Shown here one piece after another: positions 1 to 64,000 of a stretch of DNA of 64,000 nt; within the stretch, counting starts at the first letter, position 1; the number at the start of each line of letters is the position of its first letter. The notes beneath the pieces are model-generated. The model saw nothing but the letters and a program-made list of their open reading frames with translations. It ran no database searches and was not told where the DNA came from. The DNA is from Candidatus Uhrbacteria bacterium RIFCSPLOWO2_01_FULL_47_17 (lineage in GTDB: Bacteria > Patescibacteriota > Patescibacteriia > UBA9934 > GWF2-40-263). The DNA lies in the NCBI GenBank assembly GCA_001791305.1, contig MGEI01000005.1, positions 146,698 to 210,697 on the forward strand, written 5' to 3'. The position numbers were made by a program, and so were the translations under genes.

Positions 1-253
1 ACAGGGCGTGTGCATTGTCGCAAACAAAGTGAAGGGAGTGCGCGCCGCGACCGGATTCAACGAAGAAGCCGCTCGTACAACACGCGCCGATGACAACTCG
101 AATGTCTTGTGCTTACCCGCTCGATTCATGGACGTGAAAGACGCCAAAAAAGTCGTCGACGCCTGGCTCGCCACCGACTTCTCCGGCGCGGAAAGACATG
201 TGCGACGTCTTGAAAAAGTGACACAGATTGAGAATGAGGAGTTTGGAATTTAA
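1..253 (+). CDS. rpiB: ribose-5-phosphate isomerase B (RpiB/LacAB family), C-terminal part; 5' end lies outside the window
   Basis: ORF 8..253 (CIVANKVKGVRAA...NSNVLCLPARF...) matches the RpiB C-terminal signature; frame stays open to the window edge. Confidence 0.75.
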   Translation, partial: QGVCIVANKVKGVRAATGFNEEAARTTRADDNSNVLCLPARFMDVKDAKKVVDAWLATDFSGAERHVRRLEKVTQIENEEFGI

Positions 254-294
254 TTAAAAAAACCACGGGTGTAAAGCCATGGTCAGATTTGAAT

Positions 295-744
295 TCAAGT
301 CTTATCGTCATCGTATACAACATGAGGAACGGATGCAGCCTCGATGGCCCACCCGTCGATCATTTTACGAAAGATTGCTTTTGCTTCATCGAGATCGTAA
401 ATCCAGGCGCCGGAAGAAGGAAGGGTCTCATCGCGCGGTTTGTTCTCACCGGGCATTTCATAAGCCCATCCGCCTTTATGCCGAAACAACGTCCCAAGAG
501 TTTTCCTGTTTTTCACGAGAGAAATCTCATCGTATTCTCCTACAGGCTTTGTCCAGCGCGCGCCCTTGGCGGGTAAATTCTTTTTCACTTTCACCACTCT
601 CTTGCGTGCTCTTTCAAGAGCTTCATCCTCTTTCACACGCATTTTCACAAACTTTTCGCGCAATGCATCGCGCATCTCTGGAGGAGCTTCTTGCAGTACC
701 GCAGCTTCGATTCGGTCATGATATACCCGTGTAGATCCGCCCAT
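295..744 (-). CDS. hypothetical protein (149 aa, K/E-rich)
   Basis: only protein-like frame among the overlapping ORFs (the plus-strand alternatives are R/S/H-rich junk); no recognisable motif. Confidence 0.4.
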   Translation of the reverse strand: MGGSTRVYHDRIEAAVLQEAPPEMRDALREKFVKMRVKEDEALERARKRVVKVKKNLPAKGARWTKPVGEYDEISLVKNRKTLGTLFRHKGGWAYEMPGENKPRDETLPSSGAWIYDLDEAKAIFRKMIDGWAIEAASVPHVVYDDDKT

Positions 745-814
745 TTTACTTTCCTACAACTCATCACACACTTGTAATGAGCAAAAAATCTATCATATTT
801 TCGTCCGCTTGTCA

Positions 815-1483
815 ATGATTTATCACCCCTCTGATTCTATGCCTCAAATCGTCCCCGCATTTCTCGTCGAATCTGAACAACAGTTCGAGAAACAATTACG
901 TGCCGTCGAACACGACTGCTCTTTGATTCAGATCGATATTCTGGACGGTACCCTCTTTCCACACACCTCTTGGTTTGATCCAATCGCAATCGGACAATTG
1001 AAAACATCTGTGGAGATTGAACTACACCTCATGGTCGAGAATCCCATTCCAATCATCGAGGCATTTCAAAAGCATGTTCCAACATTGAAACGCGCGATTG
1101 TAAGTGCAGAAATGCATCGTCCAATAGGCGCGGTAACTTCATACATAAAAGATATTCTGGGTCTCGAGGTAGGCGTCGCCATCAATCCGGAAACACCGAT
1201 AAAAGAGATTGAGGAAGTATTGCACACCATCGATCAACTCACCGTTATGGGCGTTCATCCGGGCTCGATGGGCCAACCCTTTGAAGGTGACGCAATTCTT
1301 GATAAAATAAAACTAACAAAGCATCATAGACCCGATTTGTGTATTGAAATCGACGGTGGTGTTACAGAGCAGCTCATTCCGAGCCTGTTACAGGCAGGGG
1401 TCGATCGGATCGTGAGTGGATCTGTTCTTTTTAAGAGTTCAAATCCAGCCGCAACATTAAAACAATTGAACCAACTCATCTAA
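815..1483 (+). CDS. rpe: ribulose-phosphate 3-epimerase
   Basis: motifs IDILDGTLFP, HLMVENP, VMGVHPGSMGQPF, IEIDGGV. The track ORF opens with TTG at 809; first ATG is 815, a second at 839 (MPQIVPAF) is also possible. Confidence 0.85.
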   Translation: MIYHPSDSMPQIVPAFLVESEQQFEKQLRAVEHDCSLIQIDILDGTLFPHTSWFDPIAIGQLKTSVEIELHLMVENPIPIIEAFQKHVPTLKRAIVSAEMHRPIGAVTSYIKDILGLEVGVAINPETPIKEIEEVLHTIDQLTVMGVHPGSMGQPFEGDAILDKIKLTKHHRPDLCIEIDGGVTEQLIPSLLQAGVDRIVSGSVLFKSSNPAATLKQLNQLI

Positions 1484-1489
1484 CGTACT

Positions 1490-2299
1490 ATGACGAAAGC
1501 GCTTTCTTTCACAAAATATCTGATCGGAATGTTCGGTATCGCCCTTACGTTTTTGATCGTAAACTCGGCACACGCCGCAACAACCATTTCCTTATCGGCC
1601 GTGCAATCAGGTGACCTTATTCGTGGCCAAGCATTTTCTGCGGTGTACTACTACGGACAAGACGGCTTGCGCTATGTCTTTCCAAACGACAAAATTTATT
1701 TCACATGGTACCAAAACTTCAACACAGTAAAATGGATGACGGACGACGACCTTGCAAAAATCCAAATCGGTGGAAACGTTACGTACAAACCTGGTGTGAA
1801 GATGATTAAAATCAACTCTGATCCTCGCGTATACGCTGTTTCAGAAAAAGGTACATTGCGTGAAATCGCCTCAGAAGAAATCGCAAAATCTCTCTACGGA
1901 AGTACATGGAACAAAAAAATCGATGATTTGCCAGATGGATTCTTCAGCAACTACCACTTCGGCGGACGCATTGAACTCGCAACACAATACTCCCCGATCG
2001 CAGAACAAAAGGTCGTTTCCATTAATGACGACAAACTGTTATTCCCTGCAACAATCGTTCGTATTTCAGACGCAGGTTTCTCAACTCCAACCATTCACGT
2101 TCTCTCGGGACGCGCCGTTCGTTTTATCAATGACGGACCATCGCTCCATTCCGCAACGGAATGGGATCGCATCTGGGGATCAGGCACCATGCAAGTTGGC
2201 GACACATACACCAGATACTTTGATGTGAAAGGAACATGGACCTACTACTCCATCTATGATGCAAAATCAAAAATGACCGGTGCAATTATTGTGGAGTAA
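1490..2299 (+). CDS. secreted protein, tandem paralog A (signal peptide; C-terminal cupredoxin-like beta-rich region lacking Cu ligands)
   Basis: N-terminal hydrophobic signal (LIGMFGIALTFLIVNSAHA); about 55% identical to the next gene (shared GDLIRG..FTAVYYYG.DG.RYVFPNDK.YFTWY.NF.TVKW, GGNVTYKPGVKMIKINSDPRVY). Confidence 0.6.
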   Translation: MTKALSFTKYLIGMFGIALTFLIVNSAHAATTISLSAVQSGDLIRGQAFSAVYYYGQDGLRYVFPNDKIYFTWYQNFNTVKWMTDDDLAKIQIGGNVTYKPGVKMIKINSDPRVYAVSEKGTLREIASEEIAKSLYGSTWNKKIDDLPDGFFSNYHFGGRIELATQYSPIAEQKVVSINDDKLLFPATIVRISDAGFSTPTIHVLSGRAVRFINDGPSLHSATEWDRIWGSGTMQVGDTYTRYFDVKGTWTYYSIYDAKSKMTGAIIVE

Positions 2300-2310
2300 A
2301 AAGACGCATG

Positions 2311-2363
2311 TTATACTAAACGCATTCTTAATTCGTACGGGAGGGTCGCGACCCTCCCCTACA
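2311..2363. repeat. conserved about 50-nt leader element ending in palindrome GGGAGGGTCGCGACCCTCCC + CTACA; same family as 6301-6355, 34378-34403, 47141-47164 and 48061-48084
   Basis: cattcttaattcgtacGGGAGGGTCGCGACCCTCCCctaca sits between the two paralogs; a near-identical arrangement (cattgattcgtattcgtaGGGGAGGCTCGCGAGCCTCCCCtaca) lies upstream of the PfkB gene at 6370. Confidence 0.6.
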
Positions 2364-2374
2364 TTTATTTCCCT

Positions 2375-3190
2375 ATGACTCAACGTCTTGTTTTGATTAC
2401 TGCGTCCATCATGCTCATGCTTTCTGCCGCGTTTGGAGCCATCATCATGGCACCACCTGCACAAGCCGCATCGTTCACCTCTCTTTCAAACTTGAAATCC
2501 GGAGATCTTATTCGCGGAGAAAGTTTTACCGCGGTGTACTACTATGGTGTTGATGGTTTCCGCTACGTCTTTCCAAACGACAAAGCCTACTTCACCTGGT
2601 ACTCAAATTTTGACACCGTCAAATGGGTCACAGATGCAGATCTGACAACCATTCAAATCGGAGGAAACGTCACATACAAACCAGGCGTGAAGATGATCAA
2701 AATCAATTCAGATCCACGTGTCTACGTCGTAGCAAAGAGCGGACTCATTCGCGCCATTTCCTCTGAAACGGTTGCGAAAGCTCTGTACGGAACAACATGG
2801 AACAAACAAATTGACGACGTTGCAGATGGATTCTTCTCCAACTACAAAATTGGTGGAACGATCGATGACGCCTCCATGTTCAGCCCAACCTCAGAAAAAG
2901 CAGAAGCGGTTGATATCAATTTTGACAAAGGTTTGAAGGCAGCTGTCGTTGTTTCCATCACAGATACTGGATATTCTCCCGCAACTTTGAGCGTAAAAGC
3001 AGGAACCGCGGTCAAATTCGTTAACAACGGAACAACCAAACACACAGCAAGCGATGACGCTGGCGACTGGGGAACAGGAACCTTGAATCCAGGAGAATCA
3101 TTCTCTAAGTATTTCAAGACAGCTGCATCCCTCAACTTCCATGACGTTTACGGTTCTGCAAAAGCAACTCTCACCGTTACCCTTAATTAA
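2375..3190 (+). CDS. secreted protein, tandem paralog B
   Basis: signal peptide ending AQA; paralog of 1490..2299. Confidence 0.6.
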   Translation: MTQRLVLITASIMLMLSAAFGAIIMAPPAQAASFTSLSNLKSGDLIRGESFTAVYYYGVDGFRYVFPNDKAYFTWYSNFDTVKWVTDADLTTIQIGGNVTYKPGVKMIKINSDPRVYVVAKSGLIRAISSETVAKALYGTTWNKQIDDVADGFFSNYKIGGTIDDASMFSPTSEKAEAVDINFDKGLKAAVVVSITDTGYSPATLSVKAGTAVKFVNNGTTKHTASDDAGDWGTGTLNPGESFSKYFKTAASLNFHDVYGSAKATLTVTLN

Positions 3191-3300
3191 AAGCATCAAA
3201 TTGAAAATCCCAAATTCCAAAATGGAAAATGGGATTTTTTGTTCTTATTTTTGGATTTTGGTACTTCTATTTTGGTGCTTTATGTTACAATATCTCCACT

Positions 3301-4200
3301 ATGTTGAAATTCTCTCTTGGTCCAAAAGTTCGCCAACCTCTTCATCTCCACGATAAAAAACTCAAGGCTCTTGAAAAAAAAGCGAGCGAGATTCGTGAGG
3401 ACTTGATTGAGATGCTTGTCGAAGCAAGATCTGGTCATTCTGCCGGCCCTCTTGGTATGGCGGATATTTTTACAACGCTCTATTTTCACGTCATGGTTCA
3501 CGACCCAAAACACCCAGACTGGAAAGATCGCGATCGCTTGGTTCTCTCAAACGGTCACATCACCCCAATCCGATACGTCACCATGGCGCACGCAGGATAT
3601 TTTCCAAAAAAACTGCTCATGACGCTCCGTAAAATGGGTTCCCCACTTCAAGGACATCCAGAATATGAATGGATGCCCGCGCTTGAGACCACATCCGGTC
3701 CACTCGGCTCTGGATCCTCTCAAGCCGCCGGTATGGCATATGCCGCCCTCATGGATAAATCTCCATGGCGTGTTTATTGTTGCATGTCTGACGGCGAACT
3801 CGAGGAAGGACAGTCTTGGGAAGCAATTCAGTTTGCCGGCGCAAACAAGCTGTACAATCTCACCATGATTATTGATCGCAACAACATTCAGATTGATGGA
3901 CCGACAGAGGAAATCATGCCGCTTGAACCGCTTGCCGCCAAGTTTGAAGCGTTCGGATTGAATGTGATTCGCTGTGCAGGAAATGACATTCGCGATTTTG
4001 TGACGGCCGTCGAGCGAGCACAAGGAGTGTCTGACAAATGTAGTGTGATTATTGCAGACACCATTCCAGGCTACGGAGTGGATTTTATGGAATACGATTT
4101 TCTTTGGCACGGAAAGCCACCAGCAAAAGGGAAAGAAGCAAAAGACGCGTTGAAGGATCTGCGAACGCTCTGGGGAAAAATTCAATCTGAGCACGAATAA
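3301..4200 (+). CDS. transketolase, N-terminal (TPP-binding) subunit of a split transketolase
   Basis: SGHSAGPLGMADIFTTLYF, GHITP, GPLGSGSSQAAGMA, CMSDGELEEGQSWEA. The track ORF starts upstream at 3229; ATG at 3301 (MLKFSLGP) gives the conventional N-terminus. Confidence 0.85.
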   Translation: MLKFSLGPKVRQPLHLHDKKLKALEKKASEIREDLIEMLVEARSGHSAGPLGMADIFTTLYFHVMVHDPKHPDWKDRDRLVLSNGHITPIRYVTMAHAGYFPKKLLMTLRKMGSPLQGHPEYEWMPALETTSGPLGSGSSQAAGMAYAALMDKSPWRVYCCMSDGELEEGQSWEAIQFAGANKLYNLTMIIDRNNIQIDGPTEEIMPLEPLAAKFEAFGLNVIRCAGNDIRDFVTAVERAQGVSDKCSVIIADTIPGYGVDFMEYDFLWHGKPPAKGKEAKDALKDLRTLWGKIQSEHE

Positions 4201-4201
4201 T

Positions 4202-5341
4202 ATGAGCACAAAGAAAATACAAAAAGGATTAAACCCCGCCATGTTTCTCGCTCGTAACCTGCTCGACACAAAATCCCTCAAGCAAATACCCACTCGAAAT
4301 GGTTATGGTGAAGGCGTGGTCGAGGCTGGTAAGCGCGACAAAAATGTCGTTGTCCTTTGTTGTGATTTAACCGAATCAACCAGATCCGAAGCGTTTAAAA
4401 AAGCGTTCCCAGATCGATTCGTGCAAATGGGCGTTGCGGAACAATCGCTTGCAAGTATCGGTGCCGGAATGGCGATGGCGGGAAAAGTTCCATTCATTTC
4501 GAGCTACGCAACGTTCTCGCCTGGCCGCAACTGGGAACAGATTCGCACAACGATTGCGCTTCAAAACTCAAACGTAAAGATCGCGGGCGCACACTCCGGC
4601 CTCTCGGTGGGCCCCGACGGCGCAACACACCAAATGCTCGAGGATATTATTATCACGCGTGCCATTCCAAACATGGTCGTTGAGGTACCCTGCGACATGA
4701 TCGAAACACGTAAGACAACAATCGCCGGAGCAAAAATGGTCGGGCCATTTTATTTCCGCTTCGCTCGCGCTGCATCACCCGTGTTTACAACCGAGAAAAC
4801 ACCATTCAAACTCGGGCGCGCGGAAGTCTACCGATTCGGAAATGATCTTACTCTCGTTGCCGCCGGCCCCCTCCTCTACGAAGCGCTCCTCGCGGCAGAT
4901 GCGCTTTCGAAGGAGCACGGAATCGAATGTCGTGTGATCAATTCGCACTCAATCAAGCCGTTCGACGAAAAAACGATCATTACTGCTGCAAAAGAAACAG
5001 GTGCGATCGTCACAATCGAAGAAGGACAAGTAAGCGGCGGTCTCGCGGGTGCTGTATGCGAAACACTCGCACTCACAACTCCCGTTCCGGTCGAACGTGT
5101 CGGGACGCAAAACCAGTTCGGCGAATCCGGTGAACCCGCACAAGTCCTTGAAGCCTTCGGTCTCACTGCGCCCTTCATCGCCCTTGCCGCCGTGCGCGTG
5201 CTTGATCGCAAACTCGGGCACCCCGTCACAAAAATCCCCGCACATATCCAAGGAGCCGAAGTGCGCCGCATGATGATGCGAAAAGAAATCTTCGAAGAAG
5301 CCCTTTCGAGAGCCCCAAAAAAATGGGGAGGAAACCATTGA
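4202..5341 (+). CDS. transketolase, C-terminal (pyrimidine-binding) subunit
   Basis: FVQMGVAEQSLASIGAGMAMAGKVPF, GPDGATHQMLEDI, C-terminal transketolase_C region; immediately follows the N-terminal subunit. Confidence 0.85.
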   Translation: MSTKKIQKGLNPAMFLARNLLDTKSLKQIPTRNGYGEGVVEAGKRDKNVVVLCCDLTESTRSEAFKKAFPDRFVQMGVAEQSLASIGAGMAMAGKVPFISSYATFSPGRNWEQIRTTIALQNSNVKIAGAHSGLSVGPDGATHQMLEDIIITRAIPNMVVEVPCDMIETRKTTIAGAKMVGPFYFRFARAASPVFTTEKTPFKLGRAEVYRFGNDLTLVAAGPLLYEALLAADALSKEHGIECRVINSHSIKPFDEKTIITAAKETGAIVTIEEGQVSGGLAGAVCETLALTTPVPVERVGTQNQFGESGEPAQVLEAFGLTAPFIALAAVRVLDRKLGHPVTKIPAHIQGAEVRRMMMRKEIFEEALSRAPKKWGGNH

Positions 5342-5405
5342 CGATTCAATGGTTTTTTGGTACCTTTTCGCCTTGCACTTCACCGCAAGCAAGGGGCATC
5401 CCCTC

Positions 5406-6284
5406 ATGAAAAACCTCCGAGATGTTCTTTTGATCACGATCGATAATGATGCCGAAGCGCGGCTCATCCTCATGATCGCCACAAAAGCAGGGATGCGCGT
5501 CTATCGCTCTGCACAGCGCCATGGCGCAACACTCGACGAAGAAACAGGAATAGTCGAATTCGCTCAAACAGTGGATCTTCCCTGCATTTGGACAATCGAA
5601 ATGCCGGGTGAGAAAACGGAAGCAATGTTGCGAAGCTCTGGCTTCGACCTCACGATCATCGACCACCACACCTATGGCGATCTCGACCGTGTCCATAACG
5701 CACAGGGCGCGCGCGTGCCGAGTTCACTCGAACAGTTCCTGCAGCATGCAAAAATCACCAAAACAGATCTCGCACGTCTCGGATTCGATCCCCTCCTTGT
5801 GTACGGAATCGGCATCATGGATGATCGCTATGTGGAGGGGTTGCGAAGGGCTGGATATGACAAGCCCATGATCGAAAGCGTCCTTTCCTACCGTGAAGAA
5901 CTCGAACGACAAATCGATCCGCACTATGCGGAACGGCTGAGTGCAGCAGAGCTTGCCTGGAAAAACAGGCAGATTCACAACGGCGTTATTGTCTACGCAA
6001 GTGACAATCAGCTTTCCATCTCACGCCTTGTCAGCACGATCGCCATTCAACACAACGTTGAATCGAAGCCATCGATCATTTTCTGTCGTGGTGGAAAACA
6101 ATTATTCGTCCTGAATATTTTGACCGCGCAAGTTGAGCGTCTGAATCGCGCCTTCCCCGGCCGTTACACCTGGACGTACGGCGGAGGTCACTGCTGGGGA
6201 CTCAATAATGAAAAAAGTCCAAAAAACCTCTGGGTTACGATCGACAGCAAAGACCTCGTAGACCTTCTCACCCAAGCTGAATAA
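5406..6284 (+). CDS. hypothetical protein embedded in the sugar-metabolism cluster
   Basis: long clean ORF; ATG 5406 (MKNLRDVLLITID) chosen over the track start 5349, which would overlap tkt; no motif recognised. Confidence 0.5.
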   Translation: MKNLRDVLLITIDNDAEARLILMIATKAGMRVYRSAQRHGATLDEETGIVEFAQTVDLPCIWTIEMPGEKTEAMLRSSGFDLTIIDHHTYGDLDRVHNAQGARVPSSLEQFLQHAKITKTDLARLGFDPLLVYGIGIMDDRYVEGLRRAGYDKPMIESVLSYREELERQIDPHYAERLSAAELAWKNRQIHNGVIVYASDNQLSISRLVSTIAIQHNVESKPSIIFCRGGKQLFVLNILTAQVERLNRAFPGRYTWTYGGGHCWGLNNEKSPKNLWVTIDSKDLVDLLTQAE

Positions 6285-6300
6285 GCTTGGTTTTTTTGTG

Positions 6301-6355
6301 TTATAATTTGCGCATTGATTCGTATTCGTAGGGGAGGCTCGCGAGCCTCCCCTAC
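6301..6355. repeat. conserved leader element with palindrome GTAGGGGAGGCTCGCGAGCCTCCCCTAC, preceded by tgttataat
   Basis: same architecture as 2311-2363; ends about 15 nt before the ATG at 6370. Confidence 0.6.
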
Positions 6356-6369
6356 AAAAAACATTTGAT

Positions 6370-7338
6370 ATGTTCGACATGATTACTATTGGTGACATCA
6401 AACTCGACACGTTTGTCGTCCTAGACGATGCGTCCGTCGACTGCCAACTCAAAATGCCGGAGTGCCAGCTGTGCTTGGAGTACGGCGCAAAAATTACGGT
6501 CGACATTTTGGATTCTCAAATCGCCGGCACCGCTCCAAACGTGGCAGTCGGACTTGCGCGCATGAAACTGAAAACCGCGGTCATGAGTAACATGGGAATT
6601 GACGGCACGCGCCATCTTGCGATGACAAAACTCGCCGAAGAGGGTGTGTCAACAAAGTTCATTCGTACCATCAAAGGCATCCCAAGTGCTTACTCGGTTA
6701 TTTTGATGTTCAAAGGTGATCGTACGGTTCTTGCGTCTCAAACCAAACGTACATACACATTTCCAAAACCGTTTCCAAAATCCAAATGGATTTTTGTGGG
6801 AGAAATGGGACACACGTATGAAAAAATGTTCCGCGAAATTGCAACGTTCATTAAACGCGATCACACCGAACTTGCATTCAATCCCGGAACCGTTCAAATT
6901 CAAGATCATAAAAAAGAACTATTTGATTTGATTCGCGTCACATCTATCTTGTTTGTGAATCTGGAAGAAGCCCAGGCGATTGCCGAAGAAAAAACAAACG
7001 AAATCCACCACCTCGCAACATCGCTCTGGAAACTCGGCGCCAAGCGCGTGGTGATTACGGACGGAAAAAACGGATCGTATGATTTCGATGGACAGACGTT
7101 ATTACACTGTCCGATCTTCCCGGGGAAGCTCGTCGGAACCATTGGCGCGGGTGATGCATTTGCAACCGGATATGTCGGCGCGATCATCAAGAAGACAAAA
7201 ACGAATCCCCTTGTGTGGGGAGCTGTAAACTCCACCTCTGTCGTAGGAAAAGTCGGTCCGCAAGCGGGATTATTGTCGGATGCAAAAATTGTCGCGCATT
7301 TGAAAACGCATAAATCGTTTGCACCAAAAAAAATATAA
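6370..7338 (+). CDS. PfkB-family carbohydrate/nucleoside kinase (ribokinase-like)
   Basis: N-terminal ITIGDIKLDTF, C-terminal GAGDAFATGYVGA (PfkB signature 2). Confidence 0.8.
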   Translation: MFDMITIGDIKLDTFVVLDDASVDCQLKMPECQLCLEYGAKITVDILDSQIAGTAPNVAVGLARMKLKTAVMSNMGIDGTRHLAMTKLAEEGVSTKFIRTIKGIPSAYSVILMFKGDRTVLASQTKRTYTFPKPFPKSKWIFVGEMGHTYEKMFREIATFIKRDHTELAFNPGTVQIQDHKKELFDLIRVTSILFVNLEEAQAIAEEKTNEIHHLATSLWKLGAKRVVITDGKNGSYDFDGQTLLHCPIFPGKLVGTIGAGDAFATGYVGAIIKKTKTNPLVWGAVNSTSVVGKVGPQAGLLSDAKIVAHLKTHKSFAPKKI

Positions 7339-7339
7339 T

Positions 7340-8263
7340 ATGATCGTCACTCTCTCCTCAATACTCCAAAAAGCTCGCCGCGGACATTATGCCGTGGGGG
7401 CGTTTAATGTGAACAATCTGGAAACGATTCAGGCAGTTATGGATGCGGCGGAAGCGGAACGATCACCGGTTATTTTGCAAACGTCCGAAGGCGCGATTGC
7501 GTATGCGGGGATGGAAGAGCTTGCGGCACTTGTGCATGTGGCGGCAAAAAAATCCAAACGTCCGGTGGTGTTTCATCTGGATCATGGAAAAAATTTTGAT
7601 TTGGTGATGGAAGCGATTGAAAGCGGATGGTACACGTCCGTGATGTTCGACGGGAGCGCACTTTCGTTTGAAGAAAATGTCGCGATGACAAAAAAGATTG
7701 TAGCGTGTGCGCACAAAAGAAAAATCTCGGTCGAAGCCGAGCTTGGGGCAATTGCAGGAATCGAAGATTTTGTGAGTGTCTCAGAAAAAAATGCACATCT
7801 CACCAACCCGGAGCAAGCTCGCACGTTTGTCGCGAAGACCAAATGCGATGCACTCGCGATTGCAATCGGCACACGTCACGGCGCGTTCAAATATGAACAT
7901 GAATCTCAGTTGGATTTTGGACGACTGAAAAAAATTTCCGAATCTGTTTCTGTTCCTCTCGTTCTGCATGGAGCTTCAGGCGTCCCATCACATATCAAAG
8001 CACTCTGTACAAAATACGGCTGTGAAATCGCCTCGGCAAAGGGCGTTTCTGACGCGCATGTAAAAAAAGCCGTTTCGCTCGGCATCTGCAAAGTAAACAT
8101 CGACACAGATTTGCGCATTGCGTTTGATGCGGGTATTCGAAAGTTCTTGCACGATAAACCAGAGGTCATTGATCCGCGAGAAATTCTCGGACCGGCAAAG
8201 GATTTGATCACAAAAGTGGTGAGGCAGAAAATGAAGATGCTAGGGAGTAGCGGAAAAGGCTAG
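7340..8263 (+). CDS. fba: class II fructose-bisphosphate aldolase
   Basis: GHYAVGAFNVNNLE, VILQTSEGA, FHLDHG, LVLHGASG. ATG at 7340 (MIVTLSS) preferred over the track start 7319, which overlaps the upstream gene. Confidence 0.85.
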   Translation: MIVTLSSILQKARRGHYAVGAFNVNNLETIQAVMDAAEAERSPVILQTSEGAIAYAGMEELAALVHVAAKKSKRPVVFHLDHGKNFDLVMEAIESGWYTSVMFDGSALSFEENVAMTKKIVACAHKRKISVEAELGAIAGIEDFVSVSEKNAHLTNPEQARTFVAKTKCDALAIAIGTRHGAFKYEHESQLDFGRLKKISESVSVPLVLHGASGVPSHIKALCTKYGCEIASAKGVSDAHVKKAVSLGICKVNIDTDLRIAFDAGIRKFLHDKPEVIDPREILGPAKDLITKVVRQKMKMLGSSGKG

Positions 8264-8265
8264 CG

Positions 8266-8396
8266 GGGTTGGCAAAGTTTGCAAGGTTGGCGAAAAAAAC
8301 TTTGGATTATCATCCGGAGTTTTTTGTTTCGTGATATAATTTCATCAATGAATTTTTTTCATGCAAACTTTGCCAACCTTGCAAACCTCGCCAACC
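8266..8396. promoter_or_regulatory. two inverted arrays of 9-bp repeats (GGTTGGCAA AGTTTGCAA GGTTGGCGA ... rc) flanking an extended -10 box (tgatataat, about 8330-8338) upstream of the second PfkB gene
   Basis: array 8266-8292 and inverted array 8362-8396; the same 9-mers recur at 26871-26960. Confidence 0.5.
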
Positions 8397-8402
8397 CAAA
8401 TT

Positions 8403-9335
8403 ATGTCCTACGATTTCCTCACCATCGGCGCGGCGACACGGGATATTTTTCTCGTGTCCGATGCGTTTCGTTCTGTTCCCAATAAAACATTCGAAGGTGG
8501 TCATGCAGAATGCGTTCCGCTCGGATCCAAAATCGAGATTCAAACCTTTGTTGCAACAACGGGTGGGGGTGCCACAAATGCCGCTGCAACATTTCGATCT
8601 CTTGGGTTTCGCACCGCGCTTATTTGTCGCATTGGCGATGACTCGATCGGCCGAGATGTCCTCGAAGATCTCAAGCGTTATCGCATCGAATCAAAATACA
8701 TAAACCGCATCAAAGGCGGACAAACCGCCTACTCAACACTCCTCACTATGCCGGAAGGCGAACGAACCGTGCTTGTGTATCGTGGTGTCTCGTCGAAGTT
8801 CACAGATGCGGATATTCACTGGAGTGCGATTCGAAAATCCAAGTGGGTGTATCTCACCTCACTTGGCGGGAACTTTGACCTCTCGAAAAAAATTGTTGCG
8901 TTTGCGCATAAGCATCACATAAAAATCGCTTGGAATCCCGGGGTTGGAGAATTAAAAAAAGGGGTGAAGGCATTTGCATCCCTCTTGCCGTTCGTTGATG
9001 TGTTTATTGTGAACAAAGAGGAAGAAGCGTATGTGAAAAATGTCAGGGCGAGGATCACGCTCGTTACTGATGGATCAAAAGGAACAAACATGTTCCTGGA
9101 AAAAAAACGCATCAAGATCGGCACATCCAGCTCAAAAGGCATCTCGAAGACGGGAGCGGGCGATGCGTTTGGATCCGGATTCGTGGCCGCGCTCATAAAG
9201 TTTAAAGATCCAATCATGGCGGCGCGTATAGGCACCATCAACGCAGAATCTGTGATTCAACATTTAGGAGCAAAAAAAGGCGTGTTGAATGCATGGCCAA
9301 TGGAAGCGAAACTCAAAAAGATAAAAGTCTCGTAA
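8403..9335 (+). CDS. PfkB-family carbohydrate kinase (second copy)
   Basis: DFLTIGAATRDIF, GAGDAFGSGFVAAL. ATG 8403 (MSYDFL) preferred; the track ORF from 8361 would translate the repeat array. Confidence 0.8.
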   Translation: MSYDFLTIGAATRDIFLVSDAFRSVPNKTFEGGHAECVPLGSKIEIQTFVATTGGGATNAAATFRSLGFRTALICRIGDDSIGRDVLEDLKRYRIESKYINRIKGGQTAYSTLLTMPEGERTVLVYRGVSSKFTDADIHWSAIRKSKWVYLTSLGGNFDLSKKIVAFAHKHHIKIAWNPGVGELKKGVKAFASLLPFVDVFIVNKEEEAYVKNVRARITLVTDGSKGTNMFLEKKRIKIGTSSSKGISKTGAGDAFGSGFVAALIKFKDPIMAARIGTINAESVIQHLGAKKGVLNAWPMEAKLKKIKVS

Positions 9336-9336
9336 T

Positions 9337-10326
9337 ATGCCGTACAAAATTTTCGTTACGCGATCGATTCCTGATGCTGGAATCAAACTTCTGCAGGCAA
9401 ACAAGAATGTTTCGCTTGATATTTACGAACGCGATCAACAGATTCCTCGAAAAGAACTGCTTAGACGCGTACGAGGAGCAGATATTATTTTGTCGATCTT
9501 AACAGAAAGAATGGACAAAGAAGTCATGGATGCAGCAGGACCACAGTTAAAGATGATCGCAAACTATGCGGTTGGGTTTGATAATGTTGATGTGAAAGAG
9601 GCGGCGAGGCGAAAAATCGTTGTGACAAATACTCCGCATGAGCGTGTGAATGAATCTGTTGCCGAACACACGGTCGCCCTTTTATTCGCCCTCGCGCATC
9701 GCATTGTCGAAACGGACGCGTTTACCCGTGCAGGAAAATATCATGCTTGGGGGCCAAAACTGTTGCTTGGTACAAGTCTTGTTGGCAAAACGATGGGAAT
9801 TGTTGGAACGGGTCGCATTGGATCATCCGTCGTCAAACGTCTTCACGATGGATTCGGTATGAAGATTCTTTATTCCGATTTGAATCGCAACAAAGATCTC
9901 GAAACAACAACCGGAGCAAAATATCGTACGCTCGAGAAACTTCTCGTAGAATCTGATTTTGTCTCTATTCACGTTCCCCTCCTAAAATCCACGCATCATT
10001 TGATGAGCGCGAAACAATTCAAACTCATGAAACCAACGGCGTTTCTCATCAACACCGCTCGCGGACCGATTGTGGATGAACACGCTCTTGTCGAGGCGCT
10101 ACGCAACAAAACAATCGCCGGCGCAGGATTAGATGTCTATGAAGGCGAGCCTTTGATTGCACTCAATCCTCGAGACATTAAAGAACTACGACAAATGAGA
10201 AACGTTGTTCTGACTCCCCACACAGCCTCTGCAACCATAGAAGCACGACAAGCCATGAGCGAAACCGCTGCAAAAAATATCCTCGCGTTCGTACGCGGAA
10301 AGGTTCCGCCAAACGCAGTGAAATAA
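9337..10326 (+). CDS. D-isomer-specific 2-hydroxyacid dehydrogenase (glycerate/phosphoglycerate dehydrogenase-like)
   Basis: Rossmann GIVGTGRIGSSV, catalytic-domain pattern, C-terminal LTPHTASAT. Confidence 0.8.
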   Translation: MPYKIFVTRSIPDAGIKLLQANKNVSLDIYERDQQIPRKELLRRVRGADIILSILTERMDKEVMDAAGPQLKMIANYAVGFDNVDVKEAARRKIVVTNTPHERVNESVAEHTVALLFALAHRIVETDAFTRAGKYHAWGPKLLLGTSLVGKTMGIVGTGRIGSSVVKRLHDGFGMKILYSDLNRNKDLETTTGAKYRTLEKLLVESDFVSIHVPLLKSTHHLMSAKQFKLMKPTAFLINTARGPIVDEHALVEALRNKTIAGAGLDVYEGEPLIALNPRDIKELRQMRNVVLTPHTASATIEARQAMSETAAKNILAFVRGKVPPNAVK

Positions 10327-10327
10327 T

Positions 10328-10465
10328 ATGGCACACGATCACAAACACGACCAGGATCATGAACACCATCACCATAACGATGACCACGCATTTGAACACC
10401 GCTTATCCTTCTGGGCGGGCGTAATTTTACTCGTCGTTCTGATCGCAATTCTGCTTGGATTATAA
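10328..10465 (+). CDS. small His-rich membrane peptide (about 45 aa: MAHDHKHDQDHEHHHHNDDHAFEH + one TM helix)
   Basis: ATG 2 nt after the upstream stop; strongly biased His/Asp composition followed by a hydrophobic helix; not in the ORF track (<60 aa). Confidence 0.35.
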   Translation: MAHDHKHDQDHEHHHHNDDHAFEHRLSFWAGVILLVVLIAILLGL

Positions 10466-10504
10466 AGAAACAAAAAAGATCATCGTGAAGATGATCTTTT
10501 TTGT

Positions 10505-10580
10505 TGGTGGACCAACAGGGACTCGAACCCTGGACCCTCTGCTTGCAAAGCAGATGCTCTACCAACTGAGCTATTGGCCC
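10505..10580 (-). tRNA. tRNA-Ala (anticodon TGC)
   Basis: rc reads GGGCCAATAGCTCAGTTGGTAGAGCATCTGCTTTGCAAGCAGAGGGTCCAGGGTTCGAGTCCCTGTTGGTCCACCA; G3:U70, anticodon loop TTTGCAA. Confidence 0.9.
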
Positions 10581-11197
10581 GAACGAGAGAAGAAGCTTGC
10601 ACCAAGATTATTCCGAGTGAGGCCGATAGCTTTGCGAAGCAAACGCTATTGACCCTCTCTTGAGGTGGCAAAAGTATAACATTTTGATTTTTTCTGTCAA
10701 TAACTCGCGAATCTTTTCCTTATTTCTAACCTTTTCTCTAAAAGTTATCCACAACTCCCTTTCAGACAAATCCACAACAAAAAGAGTGAGACCAGAGTGT
10801 GTGCAAGAAAAAATTCTTTTCGTTTCTCACTTTAATAATATTTTCTTGCATAAAGAATCACCGCATAAATATTGAGGGAAAATAATTTTTTGTTGAATAC
10901 AAAATAAAATAATGTTGTGAAGAAAAAAAGTTTACGTGTATATTCATCTCACAAAAAATATTTGTGTCTCAATATTTGTTACGAAAAAAAATATTTTTTC
11001 ATCACAAAATCTCTTGTCGATTTTTATAGACGTATTATAATTGTAAGTGATCGGAGGAGTATGCGCGCGTCATACGAAAACGATTTTCAGCGCACACTAA
11101 ATGTGCGATGCTCGATCGAGCATGTAATTTTTAACCGAACACCAAAGAGAATGTCTCTGTGCTCTGTTCACGCCTAAAGGAGGTGACCAATAATATT

Positions 11198-11296
11198 ATG
11201 GCAGCTAAAAAGAAAGCAGCGAAGAAAAAAGCAGCTCCAAAGAAGAAAGCAGCTAAGAAACCAGCAAAGCGCAAAGCAGCTAAGAAGCGTAAATAG
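11198..11296 (+). CDS. small highly basic Lys/Ala-repeat protein (32 aa, MAAKKKAAKKKAAPKKKAAKKPAKRKAAKKRK); histone-H1-tail / HU-like composition
   Basis: strong RBS aaaggagg 14 nt upstream, clean stop, followed by a terminator; below the ORF-track length cutoff. Confidence 0.55.
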   Translation: MAAKKKAAKKKAAPKKKAAKKPAKRKAAKKRK

Positions 11297-11302
11297 TCAG
11301 GA

Positions 11303-11340
11303 ATAAAAACTCTCTCGGACGCGCCGAGAGAGTTTTTATT
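11303..11340. terminator. bidirectional rho-independent terminator (aaaactctctcgg acgcg ccgagagagtttttatttt)
   Basis: perfect 13-bp stem flanked by A-run and T-run, between convergent genes. Confidence 0.6.
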
Positions 11341-12684
11341 TTAGATCAATTTTTCTTGATTGAGTTTCTTCGGACCAAATTCTCCGAAGAGAGTAATCCT
11401 TCCGTAGATGCCGTCGTAGCCTGGTTGTTTAAAGACCTCTCCGATTCGCATACGGCGAATGGCTTCGCCGAGTGTTGGTTCAGATGATATCGATATGATC
11501 GTTTTGATCGGTGTATCAAGGAGAAGGGTGAGTTCATCAATCTGATCTGTGAGTTTCGTGTACTCGAGCTGAATTTTCTTCGAGGTCGTTGACCTTACGC
11601 CATAGATCTCCGCGAGAATCTCCGCAAGTGGAATGATCGACTTAAACGGAATCTTTCGATCGACGACTGTCTCGAACTTCCGATCGGAAAGTTCCTCAAC
11701 ACGGTGATGAACACCGAGCGTTAACTTCTTTTTACACTTCGGACATCGCTCACCGAGTTTTATGGATTCCTCTGGCGAACAACAAAATAAATCCGCCGCA
11801 CATCCATCAAAGTGATACTTCCCTTCTTCGGGGTAAAACTCGATCGTATAGCGAAACACATTGCGATCTTGTTCCTTGAGTGCGCGCACGAAGTCGGAAT
11901 ACGTCGGTGGCGCGTCAAACTCAAACACATTTGCCTCGCGTGCAAGGTTCTTCGGCGAATGCGCATCCGAATTCGAGATGAAAACAACCTTATCGAGCTC
12001 GGAAAGTTGCCAGTTCATTTGTGGATCGGACGATAACCCAGTTTCGATCGCGTAAACATACTTCGACATGGATCCGAAGCACTCCTCGATCGAGTTAAAA
12101 CCGGATTTTGAACCGAAGATCGCATACCACGGCGTCCATGCGTGAGCGGGAATGATAATGATTCGGTCGTCGATCTCGCGAAGTAACTTGTAGAGTGCTT
12201 CCGAATCAATACCAAGAATTGGGCGACCATCGGATTTCAGATTAAATCCACGTTTGGTTAGTTCCTGATTTACTTTTTTACAAGTTTCAAGAGAAGGCGA
12301 CCAGACCAAGTTGTGAACACGACGGGTTTGTTCTCCTTTTTTATAGATCTGTGAAATCTCGGTGACGAACATGAATTCGGTGGGACGGCGGAGTGGTTGA
12401 GTGATGGAGTGGTTGAGTGATGGAAGAGAAGAGCTTTTATTTTTATTAACTGCTCTGCAAAGCAGCTTCCCGCCTGTCGAAGTCCGTAGTCGATAAATCC
12501 CCTCGCGCACTTCCTCGAGGTTCTCCTCCAGGTGCGCGAACCACTTCGGGTGTGTCCAATCCCCTGTTGCAACGATGTTGATTCCTTTTCGTTCACACCA
12601 TTCCGCAATCTTCGGTAATTCCAAATCCTTCGAGCAAGCTCGAGAGTATTTAGAGTGAACATGCCAGTCCGTGATGTAGCGCAT
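11341..12684 (-). CDS. PHP-domain protein with C-terminal Cys4 zinc-ribbon, endonuclease Q-like (TIGR00375-type)
   Basis: N-terminal WHVHSKYSRACS (PHP His motif), HSPKN, DGCAADLFCC...CPKCKKK zinc ribbon; carries a 2x16-nt tandem insertion (see repeat 12390-12421). Confidence 0.5.
   Translation of the reverse strand: MRYITDWHVHSKYSRACSKDLELPKIAEWCERKGINIVATGDWTHPKWFAHLEENLEEVREGIYRLRTSTGGKLLCRAVNKNKSSSLPSLNHSITQPLRRPTEFMFVTEISQIYKKGEQTRRVHNLVWSPSLETCKKVNQELTKRGFNLKSDGRPILGIDSEALYKLLREIDDRIIIIPAHAWTPWYAIFGSKSGFNSIEECFGSMSKYVYAIETGLSSDPQMNWQLSELDKVVFISNSDAHSPKNLAREANVFEFDAPPTYSDFVRALKEQDRNVFRYTIEFYPEEGKYHFDGCAADLFCCSPEESIKLGERCPKCKKKLTLGVHHRVEELSDRKFETVVDRKIPFKSIIPLAEILAEIYGVRSTTSKKIQLEYTKLTDQIDELTLLLDTPIKTIISISSEPTLGEAIRRMRIGEVFKQPGYDGIYGRITLFGEFGPKKLNQEKLI
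12390..12421. repeat. 2x tandem 16-nt unit GGAGTGGTTGAGTGAT inside the EndoQ-like CDS; related copy at 20680-20710 upstream of the 23S
   Basis: read directly; encodes SLNHSITQPL in the minus-strand frame. Confidence 0.5.
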
Positions 12685-12785
12685 AGGTAATTTTTGTAGT
12701 CCGAGGCTTTAGCCTTGGTTGCTTCGAGCAGAATAGCAAACGCAAATAAAAAACACCAGAATTTCTTCTGATGTGAGGTGTCTAC

Positions 12786-13121
12786 CTAACTTGGTGCGTC
12801 AAACACAGGCGGACTCTGTGCATGTTCGACCATGAACAAGAGAATCATGACGGCCGAACCGTTTGTGAGGACAAGTGGCAAGATCGAATCCGGAACAGAT
12901 TTGATGATGCCTGTGAGGCAATGATTCATGGTACGAAGCGCATCCTCTAGCGGATCAAGTGACTCGCCAGATTTGATGCGTCGCATCACTTCAAGACTCA
13001 TGTGCTGAACAATCGTCTGAATCGACGACTGCGCATTCGCACTCGCAAAAAAGTCCGTAAGGTCCGCAGCCGTCCTCAGCTCATGTTCAAACTGCGCAAT
13101 CAACCGCTTAATGTGTGACAT
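12786..13121 (-). CDS. hypothetical protein (111 aa)
   Basis: ORF only. Confidence 0.4.
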   Translation of the reverse strand: MSHIKRLIAQFEHELRTAADLTDFFASANAQSSIQTIVQHMSLEVMRRIKSGESLDPLEDALRTMNHCLTGIIKSVPDSILPLVLTNGSAVMILLFMVEHAQSPPVFDAPS

Positions 13122-13189
13122 TCTCCCCTCCGTGAATATCGCATCCGATCTTAAACCAAAAACCCCATTTGGTCAATGGGGTTTCATGG

Positions 13190-14989
13190 TTATTCAATCT
13201 CCTTTGTCTGTAACTCATACAATTCCGCATACAACCCCTTTCGACCTACCAGATCTTCATGCGTTCCCTCTTCTTCGACACGGCCTGACTTGAGAACGAC
13301 GATTCGATCTGCAACGCGCACACTCGAGAAACGATGCGAGATCACGATCACGGATTGCTCACGTGTTTTCTTAAAAAGTTCTTGAAAGAATTGATACTCA
13401 GATCGGGCGTCGAGTGCTGCGGTTGGTTCATCAAGAATCAAGAGCGACGCGTCTTTGATGAGCGAACGTGCAAGAGCTATTTTTTGCCACTCGCCACCGG
13501 AAAGTTCGGTTCCTCCCTCACCCGTTTCGTGTCCGAGCATGGTTTCATAGGTATTCGACAAACCAGTAATTTTTTGATGAATCCCGGAGCGTTCTGCCGC
13601 GAGCTGAATGGCGACGAGATCATCAATACGAGCAAGTTCACCGACTCCGATATTTTCTTTCACGGTAAGTGAGTACTGTTCAACATCCTGAAACGTTACC
13701 CCGATTTGTTTTCGTAGAGACTCGAGTGTATATGCACGATAATCTTTCCCATTCACAAGAACCGTTCCGCTTGTCGGTTCATATAATCGCATAAGAATTT
13801 TCACGAGCGTGGATTTTCCTGCACCATTCTCACCCACAATCGCCAGACGTTCACCTTTTTTAATAGAAAACGAAATATCCTTCAAAGCCGCAATGGTTGT
13901 TTCTGGATATGCGTAGGAAACATGATCCAATTCAAGTGATTCAATAGAAGAAAGCTGCTCTGCGTCCGGACGATCAACAATAATTGGTTGCAGTTTTTCG
14001 AGCGTTCGAAATGAATTCAAGTAGTTTGTGTGCTCGAATAATTGAGCGATTTGCCACGCCTGACTCACCATGAAACGTTCGAGGCCGACAAACGCACCAA
14101 TGTAAAGTGTGAATTGTCCAATCGAAATTTCTTGCAACACAACAGATTGCACAACGCTTACATAGACAAAAATATAAACGGAAAATGTACAAATATTCGC
14201 AACCAAACTTGCAAACAAACGTTTCTGTTCGATTTCTTTTTCTTTGCGAACAACTTCTGCATAGGATGCATGATAACGATCGGCAAAATACGTTCCAACG
14301 TGATGTATCATGAGTTCAACAAGTGTTTGTGTGCGCCGAAATAAGCTTTCAAGATACCAAACCTTTTTCATGATCCCCGCCTTACCCCAAGAAATATTCA
14401 TGCCAATATAAATCGCCCATACAGAAATAGCCACACTCGGAATAACAGCGATGACAAATAAAAGCGTGAACCATGGAGAGAACTTTGCCGCAAGAACAAT
14501 ATAGGAAATGGATGCCGCAATATTTCCAATCGACTGAAAAAGAATCCATGTCATCTGCTGAGGACGCCATCGCTGATCCTTTAAGTAGGTGAGGAGCGTG
14601 TGGACAGATGGCTTTTCAAGAGTTGGAAGATCAAGACTCACGGTCATTCGATGAATACGGTCTGTGACCGCAAGCATCAAATCCCCTTTCAATGCCTCTG
14701 TCATGGAATCACTCAAAAGAAACACCACGCGTTGTAGACCAAGCAAAACCAAAGACGCGATAATAAACCAAATAAGTTGCTGACTCCAAACACTGTTCGT
14801 CGAACCATGAACCAAAATATCAATAATACGTGCACCTAGGTACAACTCGGCCGGCGGAATAATTCCGATCAACAACTGAACAATCGTCAATTGAATGGTT
14901 TGTCGTGGTGCAATTTTAAAAACGAACGCGAGTTCACGAAAGAATGTTCTTATAAGCGTGCTTATAGGGATGCGTTCAATTTTTGACAT
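13190..14989 (-). CDS. ABC transporter, fused permease/ATP-binding exporter (MsbA/ABCB-like)
   Basis: six-TM N-terminal half; Walker A GENGAGKST, signature LSGGEWQKIALARSL, Walker B LILDEPTAALD. Confidence 0.85.
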   Translation of the reverse strand: MSKIERIPISTLIRTFFRELAFVFKIAPRQTIQLTIVQLLIGIIPPAELYLGARIIDILVHGSTNSVWSQQLIWFIIASLVLLGLQRVVFLLSDSMTEALKGDLMLAVTDRIHRMTVSLDLPTLEKPSVHTLLTYLKDQRWRPQQMTWILFQSIGNIAASISYIVLAAKFSPWFTLLFVIAVIPSVAISVWAIYIGMNISWGKAGIMKKVWYLESLFRRTQTLVELMIHHVGTYFADRYHASYAEVVRKEKEIEQKRLFASLVANICTFSVYIFVYVSVVQSVVLQEISIGQFTLYIGAFVGLERFMVSQAWQIAQLFEHTNYLNSFRTLEKLQPIIVDRPDAEQLSSIESLELDHVSYAYPETTIAALKDISFSIKKGERLAIVGENGAGKSTLVKILMRLYEPTSGTVLVNGKDYRAYTLESLRKQIGVTFQDVEQYSLTVKENIGVGELARIDDLVAIQLAAERSGIHQKITGLSNTYETMLGHETGEGGTELSGGEWQKIALARSLIKDASLLILDEPTAALDARSEYQFFQELFKKTREQSVIVISHRFSSVRVADRIVVLKSGRVEEEGTHEDLVGRKGLYAELYELQTKEIE

Positions 14990-15537
14990 AGGAAGAAAAT
15001 AATTGAATCCAAATCAATCGCATCATAATCTGTCGTATCCACAATATGCGTCCGCACATCAGCCAACAAGGGCTCGATGCGTTTTGAAAAATAGCGTTCG
15101 TCGAATTCACCCAAAACGGTCTCGATCGAATCACAATGTCCTGGGTGGCGCGTCGTGAGAGAGCGTTCGAGAAATCTCTTGCGCGCAACGTGTGGTTCCG
15201 CCGTCATCCAGATCTGAATAAGTTCGGCATTATGTCGTTCAGAAAATTCCTGCAGCCAAATCCGATCATCTGCCCAAATAAATGTTGCGTCGGCGATCAC
15301 GGATTCACCGCGTGCCAAATACATCTGAATCAATTGGCGAAATACTGGATGCGTCGCGGCGCCAATTTCTTTTGACCACGCGCGATCTTTATATCCACCA
15401 ACATCGAACAACGCTTCTTTAATTTCATCCAGGGCAATTCGAACAAACCCCGTTTTTTCCGCCACAAACTTCGACACGGTTGTTTTCCCCGTCGCAATCG
15501 AGCCGCCAACAATGATGAGTTTAGGATGCGAGTCCAT
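14962..15537 (-). CDS. P-loop NTPase / nucleoside(tide) kinase-like protein
   Basis: IIVGGSIATGKTTVS Walker A; ATG 15537 preferred over the Arg-rich upstream extension in the track. Confidence 0.55.
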   Translation of the reverse strand: MDSHPKLIIVGGSIATGKTTVSKFVAEKTGFVRIALDEIKEALFDVGGYKDRAWSKEIGAATHPVFRQLIQMYLARGESVIADATFIWADDRIWLQEFSERHNAELIQIWMTAEPHVARKRFLERSLTTRHPGHCDSIETVLGEFDERYFSKRIEPLLADVRTHIVDTTDYDAIDLDSIIFFLCQKLNASL

Positions 15538-16282
15538 AACATTTTCGTAAAATCTCTTCTGCAATCTCTTTTTCTTCCGGCGTATTAATCCCAATCGCCT
15601 CTTCCGGCGGAATCGATACGGTTGGAATATCGATTCCCTCCTCGAATGCCATCGCGACGAGATCGGTGAGATAATATTCACCCTGCGCATTCTCGTTTTT
15701 TAATTGGGCGAGACGATCCCAGAGCCAATCGGTTCGAAAACAGAAGAGAGCTGGATCGCGTTCGAGAATTTGTTTTTGTTCTTCGCTTGCATCCTTGAAT
15801 TGCTTATTGCCGATCACTCGACCGCTTTCATCACGCAGGATGCGTCCCCATTTCTCAAATGCTTTGTACCAGCCTTCGGTCGATGGCAACGTCGTAGTGG
15901 CCATCGTGACGTGTGCAGCGCGATCGCTGTGAGTTGATGCGAGACGATTCAGTGTTGACGCAGACAAAAACGGATGATCGCCGTAAAGGACGATGAGCGC
16001 ATCTGCATCTTCGACGAATTCCTGTGTGCATCGAACCGCGTGTCCGGTACCGAGCTGTTCTTCTTGAATGGCGTGCGAGCAAGTTCGACCAATCACTTCA
16101 CCGAGGCGTGGCGAATCTTTTCCAATCACAACAACCGGATTCCCCTCGAGACCCGATGCTTCTATAGACTCGAGCAAGTGCTGCAAAATAGGCTTCCCCG
16201 CAACCGGAGTCAGCGCCTTCGGAATATCCTGTTTCATGCGCGTACCTTTTCCGGCCGCGAGGATGACGATTCGGAATTTCAT
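15521..16282 (-). CDS. sugar-phosphate nucleotidyltransferase (GlmU N-terminal-domain-like)
   Basis: ILAAGKGTRMKQDIPKAL, EEQLGTGHAV, YGDHPFL. Confidence 0.7.
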   Translation of the reverse strand: MKFRIVILAAGKGTRMKQDIPKALTPVAGKPILQHLLESIEASGLEGNPVVVIGKDSPRLGEVIGRTCSHAIQEEQLGTGHAVRCTQEFVEDADALIVLYGDHPFLSASTLNRLASTHSDRAAHVTMATTTLPSTEGWYKAFEKWGRILRDESGRVIGNKQFKDASEEQKQILERDPALFCFRTDWLWDRLAQLKNENAQGEYYLTDLVAMAFEEGIDIPTVSIPPEEAIGINTPEEKEIAEEILRKCYGLAS

Positions 16283-16411
16283 ACTATTTCATCAAAACCC
16301 CAACAACAAAACCAAACAGGAACCCGATCGCGAGAAAGAAGATGATTCGGACGACTTTGCAGAGGTGACAGGGCTTTTTTTCTTCATTCATAGGACTCAA
16401 CAATAACAAAA

Positions 16412-16438
16412 AAATTCCCTTTCGGGAATCTTTTTCAG
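16412..16438 (-). terminator. terminator hairpin after the 5S rRNA (attccctttcgggaat flanked by T-runs on both strands)
   Basis: stem-loop plus T-run directly 3' of the 5S on the minus strand. Confidence 0.5.
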
Positions 16439-16450
16439 CAAATTTACATT

Positions 16451-16562
16451 GTCCTGGCGCCGACCTACTCTCGCCCAATCGGACTACCATCGGCCCTACG
16501 ACGCTTAACTTCTGTGTTCGGGATGGAAACAGGTGTGACCATCGTGGAAGAGGCACCAAGAC
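16451..16562 (-). rRNA. rrf: 5S rRNA
   Basis: rc aligns to E. coli 5S (CCGAACACAGAAGTTAAGCGTCGTAGGGCCGATGGTAGT...GAGAGTAGG); helix I pairing cttggtgcc/ggcgccagg. Confidence 0.85.
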
Positions 16563-16868
16563 AATGTAAACTTGCTGTTCTCACGAACAACAATTGAAGA
16601 TCAACAGAACTTATTCTAAACCTAATTTTTTCTGGTACGTGCGTACTCTGTGAACTCTCTTATGCAAGAGAGGTTGTAGAGCTCGACCTATTAGTACTGC
16701 TCGGCTGAACATCTTACGATGCTTACACCTACAGCCTATCAACCTGCTAGTCTCGCAGGGGTCTCAAATGAAGACTTATCTTTGGATCGGCTTCACGCTT
16801 AGATGCTTTCAGCGTTTATCCGAACCGAACGTAGCTACCCAGCGATGCCCTTGGCAGGACAACTGGTG

Positions 16869-16908
<40 letters not shown>

Positions 16909-16944
16909 TGGATTCCATCAATCTTCGACGCCCATGGTAGATAG

Positions 16945-16996
<52 letters not shown>

Positions 16997-17027
16997 TGGC
17001 GAACAGCCAAACCCTTGGGACCTTCTA

Positions 17028-17063
<36 letters not shown>

Positions 17064-17604
17064 GAACCACGCCGTCGCTGTGGACGCTTGGGCGTGACTA
17101 GCCTGTTATCCCCGGAGTAGCTTTTATCCGATGAGCTTCCGCCGTCCTATTTCGTACGGTCGGATCACTAACTTCTGCTTTCGCAACTGCGCGACTTGTA
17201 AGTCTTGCAGTAAAGCTGGCTTCTGCGTTTGCACGTCCAGCGCGATTTCCATCCGCGCCAAGCCAACCTTTGTAAACGCCTCCGTTACATTTTGGGAGGC
17301 ACCCGCCCCAGGTAAACTACCCACCAGATCCTGTCCCTCCCTCCGGTTTCACGGAAGGTGGTTAGACTTTACACAACGCAAGGGTGGTATCTCACTGGTG
17401 CCCGAAGGCTCCCACCTATTCTGAACATGCGGAACATAAAATCAAGACCAAGTTGTAGTAAAGCTTCACGGGGTCTTTTCGTCTTACCACGGGAAGTGAG
17501 CATCTTCACTCACATTGCAATTTCGCCGAGTACATTGTTGAGAGAGTCTCCAAGTCGTTATGCCATTCGTGCAGGACGGAACTTACCCGTCAAGGAATTT
17601 CGCT

Positions 17605-18330
17605 CTTTGTTGTTACGATCCATTGATCGACGTAGTCATTTCTGCCACGTTCTGCATGTCACCATGCAGGTCGGACTCTATCTTCTTCGAAGGTTTCGAA
17701 GTCTGGCGTATAGTCTCTGAGGATTCCAGAAATTTTGATGGAACTTTTCGATTCATCAATTGGATAATCTTTGCAATTTCTTTCTGACCTTGATGATTCT
17801 TGTGCGTTCCTTCCTTCATCATTTGAAGGAGCTGAGCAAAGAGTTCAAAATCATTTTTCTTTGAAGTTTGCAAAGAGTATTTTTGGAAGAACGGAATAAT
17901 CTTCTCTCGAAGATCTTCTTGCGATCTTACACAATACTTTAGCAATGGTTCTCTGTGATTATCATGACGAGTGTTCTGATAAATCTGACCGCATCCGAAA
18001 TACTCACGAATGAGTTCCAGACTTGATCGACTTTTCATACCTTGTGTCACAACAAACTCAGGAAACACCTGCCATCCAAGGCTTGTGGTTTTGTTTCGAA
18101 TCAAACTGACTGAGAAGCAACCCTCTCCGTCAACAAATCCGCAAATCCACCACGCCATTTCTAGTCTTTCCTGCTGATTGTCTCGTTTTTTTATCATACT
18201 ATGGTTATATTTTACCATAGAGTGAACGAGGTGTTCCAGCATATAGCCAAATTTTTCTTTATCTACGTCTGTGAGGCATCACAGTTCGATAATGAGAGGT
18301 CATTCACCTCACTAAGGCAGCTTTTATTTC
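17605..18330 (-). mobile_element. 23S rRNA intron (likely group I) in domain IV, inserted within the conserved CCUAAGGU^AGCGAAAUUCC sequence, carrying a LAGLIDADG homing-endonuclease ORF
   Basis: 23S similarity breaks after ...caaggaatttcgct (17604) and resumes at accttaggacgattatagtt (18331); about 726 nt in between. Confidence 0.7.
17613..18242 (-). CDS. LAGLIDADG homing endonuclease (intron-encoded)
   Basis: WICGFVDGEGCFSVS motif (LAGLIDADG variant), 209 aa, entirely inside the 23S intron. Confidence 0.75.
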   Translation of the reverse strand: MLEHLVHSMVKYNHSMIKKRDNQQERLEMAWWICGFVDGEGCFSVSLIRNKTTSLGWQVFPEFVVTQGMKSRSSLELIREYFGCGQIYQNTRHDNHREPLLKYCVRSQEDLREKIIPFFQKYSLQTSKKNDFELFAQLLQMMKEGTHKNHQGQKEIAKIIQLMNRKVPSKFLESSETIRQTSKPSKKIESDLHGDMQNVAEMTTSINGS

Positions 18331-19182
18331 ACCTTAGGACGATTATAGTTATCGCCGGCGTTCATCCGCGCTTCAGTCGAAAGCTTTGACCCCGAAGGAT
18401 CTAACCCCCTTCCTTAACGTTCGGACACTGGCCAGGCATCAGCCCCTATACTTCACTTTGCAGTTTTGCAGGGACCTGTGTTTTTGGTAAACAGTCGCTT
18501 GGAGTCTTTCGCTGCGGGTCGCCCCCTCACAGGGGCAACCAGGCCTTATCCCGAAGTTACGGCCGTTGTTTTGCCGAGTTCCTAAACAATGTTTCTCTCG
18601 TACGCCTTAGTGCATTACGCACCCACTCACCTGTGTCGGTTTACGGTACGGGTCTCTATCACATTAGCCTTAGCGGCTTTTCTTGGCTCCGTGTTCTTTC
18701 CCCTTGTTTCCTGTTGCCAGAAAACTTGCGATCATATTCGTGCTCTGGATTAAACCAAGCGTGGTGGATTTGCCTGCCACGCGCCTAAATACGCCCAACG
18801 TCATAGCCATAGGACGCGGGAAATTTCACGAAGCGTCCCCGCTTCAGTGTGATAAAAAGTGCAGGAATATTAACCTGCTATGCATCGACTACGCCTTTCA
18901 GCCTCGCCTTAGCACCCGACTAACCCTGGGACGATTTGCGTTGCCCAGGAACCCTTAAGTTTACGGCGGACGGGGTTCTCACCCGTCTTTTTGCTACTCA
19001 TGCCAACATTCTCCCTTCGCATCGCTCCACCATGGGTCACCCCTTTGGCTTCAGCGCAATACGAATGCTCTCCTACCGCTTAACATTTAAAAATGTTAAA
19101 CCCTCAGCTTCGGCACATCATTTAGCCCCGGTACATTTTCGGCGCAGAAAAACTTGACCAGTGAGCTATTACGCTATCTTTA

Positions 19183-19213
<31 letters not shown>

Positions 19214-19792
19214 TTGTTTAAGTCTTTCCACCACCTTTTACACTTAATGATGATTTTGGGGCCTTAGCTTGAGATCTGGGCTGTTTCCCTTTCGACGTAT
19301 GGAGCTTAGCCCCCATCGTCTGACTGCCGGGAACACATGTTGGTATTCGGAGTTTGATTAGAGTCGCTACCCGAAGGCGCAAACTCGATTCAGTGCTCTA
19401 CCCCCAACACATTATTTACCGACGCTAGCCCAAAAGCTATCTCGGAGAGAACCAGCTATTACCGAGTTCGATTGGAATTTCTCCGCTATCCACAACTCAT
19501 CCCCGTGTTTTGCACGGCACGTGGGTTCGGCCCTCCACGAACTGTTACATTCGCTTCAGCCTGGTCATGGATAGGTCACCCGGTTTCGGGTTATGTGCGC
19601 GCCACCAATATTTCGCGGATTAACGCTCGCTTTCACTATGGCTTCGTCCCGGAGGACTTAACCAAGCGACGCACAACACACTCGTTGGCTCATTCTTCAA
19701 TAGGAACGCCATGACCCACTCTCCGCCTTGCGGCTTCGAGGGGCGCTGACTCCTTGTAAGTATACGATTTCAGATACTATTTCATTCCCCTT

Positions 19793-19826
<34 letters not shown>

Positions 19827-21094
19827 GTACACTATCGATCAGAACATGTATTTAGCTTTGCCAGATAGTCCCGGCAGATTCCTACAGGATTTCACGAGTC
19901 CCGTAGTACTCAAGAACAGTAATCATAATGACGTAATATATTTCGCGTACAGGACTTTCACCTTCTATGGTGTGACGTTCCAGTCACTTCCCCTATATAT
20001 TACATGGATTTCATTATCCGTTTTTTGAAGAAAACGACACTACCGTCTTACAACACCTATCTCTCGCAACGACTTCAATCTTTCGCATCCATTCACACAC
20101 AGTCTTGCGACTCCATGCTTACAAACACTTCACGAGAGAGGTTTGAGCTGTTCCCTTTTCGCTCGCCACTACTAAGGGAATCTATTCGTTTCGCGTTTCC
20201 ATACGACGTGCTGTCGGGTAAACCCGACTGGCCGCATGAAAACGTTAAACGAAATTGTTTTTTCTTTTCCTCTGGCTACTGAGATGTTTCACTTCACCAG
20301 GTGCCCTCCTTGCAACTATGTATTGATTGCAAAGTAATGCGGTATGAACCGCATTGGGTTGCCCCATTCGGATATCTTCGGATCAAAGGTTGTTTGCCAC
20401 CTCCCCGAAGCTTTTCGCAGGCTACTACGTCCTTCGTCGGCATGTTCTGTCAAGCCATCCTTCGTATACTCTTATTAATATGCTCTACAACCACTCTTAT
20501 TTAAGAGTGGTTCACTTCTTTGTGGTTTCTCTAATTCTGTTGATCTTCAATTGTAATGTTCGTGCGACCCTTGAAGGGTTTACCGAAATCTGTTTGATTC
20601 AAGGATCTGTTCTGGCCTTGAGGCCAGAGCTGAGCTACGACGCGAGAGTCGGAACTCAGCTCTAGGCACAAGAGACAAAGTGATGGAGTGGTTGAGTGGT
20701 GGAGTGAAGGTACTTGGCTTTTTGTTGAGAAGACACTATAAAACCGCCTTGTGGGCGGTCTTCAAGCAACAAAATTGTTACGATGAAGATCGTCCCTTAT
20801 ATTTGGTTTGCGTTACATGTGAACATATCCCCTTGTTCTCCGTAAGCTCCTTCTCCTCTCCATCCCATCAGCGGACCCATCTTCATGTGGGTCGATCAGC
20901 CAGATTATTCTTGGGACAAAGAAGAAGAAACGTATTCGATTTAAGTGGTGGAAGTTTAACGGAAGCCGAAAAGACTGTCAAGGGAATTTGTCCCAATTGT
21001 TTCCACAGGCATGTTTAACGATTTTATCTTGACAAAACCCCCATTTTCCGCTATGATTGTCTGATCCAAACGTTGGATCAACCAAGGAGGAGAG

Positions 21095-22501
21095 ATGCGT
21101 TCTTTCATCATAATCGCGATCGTTTTCATGTCCGCCTGTGAAAACAAGGTCGAAGGCCCAAAAGGCGATCAAGGAATCCAAGGTGTCGCTGGAGAGAAGG
21201 GCGACAAGGGTGAGCCTGGAGAAAAAGGCGAGGAAGGATCGAAGGGCGATCAGGGTGCAACCGGTTTGCAAGGCGAAAAAGGTTTGCAAGGCATCGCCGG
21301 TGAAAAAGGCGAAACCGGTTCGATCGGTTTGGCCGGAGTTCAAGGCGCGAAGGGAGATCCAGGATCGATCGGTCTTCCAGGTTCAGACGGAACATCTTGC
21401 GTCGGTCAGTCTGTAACCGAGGGCGTGCTCGTCACATGTGGCAAGGAAACATTCCTCGTGAAGCACGGCGATGTTGGACCGGCGGGAGCGAAGGGTGACA
21501 AAGGTGATGCTGGTTCGCAAGGCTTGAAAGGCGACCAAGGATTGCAAGGGATCCAAGGTGTCGCTGGAAAAGATGGCGTGCCTGGTCTCGATGGATTGCC
21601 TGGAGCAAAGGGCGATGTTGGACCGGCGGGAGCGAAGGGTGACAAAGGTGATGCTGGTTCGCAAGGCTTGAAAGGCGACCAAGGATTGCAAGGGATTCAA
21701 GGTGTCACCGGAAAAAATGGCACACCCGGTCTTGATGGATTGCCTGGAGCAAAGGGCGATGTTGGTTCTCAAGGGCTACAAGGAATTCAGGGAGACAAAG
21801 GAGATGCAGGATCCAAAGGTTCACCCGGATGGGATGGGATACCAGGATTAAAAGGAGACAAAGGGAATCAGGGTGAACAGGGTTTACAAGGAATCCAAGG
21901 ACCACAAGGTGTTCAAGGAAAACCAGGAGAACTTGGAAAAAACCTTGTGGCACAGTGCCCTGAAGGATCTAAAGCAATGGTGTTTAAAGGACACCTTAAG
22001 TACTGTGCTCATAAGTTTGTCTTTGAAAAAGGACTGACTTGGGAACAATGTCTGAACACGTGTCTGACGAACGGCTTATTGATTCCCCCACTTCACGAAT
22101 TTGCAATTATTTGCCTTGGAGATCCGACATTCTTCGATCAGGAAAAAGTTAATGGATGCCCGGACTTCCCCAACTGCTCAACCATTACTGGATGCCCGTC
22201 AGACTACAGTTGCTCAGACAAGCTCTGGTTCCACGTTGCCGAAAATCAGGCTGGTGGAGATACGACTCTTCGTCCAACACTAGCCTTCGAGCCATACTCC
22301 CCAGAAATGGGTAAGTATTTTTGCGAGGCCGTTCTGGAACAGAGTAAGGGAGTTGTGTATGCACAACCTAAATCTGGTCAAAAACGCATCTTCCTTAATT
22401 GGTACAGCTACCTTCGAACAGTGACGGTGCAAGACGACTTTGTTCCCACCGTGGACGCAACATTGCTTCCACGCGGCTGTCTTTGTGGAAAACAAATATG
22501 A
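21095..22501 (+). CDS. collagen-like triple-helix-repeat lipoprotein with Cys-rich C-terminal domain
   Basis: lipoprotein-type signal (IIIAIVFMSAC); about 260 aa of uninterrupted G-X-Y; internal 144-bp (48-aa) direct repeat x2 (21470-21613 / 21614-21757); about 190-aa Cys-rich C-terminus. Confidence 0.75.
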   Translation: MRSFIIIAIVFMSACENKVEGPKGDQGIQGVAGEKGDKGEPGEKGEEGSKGDQGATGLQGEKGLQGIAGEKGETGSIGLAGVQGAKGDPGSIGLPGSDGTSCVGQSVTEGVLVTCGKETFLVKHGDVGPAGAKGDKGDAGSQGLKGDQGLQGIQGVAGKDGVPGLDGLPGAKGDVGPAGAKGDKGDAGSQGLKGDQGLQGIQGVTGKNGTPGLDGLPGAKGDVGSQGLQGIQGDKGDAGSKGSPGWDGIPGLKGDKGNQGEQGLQGIQGPQGVQGKPGELGKNLVAQCPEGSKAMVFKGHLKYCAHKFVFEKGLTWEQCLNTCLTNGLLIPPLHEFAIICLGDPTFFDQEKVNGCPDFPNCSTITGCPSDYSCSDKLWFHVAENQAGGDTTLRPTLAFEPYSPEMGKYFCEAVLEQSKGVVYAQPKSGQKRIFLNWYSYLRTVTVQDDFVPTVDATLLPRGCLCGKQI

Positions 22502-22533
22502 AATTCTCTAACGATCCTAATTTGGATCGTTTT

Positions 22534-23025
22534 TTATTTTGTAACATTGAAAAATTCAATGTCCTCTTCTGTTAACTCTTGGCACGTAAATCCACCACAC
22601 CACCAAGAAAATCCTTGTAAATCGTGTCGCATTGCAATTAACAATTCTCGCGCCGACTTGGCATTAAAATCTGGAGATTGAGCTGTGGTCAGGGAAACAA
22701 TAAGTTTTCTAAATTTTCTAACAACTTTTGGAGAGCTATAAAGCCATGACTCAGAATATTTTCTGATCACTTCTTTTGCTTTTGCCAACTTAAGATTTAA
22801 ATCAACATCAATACCAGAAAAAAAATATGAGAGATCTTCTCTTACAAAGTTAATATATGTTTTTTGAAGCCAGACTAACTGTTTTTCTTTCATGGAAGAT
22901 CTTATTTGTAACTTATGAGCTTGCCAGCCTACAACTAGCAAAAAGAAACCGCCAATTAATGCCACGACAATTCCATTTGAAGAAAAATTCAACATATTAT
23001 ATAAAACAACTTTTGTTAAAATCAC
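22534..23025 (-). CDS. hypothetical membrane protein (AT-rich, possibly accessory)
   Basis: ORF with one TM segment; low GC relative to its neighbours. Confidence 0.35.
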   Translation of the reverse strand: MILTKVVLYNMLNFSSNGIVVALIGGFFLLVVGWQAHKLQIRSSMKEKQLVWLQKTYINFVREDLSYFFSGIDVDLNLKLAKAKEVIRKYSESWLYSSPKVVRKFRKLIVSLTTAQSPDFNAKSARELLIAMRHDLQGFSWWCGGFTCQELTEEDIEFFNVTK

Positions 23026-23385
23026 AAAAAGCTATCAGCGCGCTGATAGCTTTTACTTTTATTCAACAGTATCTTCGAGATGATCCGTCGGATCAATCCC
23101 TGAAATCTTGATGCCTTTTCTAATTACTATTCCTGCATTCATCGTTACAGAGCCCAATTTAAAAGCTTGTACGACTTTATATTGTCCATTACCGATGTAT
23201 TCGAGACAATTTTTTAATTTCTGCATATTTTTATTATTTTATTGTTTGAACAAATATCCTGAAGTCGACCATGATGCAGAAAATGAGTTGCTAAGACTTA
23301 TTTCTATATCATCTTTCATGATTAGCACTCTGCATCATAGAGTGCTATCAACTGCGTGTCAAATAAAAAACGCTGGTTTTATTTA

Positions 23386-23482
23386 TTCAAATTCAATCTC
23401 ATCAATCGACCCAATCCGCGTCCACGCCACATGATCTCGCTCATGCATATAATCATGCTTCGCACCCGGGCGGACGATGATG
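23386..23482 (-). pseudogene. orphan duplicated fragment of the 3' end (last about 30 codons) of the HAD-hydrolase gene at 26191-26862
   Basis: about 85% nt identity to 26196-26290 in the same orientation; rc encodes ...RPGAKHDYMHERDHVAWTRIGSIDEIEFE vs the intact ...RPGAKHDYAHERDDVAWKRIGSIGEIEIE. Confidence 0.55.
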
Positions 23483-23489
23483 TATATTT

Positions 23490-23780
23490 TTACATCCTTT
23501 TAAATTTCGCTTGATTGATCTTTTCAAGCGTTGACAATGTCAAAATCACAGACGGATTCTGACTCACTTTCAAAAACAATCTGTCTCCAAACTTTTGTTG
23601 GAGGGGTGTTAAGAATTCATCGCCCCATGAGGGTGAGAAAACGCTCACACCTTCAAAATCAACAATAACTTCTTCATCAACCCCAACAGAATTCAGTGTC
23701 GGAAGAAACGCAGCGTATGATTCTTTGCCATTTTGACGCGAAGTGAAAACGGAACCGAATTTATTTAGATGTATAATCAT
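23490..23780 (-). CDS. STAS-like small protein (DUF4325-type; possible partner/antagonist of the adjacent GHKL ATPase)
   Basis: 96 aa; pattern EEVIVDFEGVSVFSPSWGDEFLTPL typical of DUF4325/STAS-like proteins; 10-nt gap to the upstream gene. Confidence 0.5.
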   Translation of the reverse strand: MIIHLNKFGSVFTSRQNGKESYAAFLPTLNSVGVDEEVIVDFEGVSVFSPSWGDEFLTPLQQKFGDRLFLKVSQNPSVILTLSTLEKINQAKFKRM

Positions 23781-23789
23781 ATATTTTGT

Positions 23790-24524
23790 TTAAAACTCGA
23801 TCACAGACAAACATCCGTGTATGGGATCGGGGGTTTTTTCTGTTTTAAATTTCAGAATGCCTTTTTGAATCCTGAGCGTGGCCGTGCCTGATTGAAAATT
23901 GAGCGTTGCATCGGCGAGGTTTAATGCGTCTTTTGTATATTTTAATCCGTTGCCGCGATGTTCATTTTCTCTGCTTGTGAGAATTTCCGTGAAAGCGACG
24001 TGCAACGCTTCTTGATCGGACACCAAATTCGGTCGAACGCGCTGAAGCGTTTTTAATACGCCTTGCCCTCGATCTGCGAGGATGATGATGCGTTTACCCA
24101 AATCATAAGCAAAAAATATTCCCGGAACATCCGGCCAGTTTCCGATGTTGTGATCATAGGAGTTGCTTCCGATTTCTCCTGCGGCCGAAGAAATAAGAGA
24201 CGCTGTTTTTATAAACAATGGATTTGCATCCATTTCATGAACCATACGTTCAAAACGCGTCTTAAAGACGTCGCTAGTTTGACAATAAAAATCAGATTCC
24301 GGAACAAACGGCGTTTCTGCATGAACCCATTCTTGAGCCAGTCGTAAAATTCCTTTTGTTTTTTTGTTGAGATCCGCCAATGAATAATAACGATGCCCTC
24401 CCGGCGTCACATAGGAAGCTGAAAATGTGCCATCATTATGCCAACGACGCAAAGTCATCTGTGAAACACCCAAATATCTGGCGGCTTCACTGATTGTGAG
24501 ATAGTTTTTTGAAAAGCTAATCAT
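23790..24524 (-). CDS. HTH (MerR/excisionase-type) DNA-binding domain fused to a GHKL/HATPase_c-like ATPase (anti-sigma-factor-kinase-like)
   Basis: N-terminus LTISEAARYLGVSQMTLRRWHNDG (HTH_17-like); C-terminal half with DRGQGV (G1-like) and HRGNGLKY (G2-like) boxes. Confidence 0.55.
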   Translation of the reverse strand: MISFSKNYLTISEAARYLGVSQMTLRRWHNDGTFSASYVTPGGHRYYSLADLNKKTKGILRLAQEWVHAETPFVPESDFYCQTSDVFKTRFERMVHEMDANPLFIKTASLISSAAGEIGSNSYDHNIGNWPDVPGIFFAYDLGKRIIILADRGQGVLKTLQRVRPNLVSDQEALHVAFTEILTSRENEHRGNGLKYTKDALNLADATLNFQSGTATLRIQKGILKFKTEKTPDPIHGCLSVIEF

Positions 24525-24647
24525 ATTGACATAAATTATACAAAACTATACAAATTTGTCAAATCTATACATTTCAAGTCATTACGCTATGCGCCTTATT
24601 TTTCCCATGCTAAGATTATTTTACGCTCCTTACAATTGAGGTGATTC

Positions 24648-25310
24648 ATGTCAAAACATTCAACCCTTCTCACACGTCGAGATGTTCTTCGAATCGTTCC
24701 ACTCGGAATCGCGGGAACTGTCATGTTGAGTCCAACACCTGCAGAAGCCCGTATTCTCGGAATCATCATCCGAATCGGAGCCTACGGAGTTGGATCAATC
24801 ATGGGTCCATTTCTCGCAGCAGGAATGCTTGCAGTTGGAGCTGTGGCAGCCGTAAATCACGGCCTGCACACAATGTTTCGTAGGGATTCTAGATCCTCAA
24901 ACAATGATAGTTACTCCTCGTATGCAACCTACTCACCAAGCGGATGGAAGGAATACGTGCCGCCCAAGCCAATCATCATCAGTGTCTCTTTCAATCCAAC
25001 TGAACGCATTGCAGGCGACGTCCTGCGCATACGTGCGATCGAACACGACATCCTCAAAAACGACGGTGTCGAGCTTCCTCGTGGCGGCAGACTGATCATC
25101 GAAGAGGATGGAACCTTGCGTTTCGCGGACACCAAGTTCCGCGGATATGCACACATCCAAAACAATGGCGATCTCTCTGTCTGGACGCCTGATCATCAAC
25201 ACGTTCTCACACGCACACCGCGCGAAAACAGGTTCCACAACATCCACCACAATTCGGACGATGGACGTTCGGCATTGGTGTCATTGCTTGGAGAGATTAA
25301 ACATGTGTAA
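24648..25310 (+). CDS. Tat-signal secreted protein, unknown function
   Basis: TRRDVLRIVPLGIAGTVMLSPTPAEA resembles a twin-arginine signal peptide. Confidence 0.5.
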   Translation: MSKHSTLLTRRDVLRIVPLGIAGTVMLSPTPAEARILGIIIRIGAYGVGSIMGPFLAAGMLAVGAVAAVNHGLHTMFRRDSRSSNNDSYSSYATYSPSGWKEYVPPKPIIISVSFNPTERIAGDVLRIRAIEHDILKNDGVELPRGGRLIIEEDGTLRFADTKFRGYAHIQNNGDLSVWTPDHQHVLTRTPRENRFHNIHHNSDDGRSALVSLLGEIKHV

Positions 25311-26109
25311 GAACATACGTTGGATATCTCTTGCGATTGTCGCATGCATCTTCGTTCCCAGCACACATATGGCAGAAGAACCGTCTCCGGTTGATAAACT
25401 TCAAGGTGAAACTCGAACGGAAACAGTTAGATCTATGAATGAATTCATGATCTCAATTTCTGACCTAGAACCACACGTACAGGCAAGACTCTTGAAAGCA
25501 CGGCTTATAAATACTAGAATGATTTTTAAAAATGATAGGCCATGGATTGGTCAGTCTGAAGAGTACTATAGAAAATGTCAATGTAGTGAAGAAACTGACT
25601 ATCCAAGACATCCTTACTATATTTCTTCCCTTGCTACAGGGAAAAATATTTGGTCACTATCATATGTCATATATTACGGGAGGAATTATGGTGATAGACT
25701 GTTTCGTCTTGAAACTGTCGTAAACATTGAACCGAATTCCTTAATGTTAGAATGGATGCGTGCTCGGGACGAATATGCAGAATACTCAAAAGAAAAAATT
25801 AGTGGCATAGACGCTACGGTTAACATCTCTGGAAAAATCGATTCGTTTACCTGGGAACAAAACACGGGAGGTAACTTCTTTGTAACATCTGTACTCAAAA
25901 AACAAAAAGTGTCATGGTACAAGCAAGACATGATCAGCTGTAAACTTACAATGACATTGAATCCATTCTCCCCGGATGCGATCGCCTCATGGAAACTTCT
26001 CTATTCGTTGCCAGAACACACAAACATTTTGAATGAAAAAATAGCCGAATGGGTAAAGTACTACATGGGAAAAGGTGAAAAACCTAAACCTATTCTCGAC
26101 AAAAATTAA
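25303..26109 (+). CDS. secreted hypothetical protein
   Basis: ATG overlaps the upstream stop (ATGTGTAA); signal peptide MCKNIRWISLAIVACIFVPSTHMA. Confidence 0.5.
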   Translation: MCKNIRWISLAIVACIFVPSTHMAEEPSPVDKLQGETRTETVRSMNEFMISISDLEPHVQARLLKARLINTRMIFKNDRPWIGQSEEYYRKCQCSEETDYPRHPYYISSLATGKNIWSLSYVIYYGRNYGDRLFRLETVVNIEPNSLMLEWMRARDEYAEYSKEKISGIDATVNISGKIDSFTWEQNTGGNFFVTSVLKKQKVSWYKQDMISCKLTMTLNPFSPDAIASWKLLYSLPEHTNILNEKIAEWVKYYMGKGEKPKPILDKN

Positions 26110-26190
26110 CAAACCAAACGCACGCATAGTCCCGGTCAAAAAAACCTTGAGCTCACGCTCGGTTGCCTTATTTGATCGGGCTTTTTTATT

Positions 26191-26862
26191 TCACTCAATT
26201 TCAATCTCCCCAATCGACCCAATCCGTTTCCACGCCACATCGTCTCTCTCATGCGCATAATCATGCTTCGCTCCTGGTCTTACGATGCGGTAGAGCTGGA
26301 TCGGTAATCCGGCGTCCACTATTGGGTTCAGTTCATTCGGGCTGTCGTCGACGAATGCGATCGGACAGACCTCCCCCTGCCCCATTACCTGACCACCCCC
26401 TAGCCCCCTCCTTATAAAGGAGGGGGTTTCCGAGAGCATTTCTCGCAACACCGTCACTTTCAAATTGTTCGGCCCCGCGATTCGGATCGTGTCGAAGTAA
26501 TCATTCAAACCTGTCGAGGCGATCTTTGATCGTTGATACTCCGCGTTTCCGTAGGTCAGAATCGAAAACGTATGCGGCGGTCTGTGTTTCTCAAAAAACG
26601 GCACGACGTCATCATAAACGAGACTCGAGCCGATACTTTGCGCGTGAACGAGAAAATTTTGGACAAGCGTATCAACTTCCGACTCGGAAATTCCACACAT
26701 GAGTGCGTGCGCGCGATGTGTCCAACCGATTGCGTTTAAAATTCCCATTTGCTTGATGGCGACTTCACGATCAACTCCAAGACCCACAAGAATTTCCAGC
26801 CATTCAGACCAAATTTTTTCTGTGTTGAAAAGCGTGGAGTCGAAGTCACAGACGAGGTGCAT
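26191..26862 (-). CDS. HAD-superfamily hydrolase (phosphatase)
   Basis: motif I LVCDFDSTLF starts at residue 3 when ATG 26862 is used (the track start at 26922 would translate the promoter repeat array); FVDDSPNEL motif III. Confidence 0.75.
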   Translation of the reverse strand: MHLVCDFDSTLFNTEKIWSEWLEILVGLGVDREVAIKQMGILNAIGWTHRAHALMCGISESEVDTLVQNFLVHAQSIGSSLVYDDVVPFFEKHRPPHTFSILTYGNAEYQRSKIASTGLNDYFDTIRIAGPNNLKVTVLREMLSETPSFIRRGLGGGQVMGQGEVCPIAFVDDSPNELNPIVDAGLPIQLYRIVRPGAKHDYAHERDDVAWKRIGSIGEIEIE

Positions 26863-26870
26863 AGGGAAAG

Positions 26871-26960
26871 GTTGGCAAGGTTTGCGGGGTTGGCGATGTT
26901 GGCAAAAATTATGAATCGGCACAATGCAAACCTTGCAAACTTTGCCAACCTTGCAAACCC
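26871..26960. promoter_or_regulatory. inverted arrays of 9-bp repeats (GGTTGGCAA GGTTTGCGG GGTTGGCGA TGTTGGCAA ... rc) flanking the -10 box (cataat, minus strand) of the HAD-hydrolase promoter
   Basis: same 9-mer family and same flank-the-minus-10 geometry as 8266-8396. Confidence 0.5.
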
Positions 26961-26963
26961 TGT

Positions 26964-27617
26964 TTATTTATAAACATCCTCCAGGCTCTGTCCCGGGGCG
27001 TAATCAAACGGGGTCTTTGCTATTTCCAAAATTGTTTCTTTGAGAACGGGATATTGTGCTCCCATATAGTGATCATCTGTCGCGGTCTCCATAAATCGGG
27101 CGCGCAATTGATCGGCTAATTTTCGTCCATGCTCGATCGGAACCAACTTATCGTCCGCTGAGTGAATCACAACAAACTCTCTGGCTTTCCACATAAGAAC
27201 GTCTGCGTCGAGGTCATCGACGAATAAGCGACGGAGTTCTGGGCGAGAAACTTTCCATGGTGCGGCGACAAGGATGACGGCGCGTGGAGTCTCGGTCATT
27301 TCAACTGCCTCAAGATACTGTAAAATAGCAAGGGCACCCAAAGAATGCCCAAGCAAAATATCCTCGTTCTTTAAATACCCAATTTCTTTTTTCATGACCT
27401 CCATGAGCTTTGGCATATCGATGCCTTCTCGAATTTCAGGATCGATTGGGACGCTTGGATCCAAAACAGGAGCCTTCAAAGGAAGTTCTGGGGCAATCAC
27501 CTCAAAGCCAGCTGCGTGAAGTTCATCACGAAGCCATGGGTGAAAGTTCATGGATGGACTTGCATTAAAGCCGTGAACAAGGATGATGCGCATACTTTTC
27601 GAGGTGGAGCATACCAA
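26964..27617 (-). CDS. alpha/beta hydrolase, RBBP9/YdeN-like serine hydrolase family
   Basis: MRIILVHGFNASP, nucleophile elbow LLGHSLGA, about 215 aa. Confidence 0.7.
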   Translation of the reverse strand: MVCSTSKSMRIILVHGFNASPSMNFHPWLRDELHAAGFEVIAPELPLKAPVLDPSVPIDPEIREGIDMPKLMEVMKKEIGYLKNEDILLGHSLGALAILQYLEAVEMTETPRAVILVAAPWKVSRPELRRLFVDDLDADVLMWKAREFVVIHSADDKLVPIEHGRKLADQLRARFMETATDDHYMGAQYPVLKETILEIAKTPFDYAPGQSLEDVYK

Positions 27618-27718
27618 TTAAGAGGGTCCATGTCGAGGCATTGACATTTTGCACTTTTTTCCGTACAGTCCTTGGTCTTTGTAATCAAACAAAGGCAAAC
27701 CACCGGCGTGAGGCAACC

Positions 27719-28585
27719 ATGGGCAAACGACGCTTAAATGGCGAACATATCCAGGTTAGGCTTCCGGAAACCCTGTTTTCTCTTCCGGAAGGCTATACAG
27801 ACAAGCTCAGAGCTGCATCCTACAAAGGAGGCGAACGCACTGCTTCCATCTTGGAAAAAAAGGAAGCAATTTCGGAAGGCGAATTTGCCTTAGAACAAGA
27901 AACATACCGACAGATAGCGGGAGAAAATTTGGCCTTTTTCCATTTGCTGATGAGTTGTTATCTCTCGCGAATGGTTTACGACTTTGAGAGGATTGCTTTC
28001 GATCATCGAGCGAGTCTACGCAATAAATACCTCATTGCGGCCATGTCGCAAAAGGAGCTCACGATCGCGTGTCTATACCTGAAGCCAAAGATCATCCCCC
28101 ACATCCCCTCTTGGGACAAACACATCCACATGGGCTACAACGGCTGGTGGGCATCACACTTTTATGGAGCGGTGACCGTGGCGCGTGTCGCCCGGCGACT
28201 TTTACAAGAAGGAGCTGAGGTTCGACTTCCAACCGCCGCAGAGGACATCGATGACAAAATCGATCTCATCGCCTCATTCAAAGGACGATCGGAAGGTCTG
28301 TGCATGCAGATCAAGTCAGATGACCAGGTCGAGTGGATTCAACACCGCGTGTGTTCCGGACTCAATCCGAATCGTGAACCGGAATCGTTGCGACGCTTCC
28401 TCTTGGGAACGCGAAAATTCCAAGATCAATACCGCGGCATTTGGATTCCGATTGAACTCACCCTTGGCTCAAAGCCGTTTCAAGACGGAACAACCGTTTG
28501 GCGGGGTCCAATCGTTGATATTTTCCACACGATCCTTACAAAGGCGCTCGAAGAACACGACCCATCGCTTCGTGCGGCCATGTAA
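27719..28585 (+). CDS. uncharacterised protein, tandem paralog 1 (RHH-like N-terminus KRRxxGxxIQVRLPE)
   Basis: ATG 27719; paralogous to 28730..29629 (shared AxENLAFFHLLMS / AEENVGLYHLLLS, ARVxxxxxxxGAE, KIDLIASF..GLCMQIKS / RIDLLVRF..GLCVQIKT, GIWIPIELTLG / GMWFPLEIMIG). Confidence 0.55.
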   Translation: MGKRRLNGEHIQVRLPETLFSLPEGYTDKLRAASYKGGERTASILEKKEAISEGEFALEQETYRQIAGENLAFFHLLMSCYLSRMVYDFERIAFDHRASLRNKYLIAAMSQKELTIACLYLKPKIIPHIPSWDKHIHMGYNGWWASHFYGAVTVARVARRLLQEGAEVRLPTAAEDIDDKIDLIASFKGRSEGLCMQIKSDDQVEWIQHRVCSGLNPNREPESLRRFLLGTRKFQDQYRGIWIPIELTLGSKPFQDGTTVWRGPIVDIFHTILTKALEEHDPSLRAAM

Positions 28586-28595
28586 CTCCTCCTTC

Positions 28596-28640
28596 GACCC
28601 GCTTTGGGTCGTTTTTATTACGTCGCTCGCGAGCGACGTA
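28596..28640. terminator. hairpin terminator (gacccgctttgggtc + T-run) followed by a 20-bp perfect palindrome acgtcgctcgcgagcgacgt between the two paralogs
   Basis: read directly. Confidence 0.5.
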
Positions 28641-28729
28641 ATTTATTTGGAACGGTTGACAAACTCGTCTTTTTCACGTTAAATAGCTGGTCACCCCTTT
28701 CCGGGTGTCACATCAGAAGGAGGTTCTCT

Positions 28730-29629
28730 GTGGCCAAGCGTCGTTGTAAAGGCGCGTACGTCCGAATCGAGCTTCCGGACAAACGCACGACTCTTCCTGA
28801 AAATACAGCCGATCTTCTGAAAGAAGCGGCGGACTTTGCCATCTTGCGTGCTCACTCCATTTGGAAAATGTCCGAGCAAAACAAGCGTGGATGGATCACT
28901 TACATACAAATTAGCGAAGAAACATTTCGCGAAGATCGCGAACGATTTCAGGAAATCGCGGAAGAAAACGTCGGGCTTTATCATCTGCTCTTGTCCGTCT
29001 TTTTCACGAAGATTCATCAAGAAATGGAACCAAGAGCCTCGGCGCATAAAATTCGTACACGAAACGCGTACCTTTCGGCCGGAATGGCGCAACGAGAAAT
29101 CTCAAGCGCCTGCCTCTGTCTCAGCGAGGAGAGTGCGAGAACGATTCCTCAAATGAAATCTGAAACATTTGGAATCGATCCTCATATTTGGCTTACAGGC
29201 TTTATTGGAGGAAGGTCGGTTGCACGTGTGATTGCTGCATTCATGAATCGTGGGGCAGAAATCTTTTTCCCGACAGCGTACATCGACATTCAAGGTCGCA
29301 TCGATCTGTTGGTGCGATTCCCTGTGAATAGTCTTGGGCTGTGCGTACAGATCAAAACATTTCAGAACCTGAACCACATTCGTTATCGTCTCATCCCGGA
29401 AGTGCCTTATCATCAAATCAAGGAGCTGTCTGAAGACGATCAATACTTTCTGAAAGGCGTAACGGAATTCCGCAGCGACAATATCGGCATGTGGTTCCCT
29501 CTTGAAATCATGATCGGAGACGCGTCCTACACACAACGATACATCGATCCACCGCGTAACATTACTTACGCGTTTGATCGAATGCTCATGGATCTCTTCG
29601 AACACGCAAAAGAATTCGCAACCCCTTAA
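28730..29629 (+). CDS. uncharacterised protein, tandem paralog 2
   Basis: GTG start 28730, 6 nt after RBS aaggagg, aligning VAKRRCKGAYVRIELPD with MGKRRLNGEHIQVRLPE of paralog 1; the track ORF starts further upstream at 28604. Confidence 0.55.
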   Translation: MAKRRCKGAYVRIELPDKRTTLPENTADLLKEAADFAILRAHSIWKMSEQNKRGWITYIQISEETFREDRERFQEIAEENVGLYHLLLSVFFTKIHQEMEPRASAHKIRTRNAYLSAGMAQREISSACLCLSEESARTIPQMKSETFGIDPHIWLTGFIGGRSVARVIAAFMNRGAEIFFPTAYIDIQGRIDLLVRFPVNSLGLCVQIKTFQNLNHIRYRLIPEVPYHQIKELSEDDQYFLKGVTEFRSDNIGMWFPLEIMIGDASYTQRYIDPPRNITYAFDRMLMDLFEHAKEFATP

Positions 29630-29710
29630 CGCTTCCGCTGGAAGCGTTTTTTCTTTCCCAATTGAAAAATCTGAGCGTGTCGCGTACACTCGAAGCACAA
29701 ACGAACGAAT

Positions 29711-29837
29711 GATGAAACTTCCAAAATTGGTGCCTCGCGCCGTGCTGGAGGCAAAAAGATCGTGAGAGGTATCCTAAAATACCTCGAACAATTTTTTGCC
29801 GAAGCGCAAGCGAGGCGCCGATTTTGGAAGTTTCATC
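29711..29837 (+). other. structured leader: 28-bp inverted repeat (gatgaaacttccaaaattggtgcctcgc ... gcgaggcgccgattttggaagtttcatc) enclosing a structured loop of about 70 nt, ending 1 nt before tRNA-Leu(TAG)
   Basis: arms are near-perfect reverse complements; the same core IR (AAACTTCCAAAATTGG/CCGATTTTGGAAGTTT) precedes tRNA-Leu(TAA) at 39697-39822. Confidence 0.45.
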
Positions 29838-29922
29838 GCGAGCGTGGCGGAATTGGTATACGCACTAGCCTTAGGAGCTAGCGGAGCAATCCATGAGAGT
29901 TCGAGTCTCTCCGCTCGCACCA
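29838..29922 (+). tRNA. tRNA-Leu (anticodon TAG)
   Basis: GCGAGCGTGGCGGAATTGGTATACGCACTAGCCTTAGGAGCTAGCGGAGCAATCCATGAGAGTTCGAGTCTCTCCGCTCGCACCA; long variable arm, 3-bp D stem. Confidence 0.9.
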
Positions 29923-30125
29923 AAAAATCAGAACTGAAAAAATTATCCACACACCCACCATTGACAACAACAAAATTTTTTGATGAAATGTTTATACAAG
30001 AAATAAGAACTCCTAGATTGATCATATTCATCTGGGAGTTCTTTTTTGTTTCCAAAAAATGGAAACACGATCTGATCCATCGTCTTCACGTGCGCCGCGT
30101 GTTCATTCATTTTCATTCTGACCCT

Positions 30126-32750
30126 ATGAAACAAAATCTGATTTTTCTGTTTGCCTTGTTTGCGATCTTGTTTGGATCTGTCCCAACGTTCGCAAACGCA
30201 TCCACACCACCAAGCATCGTGATTTCCGAAATCGCGTGGGCGGGATCTTCGCTCTCAACATCTGATGAGTGGATCGAGCTTGCAAACATCACGAACAATC
30301 CCGTCGACGTTTCCGGATGGAGCCTTGTGGGCGCCTCGAACACACCCATCATCTTCCCCGCCGGAAGCACTATCGACCCACATTCAACATTTCTCATCAC
30401 CAACTATGCACACACAAATACAAGCTCAACACTCAACACACAACCACAAATCATCACGACCCTGGTCTCGATCCCAAATGACAAACTCGCCCTCACGCTC
30501 ACGTCACAAATGGGAAGCGTGGTCGATTCCGCCAGCAACGGAGGAAATCCTCTCGCGGGAGCGTCTGGCGGAACTGGAAGCACGGCTGATGGACGATACA
30601 GATCCATGGAACGACTAAATTTTTCTCTCGAAGGCACAAGCAAAGAAGCGTGGTCAAACGCAGAGACCTCGAATGGATTCAAAAACGAGGTGCTCGATCA
30701 AGGCACGCCGGGAAGTCTCAATACTTCTCTACAAGTTGCGTTGATCGAAACACAATCTACAACGGTTGCAATGACAACGGACACAGTTGTGGAAGCGAAT
30801 ACCTCGTCACAACCTATTCCTGCAGAAACAACAGAACCAATAGAACCAGACCAAATTTGTGAAGATGTGGCGATTGATAATGTTCCAGTACCAGATGAAC
30901 CAAACATGACGAATGGAACAATCGAGGAAGTCGTGACAGTTGTTTCCGACCCTCCTCCGGCCTCTCAAGCCCCTCAAGCCTCTCCCACCTCTCCAGCCCT
31001 TCCCCCAACCCCTCCCCCACAAGGCACGCTGCGCATCAACGAAATCTATCCACGTCCGGGAACAGGCGAATCCGAATGGGTGGAACTTGAAAATAATTCA
31101 ATGTATCCAGTCGTCACAAACGGTTGGAGTATCCTCGATGCAAGCGGTGCTGCAACCGCGCTACCAGATGGCGTTGTTTCTCCGGGTTCCTATCTCGTGA
31201 TCGAAAATCCAAAAGGCAAATTGAATAATGACGGTGACTCCGTGATCCTGAAAGATGCGAGTGGATCGACTGTCGAATCAGTTCTTTATAACGCAGACCT
31301 CGGAAGTGTTCCGGATATGGGAGAGTCACTTGTTCGAGTCGATGCTTCAACGCTTACGATCTCGATCACACCAACAAAGAATAGTTCGAACACTCTCACG
31401 CCTCGACCACCAAAACCAACAACGACAATCGTAAGCAATACATCGAATGGAACCAACGCAACCAATGACGAACCTGTTGCGACGAATGTGGAAGTCGTTG
31501 CAACAACATCTGTCGTGCCCGAATCGAATGGATACCCACAAGAGGCACCCCTACAAACACAACAAGTTCCGATCATAAAAACAATTCGTCTGTCCGAATT
31601 TTATCCAAACACCGATGGACACGATGCGACCGATGAATTTATTGAACTTGAAAACACGGGTGATCAACCTGTTTCACTCGATGGCTGGGTCCTGAACGAC
31701 TTAGGAGGAACCAAATTCACTTTTACAAAAGATGCTTCGATTGCCGCGCACACATTCAAAGCATTCTTGCGTCCGGACACAAAAATCAGTCTTAATAATG
31801 ACGGCGATACCATCACGCTCACCGCGCCAGATGGCACGATCGTTGATACACAAACTTATGATCAAGCAAAAACCCTCCTCACGTACGCACGCACAAAAGA
31901 CGTTTGGAATTGGACACAAACAGGTACACCACATGAACCAAATACTCTTTCGGGAAACAGCGCTTCGGTTCAACCAACAACTCCAAACAATGCTTCAACC
32001 ACACAATCCAACGGGGCCAAGTCCACTGCCTTGTTAACGATCTCGGAAGTAAAACAACGCACAGACGGAACGCGTGTAAAAATCCAAGGTGTTGTGACTG
32101 CTCTTCCAAACACATTCAACTCACAGACGATGTACGTACAAGACAGCACGGGCGGCATTCAAATTTTCAAAAGTGATTGCCGATTTCCAACGCTTGTTGA
32201 AGGTCAGTCGATCACGGTGAGTGGAATTCTGTCGCACATAAACGGTGAGGCTCGTATTAAAGTGATGAACCAAACATCTCTTGCCGTCGGATCCCTCGTC
32301 GAAGCTATCACGCCATCTACCTTTACATCTGGCGATGATTCTTCTGTTGGCTCACTCATGACCATCGCAGGAATCATCACATCTAAATCCGGTACACGTC
32401 TTGCGCTCGATGTTGATGGCGAAATGTTCAATGTAGATCTTCCAAAAACAACAACAGCTGTGCATCGAACAGGAGAGCGTGTGCAAGTGAGTGGCATCTT
32501 AGCGAAAAATAAATCGGGCGATGTCTTAAAAGCGCGCTCCGAACAAGATGTCACATCACTTCCAAAAGAACTTGTTGAACAGCCAGCACCAGACATCACA
32601 GCTGTAGGAGCACAAGAACCAAAAGAAACTCTCGCGATTGTCTTAATCCTCCTCGCTTCGCTCGCCTTCCTTGGTCTCAAACTCCGCCCATATCTTTACA
32701 CACTCACCCAATCCTATGGACGAAAAACATCTCTCCGTCCTCGATCTTAA
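30126..32750 (+). CDS. large cell-surface protein with three lamin-tail (LTD) domains, Thr/Pro-rich linkers, a C-terminal OB-like domain and a C-terminal TM anchor
   Basis: ATG 30126 gives signal peptide MKQNLIFLFALFAILFGSVPTFANA; LTD signatures ISEIAWAGSS..DEWIELANIT..VSGWSL, INEIYPRPGTGESEWVELEN..NGWSI, LSEFYPNTDG..DEFIELENTG..LDGWVL; C-terminus LAIVLILLASLAFLGL. Confidence 0.75.
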   Translation: MKQNLIFLFALFAILFGSVPTFANASTPPSIVISEIAWAGSSLSTSDEWIELANITNNPVDVSGWSLVGASNTPIIFPAGSTIDPHSTFLITNYAHTNTSSTLNTQPQIITTLVSIPNDKLALTLTSQMGSVVDSASNGGNPLAGASGGTGSTADGRYRSMERLNFSLEGTSKEAWSNAETSNGFKNEVLDQGTPGSLNTSLQVALIETQSTTVAMTTDTVVEANTSSQPIPAETTEPIEPDQICEDVAIDNVPVPDEPNMTNGTIEEVVTVVSDPPPASQAPQASPTSPALPPTPPPQGTLRINEIYPRPGTGESEWVELENNSMYPVVTNGWSILDASGAATALPDGVVSPGSYLVIENPKGKLNNDGDSVILKDASGSTVESVLYNADLGSVPDMGESLVRVDASTLTISITPTKNSSNTLTPRPPKPTTTIVSNTSNGTNATNDEPVATNVEVVATTSVVPESNGYPQEAPLQTQQVPIIKTIRLSEFYPNTDGHDATDEFIELENTGDQPVSLDGWVLNDLGGTKFTFTKDASIAAHTFKAFLRPDTKISLNNDGDTITLTAPDGTIVDTQTYDQAKTLLTYARTKDVWNWTQTGTPHEPNTLSGNSASVQPTTPNNASTTQSNGAKSTALLTISEVKQRTDGTRVKIQGVVTALPNTFNSQTMYVQDSTGGIQIFKSDCRFPTLVEGQSITVSGILSHINGEARIKVMNQTSLAVGSLVEAITPSTFTSGDDSSVGSLMTIAGIITSKSGTRLALDVDGEMFNVDLPKTTTAVHRTGERVQVSGILAKNKSGDVLKARSEQDVTSLPKELVEQPAPDITAVGAQEPKETLAIVLILLASLAFLGLKLRPYLYTLTQSYGRKTSLRPRS

Positions 32751-32848
32751 AAAACACCTCGAGGCACGCGCGTACACCTACGGCGTCTCCGCAACCGTCT
32801 CAACCCTCCTCGGCGAATATTTATTAGAACTTTTAACCAAATCCTATT

Positions 32849-33070
32849 ATGTCCGAAACACAAACGCAACCATGGTTTAATCAATTACGCTCAAAACTCA
32901 CAGATCTCGCTGAACAATTTGATCTCGACCCAATCCAGGCAGAGCAATTCCGAGAAACCATGTTCGGCTTATGCAAACAGGAATACATGCTTGGAAATAA
33001 ATCCGGAATTGCGTGGGCATTCAAAAAAGCCGCGGAAAGACGTGGTGATTCACAAGCGGCGGCTGCGTGA
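32849..33070 (+). CDS. hypothetical small protein (73 aa)
   Basis: ORF only; overlaps a 54-aa ORF (32716-32880) in another frame, so a frameshifted single gene is possible. Confidence 0.3.
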   Translation: MSETQTQPWFNQLRSKLTDLAEQFDLDPIQAEQFRETMFGLCKQEYMLGNKSGIAWAFKKAAERRGDSQAAAA

Positions 33071-33086
33071 TATAATCCATAATACT

Positions 33087-33524
33087 ATGGATAAAACACT
33101 TACAACTGAACAACGCTTTGAACATGTCGATCACCAGTTTGGAGTCATCGACAAACGCTCGGAGCGCACAGAATTCCGAACGAACCAACGAATCAATCTT
33201 ATTGAAGATCGATTGGATCGGCATGATCTGAATTTTCTTGAACTGAAAAATTCCATAACAGATCTCGCGATTATGACCAAGAATCAGTTTGATCATGTTT
33301 ATGAACAATTCGACAAAGTCGATAACCGATTCAATCAAGTTGATAAACGATTCGACACCCTGGAATCGCTCATGAAAAAAGGCTTCGAACGAACAGATAA
33401 ACTCGAAGGACGATTTGACCGACTTGAAGGACGATTCGATAAACTAGAGGCGCTTGTAAAAAGGGGCTTTGAGCGAACCGATAGACTCGAAGCGCTCATG
33501 AAAAAAGGTTTTGGAATGGCCTAA
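33087..33524 (+). CDS. coiled-coil repeat protein (RFDxLE / KRGFERTDxLEA repeats)
   Basis: TATAAT at 33071-33076 just upstream; heptad-like repeats FDKVDNRFNQVDKRFDTLESLMKKGFERTDKLEGRFDRLEGRFDKLEALVKRGFERTDRLEALMKKGF. Confidence 0.5.
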   Translation: MDKTLTTEQRFEHVDHQFGVIDKRSERTEFRTNQRINLIEDRLDRHDLNFLELKNSITDLAIMTKNQFDHVYEQFDKVDNRFNQVDKRFDTLESLMKKGFERTDKLEGRFDRLEGRFDKLEALVKRGFERTDRLEALMKKGFGMA

Positions 33525-33557
33525 TCAAAAGACTCGCCGTGATGGCGAGTCTTTTTT

Positions 33558-34172
33558 CTATTCAAGGGGTGGAAAATCGAAATCTCTTTCGAGTTGGAGT
33601 CGTCTGGCGACAACAGACGGAGAACTTTTCTTTGCAAGAATACCTCGACACGCAAGCGCGGCTTGTCGCATTTCTTCGGAACGCAAAAACACTTCGTCAA
33701 TTTTACAACGCTTTACAAGCGTGACAGATCCGGAAGAATCTCCGCGCGTCATGGCGGAAAGCGCAACAGCTTTCATGAGACTTTGCATTTCTTCCGTCGC
33801 CAATTCAGCTTCTGAAATCTGAAAACGATCCATGATTCCAAGCGCAGACGAAAGTCGATTTGCTCTGATCTCTAACAATACCATCACAAGCGCAGCCGAT
33901 TGTGTTTCTGGATTTGCGTTAAACTCCGCAGAAGCGCTCGGTTCCCATCCCTCCATGACCAACTCAAAATCCTCTGGATCATGTGGAATTTCCCCCGTCA
34001 TCATTTTTCGAACAAACGCATCGGGTGTAAGGCCCATTTCCTGAGCCTTCGCAAGCAACACCTCTTTTCGTCGTTTTGCCTCTTGTTCCACTTCTTCCAT
34101 GGCTGACAACTCTTGTGCCTCAACCGCTTTTGGAGCCGCTTCGGGTCGAAACCCAGATTCAAGTGTGCTCAT
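33558..34172 (-). CDS. hypothetical acidic protein
   Basis: ORF; ATG 34172 (MSTLESG) preferred over the F/Y-rich upstream extension. Confidence 0.45.
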   Translation of the reverse strand: MSTLESGFRPEAAPKAVEAQELSAMEEVEQEAKRRKEVLLAKAQEMGLTPDAFVRKMMTGEIPHDPEDFELVMEGWEPSASAEFNANPETQSAALVMVLLEIRANRLSSALGIMDRFQISEAELATEEMQSLMKAVALSAMTRGDSSGSVTLVKRCKIDEVFLRSEEMRQAALACRGILAKKSSPSVVARRLQLERDFDFPPLE

Positions 34173-34259
34173 ATGTCGAAAGTATAGCAGAAAAAAATAG
34201 AAATACTCCACCGTTGACGTTCTCCTCTGTTTTTACTAGAATAACCTCACCTCAAAGCT

Positions 34260-34334
34260 GCAGGAATAGCTCAGGGGTAGAGCTTCTCCTTGCCAAGGAG
34301 AAGGCCGCGGGTTCGAATCCCGTTTCCTGCTCCA
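34260..34334 (+). tRNA. tRNA-Gly (anticodon GCC)
   Basis: GCAGGAATAGCTCAGGGGTAGAGCTTCTCCTTGCCAAGGAGAAGGCCGCGGGTTCGAATCCCGTTTCCTGCTCCA. Confidence 0.9.
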
Positions 34335-34335
34335 A

Positions 34336-34366
34336 CAAAAAATCCGGACGTACGTCCGGATTTTTT
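34336..34366 (+). terminator. rho-independent terminator (aaaaaatccggacgtacgtccggatttttt)
   Basis: perfect hairpin + T-run directly after the tRNA. Confidence 0.65.
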
Positions 34367-34377
34367 GTTGGATTAGA

Positions 34378-34403
34378 GGGGAGGGTCGCGACCCTCCCCT
34401 ACA
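34378..34403. repeat. palindromic element GGGGAGGGTCGCGACCCTCCCCTACA (identical core to 2339-2363)
   Basis: read directly. Confidence 0.6.
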
Positions 34404-34408
34404 AATAT

Positions 34409-35083
34409 TTATCGATATCTCACGTGGAGCGCAATCGCGGTCGCCGTCGCCACATTCAAGCTCTCGAGCTTAGCTTCGTGATCGATCACAACAGAAGTTC
34501 CGTCACGTGTAATCGAGATCCCTGAACCTTCATTGCCGATGATGAGCACGATTGATTGATCGGTTGCGAGAACGGATTCTGATTTCGCTCCCGGGCGTTT
34601 CTCGAGTCGATAAATTGGTCGATCGAGTTCCTTGAGCGTATCACGCGCACGCGATGGATCGAGGTCGATCCATGGGACGAGGAATAAGCCGCCGGCCGAG
34701 GCACGAATGACTTTTGTGGAACTCGGATCCGCAGACTCAACGAGAATCATGGATGCATCAAAACCGAGACACAGACGCATGATTGCTCCAACGTTTCCTG
34801 GATCTTGTACGCGATCGAGAAACACAACTGTTTTCGAGCGCTTCACGTCCTCAAGCGTCCACTCCGGAATCTTTGCAATCCCAATCACCTCTTGCGGCGT
34901 ATCCGTCGTCGCGATCTTCGAGAACGACCGCGCGCCCATGTCATTAATATGCAAAACTTCTTGCACCGCTTTCCCCGCGGTCTCAATCATCTTCGGCCCC
35001 TCAACCAAACACAAGCCGGTTTTTTCACGGCCTTTTTTGGTCTCCAGTTGCGCAAGCAGTTTGCGTTGGTTGTTTGTGAGCAT
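34409..35083 (-). CDS. SpoU/TrmH-family RNA 2'-O-methyltransferase (RlmB-like)
   Basis: N-terminal substrate-binding domain + SPOUT core with VLIIGNEGSGIS. Confidence 0.8.
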   Translation of the reverse strand: MLTNNQRKLLAQLETKKGREKTGLCLVEGPKMIETAGKAVQEVLHINDMGARSFSKIATTDTPQEVIGIAKIPEWTLEDVKRSKTVVFLDRVQDPGNVGAIMRLCLGFDASMILVESADPSSTKVIRASAGGLFLVPWIDLDPSRARDTLKELDRPIYRLEKRPGAKSESVLATDQSIVLIIGNEGSGISITRDGTSVVIDHEAKLESLNVATATAIALHVRYR

Positions 35084-35086
35084 AGG

Positions 35087-36736
35087 TTATGCAAGTGCTT
35101 GTAACATTCTTTCTTTGGCTTCGTCAATCGTTACGGAACCTTTTATGAGTTCCACCACATCTTCATGCGTCATGTTTTTCTCATCACGCAACCGTTCGGA
35201 CAAATTAATCGGCTCCCAAAATTCACGTCCGGCTTTGAATCCGAGTTTAATTAAATCACGACCAAGCAAAATAGGTTTAGGCATTTCTTTTTCAACCCCG
35301 AGTTTGCGCGCTTCTTCACGAACCCATTTCCCTGCCTTGTAAGGCTCGGGCAATTTAAACTGATCTTTATTCGGCGCGATCGTAAACGGTCCACGCCCTT
35401 GATTATCGGATTCCGCAACATACGTCAGTTCCGCAATCGTTGCGGGCCAAATGCGTTTTGCGAGTCTTCGAAAAGCCCCGCCGGAAACCTCTTCACCTTT
35501 CAAGAATTGGCGATACATCGTGCCTGGCCACAAATGCTCTTTCACGAGCGCAACCACTTTTTGTTCCAACTCTTTTGGCGCGCCAAGTTTCTTCAAAAAC
35601 ACTTTCGTTGGTCCCTCGCCCGCTGGCTCATGTCCATGCGCACGCGTACGACCTTCTTTGAATTCTGTTGTCTCTGGTTTTCCAAGATCATGACAAAGCG
35701 CTGCCATCATCACGACTTGTGCATCTTCTTTTCCGAGTTTCTCATGCTTGCAAACTTCTTTTGCCGCATCCACAACCATCAGTGTGTGAACCCAAACATC
35801 TCCTTCCGGATGCCACTCAAATTCTTGCGGCGTTCCACTCATCGCATTCAGTTCTGGATACAATGCTTCGATCACACCCATATCCATAAGCGATTGCAGA
35901 CCAAGTGATGGACGTTCGGATTTCAAAAGCAACTTGTTCCACTCCTCTCCCATACGTTCTTTGGGAAGTTCACGGAGCGACGGAACCATCTCGCGAAATA
36001 ACTGCATCGAAGCATCATCCGGCTTCATCCCAAATCGTCCAATGAATTGTGCACCTCGCATAACACGAAGTGGATCGTCTTTGAATAACTCAGGATCGGT
36101 CACACGCAACGTACGCGTACGCAAATCCTCCACTCCATTAAACGGATCGAAGATCTCACCTGTTAGCGGATCCTTCGAAAGCGCATTAAACGTGAAATCT
36201 CTGCGTTGCCCCGCTTCTTTAATCGACATTTTTGGATCTGTGTCGACCTGAAAACCTTTGTGGCCCTCGTGCACCTTTGAGTCTCGACGTGGAATCGACA
36301 CATCAATATCCATGTCACCATCGGTGATTTTCAAAATGCCAAACGCCTTTCCAACCGAATCCACTTTCCCAAATTTGTGAACGAGTTTTTCCAAATCATC
36401 GGGCTTCACGCCATACACTTCCAAATCAAAATCCTTGCTCGGAAGTCCGAGCACCTCGTCGCGAACCGAACCGCCGACAAGCAACGCGCGACCTCCAGCC
36501 GCTTTCACTGCTTCCGCAATCTTGCACACCCGCTCAAACATTTCCTTCGCCTCATTTCCTTCCCGATCTTCTGTGCGCTTCCCATAAGCTTCTCGAGAGA
36601 GCCCGCGAAAAATCTGCAAATCTTCAAAACTTGTTTCGAGTTCGGGCAATATTTTTAAATCCAAATTTGGTTTTGGACGACGATGTCGTTCTTCGTGACC
36701 AGATTGGAATGGTGAGCGTTCAGACATAATGCACAC
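35087..36736 (-). CDS. cca: CCA-adding enzyme / tRNA nucleotidyltransferase (Pol-beta head + HD domain)
   Basis: LVGGSVRDEVLGLPSKDFDLEV; HD domain ALCHDLGKP. Confidence 0.8.
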   Translation of the reverse strand: MCIMSERSPFQSGHEERHRRPKPNLDLKILPELETSFEDLQIFRGLSREAYGKRTEDREGNEAKEMFERVCKIAEAVKAAGGRALLVGGSVRDEVLGLPSKDFDLEVYGVKPDDLEKLVHKFGKVDSVGKAFGILKITDGDMDIDVSIPRRDSKVHEGHKGFQVDTDPKMSIKEAGQRRDFTFNALSKDPLTGEIFDPFNGVEDLRTRTLRVTDPELFKDDPLRVMRGAQFIGRFGMKPDDASMQLFREMVPSLRELPKERMGEEWNKLLLKSERPSLGLQSLMDMGVIEALYPELNAMSGTPQEFEWHPEGDVWVHTLMVVDAAKEVCKHEKLGKEDAQVVMMAALCHDLGKPETTEFKEGRTRAHGHEPAGEGPTKVFLKKLGAPKELEQKVVALVKEHLWPGTMYRQFLKGEEVSGGAFRRLAKRIWPATIAELTYVAESDNQGRGPFTIAPNKDQFKLPEPYKAGKWVREEARKLGVEKEMPKPILLGRDLIKLGFKAGREFWEPINLSERLRDEKNMTHEDVVELIKGSVTIDEAKERMLQALA

Positions 36737-36758
36737 ATAGTAACAAAAATGACTGTTG

Positions 36759-37661
36759 TTAAACAGTCATGCTTGCTTGCGTAATCCTATCCGTCACTCT
36801 CGTTAGATTCTCGAAACCGGGAAGTTGCGCGACCCGGTCGTTCACGAATTTTTTCATGGTGTCGACACCACCCTCGCCCGCAAATAAGGTTCGAATGACC
36901 AAATTCGAGTCGGCCTCCGTTTTAATCCCCTGCCCAACCGGCGTCCAAAAACGATCGATAATGTTTCGAGAAAGCACTTGCGAGAACCTCGACTCGGCGA
37001 GATGAATTCTCGCCACACTCCAATAGAACAACGAGTGTCTGGCCTCTTCACGCGCAATCGCTTTCAATAAATACGTAAGCACGGGATGATCTGCAAGCTC
37101 CCAGAGTCGTCGATACCCCGTGAGCGTCGAATACTCATTGATCGCACCCCACGTCATGTGTACAGCCGCAAATCGTTTTCCAAATGGCATGGCAATCAAC
37201 TGATTCAACTTGCTGCGTTTCGTATATGAAACAGGAATCAACGCGAATCCTTTTGCTTTCCAATCTGCGTCCGGATTAAATCCCGCTTCTTCCATAAATC
37301 GATTCAAAAGCTCGCCATGAACGGGTTCCTCGGTCACCCATCGTTCCATGAATTCTCGAATCACCGGATCTTTTCCCGTTGGACTTTTCATGAGCTCTTC
37401 GAAATACACCTCGGTCATGGTTTCAATATCTCGCATGTACAATAAAACCGGCAAGAATTTCTTGTCGATCTCGTGTAACGTCACATCTTTCCACGGAACA
37501 GAATCAAGAAACGATTTGTTGATGACGCGGTCTTCACTCTGGTACCAGTTGAGCGCGTCTTTTGCGGTAGCAAATAACATAGTGGAAATAGTGTAACCGA
37601 TCCATAAAGAAAAACAACCGTTTTGAGGCGGTTGTGAGAGGTTAGTCGTCCATGAATTCAA
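36759..37661 (-). CDS. ferritin-like di-iron carboxylate protein (acyl-ACP-desaturase-like family)
   Basis: two ExxH motifs (VTEEPVHGE, AREEARHS) spaced as in di-iron desaturases/oxidases. Confidence 0.5.
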   Translation of the reverse strand: MNSWTTNLSQPPQNGCFSLWIGYTISTMLFATAKDALNWYQSEDRVINKSFLDSVPWKDVTLHEIDKKFLPVLLYMRDIETMTEVYFEELMKSPTGKDPVIREFMERWVTEEPVHGELLNRFMEEAGFNPDADWKAKGFALIPVSYTKRSKLNQLIAMPFGKRFAAVHMTWGAINEYSTLTGYRRLWELADHPVLTYLLKAIAREEARHSLFYWSVARIHLAESRFSQVLSRNIIDRFWTPVGQGIKTEADSNLVIRTLFAGEGGVDTMKKFVNDRVAQLPGFENLTRVTDRITQASMTV

Positions 37662-38721
37662 GAAAGATCTGTGGAATTGTGATGAGAACGCAGATCATTA
37701 TGTAGCAAAATGCGAGTTTGAATCCGAGTGCCTGGTAAATACAGAAACTTACAAAGCAGCTTGGGATTCCGACCCAGAATGTTCGTTGCGCTGCAGAGAG
37801 CGAGGCGTTCTTTGTGAGCATGCTCATGAACACCGCGGCGGTCAAAATGCAAAGCACAAAATCTGAGATGAAGCGGTGCAAGAGCCAGTACAAACCGTAC
37901 TGAAGCCCAAGCATGAGACAAACGAGAATAGAAATAACGATCATGAATGCAGGAATCGAAGGAGTCTTCTCGAACTGCTTTGGCAGATTCTTGTCGTACA
38001 AGAGAACATCGGCAAGGAGCGAAAGTGTTGATCCGAAAAAGATTCCGAATGCGACATAGTCACCCAATAACCAGCCAGGAAGTGCGAACGTCGGCTCTGC
38101 CGAAAACCACACAAGCGTGTCAGAAATCGGTTTGTCCATCACGTGTAGCGCAGCGAATGCGTATACGAAGTGGACGACGATACGAACAAAGTCGATGACG
38201 CTCGTGTTTTGAATCTTGTGCAGGCTGAACAGAACGGAATTCATCGCAAAGTGTGCGAACACAGAAGCAACGAGTCCATATCGGACAAACACGAACGAGA
38301 GCAACAGGCCGCTCATGAATTGCGGGAGCACACGAGCCCATTGGCGTTCAGCGAGATCTTTATAATTTGCGAGGTGAACGTAGGCAAAAAAGAGGTTCGA
38401 CGCAATCAACAACACATAAAATGCATTGCCAGAAAACAACGACAGCTTTGACCCTTGTCCAAGCAGGAACCATCGAAAAAACAGTTCCTCAACAAAGACC
38501 ACCCCAAACAGCAAGCGAAAGTGGTGTCCGTCCGAAGTGCTCTCAAAAAAGCTCCGCAGCGAATGTGATTGTGTTTTTCCCAAAATCGCGCGTGTGCCAC
38601 AGTGGCATGCAAGCACCAAGGGGAAATCAATCGCAACAATCAGGAATACAAACGGAATGATTCCAAGAAGTGTGGTCGCTCTGCCGGTTGGTGCGATCCA
38701 GACGCGGTCAGAAACGCCCAC
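37642..38721 (-). CDS. polytopic membrane protein with C-terminal CPBP (CAAX-protease-like) intramembrane metalloprotease domain
   Basis: VEELFFRWFL (EExxxR), FFAYVHL (FxxxH), FAHFAMNS (HxxxN). Confidence 0.6.
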   Translation of the reverse strand: MGVSDRVWIAPTGRATTLLGIIPFVFLIVAIDFPLVLACHCGTRAILGKTQSHSLRSFFESTSDGHHFRLLFGVVFVEELFFRWFLLGQGSKLSLFSGNAFYVLLIASNLFFAYVHLANYKDLAERQWARVLPQFMSGLLLSFVFVRYGLVASVFAHFAMNSVLFSLHKIQNTSVIDFVRIVVHFVYAFAALHVMDKPISDTLVWFSAEPTFALPGWLLGDYVAFGIFFGSTLSLLADVLLYDKNLPKQFEKTPSIPAFMIVISILVCLMLGLQYGLYWLLHRFISDFVLCILTAAVFMSMLTKNASLSAAQRTFWVGIPSCFVSFCIYQALGFKLAFCYIMICVLITIPQIFLEFMDD

Positions 38722-38938
38722 AGCTCATTCAAGATCCCTTGCGGGTTCTCAGTAAAGTTCCAGCCGATACAGAGCATGAGCAGCCAACTCATCGCTGCCG
38801 TAAACAATCCGGTCTGTTTCGTTTGCACGCTTTCTTCCTCCTCTCTCTTATGAAACGAACATTCAGCTCCATTGCTGAACGAACAAATCTAGCAAAAAAT
38901 CTTGGTTTTGTCAATCGATCGGGATATAATTCACCTAT

Positions 38939-39676
38939 ATGCCCTCTCCTCTTCAAAAAATTGAATTGGCCTTGTGTGGACTTGCGATTGACGATCCAAA
39001 GTACAAAGCCTTTCGTCAGAAAACCACCAAACTGCGCGTGCTTGGCATTCGCGTGCCAGTACTTCAGAAATTAGTCTGCGACGGATTTCAGTTTTACAAC
39101 AAAACCGAAAAAGATATTTTGCATGTATGGAATGGCGTGTGGAACACAAGTCGCATGCACGAAGCGATGTATCTGCCATTGTTTTATTATCGCAACCACA
39201 AACACGTACTCGGCACATACGAATGGCACGTCATAAAAAAGTGGATTGACCGCGTGGAAAACTGGGAGCATGCGGATGCGCTTGCATACCTCTATTCCAT
39301 TTTGCTTGAACGCTATCCAAAACTCATTTTGCCGACACTCAAAAAATGGAATCGTTCGAACAATCCGTGGAAACAACGCATCTCGATTGTGTCTCTCATT
39401 TATTACGCCTCCAAAAACCGCAAAGCCCCGCCGGTTGGCCTTGTACTCAAAATGGTCGAACCCCTGATTCCGTCGAAAGACCCCTATGTGCGCAAGGCAG
39501 TCGGATGGACGCTGCGTGAAAGTTACAAGCTGTATCCAAAAGAAACGTTTGCGTTTCTAAAAAAGCACATCCAAGAATTAGCGGCCGTGAGTTTTTCGTA
39601 TGCGACAGAGCGAGTGACAAAGGAGCAGAAGACGGAGTTGAAACGAATGCGATCTCGACAAAAATCCAAATTCTGA
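38939..39676 (+). CDS. DNA alkylation repair protein (AlkC/AlkD-like HEAT-repeat glycosylase family)
   Basis: length and repeat pattern (WxxxRxxxL, VRKAVGWTLRE) typical of the DNA_alkylation family. Confidence 0.55.
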   Translation: MPSPLQKIELALCGLAIDDPKYKAFRQKTTKLRVLGIRVPVLQKLVCDGFQFYNKTEKDILHVWNGVWNTSRMHEAMYLPLFYYRNHKHVLGTYEWHVIKKWIDRVENWEHADALAYLYSILLERYPKLILPTLKKWNRSNNPWKQRISIVSLIYYASKNRKAPPVGLVLKMVEPLIPSKDPYVRKAVGWTLRESYKLYPKETFAFLKKHIQELAAVSFSYATERVTKEQKTELKRMRSRQKSKF

Positions 39677-39696
39677 TAATCTACAGCCCGTGCGTG

Positions 39697-39823
39697 CTAA
39701 AACTTTCCAAATTGGATGCAAAATTGTTGTGTTGCGAGCACCGCAAGTGAGCTGTACACGGAAGTACAGCGAACGCGGAGCACAGCGACACAACAATTTG
39801 GCGCCGATTTGGGAAGTTTTAGC
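39697..39823 (+). other. structured leader: inverted repeat ctaaaactttccaaattgg ... ccgatttgggaagttttag enclosing a nested-hairpin loop of about 90 nt, ending at the 5' end of tRNA-Leu(TAA)
   Basis: same IR core and same placement as 29711-29837. Confidence 0.45.
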
Positions 39824-39909
39824 GGGACAGTGGCGGAATGGTATACGCTCGACACTTAAAATGTCGTCTGGGAAACCGGGTGCGGGTTCGAGTCCCGCCT
39901 GTCCCACCA
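39824..39909 (+). tRNA. tRNA-Leu (anticodon TAA)
   Basis: GGGACAGTGGCGGAATGGTATACGCTCGACACTTAAAATGTCGTCTGGGAAACCGGGTGCGGGTTCGAGTCCCGCCTGTCCCACCA. Confidence 0.9.
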
Positions 39910-39910
39910 T

Positions 39911-39950
39911 CCTACGCTCTGGCTGTTTTCTATATCCAGAGCGTAGGATG
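39911..39950 (+). terminator. hairpin cctacgctctgg...ccagagcgtagg after the tRNA
   Basis: 12-bp perfect stem. Confidence 0.5.
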
Positions 39951-40116
39951 CCCTTCGAAGCTTTAGCGAAGAACGGGCGCATTGTGTCGCCAGAGCTTCG
40001 GATGGCAAGTCAAAAAAGAATCACGATGTGATTCTTTTTTGTTTGACCATCAACCATTGACAATCTTTCGCAGAAACTTTAAGGTCTCGATAGGCAAGAA
40101 ACAAAAGGAGTCTTTC

Positions 40117-40374
40117 ATGACCATCGCTGTTGAAGCCACTCGTCCGTTTCATGAATCGATCATCGACGTCCTCCCAATTGCAAACGGCTCCCAACTCACC
40201 ATCTTGGCCGATCTCATCAAGCGAACAGCCATTCCCAAAAACCACGACGCGATCATTGCGGCGTGGACACGTCGCACGCTCGACATGCACAGCCCGGACT
40301 ATGGCGTTTCCGAATACCTTCAGCGCCAAAAAGAACAGGCTGCGTTTACCGCACGGATCACGACCGGATGCTAA
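40117..40374 (+). CDS. small protein (85 aa), tandem paralog 1 of an unknown family (conserved NHDAI(I/L)AAW..RT)
   Basis: RBS aaaaggag; paralogous to 40384..40641. Confidence 0.5.
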   Translation: MTIAVEATRPFHESIIDVLPIANGSQLTILADLIKRTAIPKNHDAIIAAWTRRTLDMHSPDYGVSEYLQRQKEQAAFTARITTGC

Positions 40375-40383
40375 GGAGGCATC

Positions 40384-40641
40384 ATGAGTGGATTTCTCTT
40401 TTCGCAACCGTTTGAAGATTCGATCGTTGAATCAATAAGCACCGCAGATCGCGCAGAACTCGAATGTCTTGCACGACTCATCACACGCACGCGCATCACG
40501 CGCAACCACGACGCAATCTTGGCTGCATGGATCACCCGAACACGTTTTTTCTCTGTTTCCGACTTGGGTGTCACGGATCACATCGTTCGACAACGTTCCT
40601 ACACAGAACAATCTTCTTTGACCCGTCAACCTGAACGCTGA
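40384..40641 (+). CDS. small protein (85 aa), tandem paralog 2
   Basis: RBS aaggagg; [27 protein letters not shown] vs LADLIKRTAIPKNHDAIIAAWTRRTLD; terminator hairpin follows at about 40630-40660. Confidence 0.5.
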
Positions 40642-40711
40642 ATTTTCAGCGTTTTTTCTTTTCCCCAACACGCTTGCGCTTCGACCCAGAGTCGAACATA
40701 ATACAAACAAT

Positions 40712-41779
40712 ATGATCGAACGCGAGGAATTCGAAGCACAATCTGATCTCTCGACAAGCTCAAGAAATAGTGAGGCAACCGTCACCCCAAGCGCTTCTCC
40801 CGAAGAGCGGGATTTTGAATTTTCGCTTCGTCCAAAAACGCTTGCCGAATTTGTCGGGCAAGAGGGATTAAAAGAGAACTTGACCGTATTCATGCAAGCG
40901 GCAAAAAAGCGTGAGGAACCGATCGAACATGTGCTTCTCTACGGAAACCCGGGGCTTGGAAAAACCACCCTTGCGCACATCATTGCAACAGAAATGGGTT
41001 CACAGATTCGTGTGACGTCGGGCCCCGCCCTCGAGAAAGTTGGCGACCTTGCCGCGATCCTCTCAAACCTCCAGAAAGGCGATATTCTTTTTATCGACGA
41101 AATCCACCGCATCAATAAAACGATCGAGGAAGTTTTGTATCCTGCGATGGAAGACTATGCGCTCGACATTATTGTCGGCAAAGGCCCGACCGCTCGTACA
41201 CTTCGCATCAACCTTGAACACTTTACGATCATTGGAGCGACAACACGCCTCTCGCTTTTATCCGCACCACTTCGAGATCGTTTCGGCATGGTGCACCACT
41301 TGGATTTTTACACGCGCGATGATCTTGCAATCATCTTACGTCGCAATGCGAATCTGCTTCGATCCCCCATTCACGAAGACGCGGTCGAACTCCTCGCGAT
41401 GCGCTCGCGTCTGACTCCACGTATTGCAAACCGCATGCTCCGCCGTGCACGCGATTTTGCGCAAGTGAAAGGTGACGGTTCGATTACACCCGATCTCTGT
41501 CGCGATGCGCTTGCCATGATGCGCGTGGATGAAGAAGGCTTGGACGCCGTTGATCGCCACATTCTCACAACCATCATGGAAAAATTCCAAGGCGGACCCG
41601 TTGGACTCTCCACCATTGCCGCCGCGACGCAAGAAGAAATGGAAACGATTGAGGATGTCCACGAGCCTTACTTACTCCAACTCGGCTTCCTCGCACGAAC
41701 CCCGCGCGGACGCGTCGCCACAGATCGCGCCTACAAACACCTCGGCCGCGATATCCCAGAACAAAGTCGTCTGATATAA
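40712..41779 (+). CDS. ruvB: Holliday junction branch-migration ATPase RuvB
   Basis: [24 protein letters not shown], sensor/arginine motifs. Confidence 0.9.
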
Positions 41780-41789
41780 TAAGCGCACT

Positions 41790-42071
41790 ATGTCTTTCTC
41801 TTTTCCAGAAATTTCCATTCCTGTTTTCTCCTTTCTTGGAATTTTTGGTTTGTACATGGCTTGCTACGTTCTCTACAGTCTTTTTAACATCTTTCACCTT
41901 GTGAAATACGGAATTGCCGGAAACGGACTTTTTTTGATTGTCTTTACTTTTTTGGGAGGAACCATTCTCCTTGTCGCCGCTTCCATTTTTTTGTTGCTCC
42001 CCTATGATTGGACGTACGCGATCCCGTTGAATCAGATAACGGATGTGTTTAACGAAAACGTCGCTTTATGA
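41790..42071 (+). CDS. small membrane protein (2-3 TM)
   Basis: hydrophobic ORF immediately upstream of, and overlapping, the bPH-domain gene. Confidence 0.4.
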   Translation: MSFSFPEISIPVFSFLGIFGLYMACYVLYSLFNIFHLVKYGIAGNGLFLIVFTFLGGTILLVAASIFLLLPYDWTYAIPLNQITDVFNENVAL

Positions 42072-42622
42072 TGAATCTCCATCATCTTCCAAATCAACGC
42101 CCGAACGAACATGTCGTCTTATTTTTGCGACGACATTGGTTTTCTCTTTTACGCATTGGTTGCGCGTTTGCTCTCCTTACAATTCTTCCCCTTTCCCTTC
42201 TTTGGTATTTTTGGAATTCTGTTTCTGTTTGGATCCAAGAACCGTTTTTGGGTCCCCTGCTCACCATGGTTGGATGCATGTATTTTTTGTCCATCTGGTT
42301 ATTTGTTTTTTTGGAATTCACGGATTATTACCTCGACACGTGGATCATCACCAATGAGCGCGTGCTGAACATCGAACAAGAAGGATTATTTAAACGCACC
42401 TCATCCGAACTCGATCTCGCCTCCGTTCAAGACGCGACGGCTGAGACACGCGGATTTTTTGAAACAATGTTCTCGTATGGAAACTTATTTGTACAAACCG
42501 CCGGTGAAAAAGTACGGTTTCATTTCAAATCGATTGGTCACCCTGAATACGTAAAAGAACTGCTCATGAGGCATGTACAGGAAGATAAGCAGCGGGTGGT
42601 GCACACGAAGGAAACGAAGTGA
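42068..42622 (+). CDS. membrane protein with bacterial PH domain (YdbS/DUF304-like)
   Basis: two N-terminal TM helices then ITNERVLNIEQEGLFKRTSSELDL...GNLFVQTAGEKVRFHF. Confidence 0.5.
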   Translation: MMNLHHLPNQRPNEHVVLFLRRHWFSLLRIGCAFALLTILPLSLLWYFWNSVSVWIQEPFLGPLLTMVGCMYFLSIWLFVFLEFTDYYLDTWIITNERVLNIEQEGLFKRTSSELDLASVQDATAETRGFFETMFSYGNLFVQTAGEKVRFHFKSIGHPEYVKELLMRHVQEDKQRVVHTKETK

Positions 42623-42671
42623 TGAGAAAATCGTGCAGAAATAAAATACTCTGTGGTCACCACAGAGTATT

Positions 42672-43541
42672 TTATTTCCACTCATACACATTCCACGCCC
42701 AGTCGGAAAGTTCTTTTGCCACTTCAAATGAATGTGCGCGCGAGTCGGCTCCGAAGAGAACGATGAGGAGTTCTTTTTTTGTTTCGCGGGCGGATGGCCG
42801 AAGGGTTACAGCGAGATTCCATCCGGATTCTTCGAGATACCCAGTTTTTCCACCTGTTACCCACACGTCATCATACGCCGGTTTAAAAAGCATCCAGTTT
42901 GTGGAGGTGATTTTTTTCATCGCCCCCGTATTTGCAACACGAATGTTTCTGTTTGGTGTTGTTGTGTAGCGCTGAATTTGTGGATGAATAAAAATGATAT
43001 TCGCGAGTTTTGCAACGTCCATGACGGTGGATGTATTTGCAAGTTCCATTCCGCTTGGATCCGCATAGGTGGTGTGATTGAGCCCAAGGATCTTTGCGCG
43101 TGCATTCATTTGTTTTACAAAATCCTCGCGCGTGGGCGTACAGGTGCGGGCGAGGGCGTTTGCAGCGTTGTTCGCGGAACCGGAAAGCATGGCGTAAAAC
43201 AAATCATCTACCGAAAATTTGTCTCCATGTTTTATATACAGCTTCGCACCTCCAACATCATCTTCTTTTAAAATGGGCTGTAACTTTTTAGGGGAAACTT
43301 GATTTTGCAAAACCAAATCCGCGGTCATGAGTTTTGTGAGCGACGCGATCGGCCAAACAAGATTCTCTTGTTTCAACGTAAGCACTGTTCCGGTTGTGCG
43401 ATCAATAACCACATACGCCCGCGCGGAGACACTTGATTCAATTTCGGTAGGATCAACTCGCACGGGTGCCGCAAAAATGGCTGTGGGGAAAATCCCAGCA
43501 AAAAATACCAATGCGATCGTGAAGAATGTTTTTTGAAACAT
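42672..43541 (-). CDS. dacA: D-alanyl-D-alanine carboxypeptidase (S11, PBP5/6-like)
   Basis: SxxK IASLTK, SxN SGSANN, KTG GGKTGY; signal peptide from ATG 43541. Confidence 0.8.
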   Translation of the reverse strand: MFQKTFFTIALVFFAGIFPTAIFAAPVRVDPTEIESSVSARAYVVIDRTTGTVLTLKQENLVWPIASLTKLMTADLVLQNQVSPKKLQPILKEDDVGGAKLYIKHGDKFSVDDLFYAMLSGSANNAANALARTCTPTREDFVKQMNARAKILGLNHTTYADPSGMELANTSTVMDVAKLANIIFIHPQIQRYTTTPNRNIRVANTGAMKKITSTNWMLFKPAYDDVWVTGGKTGYLEESGWNLAVTLRPSARETKKELLIVLFGADSRAHSFEVAKELSDWAWNVYEWK

Positions 43542-43546
43542 GTGCG

Positions 43547-45451
43547 TCACATCCAGCGTTTTGTTAAATCGATGCCCTGATAAAAATACTTCAAAATGTC
43601 GTCCCACTTTCTTCCGCTCTTTGCCATACAAAGTGCTTCGCTTGCGGAGAGTCCAACACCGTGACCCCAAAGTTTACGTCCATTTGCCGCGTCACACGGA
43701 GTTGGAACGGATTTTATCCAAGCAACCGTTCCGTGCCACACCTCTCCCCAATCGCGCGTGCGTCCGTCTGAACGCGAGAAGTAGGGTGTGATAGCTGTTC
43801 TGCCCTCATATGTCACGGTCACACCACGCGTTTCTTGCGCAGAAAGTCGGATGGATGGATTGTTCACCTCATATTCATATCCTCGATATACCTGATCATC
43901 TGCAGAAGAATTCATATGAAAAAATTCGTTTGCGTGTTTGGTGGCGCGCTCAAAGTGATAAAGGGCGTATGTTCGTGCGATGGTGATCAGCGTTTTTTTG
44001 AATTCATGATCTGAGAGTTCTGATGTTTCTCCAAGACCGGCGAGATACTCTTCCATCTTCACTTCATTGATGACCCACGTGCGATCTTTTTTACTGTTGT
44101 AACGAAGTTCAAGAATATTTCGGAACGTATTTTCCGCATAGCCCGCACGGCGCGTCACGCGCTTGTCAAAATTTTCAATCTTACACACAGCCCCTTCTGT
44201 GTTTGGAACGAATCGTAAGAAAAACGATGACTGCTCGAGCCCTTGTCCACGATTAAAATAATAACGACTGTTTTTGTAAAATGCGTTTATGGATTGATTC
44301 GCTGCCTGCTCGGCAAGAAGCGCACCATTGCCATCAACCAACTTCCAATCGGTGTTGCAACTGATCTTCACTTCGTTATTTGTTTCTTCATCCACAATCA
44401 AAACGCCGATGCGCAGCATGGGTTCTGGAATCATGTTTTGTAATATGGTCGCGTCGAGAACTGGACTGTTCAACACATCTTCCGCATCCGACGTAACCTC
44501 AACCGGAATCAAAATTTCCGCGTCAGACAACACAACATCATTTGCCGCAAACTGATATTTTATGGTGTACATTCCTTTTGTAGGCGGAGCTTTAAAAACA
44601 AATGACAGAAAATCGAGTGCGCCCGGCTCTACAACTCCCGATGTATTGAGGGCGATCTGTGTTGTTGGCAACGCTCCAACACTTGCGATCGCGAGTGCAT
44701 CAGAAGAACGCACTTCTCGTTTCATCCATGGGGTCGTCCCGGTGTTTTTCATTCCTACCTTATACACAATTTGTTCATTTCCTTCTGCCGTGACAAGTTT
44801 TGTGGAGCGCAGCAAAAGAAAGGCGGATAATGTGGGCGCGCTTGTATCAGAAACCAATTTTACACTTGGAGCGGATGCGGGTTTTGCTTTTGCAACGGTT
44901 CCTGGTTTTTGCACCTCAATGACCAATTTCAATTCCCCTCCCGGAATCCAGGTTATGTCTTCCGCCACCATCCCAAACGCTTCTTTATACGTTCCAACTT
45001 TTTCCGGCGCTTTCAAAACCAATTTAAAATTGCCACTTGCACCCGGTTTTACCGTTGTCTCTTTTAAAAGCGCTGCATGCGTGGCATCAAACCAGTTTTT
45101 TGCTTCAAAAACACTTTTGCGATAATTCTTATCCGCCGTATAAAACGAAACATACCCCGCACCTTTGCGCTTCCACGCAGTCTTCCCACTATTTTTATAC
45201 GTAAGCGAAATCGTTTTTGTTTCTCCCGGCGCCATTATGATGGTCTCGATAGGTGCGGTCACGACTTTTGCCTCATACCCTTTGCGAGGGGCGGCGTTTG
45301 CAAAAGGGATTGATGTCACCGCAAAGAAAAAAACAAGACCGAATAATGCGATCTTCTTCCCCACTTGCCTGCCGAGAGGCAAGGCGGCGTTTTGGTGTAA
45401 AAAACGCTTCATAGTAAGAACTATTTTATCGAAAAAAGTCACGATGGTCAA
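43547..45451 (-). CDS. SpoIID/LytB-domain protein with N-terminal Ig-like/CARDB-like repeats
   Basis: C-terminal ...LWGHGVGLSASEALCMAKSG...ILKYFYQG; signal peptide. Confidence 0.7.
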   Translation of the reverse strand: MTIVTFFDKIVLTMKRFLHQNAALPLGRQVGKKIALFGLVFFFAVTSIPFANAAPRKGYEAKVVTAPIETIIMAPGETKTISLTYKNSGKTAWKRKGAGYVSFYTADKNYRKSVFEAKNWFDATHAALLKETTVKPGASGNFKLVLKAPEKVGTYKEAFGMVAEDITWIPGGELKLVIEVQKPGTVAKAKPASAPSVKLVSDTSAPTLSAFLLLRSTKLVTAEGNEQIVYKVGMKNTGTTPWMKREVRSSDALAIASVGALPTTQIALNTSGVVEPGALDFLSFVFKAPPTKGMYTIKYQFAANDVVLSDAEILIPVEVTSDAEDVLNSPVLDATILQNMIPEPMLRIGVLIVDEETNNEVKISCNTDWKLVDGNGALLAEQAANQSINAFYKNSRYYFNRGQGLEQSSFFLRFVPNTEGAVCKIENFDKRVTRRAGYAENTFRNILELRYNSKKDRTWVINEVKMEEYLAGLGETSELSDHEFKKTLITIARTYALYHFERATKHANEFFHMNSSADDQVYRGYEYEVNNPSIRLSAQETRGVTVTYEGRTAITPYFSRSDGRTRDWGEVWHGTVAWIKSVPTPCDAANGRKLWGHGVGLSASEALCMAKSGRKWDDILKYFYQGIDLTKRWM

Positions 45452-45503
45452 AAGACCGTTGCAGCTTTTCCCTCTACTCTCACCCTGCTACAATGACTGC
45501 ATT

Positions 45504-46937
45504 ATGATCTCTGCACATTCTTTAGCCAAAAATTTCACGATCCAGACGGTCGGTAAAGTGTTTTCGATCCTCATTGGACTTGCAACGGTCGCCATTCTGA
45601 CGCGCGCGCTTGGGACGGAACAATTCGGAGAATACACGACCGTCGCTACGTTTCTTCAATTCTTTGGCATCCTCGTCGACTTTGGCCTGACCCTCACGTT
45701 GCTCGTCATGATTTCGGAAAAAGGGGCGAACGAGGAACAAGTCGCGGGAAATTTTCTTGGACTGCGTCTTGTCTCTGGTTTTCTTCTCTTTGCACTTGCC
45801 CCAATCATCGTTCTTGCGTTCCCGTATTCGTCGACCATCAAACAGGCCGTCCTCTTTGGTGCATTCGCCTACTTCCTCATGGGCGGAGCGTCCCTTCTCG
45901 TCGGTGTGTTCCAAAAACATGAGGCGATTTGGCGCGCGGCGCTTGCGGAACTCATCAATCGATTTGTCTTGCTCGTAACAATCGCGATTCTTGCATGGCT
46001 CAACTTCGGCGTGGTTGCGTTTACCGCTGCGGCGATCCTCGCAAACGCCATTTGGTTTTTGGTGATGATCCGCTTCGCACGTCCATTCGTGCATATTCGA
46101 CCACGGTTCGAGATCGAAACATGGAAAAAAATCTTTCTACACAGCTGGCCGATTGCGGTCTCAATCATTTTCAACCTCATGTATCTCAAGGGCGATATTC
46201 TGTTACTCTCCTTATTTCGATCGCAAACCGAAGTTGGATTATACGGCGTCGCTTATCGTGTAATCGATATCCTCACTGTCATTCCAACCATGTTTATGGG
46301 ATTATTACTCCCGTCCCTCACACTTGCCTGGACAAACGGTGATCACGAACAATTTCGCTCGCGACTCTCACGAACATTCGATCTGTTTATGGTCTTTGTG
46401 ATTCCGGTTATCGCCGGCGCGCAAATTCTTGGCGTGCAACTTATTGAACTCATTGCTGGGCAAGGATACGAACAAGGTGGTGCAGTATTAAAAGTACTCA
46501 TTCTCGCCTTATTCGGCGTATTTGTTGGAACACTCTTCGGCCACCTCGTTGTTGCACTCAATAAACAACGCGCCATGATTCTTGGTTATGCCGCAACCGC
46601 TGCTGTAACTCTTGCGGGATACCTCTACGTCATCCCGCGCTTCGGCATGTATGGCGCGGCCTGGATGACGGTGTTTTCCGAAGCATTGATCGCAATCATC
46701 ACATTCATCGTCGTGTTTCGAACATCAGGTGCTCTGCCGCATCTTCGTGTTTTTCTCAAAGCGCTCTTCGCCGCACTTATCATGTCTAGCTTCCTTCTCT
46801 TGCGCCCATCTGTACACGTCGCGCTCGATATTTTATTTGGCGCACTCGTTTATTTTGCGGTGATGGTTCTTATTCGAGGAATTAGGATCGAAGACGTAAA
46901 ACTCATGTTACCTGGGCGTTTCAAAAAATCCGTATGA
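45504..46937 (+). CDS. polysaccharide/oligosaccharide flippase (Wzx/MOP family)
   Basis: 12-14 TM, N-terminal KNFTIQTVGKVFSILIGLATVAILTRALG. Confidence 0.7.
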   Translation: MISAHSLAKNFTIQTVGKVFSILIGLATVAILTRALGTEQFGEYTTVATFLQFFGILVDFGLTLTLLVMISEKGANEEQVAGNFLGLRLVSGFLLFALAPIIVLAFPYSSTIKQAVLFGAFAYFLMGGASLLVGVFQKHEAIWRAALAELINRFVLLVTIAILAWLNFGVVAFTAAAILANAIWFLVMIRFARPFVHIRPRFEIETWKKIFLHSWPIAVSIIFNLMYLKGDILLLSLFRSQTEVGLYGVAYRVIDILTVIPTMFMGLLLPSLTLAWTNGDHEQFRSRLSRTFDLFMVFVIPVIAGAQILGVQLIELIAGQGYEQGGAVLKVLILALFGVFVGTLFGHLVVALNKQRAMILGYAATAAVTLAGYLYVIPRFGMYGAAWMTVFSEALIAIITFIVVFRTSGALPHLRVFLKALFAALIMSSFLLLRPSVHVALDILFGALVYFAVMVLIRGIRIEDVKLMLPGRFKKSV

Positions 46938-48256
46938 TGCTTCTCGTTATCGCTTTGCTCACCATCTTTACATTTCTTACCTGGCGAAATCTCGAAACAG
47001 GTATTCTTTTGTTGTGTGCGTTGCTGCCGAGCTACTTGATTCGATTTTCGATCATGGGTGTGCCGACAACGTTTCTTGAAATAATGGCATTGATTGTGAT
47101 TGGGGTGTGGGGGGTGCGTCGATGCATTACGTTGCGCACGGGCGGGTCACGACCCGCCCCTACACAAAATGATCGTATATTGAACATGGCGATCATTTTG
47201 TTGGTTATTGCCGCCACCATCGGCATTTTCATCTCACCCGATAAACTCGCGGCCGTTGGCGTTTGGAAAGCGTTTTATTTGGAACCGGTATTAATGTTTT
47301 TTGTGATTCGGGACGTCATGGGTACCCACAAAGGGCACCCCTACGAATACGCTTCGAAAATTTTTCGTGCCCTCGGCGTCAATGCTCTCCTTGTTTCGCT
47401 CTTCGGCCTCGTTCAATATTTCTTTTCGATCGGAATCCCCACCCCATGGGATCTTGAACGCCGCATCACGAGCATCTTCGACTATCCAAACGCCCTCGTG
47501 CTCTTCCTCGAACCAATCATTGTCATTTCTTGGTTTGAAATAAAAAAAGTCATCCCTGTTATGGGTGGGGTCCCCAGACCCCGCCTCACCACACTCCTGT
47601 TTTGGATTACAGTTTCAATTCTTGCAACCATCAACGTCTTCCTCGCACAGTCTGAAGCCGGAATTGCGGCACTCATCGTCACAGCTCTTTGTATCCTGGT
47701 TGCCTCGAAACGCACGCGAAAATATGCTCTCGCTTCAATCGTCATTATCAGTGCACTCGTCTTCGCGATCCCAACCTCTCGCACATATCTTGTTGAGAAA
47801 CTCACCTTCCAAGATTCATCCGAACAAGTTCGACTCTCACAATGGAAAGAAACAATCGAGCTTCTCAAGGATCACTCAATCATGGGCGTCGGTCTCTCGG
47901 GCTATCCGATCGCGCTCAAGCCGTATCACCACGATTTACAATACGAAATTTTCCAGTACCCGCATAACATCGTGTTGAACATTTGGGTTGAATTGGGACT
48001 ACTTGGACTCGTCGCGGTTGGATTGCTTGCGTTTCGATTGGGTTATATTGCGTATATGTGGGCGGGTCATGACCCGCCCCTACAGATACGGATGCAACAC
48101 ATAATGTTCTGTGCGATTTTTTTTGAAATAATTTTGCATGGCCTCGTTGATGTTCCCTATTTCAAAAACGACCTTGCGATGATGGTGTGGGTATTGATTG
48201 CGTGCATGATGGTGATGAATCGCGGATCGATATATGAACAAAAAAACCAAGGCTGA
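46934..48256 (+). CDS. O-antigen ligase / Wzy_C-family membrane protein carrying three in-frame palindromic-element insertions
   Basis: polytopic; Wzy_C-like region around 47760-47960; palindromes at 47141-47164, 47567-47582 and 48061-48084 translate as short hydrophilic inserts. Confidence 0.65.
   Translation: MMLLVIALLTIFTFLTWRNLETGILLLCALLPSYLIRFSIMGVPTTFLEIMALIVIGVWGVRRCITLRTGGSRPAPTQNDRILNMAIILLVIAATIGIFISPDKLAAVGVWKAFYLEPVLMFFVIRDVMGTHKGHPYEYASKIFRALGVNALLVSLFGLVQYFFSIGIPTPWDLERRITSIFDYPNALVLFLEPIIVISWFEIKKVIPVMGGVPRPRLTTLLFWITVSILATINVFLAQSEAGIAALIVTALCILVASKRTRKYALASIVIISALVFAIPTSRTYLVEKLTFQDSSEQVRLSQWKETIELLKDHSIMGVGLSGYPIALKPYHHDLQYEIFQYPHNIVLNIWVELGLLGLVAVGLLAFRLGYIAYMWAGHDPPLQIRMQHIMFCAIFFEIILHGLVDVPYFKNDLAMMVWVLIACMMVMNRGSIYEQKNQG
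47141..47164. repeat. palindromic element GGCGGGTCACGACCCGCCCCTACA inside the CDS
   Basis: read directly; near-identical second copy at 48061-48084 (GGCGGGTCATGACCCGCCCCTACA). Confidence 0.6.
48061..48084. repeat. palindromic element GGCGGGTCATGACCCGCCCCTACA inside the CDS
   Basis: read directly. Confidence 0.6.
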
Positions 48257-48902
48257 AGCCTCGGGCTACAAAAAATATATGTCCGTATTCAATCGATCTA
48301 TCAAAACCAATCCAACTGGCAAACCCTCTCTGGGATATTTCCCTTTGCTTCTTGGGCTTATTGTTATTGGAACCATTGGCCTCCAAATTTATAATCGCGT
48401 TCCAACTGCGCCGAGCACACCGATTTTGCTCAAAACCTCGGACATGATTCAGCTTACGCGTTTCGAAGAGATTGCGAATCGTACACAAACCCCCGTCACA
48501 CTTCCTGAAAAACTCTTTGGGAGTTCGCTGTATCTTATTGGCATTTACCCGAGCGCCGTAAAAGACTGGCCTGCAAACTCGGTGTCCTTAGTCTTTGTCA
48601 AAGACAACGCCCGCTTTGTGGAAATGGACGTCCTTCCAAACGTCTCTCTCGAAAAAGTCACACCGCAATACACAGCTTATCCACAAGAAACCATCGCAAT
48701 TGGGGATAACCAAAAAGGACTCCTTATTCATGTGCGAAGCGGCTTTGATTGCACCTCGCCGAAGCCGAACACGGTTCCGGCTATGTGTCTGATTACAAAT
48801 ATGTTGTTATTCGAAAAGAACGGAACCCTCATACAACTCTCCTCAGACGGCAATCACATCACACAAGGTGAGTTGATTGAAATGGCACGATCGATTAAAT
48901 AA
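48234..48902 (+). CDS. hypothetical membrane-anchored protein
   Basis: N-terminal TM (YFPLLLGLIVIGTIGLQIY) then a soluble domain. Confidence 0.45.
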   Translation: MNKKTKAEASGYKKYMSVFNRSIKTNPTGKPSLGYFPLLLGLIVIGTIGLQIYNRVPTAPSTPILLKTSDMIQLTRFEEIANRTQTPVTLPEKLFGSSLYLIGIYPSAVKDWPANSVSLVFVKDNARFVEMDVLPNVSLEKVTPQYTAYPQETIAIGDNQKGLLIHVRSGFDCTSPKPNTVPAMCLITNMLLFEKNGTLIQLSSDGNHITQGELIEMARSIK

Positions 48903-48940
48903 ACAAAAACACCGAAGTGTTCGGTGCAAGCAAAGAAAGG

Positions 48941-49162
48941 CTAGCCTTCGTCTTCGTCGTCGTTTGGAAAATCTTCCGAAAAAGAAAGTTCGCGTTCGGA
49001 CGGATCGTCCTCGTCCTCTTCTTCGTCTTCGTCGCCATCCGCATCTTTTTCAAGATCTTCCGGCTCATCAAACTCAGAATCAGGCTTTATGTCTCCCCCA
49101 TCTTCAAATTCGTTTTCTACCACCTCATCGTCATCTTCAAATTTGTCGCGGGTTTTCACCAT
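48941..49162 (-). CDS. small extremely acidic protein (D/E about 45%)
   Basis: ORF composition. Confidence 0.35.
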   Translation of the reverse strand: MVKTRDKFEDDDEVVENEFEDGGDIKPDSEFDEPEDLEKDADGDEDEEEDEDDPSERELSFSEDFPNDDEDEG

Positions 49163-49260
49163 GTTTTACCTCCTCATGGACGAGATACATTTAGCACAAG
49201 GAACGAAAAAGGTCAACGGGTCTAAACCAAAAACCACCGATAAAATGGTGGTTTTGTAGG

Positions 49261-49863
49261 TTAAATTTTTGACTCTTTTGAGCTTGCCAAACGCCTTGCG
49301 CGCTCTTTTGCCTCTTGAATCATGCGCGTTGCTTCCGCCGAAACGCCATTCTGCGCTTCGATTTTTTCTACACGCTCTGAAACAGCTCTGCGAATGACAT
49401 TTGGCTGACGACGAAGTTCTGTTCTGTGTGTCTCGTTGGCTCGCTTCCCTACATAACTCAGCTCACCAACTCTTGCTCTTAATCCCTCATCTCCTCGCGT
49501 GGCTTGCAGTCGAGCACGCTTCAAAAGGGCATGTTCAACATCACCAGGGATTCCTTTTGCTTTTAAATCTGCTTCCATGATTCGAGTTTTTTCTTGACCT
49601 TCATTTTTACTTTTCTTCAGATCGGCTTGTGCTTGTTCAAAAGCAGGAACGCGAACTTCTCTTTCTTGTCGACGCGCATGAGCAGATTCCTGCACAATCC
49701 TCTTTACTTCTTCACGACGTACTTGATCCGTTATTTTTGCTTTTGCCTGTTTTTCCACCTTCGCTCGATTCAAACCTCCTGGATATTCTGTGTATTCCTT
49801 CTTTGGTTGATCTTTTCCATTATCAACTTGTGGAGGGATATACTCTCGAAGTTCGCGCAACAT
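49261..49863 (-). CDS. hypothetical highly charged (K/R/E) protein
   Basis: ORF only. Confidence 0.45.
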   Translation of the reverse strand: MLRELREYIPPQVDNGKDQPKKEYTEYPGGLNRAKVEKQAKAKITDQVRREEVKRIVQESAHARRQEREVRVPAFEQAQADLKKSKNEGQEKTRIMEADLKAKGIPGDVEHALLKRARLQATRGDEGLRARVGELSYVGKRANETHRTELRRQPNVIRRAVSERVEKIEAQNGVSAEATRMIQEAKERARRLASSKESKI

Positions 49864-49875
49864 ATGATGAAATCA

Positions 49876-50082
49876 TTACTTTTTCTTCCATTCTATCTTA
49901 GAGAAGACAAATATGTACAGAATCTCGAGGATCCCAACGGTATTAATGACAAGCAACGCCACAAACCAGTACACATCTTTCTTTTGCGCGGCCTTCCAAA
50001 GGGCGACGCCTTTCCACGGAAGCGACCAGAGGGTGAGGGCGGCAATGGCCCAGACAGGCATGCCGTTCAAGAGTTGATTCAT
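49876..50082 (-). CDS. small two-TM membrane protein
   Basis: hydrophobic 68-aa ORF. Confidence 0.4.
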   Translation of the reverse strand: MNQLLNGMPVWAIAALTLWSLPWKGVALWKAAQKKDVYWFVALLVINTVGILEILYIFVFSKIEWKKK

Positions 50083-50097
50083 AAAAAATTCTACCCA

Positions 50098-51354
50098 CTA
50101 AAAAACAAACAACGCGATCCCTGCTGCAGCCATCACGACCGTGATAAAAATTCCGAGGATGTTTGAGAGTGGCTTGTTTGTATGCGCTCCCATAATCTTT
50201 TTGTTGTTCGAGATACACAAAATAAATACGAGAAGGAGTGGTGCGGCGAGTCCGTTCAAGACGGCGGTGTAATAGAGCATTTGAAATGGTGGAATACCGA
50301 TGAAGCTTACAATGAGTCCAATCAACATGGCAACAATCATGACGCCGTAAAAGCCGCGTGCATCGCGAAATTTTTTCTCAAGTCCTCCGCTCCAACCAAA
50401 TGCTTCGGACACGGCGAAGGATGCGGATCCTGCAAGAATTGGGACAGCGAGCATACCGGTTCCGACAATGCCGAGGGCAAAAAGAAGATAGGCAAAATCT
50501 CCGACAAGTGGACGCAAGGCTTGTGCTGCCTCGGTTGCGGTTTCGATCGTCACAGGACCATTCGCTCCAATAGTGGAGGCAACGGTCACCATAATGAAAA
50601 ACATGATGAGGTTTGAAAACAGCATGCCGATGCCTGTGTCGATCCACAAATCTTTAAAATCCTGCTTGCTGAGTTTTGGTTTTCCGATCCCAAATCCTAA
50701 AATCTTATTGTGTGTGATTTCCTCTTCCACTTCTTCATCTGCCTGCCAAAAAAATAAGTAAGGAGAAATAGTCGTTCCCAAAATCGCGACAAGGTTCATG
50801 ATAGAAACCTTATCGAACACCAACGAGGGGGTGAACGTCGCATGAGCAATCACGCTCCAGTCTTGTTTCACTGCAAACGCCGCAAGGACGTAGGCAAACA
50901 AAGAAAGCGTGAGGTATTTTAAAAACTTTGCGTATGCTGGATATGGAACCAACACCTGAAGCGTGAGCGAGATAACAGTCACAAGAATGAGCCAAAATAC
51001 GAACGGGAGGCCAAAAACCAGATTCATCGCCGATGCCATCGCACCAAGGTCTGCGCCAATGTTCACAATGTTTGCGCCGAGCAATAAAACGAGCGCAATC
51101 GCTAACATTTTTTTCGAATAAAATTTTCGCATCACGCCGGAGAGTCCATTTCCTGTGACGGTTCCAATACGTCCACACATTTCTTGCACAACAAGCATGA
51201 GCGGAAACGTAAAAAACGCAACCCATAAGTGGGAATATCCGAACATCGCTCCTGTTTGTGAATACGTTGCAATCCCAGATGGGTCATCATCCGCAGCACC
51301 AGTAATAAATCCCGGACCAAGACGCTGCCAAATCGATTTCTTTTTTTCTTTCAT
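50098..51354 (-). CDS. mntH: NRAMP-family divalent metal (Mn2+/Fe2+) transporter
   Basis: GPGFITGAADDDPSGIATYSQ hallmark; 11 TM. Confidence 0.85.
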   Translation of the reverse strand: MKEKKKSIWQRLGPGFITGAADDDPSGIATYSQTGAMFGYSHLWVAFFTFPLMLVVQEMCGRIGTVTGNGLSGVMRKFYSKKMLAIALVLLLGANIVNIGADLGAMASAMNLVFGLPFVFWLILVTVISLTLQVLVPYPAYAKFLKYLTLSLFAYVLAAFAVKQDWSVIAHATFTPSLVFDKVSIMNLVAILGTTISPYLFFWQADEEVEEEITHNKILGFGIGKPKLSKQDFKDLWIDTGIGMLFSNLIMFFIMVTVASTIGANGPVTIETATEAAQALRPLVGDFAYLLFALGIVGTGMLAVPILAGSASFAVSEAFGWSGGLEKKFRDARGFYGVMIVAMLIGLIVSFIGIPPFQMLYYTAVLNGLAAPLLLVFILCISNNKKIMGAHTNKPLSNILGIFITVVMAAAGIALFVF

Positions 51355-51404
51355 AACCCACACAGTATAACAAAAAATCCTCACCTATGTGAGGATCTCT
51401 TTTT

Positions 51405-52904
51405 CTAAAATCCCGGAAAGTAATCCGTCTTGATCTGTTTCTTTGGAACACCCATGGACTTTACGAGCTTCACGTAGTTCTCCACCATCATGGGAGGCCC
51501 TGAAAAATAGAATAGGCGTGTGAGATAATCTGGCGCTTCTTTCTCTATAACCTCTCGTGTGAGATACCCGCTCATGCCCGTCCATGTTGGCGACGGTTTT
51601 CCCACAACATAACTCGTGCACACGCCAATTTTGCTACACCATTCGGTAAACTCGTTTTTGTAAGCGAAGTCTGATTCTGTGTTTGCGCAATAAAACAGAT
51701 GGACATCGCGCGTTCCGCCTGTTTTCGCAAGCTCACGGATCATGCTGCGAAATGGCGTCACACCAATGCCTCCCGCGATCCAAACCATTTTTTGTGATGG
51801 ATCTTTTGGCGTGGTGAATTCGCCCGCAAGATGAGAAGCTACAAGATCATCGCCTTGTTTCAGTTCGAGCAACTGTTTTTTAAATGCGCTTGCATGCGCG
51901 CGATCGAGTCGTACACCAAGATGGACTTCCTCATCGGATGGCGCGGACGCAATCGTAAAGTAACGACGATTTCCGCGGCTGTCTGGCGTTTTAAGCGGAA
52001 GTGTCCACTCAAGGTATTGTCCGGGTTGAAAATGTAATTTTTTGTCGGGAGTAAACGCAAAGTCACACACCTGTTCTGTTTCGCACGTCATGGATTTGAA
52101 TTTCAGACGCACAACTTCACGCGGACTTGTACAAAACGCAAAGATATTTCCAAGAACAAGGGCGAGTTCAGGCGTCATGGTGATAAATCCGAAGTCGAGA
52201 AGCGATGTAAACAAGGCTCCCACAATGACGCCGAACATGATCTGCTCACGCTTTAAGGCCGGAGCGGTGCGTGGCTCTGTGAGCATGAGCATGCCAAAAA
52301 ACACGAGTGGCCAGGAAAGAAAGAGGGATAAAACAGGAATTCCCTTAAGCATTCCAACGGCGATTGCGGCAAGGGCGAACGCCCCGACTTCTTCAAATCT
52401 GCGAATTTTGCGCACGACCATGAGTCCGAGGACAAGAACAAATGGAAGAAGGGTTGGAGTCGCAATCCACCAGAGGACGCTCGTCACACCGAGAAGACCG
52501 AGGATCACAGCACTGATCGCAACCGGGTTAAACATGTGTCGACGTCCAATCGCAAACACATATTTGGATGCTTGTGCAATGATCGCCGCAAGCGCGAGCA
52601 TGCTTATGTGATACAGACTCGAAACGTTTGGATCTAAAACAAAAAACAAGAGCAAGGCGGTGATGTATACGGATTCGAAGTTCACGGCCGCACGCGTGAG
52701 CTTGCCAAACAACATGTTTGAAAAATGAGACGCGACCGTCAAAATCAAAAACGACGCGATCATGTGAACAGGCGAATACGAGATCCATCCAAGAGCCGCA
52801 AAAAGAATCGCAATACCCGCAAGCGCAAAAAGGCCATTCAACATGAGCCGGTACATGGTGATGTTGTTGAGAAAGGCGTCGAGGTGTTTGAGGAGAAAGG
52901 TCAT
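51405..52904 (-). CDS. membrane-bound oxidoreductase: polytopic N-terminal domain (possible ferric-reductase-like haem site, H..13..H) fused to an FNR-like FAD/NAD(P)-binding domain
   Basis: RRYFTIAS (RxYS FAD motif), GGIGVTPFRSM (NAD motif); ATG 52904 leaves a 30-nt gap to apbE. Confidence 0.65.
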   Translation of the reverse strand: MTFLLKHLDAFLNNITMYRLMLNGLFALAGIAILFAALGWISYSPVHMIASFLILTVASHFSNMLFGKLTRAAVNFESVYITALLLFFVLDPNVSSLYHISMLALAAIIAQASKYVFAIGRRHMFNPVAISAVILGLLGVTSVLWWIATPTLLPFVLVLGLMVVRKIRRFEEVGAFALAAIAVGMLKGIPVLSLFLSWPLVFFGMLMLTEPRTAPALKREQIMFGVIVGALFTSLLDFGFITMTPELALVLGNIFAFCTSPREVVRLKFKSMTCETEQVCDFAFTPDKKLHFQPGQYLEWTLPLKTPDSRGNRRYFTIASAPSDEEVHLGVRLDRAHASAFKKQLLELKQGDDLVASHLAGEFTTPKDPSQKMVWIAGGIGVTPFRSMIRELAKTGGTRDVHLFYCANTESDFAYKNEFTEWCSKIGVCTSYVVGKPSPTWTGMSGYLTREVIEKEAPDYLTRLFYFSGPPMMVENYVKLVKSMGVPKKQIKTDYFPGF

Positions 52905-52936
52905 AAAAGTTTGAAATGTCGGAAAGGTCTGAAATG

Positions 52937-53812
52937 TTAGGAGAAAATTTCCGCGTTGAATTTGCTCGATGCTCGCATAGTTAAATCCGCATACACAATC
53001 AAGTACTCGAATGCGAATTCTTTTTCGAGAATCTCGGGCTCGACGAAGAAAAGACATGTTGTGAGTGCGTCTGCGAGAAGCCCAGTCTTTGCAATCACCC
53101 ACACCGCCGCAATGTGACGTGGAGACTCGAGAGAATGCGGATCAAGAATATGGTGGAACTGATTCCACGCGCGGCGATTCCCCGCCGAACCGCAAATGCT
53201 CTCATTTCCAATATTCGCAACACCGATGGCCAATGTTGAGTCACACGGATGTTCAAGCCCAACGCGAATCATCGATCCGCTCGCATCTTTCTGTAGAATA
53301 TCACCGCCCGCGTTGATCGTAAACGATGTGATCCCTTGATTCTCGAGGAGCCCACCCACAATATCAACGAGGTACCCTTTCCCCGCGGCACCAACGTCGA
53401 TCAGAACGGGTTGTTTAATGGCGAGTCGAGGAAATGCGTACTCAAGCGCGTCTTCCCACTTCGGGGGCGTGCGTAATTGTTTCGTCTCGAGAGAATATGT
53501 TGCATCGTAACCTGCGTCCGATAAAAGATTTCCAATGAGTGGTGTCACAGATCCATTCGTGAGGCGATACAGTTTTTCATAAAGATCAAACAAGGGCTTT
53601 GCATCATCGGGCAATGCATATTCGCCCGTGCGCCTCGACATCTCCGCCACGAGCGAGTCATCTCGAAATCGCGAATAGTGTTTATCGTAAACCGAAATGC
53701 GATCCATCACCAATTTAAAAATATCCGATGTTTGTTCATCGGATATTTTATCGTGTATGTGAATGTTCCAGTGTGTGCCGATGGCATCGAATTCCATATG
53801 GGGAAGCACCAA
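52937..53812 (-). CDS. apbE: FAD:protein FMN transferase (ApbE family); no signal peptide evident
   Basis: GAAGKGYLVD, INAGGD, HHILDP motifs. Confidence 0.8.
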   Translation of the reverse strand: MVLPHMEFDAIGTHWNIHIHDKISDEQTSDIFKLVMDRISVYDKHYSRFRDDSLVAEMSRRTGEYALPDDAKPLFDLYEKLYRLTNGSVTPLIGNLLSDAGYDATYSLETKQLRTPPKWEDALEYAFPRLAIKQPVLIDVGAAGKGYLVDIVGGLLENQGITSFTINAGGDILQKDASGSMIRVGLEHPCDSTLAIGVANIGNESICGSAGNRRAWNQFHHILDPHSLESPRHIAAVWVIAKTGLLADALTTCLFFVEPEILEKEFAFEYLIVYADLTMRASSKFNAEIFS

Positions 53813-53945
53813 GCAACAAATTCCAAATCACAAATAAATCTCAATAACCAAAATTTCAAATTCTAAACGTTCCCGTTTGCCATTTTGAATTTAGAATTTA
53901 GTATTTGTTTGTAATTTGTTGCTTGTGATTTGGTGCTTTTTATGA

Positions 53946-54476
53946 TTATGCCTTCGCTTGTACCTTAATTTTTGCGAGTGCGTCCATAAATCCGACGGGT
54001 GTGAGGGAAGATCCAGAAACAACATCTAATTGAATATCATCCAACTTTTTTCCAACAACTTCCGCTTTTATATTTGAAATAAATCGCGCTTGCCAGTTCT
54101 TTGACGTTGGATTATTTGCATTTCCAGAAACCATGACATCGGTAACGACGTCATCTTTGAGCACAACGGTCACGAGTACAGACTCACTTCCACCAGGGGA
54201 AACGTAATTTCCCGTTGCGCTATATGTTCCGTCCTTATACGAACTTTTTTGTGTTGTGGGTGTAGCTGCAGGTGTATTTGGAGTTGGTGTAGGTTGTTCA
54301 GGGACGGGTGCTGGTTGTGTGTTTTCCGATGGGGTTGTTTGTTCTGTAACGGCGACAAGTTCTTCCTGCACCGCCTCTTCACGACGAGACATCATGAACG
54401 CGATGAGTCCACCAAGCAAGACAATGACGATGATAAGTGCGATCCATTTTTGTGTTGGATTTTTTGAATGTTCCAT
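53946..54476 (-). CDS. membrane-anchored FMN-binding-domain protein (NqrC/RnfG/PplA-like flavinylation target)
   Basis: N-terminal TM, Pro/Thr-rich linker, FMN_bind-like C-terminal domain with DVVSGSSLT (SGxS/T flavinylation-type motif). Confidence 0.6.
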   Translation of the reverse strand: MEHSKNPTQKWIALIIVIVLLGGLIAFMMSRREEAVQEELVAVTEQTTPSENTQPAPVPEQPTPTPNTPAATPTTQKSSYKDGTYSATGNYVSPGGSESVLVTVVLKDDVVTDVMVSGNANNPTSKNWQARFISNIKAEVVGKKLDDIQLDVVSGSSLTPVGFMDALAKIKVQAKA

Positions 54477-54543
54477 AGGAAAATTAAAATAAACAGTGAA
54501 CTCAGTATAACGAGCATTAGCGGCTCTCGCAAGAGATTTAAAA

Positions 54544-57060
54544 TCAAAACCCAAACTTTCGATAAAACACTCGCTTGCCGATCTCGACCATGATCAGATA
54601 AACCAGAATGATTCCCATGAGAGAAAATAGGATTGGGAGCGGAAGTGGAGAGAAGTGAAGGAATGATCCGATGGGTGTATAGGGAATGGTCCACCCAACC
54701 GCCACACACGCAAACGTACTTATGAGTAACCACTTGCTTGGTCGGCTCTGCAGAAATGGAATCTTACGTGTGCGAATGACGTGGACGACAAGAGCTTGGG
54801 TTGCAAGAGATTCGAGAAACCAACCGGTTTGAAACATGGATTGGTTGAGATGAAAAACAGAGAACAGGAGAAAAAACGTGACGAAATCAAACACGGAACT
54901 TATGAGACCAAACGTAAACATATAGTGCTTCAGCCGTTTCATGTCCCATTTCCGAGGCGTTTTGACCCAATCTGCATCCACGTTATCGGATGAAATCGTC
55001 AATTGGGAAACGTCATAAACGAAGTTGTTGAACAGAATCTGAATGGGGAGCATGGGGAGAAACGGAAGATAAAATACGGCCCCAAGAACGGAAAACATGT
55101 TCCCAAAGTTGGAAGAGAGTCCCATCATGATGTATTTCATGGTGTTACCGAAAGATCTTCGACCCTCCACAACTCCTCGCACAATAGACTCGAGACCTTT
55201 TTGGGTGAGAATGATATCCGCGGATTCTTTTGCCACATCCACCGCGGTATTGACCGAGATACCGACGTCCGCGGTTCGAAGGGAGGGCGCATCATTGATT
55301 CCATCTCCCATGTAGCCGACGACGTGCCCGCCGGATCGGAGAGCCATGATCACACGATTTTTCTCATCCGGCGTGAAACGCGCAAAGATGGTTGTCTCTT
55401 CTGCACGTGCTCGTAGCGCATCATCCGTCATGGTTGAAATGTCTTTGCCAAGCAAAATACCTTTAATCGGAAGTCCGATGTCTGTGCAAATCTTTTTTGT
55501 GACGAGTTCGTTATCGCCTGTAATGATTTTAATTTCAATGCCGTACTGCTCGAGTTCAATCAAAACGTTTTTGACGTCTTTCTTTGCCGGATCAAGAAAC
55601 GAAACAAACCCAAGAAATGTGAGATCGGATTCGTCTTCTTTTGTGTATTGTTGTTTCTTGGGAATATCCAAGCGGATTGCGACCGCAAGGACGCGATACC
55701 CATCGCCGCTCTGCGACTCGTAATACGCAAGGGCTTTCGCGGCCGCCTCGCGTGTGAGTGGGGTCGAGGTATTTCCTTGTTGGTACGACGAGCATTTTGC
55801 GATCACTTCTTCCGGCGCGCCTTTTGTGATCAAGGTTAAACCTTGTGGCCCCAAAACGGCCACACTCATAAGCTTGCGCACAAAATCAAATGGAATCTCT
55901 TCCACTTTCTCATACGCATCAATCTCTTGTTGATCAAAATCAAGAACAGCTTTGTCGAGCGGATTTTTGACGCCCGTTTGGTGGAAACTGTTGAGATGTG
56001 TGTAAAGAAGTACGCGATCATCCTTCACACCAAACGCATCCGTAAAATTCACGAGGTGAATTTTATCTTCTGTGAGCGTTCCGGTTTTGTCGGTGCACAG
56101 AACATCCATGCTTCCAAAATTCGGCATGGCGGATAATCGCTTCACAATCACACCATCTTTCGCCATGCGCTCGCTCCCGCGCGCCATGGTGACAGACAAA
56201 ATAACAGGGAGAAGCTCTGGGGTGACACCAACCGCAATCGCAACCGCAAACATGAAGGACTCGAGGATATCGCCGTGCATCAATGCCTGAACGAAAAAAA
56301 TAACCATGACAAGAAACAAGATGATTTTCGAAATAAAAAATCCAAAATGATCGATCCCGATCTCGAAGTCACTCTTTTGGTGCTTTTTTAAAAGCGTCTC
56401 GGCGATTTTTCCAAACTCCGTCTGCTTTCCCGTTGCAAACACAACCGCGCGCGCTGTCCCGCTCACGACAGACGAGCCGAGAAACAAGACGTGACTCGAG
56501 TTGTCGGTCCCAACTCCGCATGGATATTTTTCTTTTGGAAACGATTCTCCGGTGAGCGCAGATTGATTCACGAAAAAATCGTTTGCCTCAAACGCCATCG
56601 CGTCCGCAGGAATCAAATCGCCGGAACTCAAAAACAACACATCGCCAACACACAGTTCAGCGGTCTTTACTTCTTTTTTTTCTCCGGATCGAATAACGGT
56701 TGCGGTCGACGTCACTTTCTCTTTTAATTTCTTTGCGGCGTTTCCCGCACTATGTTCCTCAAAAAAGTCGAGGCATACGCTTGCAAGAATCATGATGATC
56801 ACGATAATCGAATTTGTGACTTGGCCGAAATAAAGCGAGATGACCGTTGCAGCAGACAAAATCAAAATGAGCGGGCTTTTAAAATGCGAGAGAAATTCTA
56901 AAACAATCCCAAGTTCTTTTTTGTCTGAAATCGTGTTTAATCCGTTTTTAAACAAACGACGACGAGCCTCTTCGTCTGATAGTCCATCGATTGACGATTG
57001 CAAATCCGAAAACACCTGTTCCGCAGAACATGCTGAATATGTTTCAAAAAGCTGAGACAT
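54544..57060 (-). CDS. cation-transporting P-type ATPase (P2/P3, Ca2+/Mg2+-type)
   Basis: CTDKTGTLTEDK phosphorylation motif, TGES-like, GDGINDAPSL, 10 TM. Confidence 0.85.
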   Translation of the reverse strand: MSQLFETYSACSAEQVFSDLQSSIDGLSDEEARRRLFKNGLNTISDKKELGIVLEFLSHFKSPLILILSAATVISLYFGQVTNSIIVIIMILASVCLDFFEEHSAGNAAKKLKEKVTSTATVIRSGEKKEVKTAELCVGDVLFLSSGDLIPADAMAFEANDFFVNQSALTGESFPKEKYPCGVGTDNSSHVLFLGSSVVSGTARAVVFATGKQTEFGKIAETLLKKHQKSDFEIGIDHFGFFISKIILFLVMVIFFVQALMHGDILESFMFAVAIAVGVTPELLPVILSVTMARGSERMAKDGVIVKRLSAMPNFGSMDVLCTDKTGTLTEDKIHLVNFTDAFGVKDDRVLLYTHLNSFHQTGVKNPLDKAVLDFDQQEIDAYEKVEEIPFDFVRKLMSVAVLGPQGLTLITKGAPEEVIAKCSSYQQGNTSTPLTREAAAKALAYYESQSGDGYRVLAVAIRLDIPKKQQYTKEDESDLTFLGFVSFLDPAKKDVKNVLIELEQYGIEIKIITGDNELVTKKICTDIGLPIKGILLGKDISTMTDDALRARAEETTIFARFTPDEKNRVIMALRSGGHVVGYMGDGINDAPSLRTADVGISVNTAVDVAKESADIILTQKGLESIVRGVVEGRRSFGNTMKYIMMGLSSNFGNMFSVLGAVFYLPFLPMLPIQILFNNFVYDVSQLTISSDNVDADWVKTPRKWDMKRLKHYMFTFGLISSVFDFVTFFLLFSVFHLNQSMFQTGWFLESLATQALVVHVIRTRKIPFLQSRPSKWLLISTFACVAVGWTIPYTPIGSFLHFSPLPLPILFSLMGIILVYLIMVEIGKRVFYRKFGF

Positions 57061-57063
57061 AGA

Positions 57064-58308
57064 TTAACAATTCTCTCCGGCCGAAAATCCCGTTGTCCAA
57101 CAAAGTTGAAGGGAGAATCCTCCGGATGGACGGCGAATATGTAAAAGATCGCCTGTCACATACAGGTTATCATATTTCTTTGTTCGCATGGTCTTCGCGT
57201 CTACCTCTGTCACAGGAAGTCCGCCGTCCGATACGATCGCCATGTCGTTTCCCATCAGTCCCTCGACCGTAATCGAGAGCGACTTCATGGTTTGCACAAG
57301 CATCTTGCGATCTTCTTTTTTCAAACTGTGCACTTTCACCATCGGATCGATCGATTTCACTTGCGACAAAATCGCGTCGGACATGCCATCTGGAGCAAAT
57401 GCCTTAAACACATTTTTGAGCGATTTATTTTTGTTCGCATCGAAGAATTCGACAAGCTTCGTGTCGAGCGCGCCGTGATCTGTGTCTGGAAACGCGTCGA
57501 CGAGCGCGGTCACTTCCCCTTCGTGAAGTGCATCCGCAATTTTCGAAGCGGCGTTGAGGATCGTAGGTCCAGACAAACCAAAGTGTGTGAAGAGAATTCG
57601 TCCCTTGAGAACAAACGAGCGCATACCGTCGACAAAGAAGGTGACGCGCGCGGGATCAAGCGAAATTCCCGACAATTTTTTCACCCATTTCTCGCTCACC
57701 GCAATCGGCACAAGAGTGGGAGTTGGATTTTGCACCTCGAAGCCGAGATCTTTCAGCCATTTAAATCCATCGCCCGTTGATCCGGTTTCTGGATGTGAGA
57801 CTCCGCCGGTTGCGAGAATAAACGAATCGGCGACATACTCCGTTTTTCCGACGAACACTTTTTCGATATGGCCGTCTTTACCGACGATCTTCGTGACAGC
57901 TGAACTCGTTTGCACCACAACATGACCGTCCGCGAGATATTTTTCGAGAACCAAAAAGACATCAAACGCTTTTTGTGTTTTTGGAAACGCACGCTTGTGT
58001 GCCTCGACGACGAGCGGCAATCCACGAGACGGAAAAAACTCGAAGGTTTGTTTCACACCAAAAATCGAGAACGGCGAGTAGAGAAATTTCTCCGCCGCGC
58101 CGTAATGCGGAAGGAGAACGTGCGGATCTTCCTCGGCATTGGTGATGTTGCAACGCCCGCCACCCGAGATTTTTAACTTCTCGCCAAGCGCTTTGTTTTT
58201 TTCCAACAACAAAACCTTTTTTCCCCGAGAAGCCGCGCGACCGGCAGCCATCATGCCAGACGCTCCGCCGCCGATGACGATCACGTCGTATGTTTGTTTT
58301 GTTGACAT
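57064..58308 (-). CDS. HI0933/BaiN/YhiN-family FAD-dependent oxidoreductase
   Basis: YDVIVIGGGASGMMAAGRAA, ISGGGRCNITN. Confidence 0.8.
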   Translation of the reverse strand: MSTKQTYDVIVIGGGASGMMAAGRAASRGKKVLLLEKNKALGEKLKISGGGRCNITNAEEDPHVLLPHYGAAEKFLYSPFSIFGVKQTFEFFPSRGLPLVVEAHKRAFPKTQKAFDVFLVLEKYLADGHVVVQTSSAVTKIVGKDGHIEKVFVGKTEYVADSFILATGGVSHPETGSTGDGFKWLKDLGFEVQNPTPTLVPIAVSEKWVKKLSGISLDPARVTFFVDGMRSFVLKGRILFTHFGLSGPTILNAASKIADALHEGEVTALVDAFPDTDHGALDTKLVEFFDANKNKSLKNVFKAFAPDGMSDAILSQVKSIDPMVKVHSLKKEDRKMLVQTMKSLSITVEGLMGNDMAIVSDGGLPVTEVDAKTMRTKKYDNLYVTGDLLHIRRPSGGFSLQLCWTTGFSAGENC

Positions 58309-58373
58309 AATCGAATACTCCTGCTATCATTAAATTATCACCAATGGAAAGTAAGCCCTCTAAGGTTCCGTCC

Positions 58374-58880
58374 TTATGGGGCTCTTTCTTTTTTATAGGC
58401 CAATCGATGCTCAAGTCCATTCATATATCGTAAGAATGGACGAAACAATTTCCATTTCAAAAGCGCAGAAAACTTCTGTTGATTTGGAATCAATATAGAT
58501 TTTAGCTTATCTTTCTCAATCAAATATTTTGCCAAGCAGTAAAAATCACCGTCCCCTGTAACAAGCACGGCTTTCTCATAGTTCTCATATTGGATCATTG
58601 TCTCTAAAACCAATTCAGCATCACAGTTTCCTTTCGTGGTTCCATCTTTGTAAGTGAGTGTTGGTTTAAAAACACAGATAAACCCAGCGTCCTGTAGAGA
58701 CGTATAAAGATCTCTGTTGCTCCCCATGTATCCGATGAATAAAAAGGCTTTTGTCACTCCATATTTTTCTTTCAGATAAACTCGAAATCTTTTGAAATCT
58801 AAAATCCATCCAAGATGGCGAATGCTCAAGTTTACATTCTGACTATCAACAAACGCATAATTATTTTGCTGTTCTTTCAT
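58374..58880 (-). CDS. NYN-domain (LabA-like) protein
   Basis: AFVDSQN ... AVLVTGDGDF. Confidence 0.6.
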   Translation of the reverse strand: MKEQQNNYAFVDSQNVNLSIRHLGWILDFKRFRVYLKEKYGVTKAFLFIGYMGSNRDLYTSLQDAGFICVFKPTLTYKDGTTKGNCDAELVLETMIQYENYEKAVLVTGDGDFYCLAKYLIEKDKLKSILIPNQQKFSALLKWKLFRPFLRYMNGLEHRLAYKKERAP

Positions 58881-58898
58881 ACAACAGTATTCTCAATC

Positions 58899-58934
58899 AA
58901 AAACCTCGAGCGCGCAAGCTCGAGGTTTTTTTAC
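58899..58934. terminator. bidirectional terminator aaaaacctcgagcgcgcaagctcgaggtttttttac; copy 1 of an exact duplicate
   Basis: identical about 36-nt sequence at 60007-60042. Confidence 0.65.
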
Positions 58935-59995
58935 TATTGAGATAAAGGCTCAGGCTCAAGTTCCAATTCTCGAACATCAACCTTATGCGCGTTCCCATCA
59001 TGTGTTTGTACGTCCACCAGCCATGCAGAGGACGCCTCTTTCAACTGAGTTGGAAAATGCCAAAATGCGGCGCCGTATTTTTCTTCTCCTTCTTGTAAAG
59101 AAGTTTTAACAATTTTGATCGGTGTTTTTGTTGGTTCAGCTACACGAAAAGGATCTTTTGTGATGACAACAACCTCATTACCGGGCCGAATGCGTGCATA
59201 TTTTTGTTTTTGCTGAACTAGCTTAAATCGAGCATTTTCACCGCTGGAGAACACAGCAAGACCATTTGCGAAATCTCCATTTAGTCTGTTCAATTCAACG
59301 ATTTCATCTCCCATCACAACAAGCCCATCTTTCGTTCCTAATTCCACGTGATCGATAACACGTTCGGAAACTGTTTGCGTATTCCAATCATACAACCAAA
59401 ATTTCATCCCTGATTTTATCGCGTATGGATTCAACAGGGCCTCGCGTTCAATTTCACGACCTTCTTTAGACAAATCTTCAAGCTTGCGTTCCAAAATCGT
59501 TGGCCACGTCGTGTTCGCCCTACCAGATCCATTTGAATCCATTTCTTGTGCAACCGACATCGCAAATAATTCCACAAGCTTTTTTGCTGCCTCTTGTGCA
59601 TGTTCTGAAAGATGTTTTTCGTCCACACGAAGTTCGAACACCATTTCGCGCATTTGCTTGACCGAAAACTGCCATTTTAAATGTTGCGCTGCGGCAAAAA
59701 ATTTCCCAAGCATTGAAAAATATATCTTTCGTTCTTCGCCTGACCACATCTCAACATCAGGAGTAAATCCGTTTTCCTCAACAAATCTTTGTACCGCATC
59801 GACGGCCCAATACTCCGAACGAATCAGTGTTTTTGCTCGTTCATTTACAACAGGAACTAACGCTTCCGTTTCAGCTACAAGCTTCTGATCTTGTTCTTTT
59901 GAAGTGTCGATTGTTTTTATTTCTCTTGATTGTGCACCACGAACGTCGGCACCTAAAAATTCAGACATAAATATTAAAAAGATGTTTATTGCCAC
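58934..59995 (-). CDS. hypothetical protein (353 aa), flanked by identical terminators
   Basis: ORF only. Confidence 0.45.
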   Translation of the reverse strand: MAINIFLIFMSEFLGADVRGAQSREIKTIDTSKEQDQKLVAETEALVPVVNERAKTLIRSEYWAVDAVQRFVEENGFTPDVEMWSGEERKIYFSMLGKFFAAAQHLKWQFSVKQMREMVFELRVDEKHLSEHAQEAAKKLVELFAMSVAQEMDSNGSGRANTTWPTILERKLEDLSKEGREIEREALLNPYAIKSGMKFWLYDWNTQTVSERVIDHVELGTKDGLVVMGDEIVELNRLNGDFANGLAVFSSGENARFKLVQQKQKYARIRPGNEVVVITKDPFRVAEPTKTPIKIVKTSLQEGEEKYGAAFWHFPTQLKEASSAWLVDVQTHDGNAHKVDVRELELEPEPLSQ

Positions 59996-60006
59996 TATTC
60001 TCTACG

Positions 60007-60042
60007 AAAAACCTCGAGCGCGCAAGCTCGAGGTTTTTTTAC
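60007..60042. terminator. bidirectional terminator, copy 2 (identical to 58899-58934)
   Basis: read directly. Confidence 0.65.
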
Positions 60043-61052
60043 ACATGAAACTCGCCATCTCGATAGACCACTTCGTCATCAATCTGAATCTTTTCAATAT
60101 CCACGAACACATCCACATGATATCGGCCTTTCTTTCGATGAAGTCCCGGCTTTGCGTAAATTGCATGCTTCGCGCCGAGCGATAAGTGCATGCCGTGTTG
60201 TCGTTCGAAGGCAGTAATATCGTAAACGATTTTGTCTTTGCCCATCGCGCGATTGAGTCCAAGTCCAAACTCGCGCACAATCACTTCTTCGTCCTCGCGA
60301 ATGCGATCGAGAATATCTTTAAAATCTTGTGGTGCGTCCGGCGCGGTCAGAATTCCATCTTTCACGATCACCTTAAACGGCTCGACGATTTGGATGTAGT
60401 GATCCTGGTTTGCATAACCGAAAATCATCGCCTCGCCGTTCACCTTCGTTAAATCTTTTGCTTCGGTAAACACTTCCCCGATCGGAAATGTTCCGCCGAC
60501 GTTTTTCATTTCCGTGTAATCACCGATATTTAACTTCGTTGGTTCCATTCCCGTATCGTATGTAAGTGTTGTCCCTGGACAATTCACGACAATCTTCGAG
60601 CATGTGTCGAGTCGCTTTTTCAAACCGTGTCCCTTCTCGTGATAAAACGCTTTTTCATACGCGAGCGCTTCGATGTAAACCGGAAACTGTGGCTCTTGGA
60701 TGCGGGCGAGGTGAACATGTTCGACCGTTTTCAATCCGCGCGCAAAAAGTTCAATGCGAATACGAAATTCGTTGAGACGAAAATTCATCGACTGCACGAG
60801 CACGACAAGATCCCCTTCATTAAGCGAACGCATTTTTTGAATCACCTCTTCTGGCGTCACAGAATCGAAATCCAGAAACTCCCCATTCGGAAGCGCACCG
60901 CGATATCCGTCTGTAATGATGCGCGTAAGCGGCGCAACGGTATCAAAAATCACAAGCGCATGTTCGCTCGGCTGCAGCCGAATCGCGTCGTTCACGATGT
61001 CGGTGAGATGTTTGGTGGCGAGGGTGGTGAGCGAGTTCATAAACAAAAACAT
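60039..61052 (-). CDS. M29-family (AmpS/PepS-like) aminopeptidase
   Basis: VREFGLGLN, HGMHLSLG patterns; start uncertain (ATG at 61040, 61052 or 61073). Confidence 0.55.
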   Translation of the reverse strand: MFLFMNSLTTLATKHLTDIVNDAIRLQPSEHALVIFDTVAPLTRIITDGYRGALPNGEFLDFDSVTPEEVIQKMRSLNEGDLVVLVQSMNFRLNEFRIRIELFARGLKTVEHVHLARIQEPQFPVYIEALAYEKAFYHEKGHGLKKRLDTCSKIVVNCPGTTLTYDTGMEPTKLNIGDYTEMKNVGGTFPIGEVFTEAKDLTKVNGEAMIFGYANQDHYIQIVEPFKVIVKDGILTAPDAPQDFKDILDRIREDEEVIVREFGLGLNRAMGKDKIVYDITAFERQHGMHLSLGAKHAIYAKPGLHRKKGRYHVDVFVDIEKIQIDDEVVYRDGEFHV

Positions 61053-61107
61053 TTGCTCGCAAGAGCATGCCATATTCTTACGTTTTGAGCAATTCATCCT
61101 CCAAGAT

Positions 61108-62637
61108 CTAAAACGATTCCCTCTTATAATAATCCACCGGCGCAAAATTATCCGTCAAAATGGGAAGGTCGTTTTTTACTTCGCTCATCCATCTATGCGC
61201 GAGGTATCCGTTCAGCTCTGTGTTTGTACTCGTAAACTTCGGGGCTGTTTGTGATTTGAGAGCGACGAGCAAGACATTTTGAACTTGCGTGCCTTCAGCG
61301 CGATCCGTGATGGGAAATAAATAAACCTGTGGAAAGATGGATTTATACGTTGCATATTGTGCGCGCAAAAATTTTCCGCGCTTTCCATCAATGGCCGAGA
61401 TGATGTTTGCAAGCACAACCCCATCCGCATTCAACGCATTAAATTGGTGCTGCACTGCCTCTTTTGTGGTGAGCTGAAACGGAATAGAGGAAGCGGCGTT
61501 GAATGCGTCTCCATAAATCACGTCGTACTGTTTTGTGTTGCGATTCAAAAACATGCGTCCATCCTCATGATACGTTGTGAGCCGAGGGTTATCGGTCAAA
61601 CGAAAATATTTCTTTGCAAGTTCTGTCATGAGCGGATCGATTTCAACGACATCCATGGTTGCACTCGGATAATTTCGTAAAAAATCTTTTGGATAAGAAT
61701 ACGCGCATCCTCCAAGCATAAGCGCTGATTGGATGTTGGGTTTAAAGTGCGCATCCAGATGATAGAATTTTGTGTAATCAAAAACCAACTCGTCGTCCGT
61801 AAGATACATGGCGCTCTCTGTCGCAAACGGATCGGTTGTGAGATTCAATTGCTCTTTTCCGTTCTTCGGATTTTTACTCTGAGAAACACGTATGCGACTG
61901 TATTCGGAATCCACATCTATAAAGTGGAATTTTTGAAAAAGGACCGCACGAAAATAGGTGTGAGTGGTGTACGACGAGGCAATCAAACCAATCACGACGG
62001 CGGTAACGATCACACTTTTTTTGGATCGTAGAAAGAGCAAAGGTACGAGAGCGAGCACGCCGGAAAGCAGTAATAAATTTTCCGCAGTTCCTAGACGCGG
62101 AATTAAAAAGAATCCTCCAAAGAACGTGCCGAAAATGCTTCCCGCCGTAGAAATCGCGTAAAGCGTTCCGATCGTAGAGGCTGAATTTTCAAGATGTTCG
62201 AGTTTTAATCGAACCGCATACGGTGAAACGATTCCGAGGAGAAAACTCGCGGGTGCAAACAAAACGATCGCAGACAAAACCGCACTGAGTTCAATCTGTT
62301 GAATGTATGTTTTAAAGAAAAACAACACACCACTCTGAATAAAAAAAACGACGAGAATGCTGGCGGCAGCACAAAAAATAATCTTTGCGTACGTGGCGAA
62401 ACTCGTTTTTTTGTCTGCGAGTTTTCCTCCATACCAATAGCCCAAGCTCAAAAAACCTAAAATCACGCCAATCAAACTCGTCCACACATATGTAGACGTT
62501 CCAAGAAACGGCGCAAACATGCGCGAGCCAACGAGTTCAAAAATCATGAGGACAGCCCCGCACACGAATACACTCACGTTGAGCGCTGAATATTGATACG
62601 ATCCAAATCTTTTTTTCATTATGAGAGGAATATCCAT
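61108..62637 (-). CDS. spermidine-synthase-like aminopropyltransferase fused to an N-terminal polytopic membrane domain
   Basis: 7-8 TM then LMLGGCAYSYPKDF...MDVVEIDP...DVIYGDAF. Confidence 0.7.
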   Translation of the reverse strand: MDIPLIMKKRFGSYQYSALNVSVFVCGAVLMIFELVGSRMFAPFLGTSTYVWTSLIGVILGFLSLGYWYGGKLADKKTSFATYAKIIFCAAASILVVFFIQSGVLFFFKTYIQQIELSAVLSAIVLFAPASFLLGIVSPYAVRLKLEHLENSASTIGTLYAISTAGSIFGTFFGGFFLIPRLGTAENLLLLSGVLALVPLLFLRSKKSVIVTAVVIGLIASSYTTHTYFRAVLFQKFHFIDVDSEYSRIRVSQSKNPKNGKEQLNLTTDPFATESAMYLTDDELVFDYTKFYHLDAHFKPNIQSALMLGGCAYSYPKDFLRNYPSATMDVVEIDPLMTELAKKYFRLTDNPRLTTYHEDGRMFLNRNTKQYDVIYGDAFNAASSIPFQLTTKEAVQHQFNALNADGVVLANIISAIDGKRGKFLRAQYATYKSIFPQVYLFPITDRAEGTQVQNVLLVALKSQTAPKFTSTNTELNGYLAHRWMSEVKNDLPILTDNFAPVDYYKRESF

Positions 62638-62704
62638 ACGCGCTTCATCGTAGCACCTAAATTCTTTTTAAAAAAATACCCTCGAACATTCGAGGGTATT
62701 TTCA

Positions 62705-63148
62705 TTAGGAACCTGCAATTTCACTTCCCATAAATGATCCGTCAGATCTGTTTGTTTTATCGTTGCATTCCTTTATATCAGCCTTAAATGTTTTCCATGC
62801 GTCTCCTTTTGCTTTTTTCCATTCTTTGGCCGTGTTCTTTGTGGATGTACGAAATGCATTCCAGATTTTTTTCACCTCTTTTTGCAAGTTTTTTGCAGAC
62901 ATGTCCGTGTCATCATACAAATCAACCAAGGCTGTTTGTCGTTTTCCATAGGCATCAAGAATCGATTGTGTTTGCGTGTTGATAGCCTCGCCAAGAACTG
63001 CCTCGCGCGCTCTGACAGCGTTCTCCACACAAAGCGCAACATCCGTTTGGTCTTGGTCGGTTTCGGAAGGAGAAACAGCCGCAAAAGCAGGAACGGCAAC
63101 AATGGATATCATGAATACACCAAGAAAAAAAGATGTGATTTTGAACAT
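62705..63148 (-). CDS. secreted hypothetical protein
   Basis: signal peptide MFKITSFFLGVFMISIVAVPAFAA from ATG 63148. Confidence 0.45.
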   Translation of the reverse strand: MFKITSFFLGVFMISIVAVPAFAAVSPSETDQDQTDVALCVENAVRAREAVLGEAINTQTQSILDAYGKRQTALVDLYDDTDMSAKNLQKEVKKIWNAFRTSTKNTAKEWKKAKGDAWKTFKADIKECNDKTNRSDGSFMGSEIAGS

Positions 63149-63164
63149 AAACGCGTTTAAAAAA

Positions 63165-63461
63165 TTATTTCTGAACCTTGTTCCAAATGGTCGCAAATGC
63201 GTAGCCCACAACATATCCAACGAGCGTTGTGAGTACAATGAGGGTAATCGCGGAAGGAAGAGCGAACGGTAAGACGGTGTGTGTCGCTTCGACCATGTGA
63301 ATTTTCATGATCCAATCAACAAGCGATTGGCCAAGTCCAAGCGCGACGACGACGGACCAAACAAGATGAATAAGGCCCAAAAGACCACCGAGCGCGAGCC
63401 CGGTTTTTTGCGTATTGAGTGCGGACATAAATAATGTGAGGTACCTTGTTGAGATACCCAT
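63165..63461 (-). CDS. small three-TM membrane protein
   Basis: hydrophobic 98-aa ORF. Confidence 0.4.
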   Translation of the reverse strand: MGISTRYLTLFMSALNTQKTGLALGGLLGLIHLVWSVVVALGLGQSLVDWIMKIHMVEATHTVLPFALPSAITLIVLTTLVGYVVGYAFATIWNKVQK

Positions 63462-63537
63462 AAGAATTAATTGTTTTTAGTTTAGCACGAGTTGCAAGGC
63501 AAGAAAACAAAAACATTCCATTTGATTGGAATGTTTT

Positions 63538-63627
63538 TGGCGGAGAGGGAGGGATTTGAACCCTCGATACCCTTACAGGTATACATGATTTCGAGTCATG
63601 CGCATTCGACCACTCTGCCACCTCTCC
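63538..63627 (-). tRNA. tRNA-Ser (anticodon CGA)
   Basis: rc GGAGAGGTGGCAGAGTGGTCGAATGCGCATGACTCGAAATCATGTATACCTGTAAGGGTATCGAGGGTTCAAATCCCTCCCTCTCCGCCA; long variable arm; terminator hairpin at 63509-63536. Confidence 0.85.
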
Positions 63628-63720
63628 ATGCGAGGGGGAGATTAACAAAAACAACCGAACGTGTCGAGATCTCTTCTCTCCTTCTTTCCTTCCCTCCTTC
63701 TTGTTATAATGCTTGCACCT

Positions 63721-64000
63721 ATGAAAATCCGAAAAGCGATTATTCCGGTTGCCGGAATGGGGACTCGTTTCCTCCCCGCTGCAAAGGCGCAGCCAAAAGA
63801 AATGCTTGCGGTGGTTGATAAGCCAGTCATTCAATATATTGTGGAAGAAGCGGTTGCAAGTGGAATTGAGGAGATCATCTTTGTCACCGCGATCGGTAAG
63901 CGCGCGATCGAGGATCACTTTGACCGCAACTTTGAACTTGAATATCGGTTGGAACAGAAAAAGAAAATGGAGGCTCTGAAAGAAATTCAAAAAATTGGGA
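63721..64000 (+). CDS. galU: UTP--glucose-1-phosphate uridylyltransferase, N-terminal part (continues beyond the window)
   Basis: [23 protein letters not shown]; TATAAT at 63705-63710. Confidence 0.85.

Follow-up and report, generated by a model that had tools for sequence, protein, structure and literature searches.

The fragment of a HAD-family hydrolase gene at 23377-23493 of the window (the whole 64,000-nucleotide stretch of DNA analyzed here) is probably a 3' stump left by a second, formerly complete HAD gene, located in a hotspot of insertion. As such, it most likely results from ordinary genome decay rather than being the scar of a mobile island, and the lost gene would most likely have been a type-B paralogue comparable to the one located directly downstream of HAD-A in the related locus L003 (ERZ909572 k127_355071, groundwater Patescibacteria). 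This interpretation departs from that of the earlier note, which had read the same fragment as left behind by an element that had inserted at the 3' end of the resident HAD gene and provided it with a replacement end. The features of the locus are listed in Table 1.

Table 1. Coordinates of the features in and around the accessory interval
Feature	Position	Strand	Basis and remarks
Conserved 23S rRNA leader	20400-21009	-	Backbone flank, directly after HAD in L008, L012 and L031
Promoter-like TTGACA-17-TAAACT	20953-20981	-	Within the 23S leader
Collagen-repeat protein gene	21095-22501	+	Pfam Collagen, E 8e-41
Separate AT-rich block, 33% GC	22502-23382	-	Outside the repeats; absent from all relatives fetched
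ORF163	22534-23025	-	N-terminal TM; in the AT-rich block
Perfect 28-nt palindrome	23027-23054	-	In the AT-rich block
ORF55	23059-23226	-	In the AT-rich block
Promoter-like site	23334-23362	-	In the AT-rich block
Orphan HAD tail	23377-23493	-	36-38 in-frame codons, stop 23383-23385; translation; tblastn E 2e-12
DUF4325 STAS-like protein, 96 aa, full length	23490-23780	-	Pfam PF14213, E 2.8e-6
MerR/HTH_17 + predicted GHKL ATPase fusion, 244 aa	23790-24524	-	Pfam, AF2, Foldseek
Sigma-70-type promoter TTGACA-16-TATAAT, 12/12	24535-24562	-	Pattern match alone; fronts the HTH-GHKL/DUF4325 operon
p220	24648-25310	+	TRRDVL twin-arginine-like signal, hydrophobic segments
p268	25303-26109	+	Signal-peptide-like N-terminus; gene call in L016 and L018
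Terminator-like hairpin	26157-26181	+	3' of p268; T-run complementary to the A-run after the HAD stop
Resident repeat copy	26184-26301	-	Last 36 HAD codons, stop and ~10 nt; MAFFT, repeat search, blastn, tblastn
Resident HAD-family hydrolase, type A	26191-26862	-	Weak Pfam HAD_2 match; 17 homologues

The recurrence of the HAD 3' end, initially noticed at ~85% identity in the same orientation, is real. Alignment of the two segments, the check proposed at the time, yields a significant blastn match between 23377-23479 and 26184-26287 (83.7% over 104 nt, E 4.5e-24, same orientation) and, with MAFFT, a mean column identity of 86% for the two 131-nt segments; a repeat search pairs 23372-23484 with 26180-26292 as repeat family D4 (80%, ungapped). 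The longest exact run between the copies is 17 nt. On the minus strand the orphan tail translates as KDVKIYIIVRPGAKHDYMHERDHVAWTRIGSIDEIEFE and the resident gene ends in LPIQLYRIVRPGAKHDYAHERDDVAWKRIGSIGEIEIE, with the stop codon at the equivalent position in both and ~12 nt of likeness past it. The orphan tail lacks a start codon, HAD sequence does not continue upstream of it, and the frame upstream is closed by a stop. Similarity over ~12 nt past the stop is slightly above what is expected for old paralogues and counts against the decay of a second gene; L003_B, too, shows an A-rich run there. The orphan and the resident gene both end in one additional codon, an E ahead of the stop, which L003_B, L013_B and P0016 have as well. 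The start of the resident gene is placed at the MHLVCDFD of position 26862, since 17 of 17 homologues begin there and cover 91% of the ORF; the 243-aa ORF that opens at 26922 is an upstream extension of the true gene.

How the orphan tail relates to the HAD family is best appreciated by comparison with other genomes. The last ~100 nt of these genes are 75-85% identical between genomes, paralogue types A and B included, while the bodies of A and B genes are merely 0.45-0.50 identical. The orphan-resident identity of 0.82 is therefore at the family-wide level and does not support an integration footprint: the orphan tail is 0.83 identical to L002_A, 0.79 to L003_B and 0.79 to L007_B, and the resident tail is 0.85 identical to L007_B. 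By blastn, the orphan tail matches L002 HAD-A at 88.5% over 87 nt and L003 HAD-B, in its last 118 nt, at 81.4%. Divergence between orphan and resident (dS 0.58, dN/dS 0.23) falls within the between-genome range. Among the orphan, the resident and three other tails, informative sites uniting orphan and resident number 0 versus 4 for orphan and L003 HAD-B, a small count in which three of the four sites lie in two neighbouring codons beside the junction; this too speaks against a footprint. Protein and DNA identity do not assign the orphan to type A or B, as the tails of the two types are intermixed and ~100 nt yield no robust tree. The body of the resident gene is nearest to L002 HAD-A and its tail to L007 HAD-B, and an A-type gene with a B-like tail implies that tails have been exchanged within the HAD family. 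Recombination of tails has thus occurred and could have given rise to the present arrangement by a different route.

The changes specific to the orphan tail have a distinct distribution. They are spread evenly over the three codon positions (6, 3 and 5), whereas functional tails change chiefly at third positions (1, 2 and 7; 0, 1 and 4; 1, 0 and 4). Eight of them affect sites that are invariant in 10 homologues, with replacement of residues L, P, L and R. Judged from these substitutions, changes at invariant residues are pseudogene-like and indicative of relaxed constraint. RNA structure was considered and rejected as the cause of the nucleotide conservation of the tails, as the consensus fold of seven tails reaches -7.96 kcal/mol and its covariation term is positive, and the fold z-scores of single tail sequences are -1.4 and +0.3. 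A profile search with the HAD alignment recovered 2 loci in genome contigs, 6 in metagenome contigs and none in close relatives.

The backbone of this clade of Candidatus Uhrbacteria has a constant order, which consists of the p341/p314 paralogues, an alpha/beta hydrolase, one or more HAD genes and the 23S rRNA promoter. In L003, where the HAD genes come after the same alpha/beta hydrolase and two ~300-aa paralogues as in the window, HAD-A (10001-10645) is separated by 52 nt from HAD-B (10698-11315), both intact and on one strand. This second HAD gene occupies exactly the place of the orphan tail, which further weakens the integration hypothesis. The two loci are alike in their backbone, in a second same-strand HAD sequence and in the 23S leader; they differ in that the second HAD of L003 is intact and 52 nt away, whereas the window retains ~36 codons of it, with 2.7 kb of unrelated genes in between. 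A minimal state is found in L008, L012 and L031, where ~30-65 nt separate the HAD stop from the start of the conserved 23S leader and ~50-60 nt separate it from the -35 of the rRNA promoter, the site being devoid of any island gene, which bears out the view that the interval is accessory. Further relatives have different cargo at this position, namely a PnuC-like gene in L002, SocA_Panacea in L030 and TrmB in L003/L004. All these relatives are ~75-80% identical to the window in the neighbouring hydrolase gene. In L020, the resident HAD gene of the assembly carries deletions of 40 nt and 31 nt; if real and not assembly errors, these would indicate that HAD genes are expendable in the lineage.

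On these grounds, we propose that the ancestor of the species would have carried a HAD-A/HAD-B tandem pair, and that the stretch extending from HAD to the rRNA promoter would be a hotspot in which lineages gained different cargo. At least two unrelated two-gene cassettes, one encoding the MerR-HTH/GHKL and DUF4325 proteins and the other the p220/p268 pair of exported proteins, would have taken the place of the ~165 codons at the 5' end of the second HAD gene, by an insertion that we infer to be illegitimate rather than site-specific. The AT-rich block (ORF55/ORF163) and the collagen-repeat gene would have been inserted downstream of the stump, and the stump would have drifted afterwards. Two further observations count against this scenario. 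Relaxed tblastn over 20.4-27 kb detected no 5' remnant of the second HAD gene or other HAD fragment, and a close relative, of the same genus, that combines an intact HAD-B with the downstream flank of the orphan is missing.

Base composition, which had been presented as evidence of an AT-rich island in a ~50% GC backbone, gives a more nuanced picture. The interval 22502-26190 is indeed the lowest in GC of all 3.7-kb segments of the window (40.3%), with a deviant tetranucleotide usage (z = 3.5), but the window as a whole has 46.5% GC and the signal is uneven. Between the repeat copies, the GC content is 42.4% and the tetranucleotide z only 1.0; the deviation is not restricted to the stretch that the repeats bound. 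The p220 gene, within the repeat-bounded interval, reaches 50.7%, the extreme block (22502-23382, 33.3%) is outside it, and the orphan tail itself is backbone-like (48%), with flanking blocks at 42% and 33%.

Some genomic islands and prophages insert at the 3' end of a tRNA, tmRNA or protein gene, whose end is then restored by the attP site. The window resembles such insertions, as accessory genes lie between direct repeats derived from a gene 3' end in the same orientation (~104 nt, around a 2.7-kb interval of lower GC), and only one tail is present there in relatives. Yet a decayed site-specific integrative element, whose attL and attR would be the two copies and whose integrase would have been lost or supplied in trans, appears very unlikely. 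As stated in the earlier note, the locus has no integrase or recombinase: scans of the ten largest, gene-like ORFs at 21-29.6 kb with Pfam, and of eight, seven and seven of them with PADLOC, PHROGs and NCBIfam, detected no integrase, recombinase, transposase or excisionase-recombinase pair, an excisionase/MerR-type HTH fused to the GHKL ATPase being the sole related match. The repeats are not specifically related, since two tails taken from different genomes are just as similar. The cargo is incoherent, its modules being found apart in chromosomal contexts without HAD tails, and the strongest compositional anomaly is off the repeat boundaries. Moreover, the six contigs of the species that were compared do not differ anywhere in the interval, and more than 20 contigs of the species showed no presence/absence polymorphism and no empty site (at least 23 contain the exact protein, with 7 places among the matches listed). 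Searches for a mobile origin returned no match, whether for the HTH-GHKL protein in 50,697 phage records (tblastn), for 22502-26190 in PLSDB (blastn) or for an attP-like viral HAD tail in the 2.9 million viral contigs of IMG/VR (two degenerate patterns). The alternative of another duplication mechanism, with which the integration hypothesis had been hedged, is nearer the truth. A local duplication of the resident 3' end, for example by long target duplication or slippage at cassette insertion, followed by neutral drift, would account for orphan-specific changes that look neutral beside resident-specific ones that look selected, and for the terminal E codon in both copies. This local duplication is nevertheless highly improbable, as the orphan is equally close to L002_A, L003_B and the resident gene, no derived site is common to orphan and resident against the three other tails, and the terminal codon is not confined to these two copies.

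A one-sided homologous import, by homology-facilitated illegitimate recombination, is likewise unlikely, though less so. DNA of another Uhrbacterium carrying the hydrolase, HAD-A and the cassettes would have recombined by homology on the hydrolase/HAD side and been joined illegitimately at its other end, inside the HAD gene (A or B) of the recipient, whose tail would be the orphan; the present HAD gene, or at least its end, would have arrived with the cassettes. This amounts to an integrase-free version of the replacement end. It explains the common orientation, the missing recombinase, the old divergence of the tails (dS of 0.58), the lack of derived sites common to both and an abrupt junction located precisely at the stop of the full-length DUF4325 gene, and the resident tail resembling L007 HAD-B on a body resembling L002 HAD-A fits an exchange of tails. 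However, no breakpoint is apparent in the neighbouring hydrolase gene, along which sliding identity to seven relatives is flat at ~0.7-0.85, the cassettes accompany a HAD gene at no other locus, and the additional block on the far side of the orphan, which is richer in AT, is left unaccounted for. The window also keeps both p341/p314 members, as L003 does, which fits the retention of old duplicates. More generally, the conserved last ~100 nt of HAD genes might serve as a recombination anchor for integrase-free cassette capture at the 23S rRNA promoter of Uhrbacteria, a proposal that we regard as rather improbable. Homologous recombination in the HAD gene or its tail would then secure one end and illegitimate joining the other, such that the old tail is displaced and a new end imported; if true, this would explain A-type genes with B-like tails and the unusually few synonymous differences.

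Decay of a second HAD gene thus remains our favoured explanation, and it calls for caution. A duplicated gene end beside low-GC genes mimics an integration scar, and tandem paralogues with a highly conserved terminus give the same picture when one paralogue decays. The locus also documents a hotspot at which a CPR lineage gains genes immediately upstream of its 23S rRNA promoter, although none of these findings will surprise a specialist.

The interval is a mosaic in which two modules of two genes each, HTH-GHKL/DUF4325 and p220/p268, are independent of each other; the pairs are found apart elsewhere, in other contexts. The two proteins described earlier as secreted and of no assigned function, p220 and p268, do have signal-like N-termini and have no family match in Pfam, PHROG or NCBIfam. 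The start of p268 overlaps the stop of p220 by 8 nt. p220 is rare (24 relatives among 1.84 billion representatives) and p268 is a near-orphan gene whose sole distant homologue is P0140 (40%); p220 is paired with a p268 homologue in L034 and L035, where neighbours differ. The ORFs of the AT-rich block have no family match in Pfam, PADLOC, PHROGs or NCBIfam. The collagen-repeat gene is absent from relatives at the site, and the copy number of its 144-nt repeat differs between assemblies.

The assignment of the other pair to an HTH-GHKL ATPase and a STAS-like protein holds, with Pfam matches to HTH_17 and DUF4325 and a GHKL domain identified by AF2 and Foldseek. The structure model was necessary for the latter, as a 27-sequence profile search of PDB gave MerR-type HTH matches alone. 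The modelled C-terminal fold (AF2 pLDDT 82.8) has as its top PDB matches the CheA P4, TopoII, Hsp90 and GyrB ATPase domains (Foldseek probability 0.95-1.00), and the GHKL invariant motifs are present (E117/N121/D124, D151-R-G153-x-G155 and G191-N-G193-L-K). With a predicted Bergerat fold, N-box and G1/G2 glycine motifs, the 244-aa protein is, according to the model, a member of the GHKL superfamily. The C-terminus of the DUF4325 protein aligns to the end of the 96-aa homologues of L025 and L027, and its stop abuts the HAD relic. PADLOC matched just the HTH, to the 60-position profile mad1, and returned no system; assignment to a defence system was therefore rejected.

In partner-switching modules such as SpoIIAB/SpoIIAA and RsbW/RsbV, a GHKL-type anti-sigma kinase acts with a STAS anti-anti-sigma factor. 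The window pair is similar in that a small GHKL-fold ATPase lies beside a ~100-aa STAS-like protein, but the ATPase carries a fused HTH of the MerR/excisionase type and no sigma factor is adjacent. By analogy, we infer a partner-switching-like regulator in which the GHKL ATPase/kinase would act on the STAS-like protein and the fused HTH would give the transcriptional output. Homologues of the HTH-GHKL protein number 3489, more than 3000 of them in Patescibacteria, and the locus places this very widespread pair in a defined operon with a predicted promoter, which makes it amenable to study. DUF4325 has few mentions in the literature. The two genes are always paired, in neighbourhoods that vary and have no HAD tail nearby, and L027 encodes a fused HATPase_c + DUF4325 protein.

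The duplicated end of the HAD-family gene upstream of the 23S-5S rRNA operon of this Patescibacteria (CPR) genome is real but ordinary. As the earlier note had claimed, the 3' end of the intact, resident gene recurs in direct orientation: blastn aligns 23377-23479 with 26184-26287 at 83.7% identity over 104 nt (E 4.5e-24). Read on the minus strand, the second copy, the orphan, encodes an in-frame HAD C-terminus, KDVKIYIIVRPGAKHDYMHERDHVAWTRIGSIDEIEFE, with its stop codon at the same position as in the resident gene, and similarity extends for some 12 nt past the stop. The start of the orphan directly abuts the stop codon of a DUF4325 gene, which is full length when compared with its 96-aa homologues.

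Positions of the features discussed (in the window unless another contig is named)
Feature	Position	Strand	Remark
23S-5S rRNA operon	20485-16452	minus	22502-26190 lies just upstream
23S rRNA gene	16670-20485	minus	
LAGLIDADG-type ORF	17613-18242		inside the 23S rRNA gene
Conserved rRNA promoter	20953-20981		promoter-like match, CCCTTGACAG-N17-TAAACT
Collagen-repeat gene	21095-22501		
144-nt tandem duplication	21467-21754		in the collagen-repeat gene
Block of extreme composition	22502-23382		beyond the repeats
Orphan HAD tail	23377-23493	minus	
p220 gene	24648-25310	plus	
p268 gene	25303-26109	plus	
Resident HAD-family gene	26191-26862	minus	type A
9-nt-period repeat clusters	26868-26960 and 8267-8395		inverted arrangement
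Two ~300-aa paralogues	27641-29629		precede the hydrolase gene
28-nt inverted repeat, arms	29711-29738 and 29810-29837		
tRNA-Leu(TAG), 5' end	29838		
HAD-A, L003	10001-10645		
HAD-B, L003	10698-11315		same strand as HAD-A
HAD fragment, L004	9861-9911		
HAD gene, L020	5681-6331		assembly ERZ28563660, same species; deletions at window 26801-26840 and 26375-26405
ATPase-DUF4325 fusion, L027	11199-12242		
Viral segment, L036	5575-8101		IMG/VR UViG_3300022555_001665

The gene belongs to a small family of Patescibacteria whose members fall into two paralogue types, A (P0001-P0008) and B (P0009-P0018). Both types occur in tandem in the groundwater contig L003, where they follow the alpha/beta hydrolase and the two ~300-aa paralogues that the window has as well; other contigs of relatives carry A only (L002, L004, L009, L030, L031) or B only (L007, L008, L012). 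The last 33 codons are highly conserved throughout the family, DNA level included, and the A and B gene bodies share an identity of just 0.45-0.50. The orphan matches the resident tail at 0.82, the L002 HAD-A tail at 0.83, and the HAD-B tails of L003 and L007 at 0.79 each, and the resident tail matches that of L007 HAD-B at 0.85. Given these tail identities, the ~84% shared by orphan and resident is usual for any two tails of the cluster and is no mark of duplication within this genome. None of the parsimony-informative sites among five tails joins the orphan with the resident; four join it with L003 HAD-B, and four join the resident with L007 HAD-B.

The A-type tails of the window and L002 are closest, synonymous sites included, to B-type tails of other genomes (L002 A against L003 B: 0.84, with 19 of 23 codons identical and bodies at 0.48), and in the L003 tandem pair it is the tail of the A gene that is divergent. 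Such B-like tails on A-type genes suggest that the paralogues have undergone gene conversion or formed hybrids. In one same-species assembly, deletions of 40 nt and 31 nt disrupt the reading frame of the resident gene, through either strain-level pseudogenisation or assembly error. L004 has, ~90 nt upstream of its intact gene, 17 codons that resemble a HAD N-terminus (59% identity, E 0.009), perhaps a further small HAD relic in another lineage. The two ~300-aa paralogues, of unknown function and 32% identical to each other, are retained singly or together in L002, L003, L007 and L008, which parallels the differential loss of HAD-A and HAD-B.

The orphan and the resident tail differ by a dS of 0.58 with a dN/dS of 0.23, a level seen between genomes. 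Changes that only the orphan has fall on all three codon positions (6, 3 and 5) and alter residues (L, P, L and R) that are invariant in 10 of 10 homologues; in functional tails, changes fall mainly at third positions. From this pattern we infer that the orphan long evolved within a functional gene and, once severed, began to drift, both inferences being drawn from about 100 nt.

Comparison with relatives, whose hydrolase DNA is ~75-80% identical to that of the window, identifies the site between the HAD gene and the rRNA promoter as a hotspot of gene gain. In L008 and L012 (HAD-B) and L031 (HAD-A), the HAD stop codon lies ~30-65 nt from the conserved leader start and ~50-60 nt from the -35 element of the conserved rRNA promoter. 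The same place holds a PnuC-like gene in L002, a SocA_Panacea gene in L030, and TrmB-type regulators and others in L003 and L004. In the window it is filled by lineage-specific cargo of 5.2 kb, consisting of the 2.7-kb interval between the repeats, the orphan, an AT-rich block of ORF55 and ORF163, which has a promoter-like site of its own (23334-23362) and a terminator formed by a perfect 28-nt palindrome, and the collagen-repeat gene.

This cargo comprises at least two unrelated modules and is no single element. The gene content described in the earlier note is borne out: a pair encoding an HTH-GHKL ATPase and a STAS-like protein, and two genes for putative secreted proteins, p220 and p268, both with signal-like N-termini. 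The latter overlap by 8 nt and form a rare two-gene unit that recurs in L034 and L035 beside other neighbours. The former pair, preceded by a perfect TTGACA-16-TATAAT match at 24535-24562, has 3489 homologues (E <= 0.001); its members were adjacent in every locus inspected, next to neighbours as varied as RecQ, Fic, methyltransferase and TrmB, and no HAD-family tail lay near the pair in the other loci inspected. From this separate occurrence of the modules, the island is thus a mosaic.

The 244-aa HTH-GHKL protein has an identical annotated counterpart in Candidatus Uhrbacteria bacterium RIFCSPHIGHO2_02_FULL_47_44 and is found on >20 metagenomic contigs; metagenomes that contain the species include JGI 3300002529, ERZ4903137 and ERZ28563660. 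The protein carries an N-terminal MerR/HTH_17 domain and invariant N-box and glycine motifs, and in its AlphaFold model (pLDDT 82.8) the C-terminal domain has its best PDB matches exclusively among GHKL ATPase domains (CheA, topoisomerase II, Hsp90, GyrB). The gene that follows encodes the 96-aa DUF4325 STAS-like protein, which has a conserved serine in the motif SPSWGDEF. On the model of partner switching of the SpoIIAB/SpoIIAA type, the pair would be a regulator whose ATPase acts on its STAS-like partner, with the HTH domain providing the output. L027 encodes a 347-aa HATPase_c/HATPase_c_2-DUF4325 fusion in addition to an HTH-GHKL/DUF4325 pair 2 kb away; the fusion is a hint that the two proteins may work together.

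The island had also been described as more AT-rich than its backbone. Its 40.3% GC against 46.5% for the window is indeed the lowest of all 3.7-kb segments, but the bias is uneven: the interval between the repeats (42.4% GC) does not stand out in tetranucleotide distance (z = 1.0), the orphan reaches 48% and the p220 gene 50.7%, and the extreme block, at 33%, lies outside the repeats.

On balance, the orphan is probably the stump of a second HAD-family gene, most likely HAD-B in tandem; cassettes inserted at the hotspot upstream of the rRNA promoter would have truncated this gene and left its end behind. A close rival, although in itself unlikely, is one-sided homologous import, whereby the present HAD end was brought in along with the cassettes and the recipient's former tail survives as the orphan. 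It gains from evidence of tail exchange between A and B genes, namely B-like tails on A-type bodies and an excess of identical codons in tails relative to bodies (uncorrected Fisher p = 0.002-0.006 for two pairs); in spirit, it is the idea of the earlier note minus the integrase.

That note had read the repeat as the footprint of integration into the HAD 3' end, an interpretation that found no support, and a decayed site-specific element now appears very improbable. The tail identity is ordinary, orphan and resident share no informative site, and the cargo is mosaic. No recombinase was found among gene-like ORFs at 21-29.6 kb, as the note had itself stated, and no empty site among the compared same-species contigs, which are 100% identical across the interval. 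The region had no phage or plasmid match, and the HAD tail occurred in none of 2.9 million viral contigs. At its end, the viral contig L036 encodes a large serine recombinase next to a homologue (46%) of the HTH-GHKL protein; this looks like host flank beside a prophage end. Local duplication of the resident tail is equally hard to credit beside the absence of shared sites. The truncated second gene remains our preferred reading.

Several side observations were made. L036 also has terminase genes, and its last genes encode the 556-aa recombinase and, after it, the HTH-GHKL homologue; a prophage may have integrated next to the gene pair in another CPR host. The 23S rRNA gene measures 3816 nt against a 2925-position model and contains a 209-aa ORF with the LAGLIDADG-type motif GFVDGEGCF; near-identical same-species contigs have none, one or three such genes in their rRNA, so that rRNA intron content is polymorphic. 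The two copies of the 144-nt unit in the collagen-repeat gene are 94% identical, and assemblies L015, L017 and L021 have one copy; the products thus range over 409-468 aa. The PHROG 'tail fibre' matches of this protein stem solely from its collagen repeats. The 9-nt-period clusters (TTGCAAACC / TTGCCAACC; 9 matches against 0.12 expected), one of which occupies the hydrolase-HAD spacer, could represent a small intergenic repeat element or else serve as an operator array. Finally, the arms of the 28-nt inverted repeat are 93% complementary and 71 nt apart, and the repeat terminates right at the 5' end of tRNA-Leu(TAG).

What the first reader, a model, noticed from the sequence alone, without database searches (positions are those of the whole stretch)
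23490..24524. Two-gene module: HTH-fused GHKL/HATPase protein plus STAS-like (DUF4325-type) partner
A 244-aa protein joins an MerR/excisionase-type HTH to a C-terminal region with G1/G2-like ATP-lid boxes (DRGQGV, HRGNGLKY). It is co-transcribed (10-nt gap) with a 96-aa protein showing the EEVIVDF..SPSWGDEFL pattern of STAS-like DUF4325 proteins. The pairing resembles anti-sigma-kinase/antagonist partner-switching, but here the kinase-like protein would itself bind DNA. Its position inside an apparent island suggests a self-contained regulatory or conflict module rather than housekeeping signalling.
Basis: partly seen in the sequence, partly recalled or inferred. Interest (0 to 1): 0.7.

Follow-up and report, generated by a model that had tools for sequence, protein, structure and literature searches.

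The report
Self-regulating DNA-binding kinase with STAS partner
This is a real two-gene switch, found across the tiny-celled Patescibacteria (CPR), in which a protein kinase of the anti-sigma-factor type is fused to a DNA-binding domain that reads repeated boxes in its own promoter and is paired with a small STAS partner carrying an invariant serine; it is a new variant of the recently described CapK/CapS kinase-substrate regulators, not part of a defence island.

Summary

The window comes from a Candidatus Uhrbacteria genome. At least 573 species-level genomes across the CPR encode A, and B follows A in 78 of 78 testable loci. No other neighbour is conserved.

New here: the promoter of A carries 2-4 phased direct repeats of TGTATAGATTT over its -35, spacer and -10. 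The core is about 260-fold enriched there. Recognition-helix residue 23 covaries with box base 3 (Asp with C 18/18; Asn with G; other residues with T). Arg45 covaries with base 7. Both residues align with DNA-contacting residues of BldC. Variants lacking this HTH lack the boxes.

B Ser51 is invariant and aligns with the proven CapS phosphosite Ser54. The closest known system is CapK/CapS (EMBO J 2026), but the architecture differs.

Most likely this is an autorepressed partner-switching kinase module. Signal and output are unknown. The "island/conflict" reading is not supported.

The parts
23790..24524 (-). Gene A: 244-aa BldC/MerR-type wHTH fused to a SpoIIAB/RsbW/CapK-like GHKL serine-kinase domain
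24366..24503 (-). Winged HTH of A (residues 8-53): recognition helix with M23 and the invariant T24-L-R-R27-W28; wing G42-G-H44-R45-Y-Y
24225..24350 (-). Linker and N-terminal helices of the kinase module (residues 59-100) with invariant W66, Y80 and R90; kept in HTH-less relatives
   Evidence: Alignment A1; sequences of the short class
23793..24275 (-). GHKL (Bergerat-fold) kinase-like domain of A, residues about 84-244
24147..24176 (-). N box: E117-I-G-S-N121-S-Y-D124-H125-N126
   Evidence: Invariant in 40/40 homologs; N121 aligns with CapK N218, whose mutation abolishes CapS phosphorylation (PMC13373217)
24060..24074 (-). G1 box: D151-R-G-Q-G155
   Evidence: Invariant D, R, G, G; aligns with CapK D-S-G-L-G
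23940..23957 (-). G2 box after the ATP lid: R190-G-N-G-L-K195
   Evidence: Invariant; aligns with CapK A-R-G-L-G-L-K; residues 185-190 have low pLDDT, as expected of a flexible lid
23490..23780 (-). Gene B: 96-aa single-domain STAS protein (DUF4325)
23628..23630 (-). Codon of B Ser51, the predicted phospho-acceptor in the invariant P50-S51-W52-x-x-E55 motif at the start of helix 50-67
   Evidence: Invariant 70/70; hhalign places S51 on CapS S54, the experimentally shown phosphosite (PMC13373217); by-eye ungapped alignment to SpoIIAA S58 (own knowledge)
24535..24562 (-). Promoter of the A-B operon: TTGACA (24562-24557), 16 nt, TATAAT (24540-24535); only about 10 nt from the -10 to the ATG (near-leaderless)
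   Evidence: 12/12 consensus match; sequence
24561..24571 (-). Operator box 1, TGTATAGATTT, overlapping the -35 hexamer
   Evidence: Exact match; family-wide enrichment and phasing
24542..24552 (-). Operator box 2, TGTATAGTTTT, in the promoter spacer, 19 nt from box 1
   Evidence: Exact match; spacing peaks at 10, 19-21 and 29-31 nt
24533..24542 (-). Box-like element 3, TGTATAATTT, 10 nt from box 2, containing the -10 hexamer
   Evidence: Sequence; the same arrangement in close relatives

Best explanation
A and B form an autoregulated kinase/STAS partner-switching module that is conserved across Patescibacteria. (1) A binds through its BldC-type winged HTH, probably as head-to-tail multimers, to 2-4 helically phased direct repeats (consensus wwTG[T/C]ATAGaTTTg) that cover the -35, spacer and -10 of its own perfect-consensus promoter, and so represses the A-B operon. 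This step is well supported. (2) The C-terminal domain of A is an ATP-binding GHKL domain of the SpoIIAB/RsbW/CapK type with all catalytic boxes intact. The fold and motifs are shown; activity is inferred. (3) B is a single-domain STAS protein that docks on the kinase domain and is phosphorylated on invariant Ser51. This is inferred from alignment with CapS Ser54 and SpoIIAA Ser58. (4) By analogy with SpoIIAB/SpoIIAA and CapK/CapS, binding of unphosphorylated B changes the oligomeric state or DNA affinity of A, and ATP-dependent phosphorylation releases B, so operon expression and any further output follow the kinase's input. This step is inferred, and its direction is unknown. The input signal (ATP/ADP ratio, or a ligand) and any output beyond self-regulation are not known.
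Against: There are no biochemical data. No sequence HMM recognises the kinase domain, and the links to CapK and CapS are weak (hhalign probabilities 23% and 12%). No phosphatase gene sits next to the pair. No target other than the module's own promoter was found, so a pure self-loop has no visible output. In a fused GHKL-DUF4325 relative the Ser51-equivalent is Ala, so DUF4325 domains are not always substrates. Ten of 73 promoters lack the strict core; several of these carry variants, but L042, L045 and L048 have no evident box. The covariation statistics are not corrected for phylogeny.
Confidence: 0.55

Rival explanations
1. A is primarily an anti-sigma factor, as SpoIIAB and RsbW are. Its GHKL domain sequesters a sigma factor encoded elsewhere, B is the anti-anti-sigma, and the HTH serves only to autoregulate the operon.
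For: The best structural matches are true anti-sigma kinases and their antagonists. This would give the module an output without extra DNA targets.
Against: No sigma-factor gene is linked to the pair across 80 loci; canonical systems usually keep one in the operon (own knowledge). Sigma-binding residues were not examined.
Confidence: 0.15
2. B is not a substrate but a regulatory or ligand-sensing subunit, playing in trans the role of CapK's internal STAS domain. The GHKL domain acts as an ATPase/clamp, or phosphorylates another protein.
For: CapK carries a cis STAS domain that forms the ssDNA-sensing groove with the GHKL domain (PMC13373217), and A lacks it. In the fused GHKL-DUF4325 protein the Ser51-equivalent is Ala.
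Against: Ser51 and its flanking P and W are invariant in 70/70 B proteins and align with the proven phosphosite of CapS.
Confidence: 0.13
3. The pair is a toxin-antitoxin-like or abortive-infection module: the kinase is toxic, B is a pseudo-substrate antitoxin, and autorepression resembles that of type II TA operons.
For: It is a compact autoregulated two-gene operon. The related VapKSC is an anti-phage TA system (PMC13373217). Some neighbourhoods carry Fic, recombinase, DGR or R-M genes. The local GC dip to 0.39.
Against: No toxin or effector domain is present. There are no PADLOC hits beyond the HTH. Conservation is phylum-wide at 44-87% identity and usually one copy per locus, unlike patchy, mobile TA systems. 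Only 1 of 2.9 million viral contigs has a hit, and there A is the host flank of a prophage.
Confidence: 0.08
4. [quoted passage not shown]
For: Weak but specific profile similarity of both proteins to CapK and CapS. One relative lies directly downstream of a type I R-M system, as about 20% of capKS loci do.
Against: A lacks the internal STAS sensor domain and B lacks the wHTH. No downstream operon is conserved. The HTH types differ.
Confidence: 0.05

Closest known systems
CapK + CapS (Chambers et al., EMBO J 2026, PMC13373217)
   Same: Two adjacent genes, kinase first. The kinase is a GHKL domain of the anti-sigma type with an N-terminal HTH, and the partner has a STAS domain with an absolutely conserved Ser at the start of helix 2. 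The operon is autoregulated through operator sites in its own promoter. Profile similarity: A vs CapK E 8.6e-4, B vs CapS E 2.6e-3.
   Different: CapK is HTH-STAS-GHKL (368 aa) and senses ssDNA in the STAS/GHKL groove; A has no internal STAS domain (244 aa). CapS carries the functional wHTH and binds palindromes as a dimer; B has no DNA-binding domain. In this family the kinase's HTH appears to read direct repeats, whereas deleting the CapK HTH had no effect. CapKS sits upstream of immune operons in gamma-proteobacteria and other bacteria; this pair has no conserved neighbour and is found in the CPR.
VapKSC (same paper)
   Same: GHKL kinase plus a small STAS partner. VapS is the only weak PDB sequence hit of the B profile (9z7o, E 0.67, over the Ser motif). 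PIN.4 VapC genes were earlier noted as 'coupled to DUF4325 genes' (PMC5499597).
   Different: VapK has a STAS domain and no HTH. VapS has a C-terminal antitoxin tail. A VapC PIN toxin is the third gene. None of these is present here.
SpoIIAB/SpoIIAA and RsbW/RsbV partner-switching pairs
   Same: They are the best structural matches for both proteins. They have the same N/G1/G2 box layout and a Ser at the N-terminus of STAS helix 2.
   Different: The classical kinases have no DNA-binding domain, act by sequestering a sigma factor encoded in the same operon, and are reset by PP2C phosphatases. No sigma-factor or phosphatase gene is linked here.
BldC family of MerR-like wHTH regulators (PMC5859096)
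   Different: BldC is a 68-residue stand-alone domain with no effector domain. A scores below the HTH_BldC cutoff (24.6 vs 77 bits) and carries a kinase domain.

Membership tests
GHKL / Bergerat-fold ATPase-kinase superfamily | Bergerat alpha/beta sandwich fold | tested here: met
GHKL / Bergerat-fold ATPase-kinase superfamily | N box (E-x3-N), G1 box (D-x-G-x-G) and G2 box (G-x-G) conserved | tested here: met
   E117/N121, D151/G153/G155 and G191/G193 are invariant in 40/40 sequences
GHKL / Bergerat-fold ATPase-kinase superfamily | Match to Pfam HATPase_c or HATPase_c_2 at the gathering score | tested here: not met
   No HATPase family at E<=1; none is precomputed for any of 120 homologs
Anti-sigma-factor serine kinases (SpoIIAB/RsbW type) | Phosphorylates a STAS antagonist on the conserved Ser | not testable with these tools
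   Only inferred from the invariance and alignment of Ser51
Anti-sigma-factor serine kinases (SpoIIAB/RsbW type) | Binds and inhibits a cognate sigma factor, usually encoded in the same operon | tested here: not met
   No sigma-factor gene is conserved next to the pair in 80 loci; binding itself cannot be tested here
CapK | HTH-STAS-GHKL three-domain architecture | tested here: not met
   Only two short helices lie between the HTH and the GHKL domain, with no STAS domain; A is 244 aa vs 368 aa for CapK
CapK | Immediately followed by a STAS-protein gene | tested here: met
   78/78 testable loci
CapK | Located upstream of an immune or stress operon | tested here: not met
   No conserved downstream gene; in the window the downstream genes are orphans
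CapS | [quoted passage not shown] | tested here: not met
   B is 96 aa, a single STAS domain
CapS | Absolutely conserved Ser at the start of the second STAS helix | tested here: met
   Ser51 invariant 70/70 and aligned to CapS Ser54
DUF4325 (PF14213, STAS-like) | Pfam match above the gathering score and a STAS fold | tested here: met
BldC family | MerR-like wHTH without a coiled-coil dimerisation helix, binding direct repeats head-to-tail | tested here: inconclusive
   Fold and sequence similarity, same-strand phased repeats and covariation at the BldC contact positions all fit, but the NCBIfam score is below its cutoff and binding is untested
MerR family (classical) | Dimer on a palindrome inside a 19-20 bp promoter spacer | tested here: not met
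   The spacer is 16 nt, the repeats are direct rather than inverted, and no coiled-coil helix follows the wHTH
Known anti-phage defence systems (PADLOC) | Match to a defence-system protein model beyond a generic domain | tested here: not met
   Only the HTH matches mad1 (res 6-56), plus a weak PD-T4-6 hit at E 0.016 for B

The most novel reading that the evidence does not exclude
The A-B pair is a phylum-wide core regulatory switch of Patescibacteria: an ancestral, minimal form of the CapK/CapS and SpoIIAB/SpoIIAA logic in which the kinase itself is the transcription factor. It would sense cellular energy or host-association state and control a regulon through BldC-like filaments on TGTATAG-type direct repeats. 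It would give the first readable protein-DNA recognition code (residue 23 to base 3, Arg45 to base 7) for a regulator of these uncultivated, genome-reduced bacteria.
Probability: 0.25. Interest if true: 0.8.

Novelty: new variant of a known kind. Interest (0 to 1): 0.6.

Why it matters
Very little is known about gene regulation in Patescibacteria (CPR). They make up a large share of bacterial diversity, have small genomes, and most are uncultivated. This module is found in hundreds of species-level genomes across the phylum. Its kinase domain is not annotated in any database; all sources call the protein an HTH, excisionase or MerR protein. It comes with a cis-element and a residue-to-base covariation that can be tested directly by specificity-swap experiments in vitro, with no need to cultivate the host. 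It also extends the newly described CapK/CapS/VapKSC group of GHKL-kinase/STAS-substrate pairs. It shows that the same kinase-STAS core occurs with a BldC-type HTH, with an ArsR-type wHTH, or with no DNA-binding domain, and outside any defence context. It may also hint at a role for the HTH of CapK, whose deletion had no phenotype in that study.

Tried and rejected
(1) Sequence HMMs for the kinase domain (Pfam, NCBIfam, PADLOC) gave nothing, and PDB sequence searches hit only the HTH. The assignment had to come from structure.

(2) Defence-island or mobile-element reading: rejected on neighbourhood evidence. The single IMG/VR hit is the host flank of a prophage.

(3) Search for a regulon. Within the window the exact box occurs only at the A promoter. 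In 1.5 Mb of flanking DNA the only other phased pair is a duplicated promoter plus B (L039). No regulon could be defined.

(4) A B homolog labelled 'Nanoarchaeia' suggested cross-domain spread. The contig carries a Mur ligase, so it is bacterial. Record titles such as 'uncultured Gammaproteobacteria' or 'Bdellovibrionales' for several loci are probably automatic mislabels. I did not verify this.

(5) Classical MerR-type activation by spacer untwisting: rejected, because the spacer is 16 nt and the repeats are direct.

(6) A structure prediction of the A-B complex was not possible: both prediction jobs went to the single proteins, and the tool returns no interface metrics.

(7) CapS and VapS structures could not be compared by fold, because the fold libraries predate their release.

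Full report
OBSERVATION. The two ORFs are real and lie on the minus strand. A is 23790-24524 (244 aa) and B is 23490-23780 (96 aa), separated by 9 nt. A residues 8-53 match HTH_17 (E 4.6e-10), MerR_1, MerR and TIGR01764 'excise', and more weakly the BldC subfamily (E 1.7e-5, below its cutoff). No HATPase model of Pfam or NCBIfam matches the remaining 190 residues at E<=1. B matches DUF4325 ('STAS-like') above Pfam's gathering score. PADLOC matches only the generic HTH (mad1).

ORIGIN AND SPREAD. A is 100% identical to a hypothetical protein of Candidatus Uhrbacteria RIFCSPHIGHO2_02_FULL_47_44. The best 120 database hits are all full-length, about 244 aa, at 54-87% identity, and carry only HTH annotations. 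B has 493 relatives. By their record titles they span Uhr-, Peri-, Peregrini-, Gracili-, Sacchari-, Woese-, Ames-, Roizman-, Moran-, Magasanik-, Falkow-, Staskawicz- and Portnoybacteria and Paceibacterota. An exhaustive HMMER search with the kinase domain alone found only 280 representatives (50% clusters) at E<=1e-3 among 1.84 billion proteins, so the domain family is compact and isolated.

SYNTENY. In 80 fetched loci, B follows A directly in 78. The other two loci end at the contig edge. All-against-all clustering of 950 flanking ORFs found no other widely shared family: Fic-domain proteins in 12 loci, ABC transporters in 8, Xer-type recombinases in 6, DGR reverse transcriptases in 3. Annotated neighbourhoods range from sigma70/DnaG/MurJ/ThyX and Fpg/iPGM/FtsK/enolase to a type I R-M system. 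In the window itself the pair lies about 3 kb from the 23S/5S rRNA genes, between orphan genes, a collagen-repeat protein and two hydrolases. There is no integrase or defence gene. The only 'island' signal is a GC dip to 0.39. One IMG/VR contig has a relative, but there A abuts the serine-integrase end of a prophage and is host DNA. The module is therefore self-contained, but it is not a defence-island or mobile-element gene.

THE OPERATOR (new here). Upstream of A lies a perfect sigma70-type promoter, TTGACA-16 nt-TATAAT (24562-24535, minus strand), only about 10 nt from the ATG. Lining up the 110 nt upstream of A from 73 loci showed the same 11-nt box repeated 2-4 times on the coding strand in almost every lineage. 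The core TG[T/C]ATAG occurs 137 times in 10.95 kb of upstream sequence (12.5/kb) against 74 times in 1.54 Mb elsewhere on both strands (0.048/kb), about 260-fold enrichment. Fifty-two of 73 promoters have two or more copies. Spacings cluster at 10 (n=20), 19-21 (n=39) and 29-31 nt (n=9), that is, in helical phase. The consensus is wwTG[T/C]ATAG[a/t/g]TTTg. In the window, box 1 (24571-24561) overlaps the -35, box 2 (24552-24542) fills the spacer, and a box-like TGTATAATTT (24542-24533) contains the -10. These are the only exact boxes in 64 kb.

WHO BINDS IT. Of all 244 alignment columns of A, residue 23 separates loci with TGCATAG boxes from loci with TGTATAG boxes best, with no overlap between the two classes. 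It lies at the start of the recognition helix, just before the invariant T-L-R-R-W. In loci with at least two boxes, Asp23 goes with C at box position 3 in 18 of 18. The single Asn23 protein (L084) has three TGGGTAG boxes. Ala, Met, Gln, Thr or Val at residue 23 goes with T in 39 of 40 (Fisher 3e-14, not corrected for phylogeny). Arg45 in the wing goes with G at position 7 in 55 of 56, and the three proteins with Leu45 have TGTATAC boxes. On a neighbour-joining tree built from the kinase domain only, the residue-23 class changes about 8 times and 58 of 59 tips are concordant. The tree is noisy, so this count is an upper estimate, but the Asp class is not one clade. The HTH aligns with BldC so that residue 23 corresponds to Lys26, Arg27 to Arg30, and His44/Arg45 to His46/Arg47. 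In the BldC-DNA structures, Arg30 and Lys26 are the only major-groove base contacts. Arg30 makes a 5'-YpG-3' contact, the wing reads an AT-rich minor groove 4 bp away, and protomers bind direct repeats head-to-tail (PMC5859096). The box has the same layout: an invariant T1-G2, the covarying base 3 next to it, then the ATTT tract. A natural control agrees. Relatives of the kinase that lack this HTH (about 190 aa), or that carry an ArsR-like wHTH instead, still have a DUF4325 gene directly downstream but have no such boxes; one has a palindrome instead. I conclude with high confidence that A binds its own promoter. Because the boxes cover a promoter that already matches the consensus 12/12, repression is the likely effect. 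That last point is inference.

RELATION TO KNOWN SYSTEMS. The literature on DUF4325 is almost empty. The relevant work is Chambers et al., EMBO J 2026 (PMC13373217). CapK (HTH-STAS-GHKL) phosphorylates CapS (STAS-wHTH) on Ser54 when ssDNA binds the CapK STAS/GHKL groove, which releases CapS from operators and de-represses adjacent immune operons. In VapKSC, the STAS protein VapS is the antitoxin of a PIN toxin. Using CapK and CapS sequences taken from that paper's source data, profile comparison gives A vs CapK E 8.6e-4 over the N box to the C-terminal sheet, with N121 on the catalytic N218, DRGxG on DSGLG, and HRGNGLK on ARGLGLK. B vs CapS gives E 2.6e-3, with Ser51 on Ser54. The B profile's only PDB sequence hit of note is VapS (E 0.67) over the same motif. 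B is also related to the DUF4325 domain of a fused GHKL-DUF4325 protein encoded 2.5 kb from the pair in another genome (E 2.2e-4), where the Ser is replaced by Ala. Pro50-Ser51-Trp52 and Glu55 are invariant in 70 of 70 B proteins, whereas Ser49 is not. The architecture differs from CapK/CapS in three tested respects: A has no internal STAS domain, B has no wHTH, and no downstream operon is conserved. So this is not a member of the CapK/CapS family as defined, but it very probably works by a related kinase-substrate logic.

MECHANISM PROPOSED. Shown or strongly supported: the domain folds, the intact ATP-binding motifs, the obligate gene pairing, the promoter, the phased operator, and recognition of that operator by the HTH of A. 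Inferred: A phosphorylates B on Ser51; unphosphorylated B docked on the kinase domain alters A's multimerisation on the repeats; and the loop keeps A and B at a poised level, as argued for CapS. Unknown: the input signal, since A lacks CapK's ssDNA-sensing domain, and any output beyond self-regulation. Phased boxes were found nowhere else in the window, and only at duplicated promoter-plus-B copies in the flanks. Alternatives kept open are an anti-sigma role with an unlinked sigma factor, B as a sensor subunit rather than a substrate, and a TA-like kinase/pseudo-substrate pair.

VERDICT. The partner-switching-like interpretation is supported and made more precise. The island/conflict framing is not supported. 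I rate it a new variant of a known kind: the GHKL-kinase/STAS-substrate regulators of the CapK/CapS and SpoIIAB/SpoIIAA type. It is distinguished by a BldC-type HTH on the kinase, a direct-repeat self-operator with a readable recognition code, and phylum-wide conservation in the CPR. Interest 0.6.

Noticed in passing
window 16452-20485 (-): The 23S rRNA gene spans 3816 nt against a 2925-nt model because of an intron that carries a LAGLIDADG homing-endonuclease ORF (17613-18242). The 5S rRNA gene is at 16452-16560. No 16S gene lies next to them.
   Followed up: partly
window 21095-22501 (+): A 468-aa protein consisting largely of collagen triple-helix (G-x-y) repeats (Pfam Collagen E 8e-41), followed by a Cys-rich C-terminal domain.
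   Followed up: no
window 24524-24540 (-): The A-B transcript is probably leaderless or nearly so: the -10 hexamer ends about 10 nt before the ATG, and no Shine-Dalgarno sequence precedes A or B. Many homologous loci show the same arrangement.
   Followed up: partly
L039 11950-12400; L098 599-900: Copies of the box-bearing promoter followed directly by a B gene without A. In L039 this is a segmental duplication. They could be solo STAS paralogs under the same operator.
   Followed up: partly
L144 7069-10140: Two complete A-B modules in tandem (48% and 65% identical to the query), each with its own box array: TGTATAGGTT x3 plus one TGTATAGATT in the first, TGTATAGATTT and TGTATAGTTTT in the second. 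They may cross-talk, or be insulated by box position 8.
   Followed up: partly
L090 891-1765; L091 3445-4548: Relatives of the kinase with no HTH (about 190 aa), or with an ArsR-like wHTH (276 aa), still pair with a DUF4325 gene. This shows the DNA-binding domain is a swappable accessory of a kinase-STAS core.
   Followed up: partly
L002 11199-12242 (-): A separate 347-aa protein fusing HATPase_c_2/HATPase_c to DUF4325 lies 2.5 kb from the A-B pair in another Patescibacteria genome. The Ser51-equivalent is Ala there.
   Followed up: partly
L089 3425-8101: A prophage end (small and large terminase, then a large serine integrase) abuts the A gene, so a CPR phage may integrate next to this locus.
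   Followed up: partly
window 24327-24329 (-), residue W66 of A: An invariant Trp lies in the helix after the HTH and is also kept in the HTH-less class. CapK's ssDNA-stacking Trp68 sits at a similar distance after its HTH. No alignment supports equivalence, so this is only a lead.
   Followed up: no
L115 2101-2131; L158 1079-1109: Two high-GC (0.56-0.58) contigs that do not look like CPR share a conserved hairpin followed by a phased pair TGTATAGATT-N11-TGTATAGATT, with no A homolog. Unexplained.
   Followed up: no
80 loci L009-L088: Fic-domain proteins with a C-terminal wHTH lie within 5 kb of the pair in 12 of 80 loci, in varying positions and orientations. The association is weak and its meaning is unknown.
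   Followed up: no

What the first reader, a model, noticed from the sequence alone, without database searches (positions are those of the whole stretch)
26871..26960. Second promoter carrying the same inverted 9-bp repeat arrays (HAD hydrolase)
This is independent occurrence number two of the array described at 8266-8396. Four 9-mers lie on one side and four on the other side of the cataat -10 (minus strand). The ORF-track start at 26922 (a non-ATG start; the displayed N-terminus QHRQPRKPCQPFP is just the repeat array translated) runs into the array. A true start at ATG 26862 places HAD motif I at the N-terminus and leaves the array fully intergenic.
Basis: seen in the sequence. Interest (0 to 1): 0.55.

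Follow-up and report, generated by a model that had tools for sequence, protein, structure and literature searches.

The report
Repeat-built palindrome between two operon genes
The 9-bp repeat arrays are real and lie outside the HAD gene, but they are the two arms of a palindromic repeat element that fills the gap between two co-directional genes of an uncultured Patescibacteria bacterium; related genomes carry unrelated palindromes, or nothing, at the same junction, so this is probably not a promoter with operator sites.

Summary
Four RGTTKGCRA units (26870-26905) face four inverted units (26924-26959) across an 18-bp spacer. The same architecture occurs at 8267-8396, and nowhere else in about 81 kb of this genome.

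The start-codon claim is confirmed. All 13 homologues begin MHLVCDFD, so HAD starts at ATG 26862 and the array is not coding.

The promoter/operator reading is only partly supported. The spacer's CATAAT lacks the TGnTATAAT form of this lineage's recognisable promoters. Locus A does have TGATATAAT.

The main new result is comparative. The Ser-hydrolase-to-HAD junction is conserved in six genomes:
- One has only TAA-ATT-ATG between the genes.
- Five have a 90-230 bp insert. It consists of one or two long inverted repeats whose arms are tandem 7-9-nt units.
- These inserts belong to at least three unrelated sequence families.
- All run from the stop codon to within 0-7 nt of the ATG.

The genome has almost no Shine-Dalgarno sequences.

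Best reading (confidence about 0.4): a copy of a genome-specific palindromic repeat, similar in behaviour to Correia or ERIC elements. When transcribed within the operon it folds into a hairpin of about -39 kcal/mol that places stop and start side by side and covers the initiation region.

Main rival (about 0.3): arrays bound by an oligomeric DNA-binding protein.

The parts
26964..27593 (-). Upstream gene: alpha/beta Ser-hydrolase, 209 aa. Its TAA stop is at 26964-26966, 4 nt before the palindrome.
   Evidence: Pfam Ser_hydrolase 2.5e-10 and Abhydrolase_6. Gene calls on 5 contigs. The hydrolase-to-HAD gene order is conserved in L256, L257, L258, L259 and L260.
26924..26959 (.). HAD-proximal upstream arm. 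Four 9-bp units, read on the HAD (minus) strand: GGTTTGCAA GGTTGGCAA AGTTTGCAA GGTTTGCAT.
   Evidence: Its unit order matches the left arm of locus A.
26906..26923 (-). 18-bp spacer, which forms the hairpin loop. It contains the -10-like CATAAT (26908-26913, minus strand), with no TG extension.
   Evidence: Sequence. No sigma-70-type promoter found by the scan. No extended -10 near 26862.
26870..26905 (.). Downstream arm. Four 9-bp units, + strand: GGTTGGCAA GGTTTGCGG GGTTGGCGA TGTTGGCAA. In the HAD mRNA it reads as a G-poor UUGCCAAC-type tract.
   Evidence: Its unit order matches the right arm of locus A.
26863..26869 (-). 7-nt tail TTTCCCT between the arm and the ATG. It has no Shine-Dalgarno sequence. 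CCCU pairs with AGGG at the hairpin base.
   Evidence: MFE -38.7 kcal/mol, z = -4.4. Comparable pyrimidine-rich tails ending in TATG occur in relatives.
26191..26862 (-). HAD-like hydrolase, 223 aa. True start is ATG 26862; motif I is DFDST.
   Evidence: Alignment A2. 23 contigs carry this exact product. Pfam HAD_2 E = 4.7e-4, below the curated cutoff; homologues carry HAD_2 or Hydrolase domains.
8267..8293 (.). Locus A left arm: three good units plus a degenerate one (8258-8266, GGCTAGCGG) that contains the aldolase TAG stop.
8300..8340 (+). Locus A spacer content. Terminator-like hairpin CTTTGGAT-TATC-ATCCGGAG plus a T run (8300-8329), followed by the extended -10 TGATATAAT (8332-8340).
   Evidence: Sequence and fold. 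Extended -10 scan. The same terminator-plus-TGnTATAAT module lies upstream of PfkB2 in relatives that have no arrays. The simple terminator scan did not flag the hairpin.
8361..8396 (.). Locus A right arm: four units, ending 6 nt before the PfkB2 ATG at 8403.
   Evidence: The PfkB2 start is confirmed by alignment A1.
53804..53938 (-). A different palindrome family in the same genome. It spans the gap from the stop of a 202-aa gene to 6 nt before the ApbE ATG at 53797.
   Evidence: It is homologous to the HAD-junction element of L256 and L258.

Best explanation
The two 9-mer arrays are the arms of one copy of a genome-specific palindromic repeat element: 4+4 tandem units, with a second copy at 8258-8396. 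It occupies the whole junction between the Ser-hydrolase stop codon and the HAD start codon.

It belongs to a wider class found in this Patescibacteria lineage. Members are inverted repeats whose arms are made of 3-4 tandem 7-9-nt units. They come in several unrelated sequence families and sit between a stop codon and the next start codon. They are gained, lost or replaced at orthologous junctions.

Inferred mode of action:
- The hydrolase and HAD genes are co-transcribed.
- In the mRNA the arms pair into a hairpin of about -39 kcal/mol. Its base places UAA two nucleotides from one side and AUG directly against the other, and it buries the Shine-Dalgarno-less initiation region.
- HAD is then translated mainly when a ribosome finishing the hydrolase ORF melts the base of the stem (translational coupling), or after the stem is cleaved, for example by RNase III.

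At locus A the same arms bracket an ancestral terminator-plus-promoter module. There the stem would form only in read-through transcripts and would silence them. Transcripts from TGATATAAT carry only the unstructured right arm.

Shown: the anatomy, copy homology, start codons, family turnover, the empty site, fold energies and the absence of Shine-Dalgarno sequences. Inferred: co-transcription, coupling or processing, and how the element spreads.
For: 1. At the orthologous hydrolase-to-HAD junction, L259 has TAA-ATT-ATG. Five genomes have long inverted repeats of at least three unrelated families. The window has GGTTKGCAA units. L257 has GAAG-rich and CTTC-rich arms. L256 and L258 (two copies) have AAATTCTA units, and L260 has related AAATTCGAA units. 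RNA fold z-scores run from -1.7 to -5.3.
2. A second filled-versus-empty pair exists. L248 has a 92-bp palindrome exactly between a small ORF's stop and the NTP_transferase ATG, where the window has TAG-T-ATG.
3. In 8 of 9 such elements the left arm starts 0-4 nt after a stop codon; in 7 of those 8 the right arm ends 0-7 nt before the ATG (the first L258 copy is internal). In L256, L257, L258 and L260 the stop codon is complementary to the trinucleotide ending in the A of AUG (pairing predicted by folding only in L260).
4. Loci A and B share arm-specific unit order and a 22-nt identical stretch, so they are copies of one element and not independent motif clusters. The palindrome at 53804-53938 is homologous to the HAD-junction element of other genomes. 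Families therefore move between loci.
5. In a motif screen, 33 of 44 gene starts showed no Shine-Dalgarno-type motif upstream, and several genes look leaderless. Internal cistrons are usually 1-7 nt from the preceding stop, so coupling is the expected default.
6. Locus B has no lineage-type promoter and no terminator.
7. Relatives' PfkB2 promoters lack any array.
8. No Rfam family matches apart from generic hairpins.
Against: - Arm-to-arm complementarity (A 89%, B 72-81%) is no higher than two random arrays drawn from the same unit pool would give (82% +/- 6). Nothing therefore shows selection for pairing beyond unit identity.
- At locus B the antisense strand folds better than the sense strand (-45.6 against -36.4 kcal/mol). 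Across 9 elements the sense strand is better in 6, worse in 2 and tied in 1.
- Conserved tandem units in every family are what an oligomeric binding protein would need; a plain hairpin would not need them.
- At locus A the arms flank an ancestral terminator and promoter. A single insertion cannot produce that, and it resembles repression by DNA looping.
- A very similar inverted 9-mer array lies upstream of parA on Pediococcus plasmids, a context where such repeat arrays are expected to be protein-bound.
- Only two copies were seen in about 81 kb. No transposase was found. Flanking TA dinucleotides are uninformative here.
- There are no transcript data.
Confidence: 0.4

Rival explanations
1. 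Operator or iteron arrays. An oligomerising DNA-binding protein (ribbon-helix-helix, ParG/omega/MetJ-like, or a TrmB-family sugar regulator) binds each 9-bp or 18-bp unit on both arms. It represses PfkB2 and HAD by occlusion or by looping across the spacer. This is essentially the first reader's view.
For: - Units are individually well conserved: invariant G, TT and GC positions in all four arms, about 80% pairwise identity, and G/T alternation suggesting an 18-bp period.
- Complementarity is no more than unit identity predicts.
- Locus A arms bracket a bona fide TGATATAAT promoter.
- By my arithmetic, centre-to-centre arm distances are about 54 bp and 103 bp, close to whole numbers of helical turns.
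- Pediococcus plasmids carry AGTTTACAA/TTGTAAACT inverted 9-mer arrays 200 bp upstream of parA.
- TrmB-family regulators lie near the PfkB and HAD clusters in relatives and about 14.6 kb from locus A in this genome.
Against: - The motif is absent from the orthologous PfkB2 promoters.
- At the HAD junction it is replaced by unrelated palindromes, or by nothing.
- Locus B has no recognisable promoter to regulate.
- Only one HTH regulator (MerR/HTH_17 type) and no ribbon-helix-helix protein was found among about 38 window ORFs scanned (not every ORF).
- As I recall, described TrmB sites are short two-half-site palindromes, not arrays.
Confidence: 0.3
2. A selfish or neutral miniature inverted-repeat element (or a product of slippage plus template switching) with no regulatory role. 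It is tolerated at operon junctions only because it folds out of the way.
For: - Presence/absence polymorphism at two orthologous junctions.
- Several families per genome, with families shared between genomes at different loci.
- Copy-level homology between loci A and B.
- The elements are flanked by TA...TA, as IS630/mariner-type elements are, though that is close to trivial here.
Against: - Five of six genomes have the same 3-nt target filled, by different families. That is far more than random insertion predicts.
- Locus A cannot be a simple insertion.
- No transposase was seen.
- The deduced TA-duplication empty sites at the HAD junction would remove the hydrolase stop codon.
- There is no variation among five independent contigs examined at this junction (of 23 read).
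Confidence: 0.17
3. A protein-controlled RNA switch. An oligomeric RNA-binding protein, working like TRAP or HutP, binds the tandem units of one arm in the mRNA and so opens or closes the stem that covers the start codon.
For: It would explain both the tandem units and the inverted geometry next to the ATG. The L248 element has UAG-N4-UAG-N4-UAG in one arm, which matches the HutP-type spacing as I recall it.
Against: No candidate protein was found. It would require a different regulator for each palindrome family at the same junction. It is entirely inferential.
Confidence: 0.08
4. An intrinsic terminator or attenuator for the hydrolase gene, with HAD expressed from a promoter in the loop.
For: A long stem is followed by a short U-containing tail (UUUCCCU). 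CATAAT lies in the loop. Some relatives have U-rich tails.
Against: The terminator scan is negative. Canonical terminators in this genome are short GC-rich stems with runs of 5 or more T. The tail is C-rich. The loop promoter lacks lineage features.
Confidence: 0.05

Closest known systems
Correia elements (Neisseria) and ERIC/IRU elements (Enterobacteria): MITE-type intergenic palindromes co-transcribed with neighbouring genes (comparison from my own knowledge)
   Same: Imperfect palindromes of about 100-150 bp in intergenic or intra-operon positions. They are genome-specific families with several copies and show presence/absence at orthologous sites. They fold into long mRNA hairpins. In those systems the hairpins are cut by RNase III or RNase E and change the expression of the flanking genes. 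Correia elements can also supply promoters.
   Different: Here the arms are tandem arrays of 7-9-nt units and not unique terminal repeats. Only 2 copies were seen in about 81 kb, against hundreds for the known elements. No transposase and no convincing target-site duplication were found. The elements run exactly from stop codon to start codon. One copy brackets a resident terminator and promoter.
Translational coupling through a structure that masks the downstream initiation site (e.g. rpmI-rplT, MS2 coat-replicase; from my own knowledge)
   Same: The stem covers the initiation region of the distal cistron. Its 5' arm starts at the proximal stop codon, so a terminating ribosome would open it.
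   Different: There is no Shine-Dalgarno sequence to unmask. The stem is 30 bp or more and built of repeats. The whole spacer is looped out, which is geometrically closer to the pararetrovirus ribosome shunt. Nothing has been tested.
Repeat-array operators and centromeres of ribbon-helix-helix proteins (omega of pSM19035, ParG/parH, ParR/parC, MetJ metboxes; from my own knowledge), and the Pediococcus plasmid array upstream of parA
   Same: Short units of 7-11 bp repeated head to tail in direct and inverted blocks around a promoter. The Pediococcus array is also 9-bp periodic, with a near-identical TTTRCAA core.
   Different: There is no partition gene or ribbon-helix-helix gene nearby. The motif is not conserved at orthologous promoters. 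Locus B sits at an operon junction without a recognisable promoter.
REP/REPIN elements mobilised by RAYT transposases (from my own knowledge)
   Same: Inverted doublets that form long hairpins in extragenic space, organised as genome-specific families.
   Different: REP units are themselves short palindromes with a 5' GTAG. No RAYT gene was seen. The arms here are direct tandem arrays.

Membership tests
HAD superfamily (the downstream protein) | Motif I DxDxT at the N-terminus of the Rossmannoid core | tested here: met
   MHLVCDFDSTLF: D26, D28 and T30 of the 243-aa ORF are invariant across 14 sequences.
HAD superfamily (the downstream protein) | Significant match to a HAD profile | tested here: inconclusive
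   HAD_2 scores 20.8 bits against a cutoff of 23.8 for the window protein. Several homologues carry precomputed HAD_2 or Hydrolase hits.
Sigma-70 promoter with flanking operator arrays | A recognisable promoter between or under the arrays | tested here: inconclusive
   Locus A has TGATATAAT (8332-8340), matching the lineage consensus. Locus B has only CATAAT, with no TG and no -35, and the scan is negative.
Sigma-70 promoter with flanking operator arrays | Operator motif conserved upstream of orthologous genes | tested here: not met
   There are no RGTTKGCRA arrays in L248, L250, L252, L256, L257 or L258. L259 and L260 were read only at the HAD junction, where none is present. The HAD junction carries unrelated repeats or only 3 nt.
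Sigma-70 promoter with flanking operator arrays | A cognate DNA-binding protein | not testable with these tools
   Candidates are a MerR/HTH_17 protein (23790-24524) and a TrmB-family protein about 14.6 kb from locus A. No binding data can be obtained here.
MITE (Correia/ERIC/RUP type) | Terminal inverted repeats | tested here: met
   Arms of 27-36 bp, 72-90% complementary.
MITE (Correia/ERIC/RUP type) | Target-site duplication | tested here: inconclusive
   All elements are flanked by TA...TA. However, the left TA belongs to the stop codon and the right TA to T-ATG. A T at position -1 precedes about 30 of the 44 gene starts. The deduced empty sites at the HAD junction would lack a stop codon.
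MITE (Correia/ERIC/RUP type) | Multi-copy family, with filled and empty orthologous sites | tested here: met
   There are two homologous copies. Empty sites are L259 and window 16282 against L248. Total copy number in the genome is unknown.
MITE (Correia/ERIC/RUP type) | A related autonomous element or transposase | not tested
   None appears among the Pfam-annotated genes of the window and its flanks. The rest of the genome could not be fetched.
Intrinsic terminator | GC-rich stem followed by a T run | tested here: not met
   The scan is negative at 26750-27100. The tail is TTTCCCT.
Initiation-site-masking hairpin for translational coupling | The stem includes or abuts the start codon, and its 5' arm lies within reach of a ribosome terminating at the upstream stop | tested here: met
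   The MFE structure reads UAA-AC-[AGGG...CCCU]-AUG. The same geometry appears at most of the related elements (7 of 9).
Initiation-site-masking hairpin for translational coupling | Co-transcription, and dependence of distal translation on proximal translation | not testable with these tools
   No transcript or reporter data are available.
Described RNA families (Rfam 15) | A match at the gathering score | tested here: not met
   Only sub-threshold matches to miRNA-precursor-like hairpins were found.

The most novel reading that the evidence does not exclude
In these Shine-Dalgarno-less, leaderless-prone Patescibacteria, stop-to-start palindromes built of tandem units are a dedicated operon device. 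The folded stem lets a terminating ribosome cross from the stop codon to the adjacent AUG, a bacterial counterpart of the pararetrovirus ribosome shunt. Alternatively, it acts as a processing stem whose cleavage releases a leaderless downstream mRNA, in the way the hairpins abutting tRNA-Leu and 5S rRNA suggest. The palindromes spread between junctions like mobile elements.
Probability: 0.12. Interest if true: 0.8.

Novelty: new variant of a known kind. Interest (0 to 1): 0.5.

Why it matters
Almost nothing is known about how Candidate Phyla Radiation (Patescibacteria) bacteria control gene expression. This genome appears to use few or no Shine-Dalgarno sequences and many leaderless genes.

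A class of repeat-built palindromes that repeatedly occupies the few nucleotides between coupled genes would be a concrete, testable handle on several questions:
- how internal cistrons are translated in these organisms;
- how small intergenic elements spread in extremely compact genomes;
- how gene callers mis-start genes, since the arms have no stop codon in any of the three forward frames. One JGI gene call (P0121) extends HAD through the array.

If the arrays are instead protein-binding sites, they would define a first regulon linking sugar-phosphate genes (PfkB2, HAD) in this lineage.

Tried and rejected
- **Sigma-54 promoter (TGGCA-N-TTGCA).** The GG-to-GC spacing is 9 nt, not 12. Rejected from the sequence.
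- **DnaA boxes.** Only 5 of 9 positions match the consensus. Rejected.
- **Arrays as coding sequence.** Rejected for both loci by alignments A1 and A2.
- **Breakpoint of a rearrangement that moved the hydrolase.** The 207-aa hydrolase next to PfkB2 in L251 is not the orthologue (24% identity over 33 aa). Rejected.
- **Genome-wide motif scans.** The metagenome scan returned 109 loci, many of them collagen-like Gly-X-Y coding repeats and the rest mostly single unrelated arrays. None belonged to this genome.
- **Phage contigs with similar 9-mer arrays.** L236 and L242 have them upstream of a prim-pol gene; L238, L240 and L230 upstream of gpW. I treat these as unrelated tandem repeats that the pattern itself selected for.
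- **Literature search.** Searches by exact repeat sequence and by topic found nothing relevant.
- **Shine-Dalgarno sequence brought to the AUG by the hairpin.** GGAGGA lies upstream in locus B, but this is not general across elements. Dropped.
- **Sense-versus-antisense folding asymmetry as a test for RNA-level selection.** Inconclusive: 6 of 9 elements favour the sense strand, and locus B favours the antisense strand.
- **Small ORFs near the loci as ribbon-helix-helix regulators.** No Pfam support.

Full report
**Observation**

On the + strand, 26870-26905 reads GGTTGGCAA GGTTTGCGG GGTTGGCGA TGTTGGCAA. The segment 26924-26959 is the inverted array (reverse complement GGTTTGCAA GGTTGGCAA AGTTTGCAA GGTTTGCAT). 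The 18-bp spacer contains CATAAT on the minus strand. Tandem Repeats Finder reports period 9 for both arms.

The 9-mer GGTTKGCRA occurs 14 times against 3.3 expected, and no shuffle reaches 14. The only true arrays are this locus (B) and 8267-8293 / 8361-8396 (A). About 17 kb of additional flanking sequence from the same genome adds none. The junction is identical in five independent contigs.

**Organism and context**

The 23S rRNA gene carries an insertion with a LAGLIDADG ORF. Homologues of the window's PfkB kinase are named Patescibacteria or Candidatus Uhrbacteria by their sources.

Locus A lies between a class II fructose-bisphosphate aldolase and a PfkB kinase followed by a 2-hydroxyacid dehydrogenase, at the end of a pentose-phosphate gene cluster. 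Locus B lies between an alpha/beta Ser-hydrolase and the HAD-like gene. Both genes are on the minus strand.

**Start codons**

All 13 HAD homologues (45-81% identity to the query) start MHLVCDFD. M21 of the long ORF is invariant, and none aligns through the extension. The 223-aa product is the one called on 23 contigs. One JGI call uses the 243-aa form (P0121).

PfkB2 likewise starts at ATG 8403, not 8361. Both arrays are therefore non-coding.

**Is locus B a promoter?**

Recognisable promoters in this genome and its relatives are extended -10 boxes (TGnTATAAT), usually just after a short GC-rich terminator.

Locus A contains such a module inside its 67-bp spacer: a terminator-like hairpin at 8300-8329, then TGATATAAT at 8332-8340. 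The module closely resembles the PfkB2 upstream region of relatives that have no arrays.

Locus B has none. CATAAT lacks the TG, no -35 lies at 16-18 bp, and both scans are negative. The hydrolase stop is 4 nt from the array, and no terminator intervenes. HAD is therefore most simply the second gene of an operon.

**Comparative result**

The hydrolase-to-HAD gene order is conserved in five other genomes (HAD 48-78% identical).

| Genome | What lies between hydrolase stop and HAD ATG |
|---|---|
| L259 | TAA-ATT-ATG only |
| Window | Inverted repeat, GGTTKGCAA units |
| L257 | Inverted repeat, GAAG-rich and CTTC-rich arms |
| L256 | Inverted repeat, AAATTCTA-type units |
| L258 | Two copies, AAATTCTA-type units |
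| L260 | Inverted repeat, AAATTCGAA units |

The filled junctions run from the stop codon to within a few nucleotides of the ATG. They fold at -22 to -44 kcal/mol (z from -1.7 to -5.3). In L256, L257, L258 and L260 the stop codon is complementary to the trinucleotide that ends in the A of AUG; the fold predicts this pair only in L260.

The same pattern recurs at other genes:
- L248 has a 92-bp palindrome exactly where the window has TAG-T-ATG before the NTP_transferase gene.
- L250 has an AAGTCGTA-unit palindrome in the PfkB1 leader.
- The window has a third element at 53804-53938, before ApbE. It is homologous to the HAD-junction element of L256 and L258.

Among 20 co-directional gaps of 15-260 nt in the window, only loci A, B and this third element have stop-to-start stems. 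Most of the others have ordinary terminators or little structure.

**Copy homology**

The upstream arms of A and B share unit order and 22 identical bases. The downstream arms share their G/T phase. A and B are therefore copies of one 4+4-unit element and not independent clusters of a motif.

**Translation context**

In a motif screen, 33 of 44 gene starts showed no Shine-Dalgarno-type motif upstream. Several genes have an extended -10 box 17-19 nt before the ATG, so they are effectively leaderless. Internal cistrons usually sit 1-7 nt after the preceding stop. A stable stem covering the start region would therefore matter for translation whenever it is transcribed.

**Evidence against a purely structural reading**

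- Arm complementarity (A 89%, B 72-81%) is no higher than random arrays drawn from the same unit pool give.
- Locus B folds better on the antisense strand.
- Every family is built of tandem units.
- Locus A brackets a resident promoter.
- Pediococcus plasmids carry a near-identical inverted 9-mer array upstream of parA.

A protein that binds the units, on DNA or on RNA, therefore remains a serious rival.

**Verdict**

The observation and the start codon are confirmed. 'Promoter with operator arrays' is only partly supported.

The best-supported description is a copy of a lineage-typical, repeat-built palindromic element that fills an operon junction. It probably acts as an mRNA hairpin that ties HAD translation to the upstream gene or to RNA processing (confidence about 0.4). 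The operator-array reading stands at about 0.3.

No Rfam family matches and no paper was found.

Noticed in passing
window 29705-29837 and 39694-39823; L257 6994-7120; L256 3820-3944: Both tRNA-Leu genes are preceded by a rod-like hairpin of about 130 nt (-79 and -77 kcal/mol). Its 3' base abuts nucleotide 1 of the tRNA. Relatives carry the same element, with compensatory inner-stem changes (CTCGC/GCGAG, CTTGC/GCAAG, TTCAC/GTGAA). No Rfam family matches.
   Followed up: partly
window ~2335-2362, 6328-6355, ~34375-34402: A 28-bp palindrome, GTAGGGGAGG(G/C)TCGCGA(C/G)CCTCCCCTAC, occurs three times. Two copies lie in 5' leaders just downstream of TGnTATAnT promoters. The stem pairs a Shine-Dalgarno-like sequence with an anti-Shine-Dalgarno-like sequence.
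   Followed up: no
window 53804-53938: A second palindrome family spans the gap between a 202-aa gene and ApbE (ATG 53797). It is homologous to the element at the HAD junction of L256 and L258, with a shared core AAATTCTAAAT...GTTTAGAATTT.
   Followed up: partly
window gene starts, e.g. 33087, 34172, 51354: The genome has almost no Shine-Dalgarno sequences. Several genes have an extended -10 box 17-19 nt before the ATG, which implies leaderless mRNAs.
   Followed up: partly
L248 16812-16905 versus window 16282-16290: A 92-bp palindrome made of GTAGAAAG-type units sits exactly between a small ORF's stop and the NTP_transferase ATG in a relative. The window has TAG-T-ATG at the same place. One arm reads UAG-N4-UAG-N4-UAG.
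   Followed up: partly
L248 7511-8293; L257 12364-13161; L258 10770-11552 and 14436-15239; L255 2169-2948: TrmB-family sugar regulators lie close to the PfkB/aldolase or hydrolase-HAD clusters in relatives. In this genome the nearest one is about 14.6 kb upstream of locus A.
   Followed up: no
L261 (Pediococcus acidilactici plasmid NZ_CP118437.1) 2490-2545: An inverted array of 9-bp units (AGTTTACAA x2 facing TGTAAACTT x2, TGCAAACCT, TGCAAACTA) lies about 200 bp upstream of a ParA gene. It is 89.5% identical over 38 bp to the arm at 26921-26958.
   Followed up: partly
L236 1-290, L242 8760-9000; L238 8180-8215, L240, L230 3364-3390: Viral contigs carry GGTTGGCAA arrays in both orientations upstream of a prim-pol gene next to the terminase genes. 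Others carry AGTTTGCAA x3-4 arrays between the large terminase and a gpW-like gene.
   Followed up: partly
window 16670-20485: The 23S rRNA gene is about 0.9 kb longer than the model. It contains a LAGLIDADG homing-endonuclease ORF (17613-18242, minus strand). No 16S gene is adjacent.
   Followed up: no
window 21095-22501: A collagen-like (Gly-X-Y) gene contains 144-bp tandem repeats. The repeat copy number differs between contigs of the same species (window versus L001 and L003).
   Followed up: no
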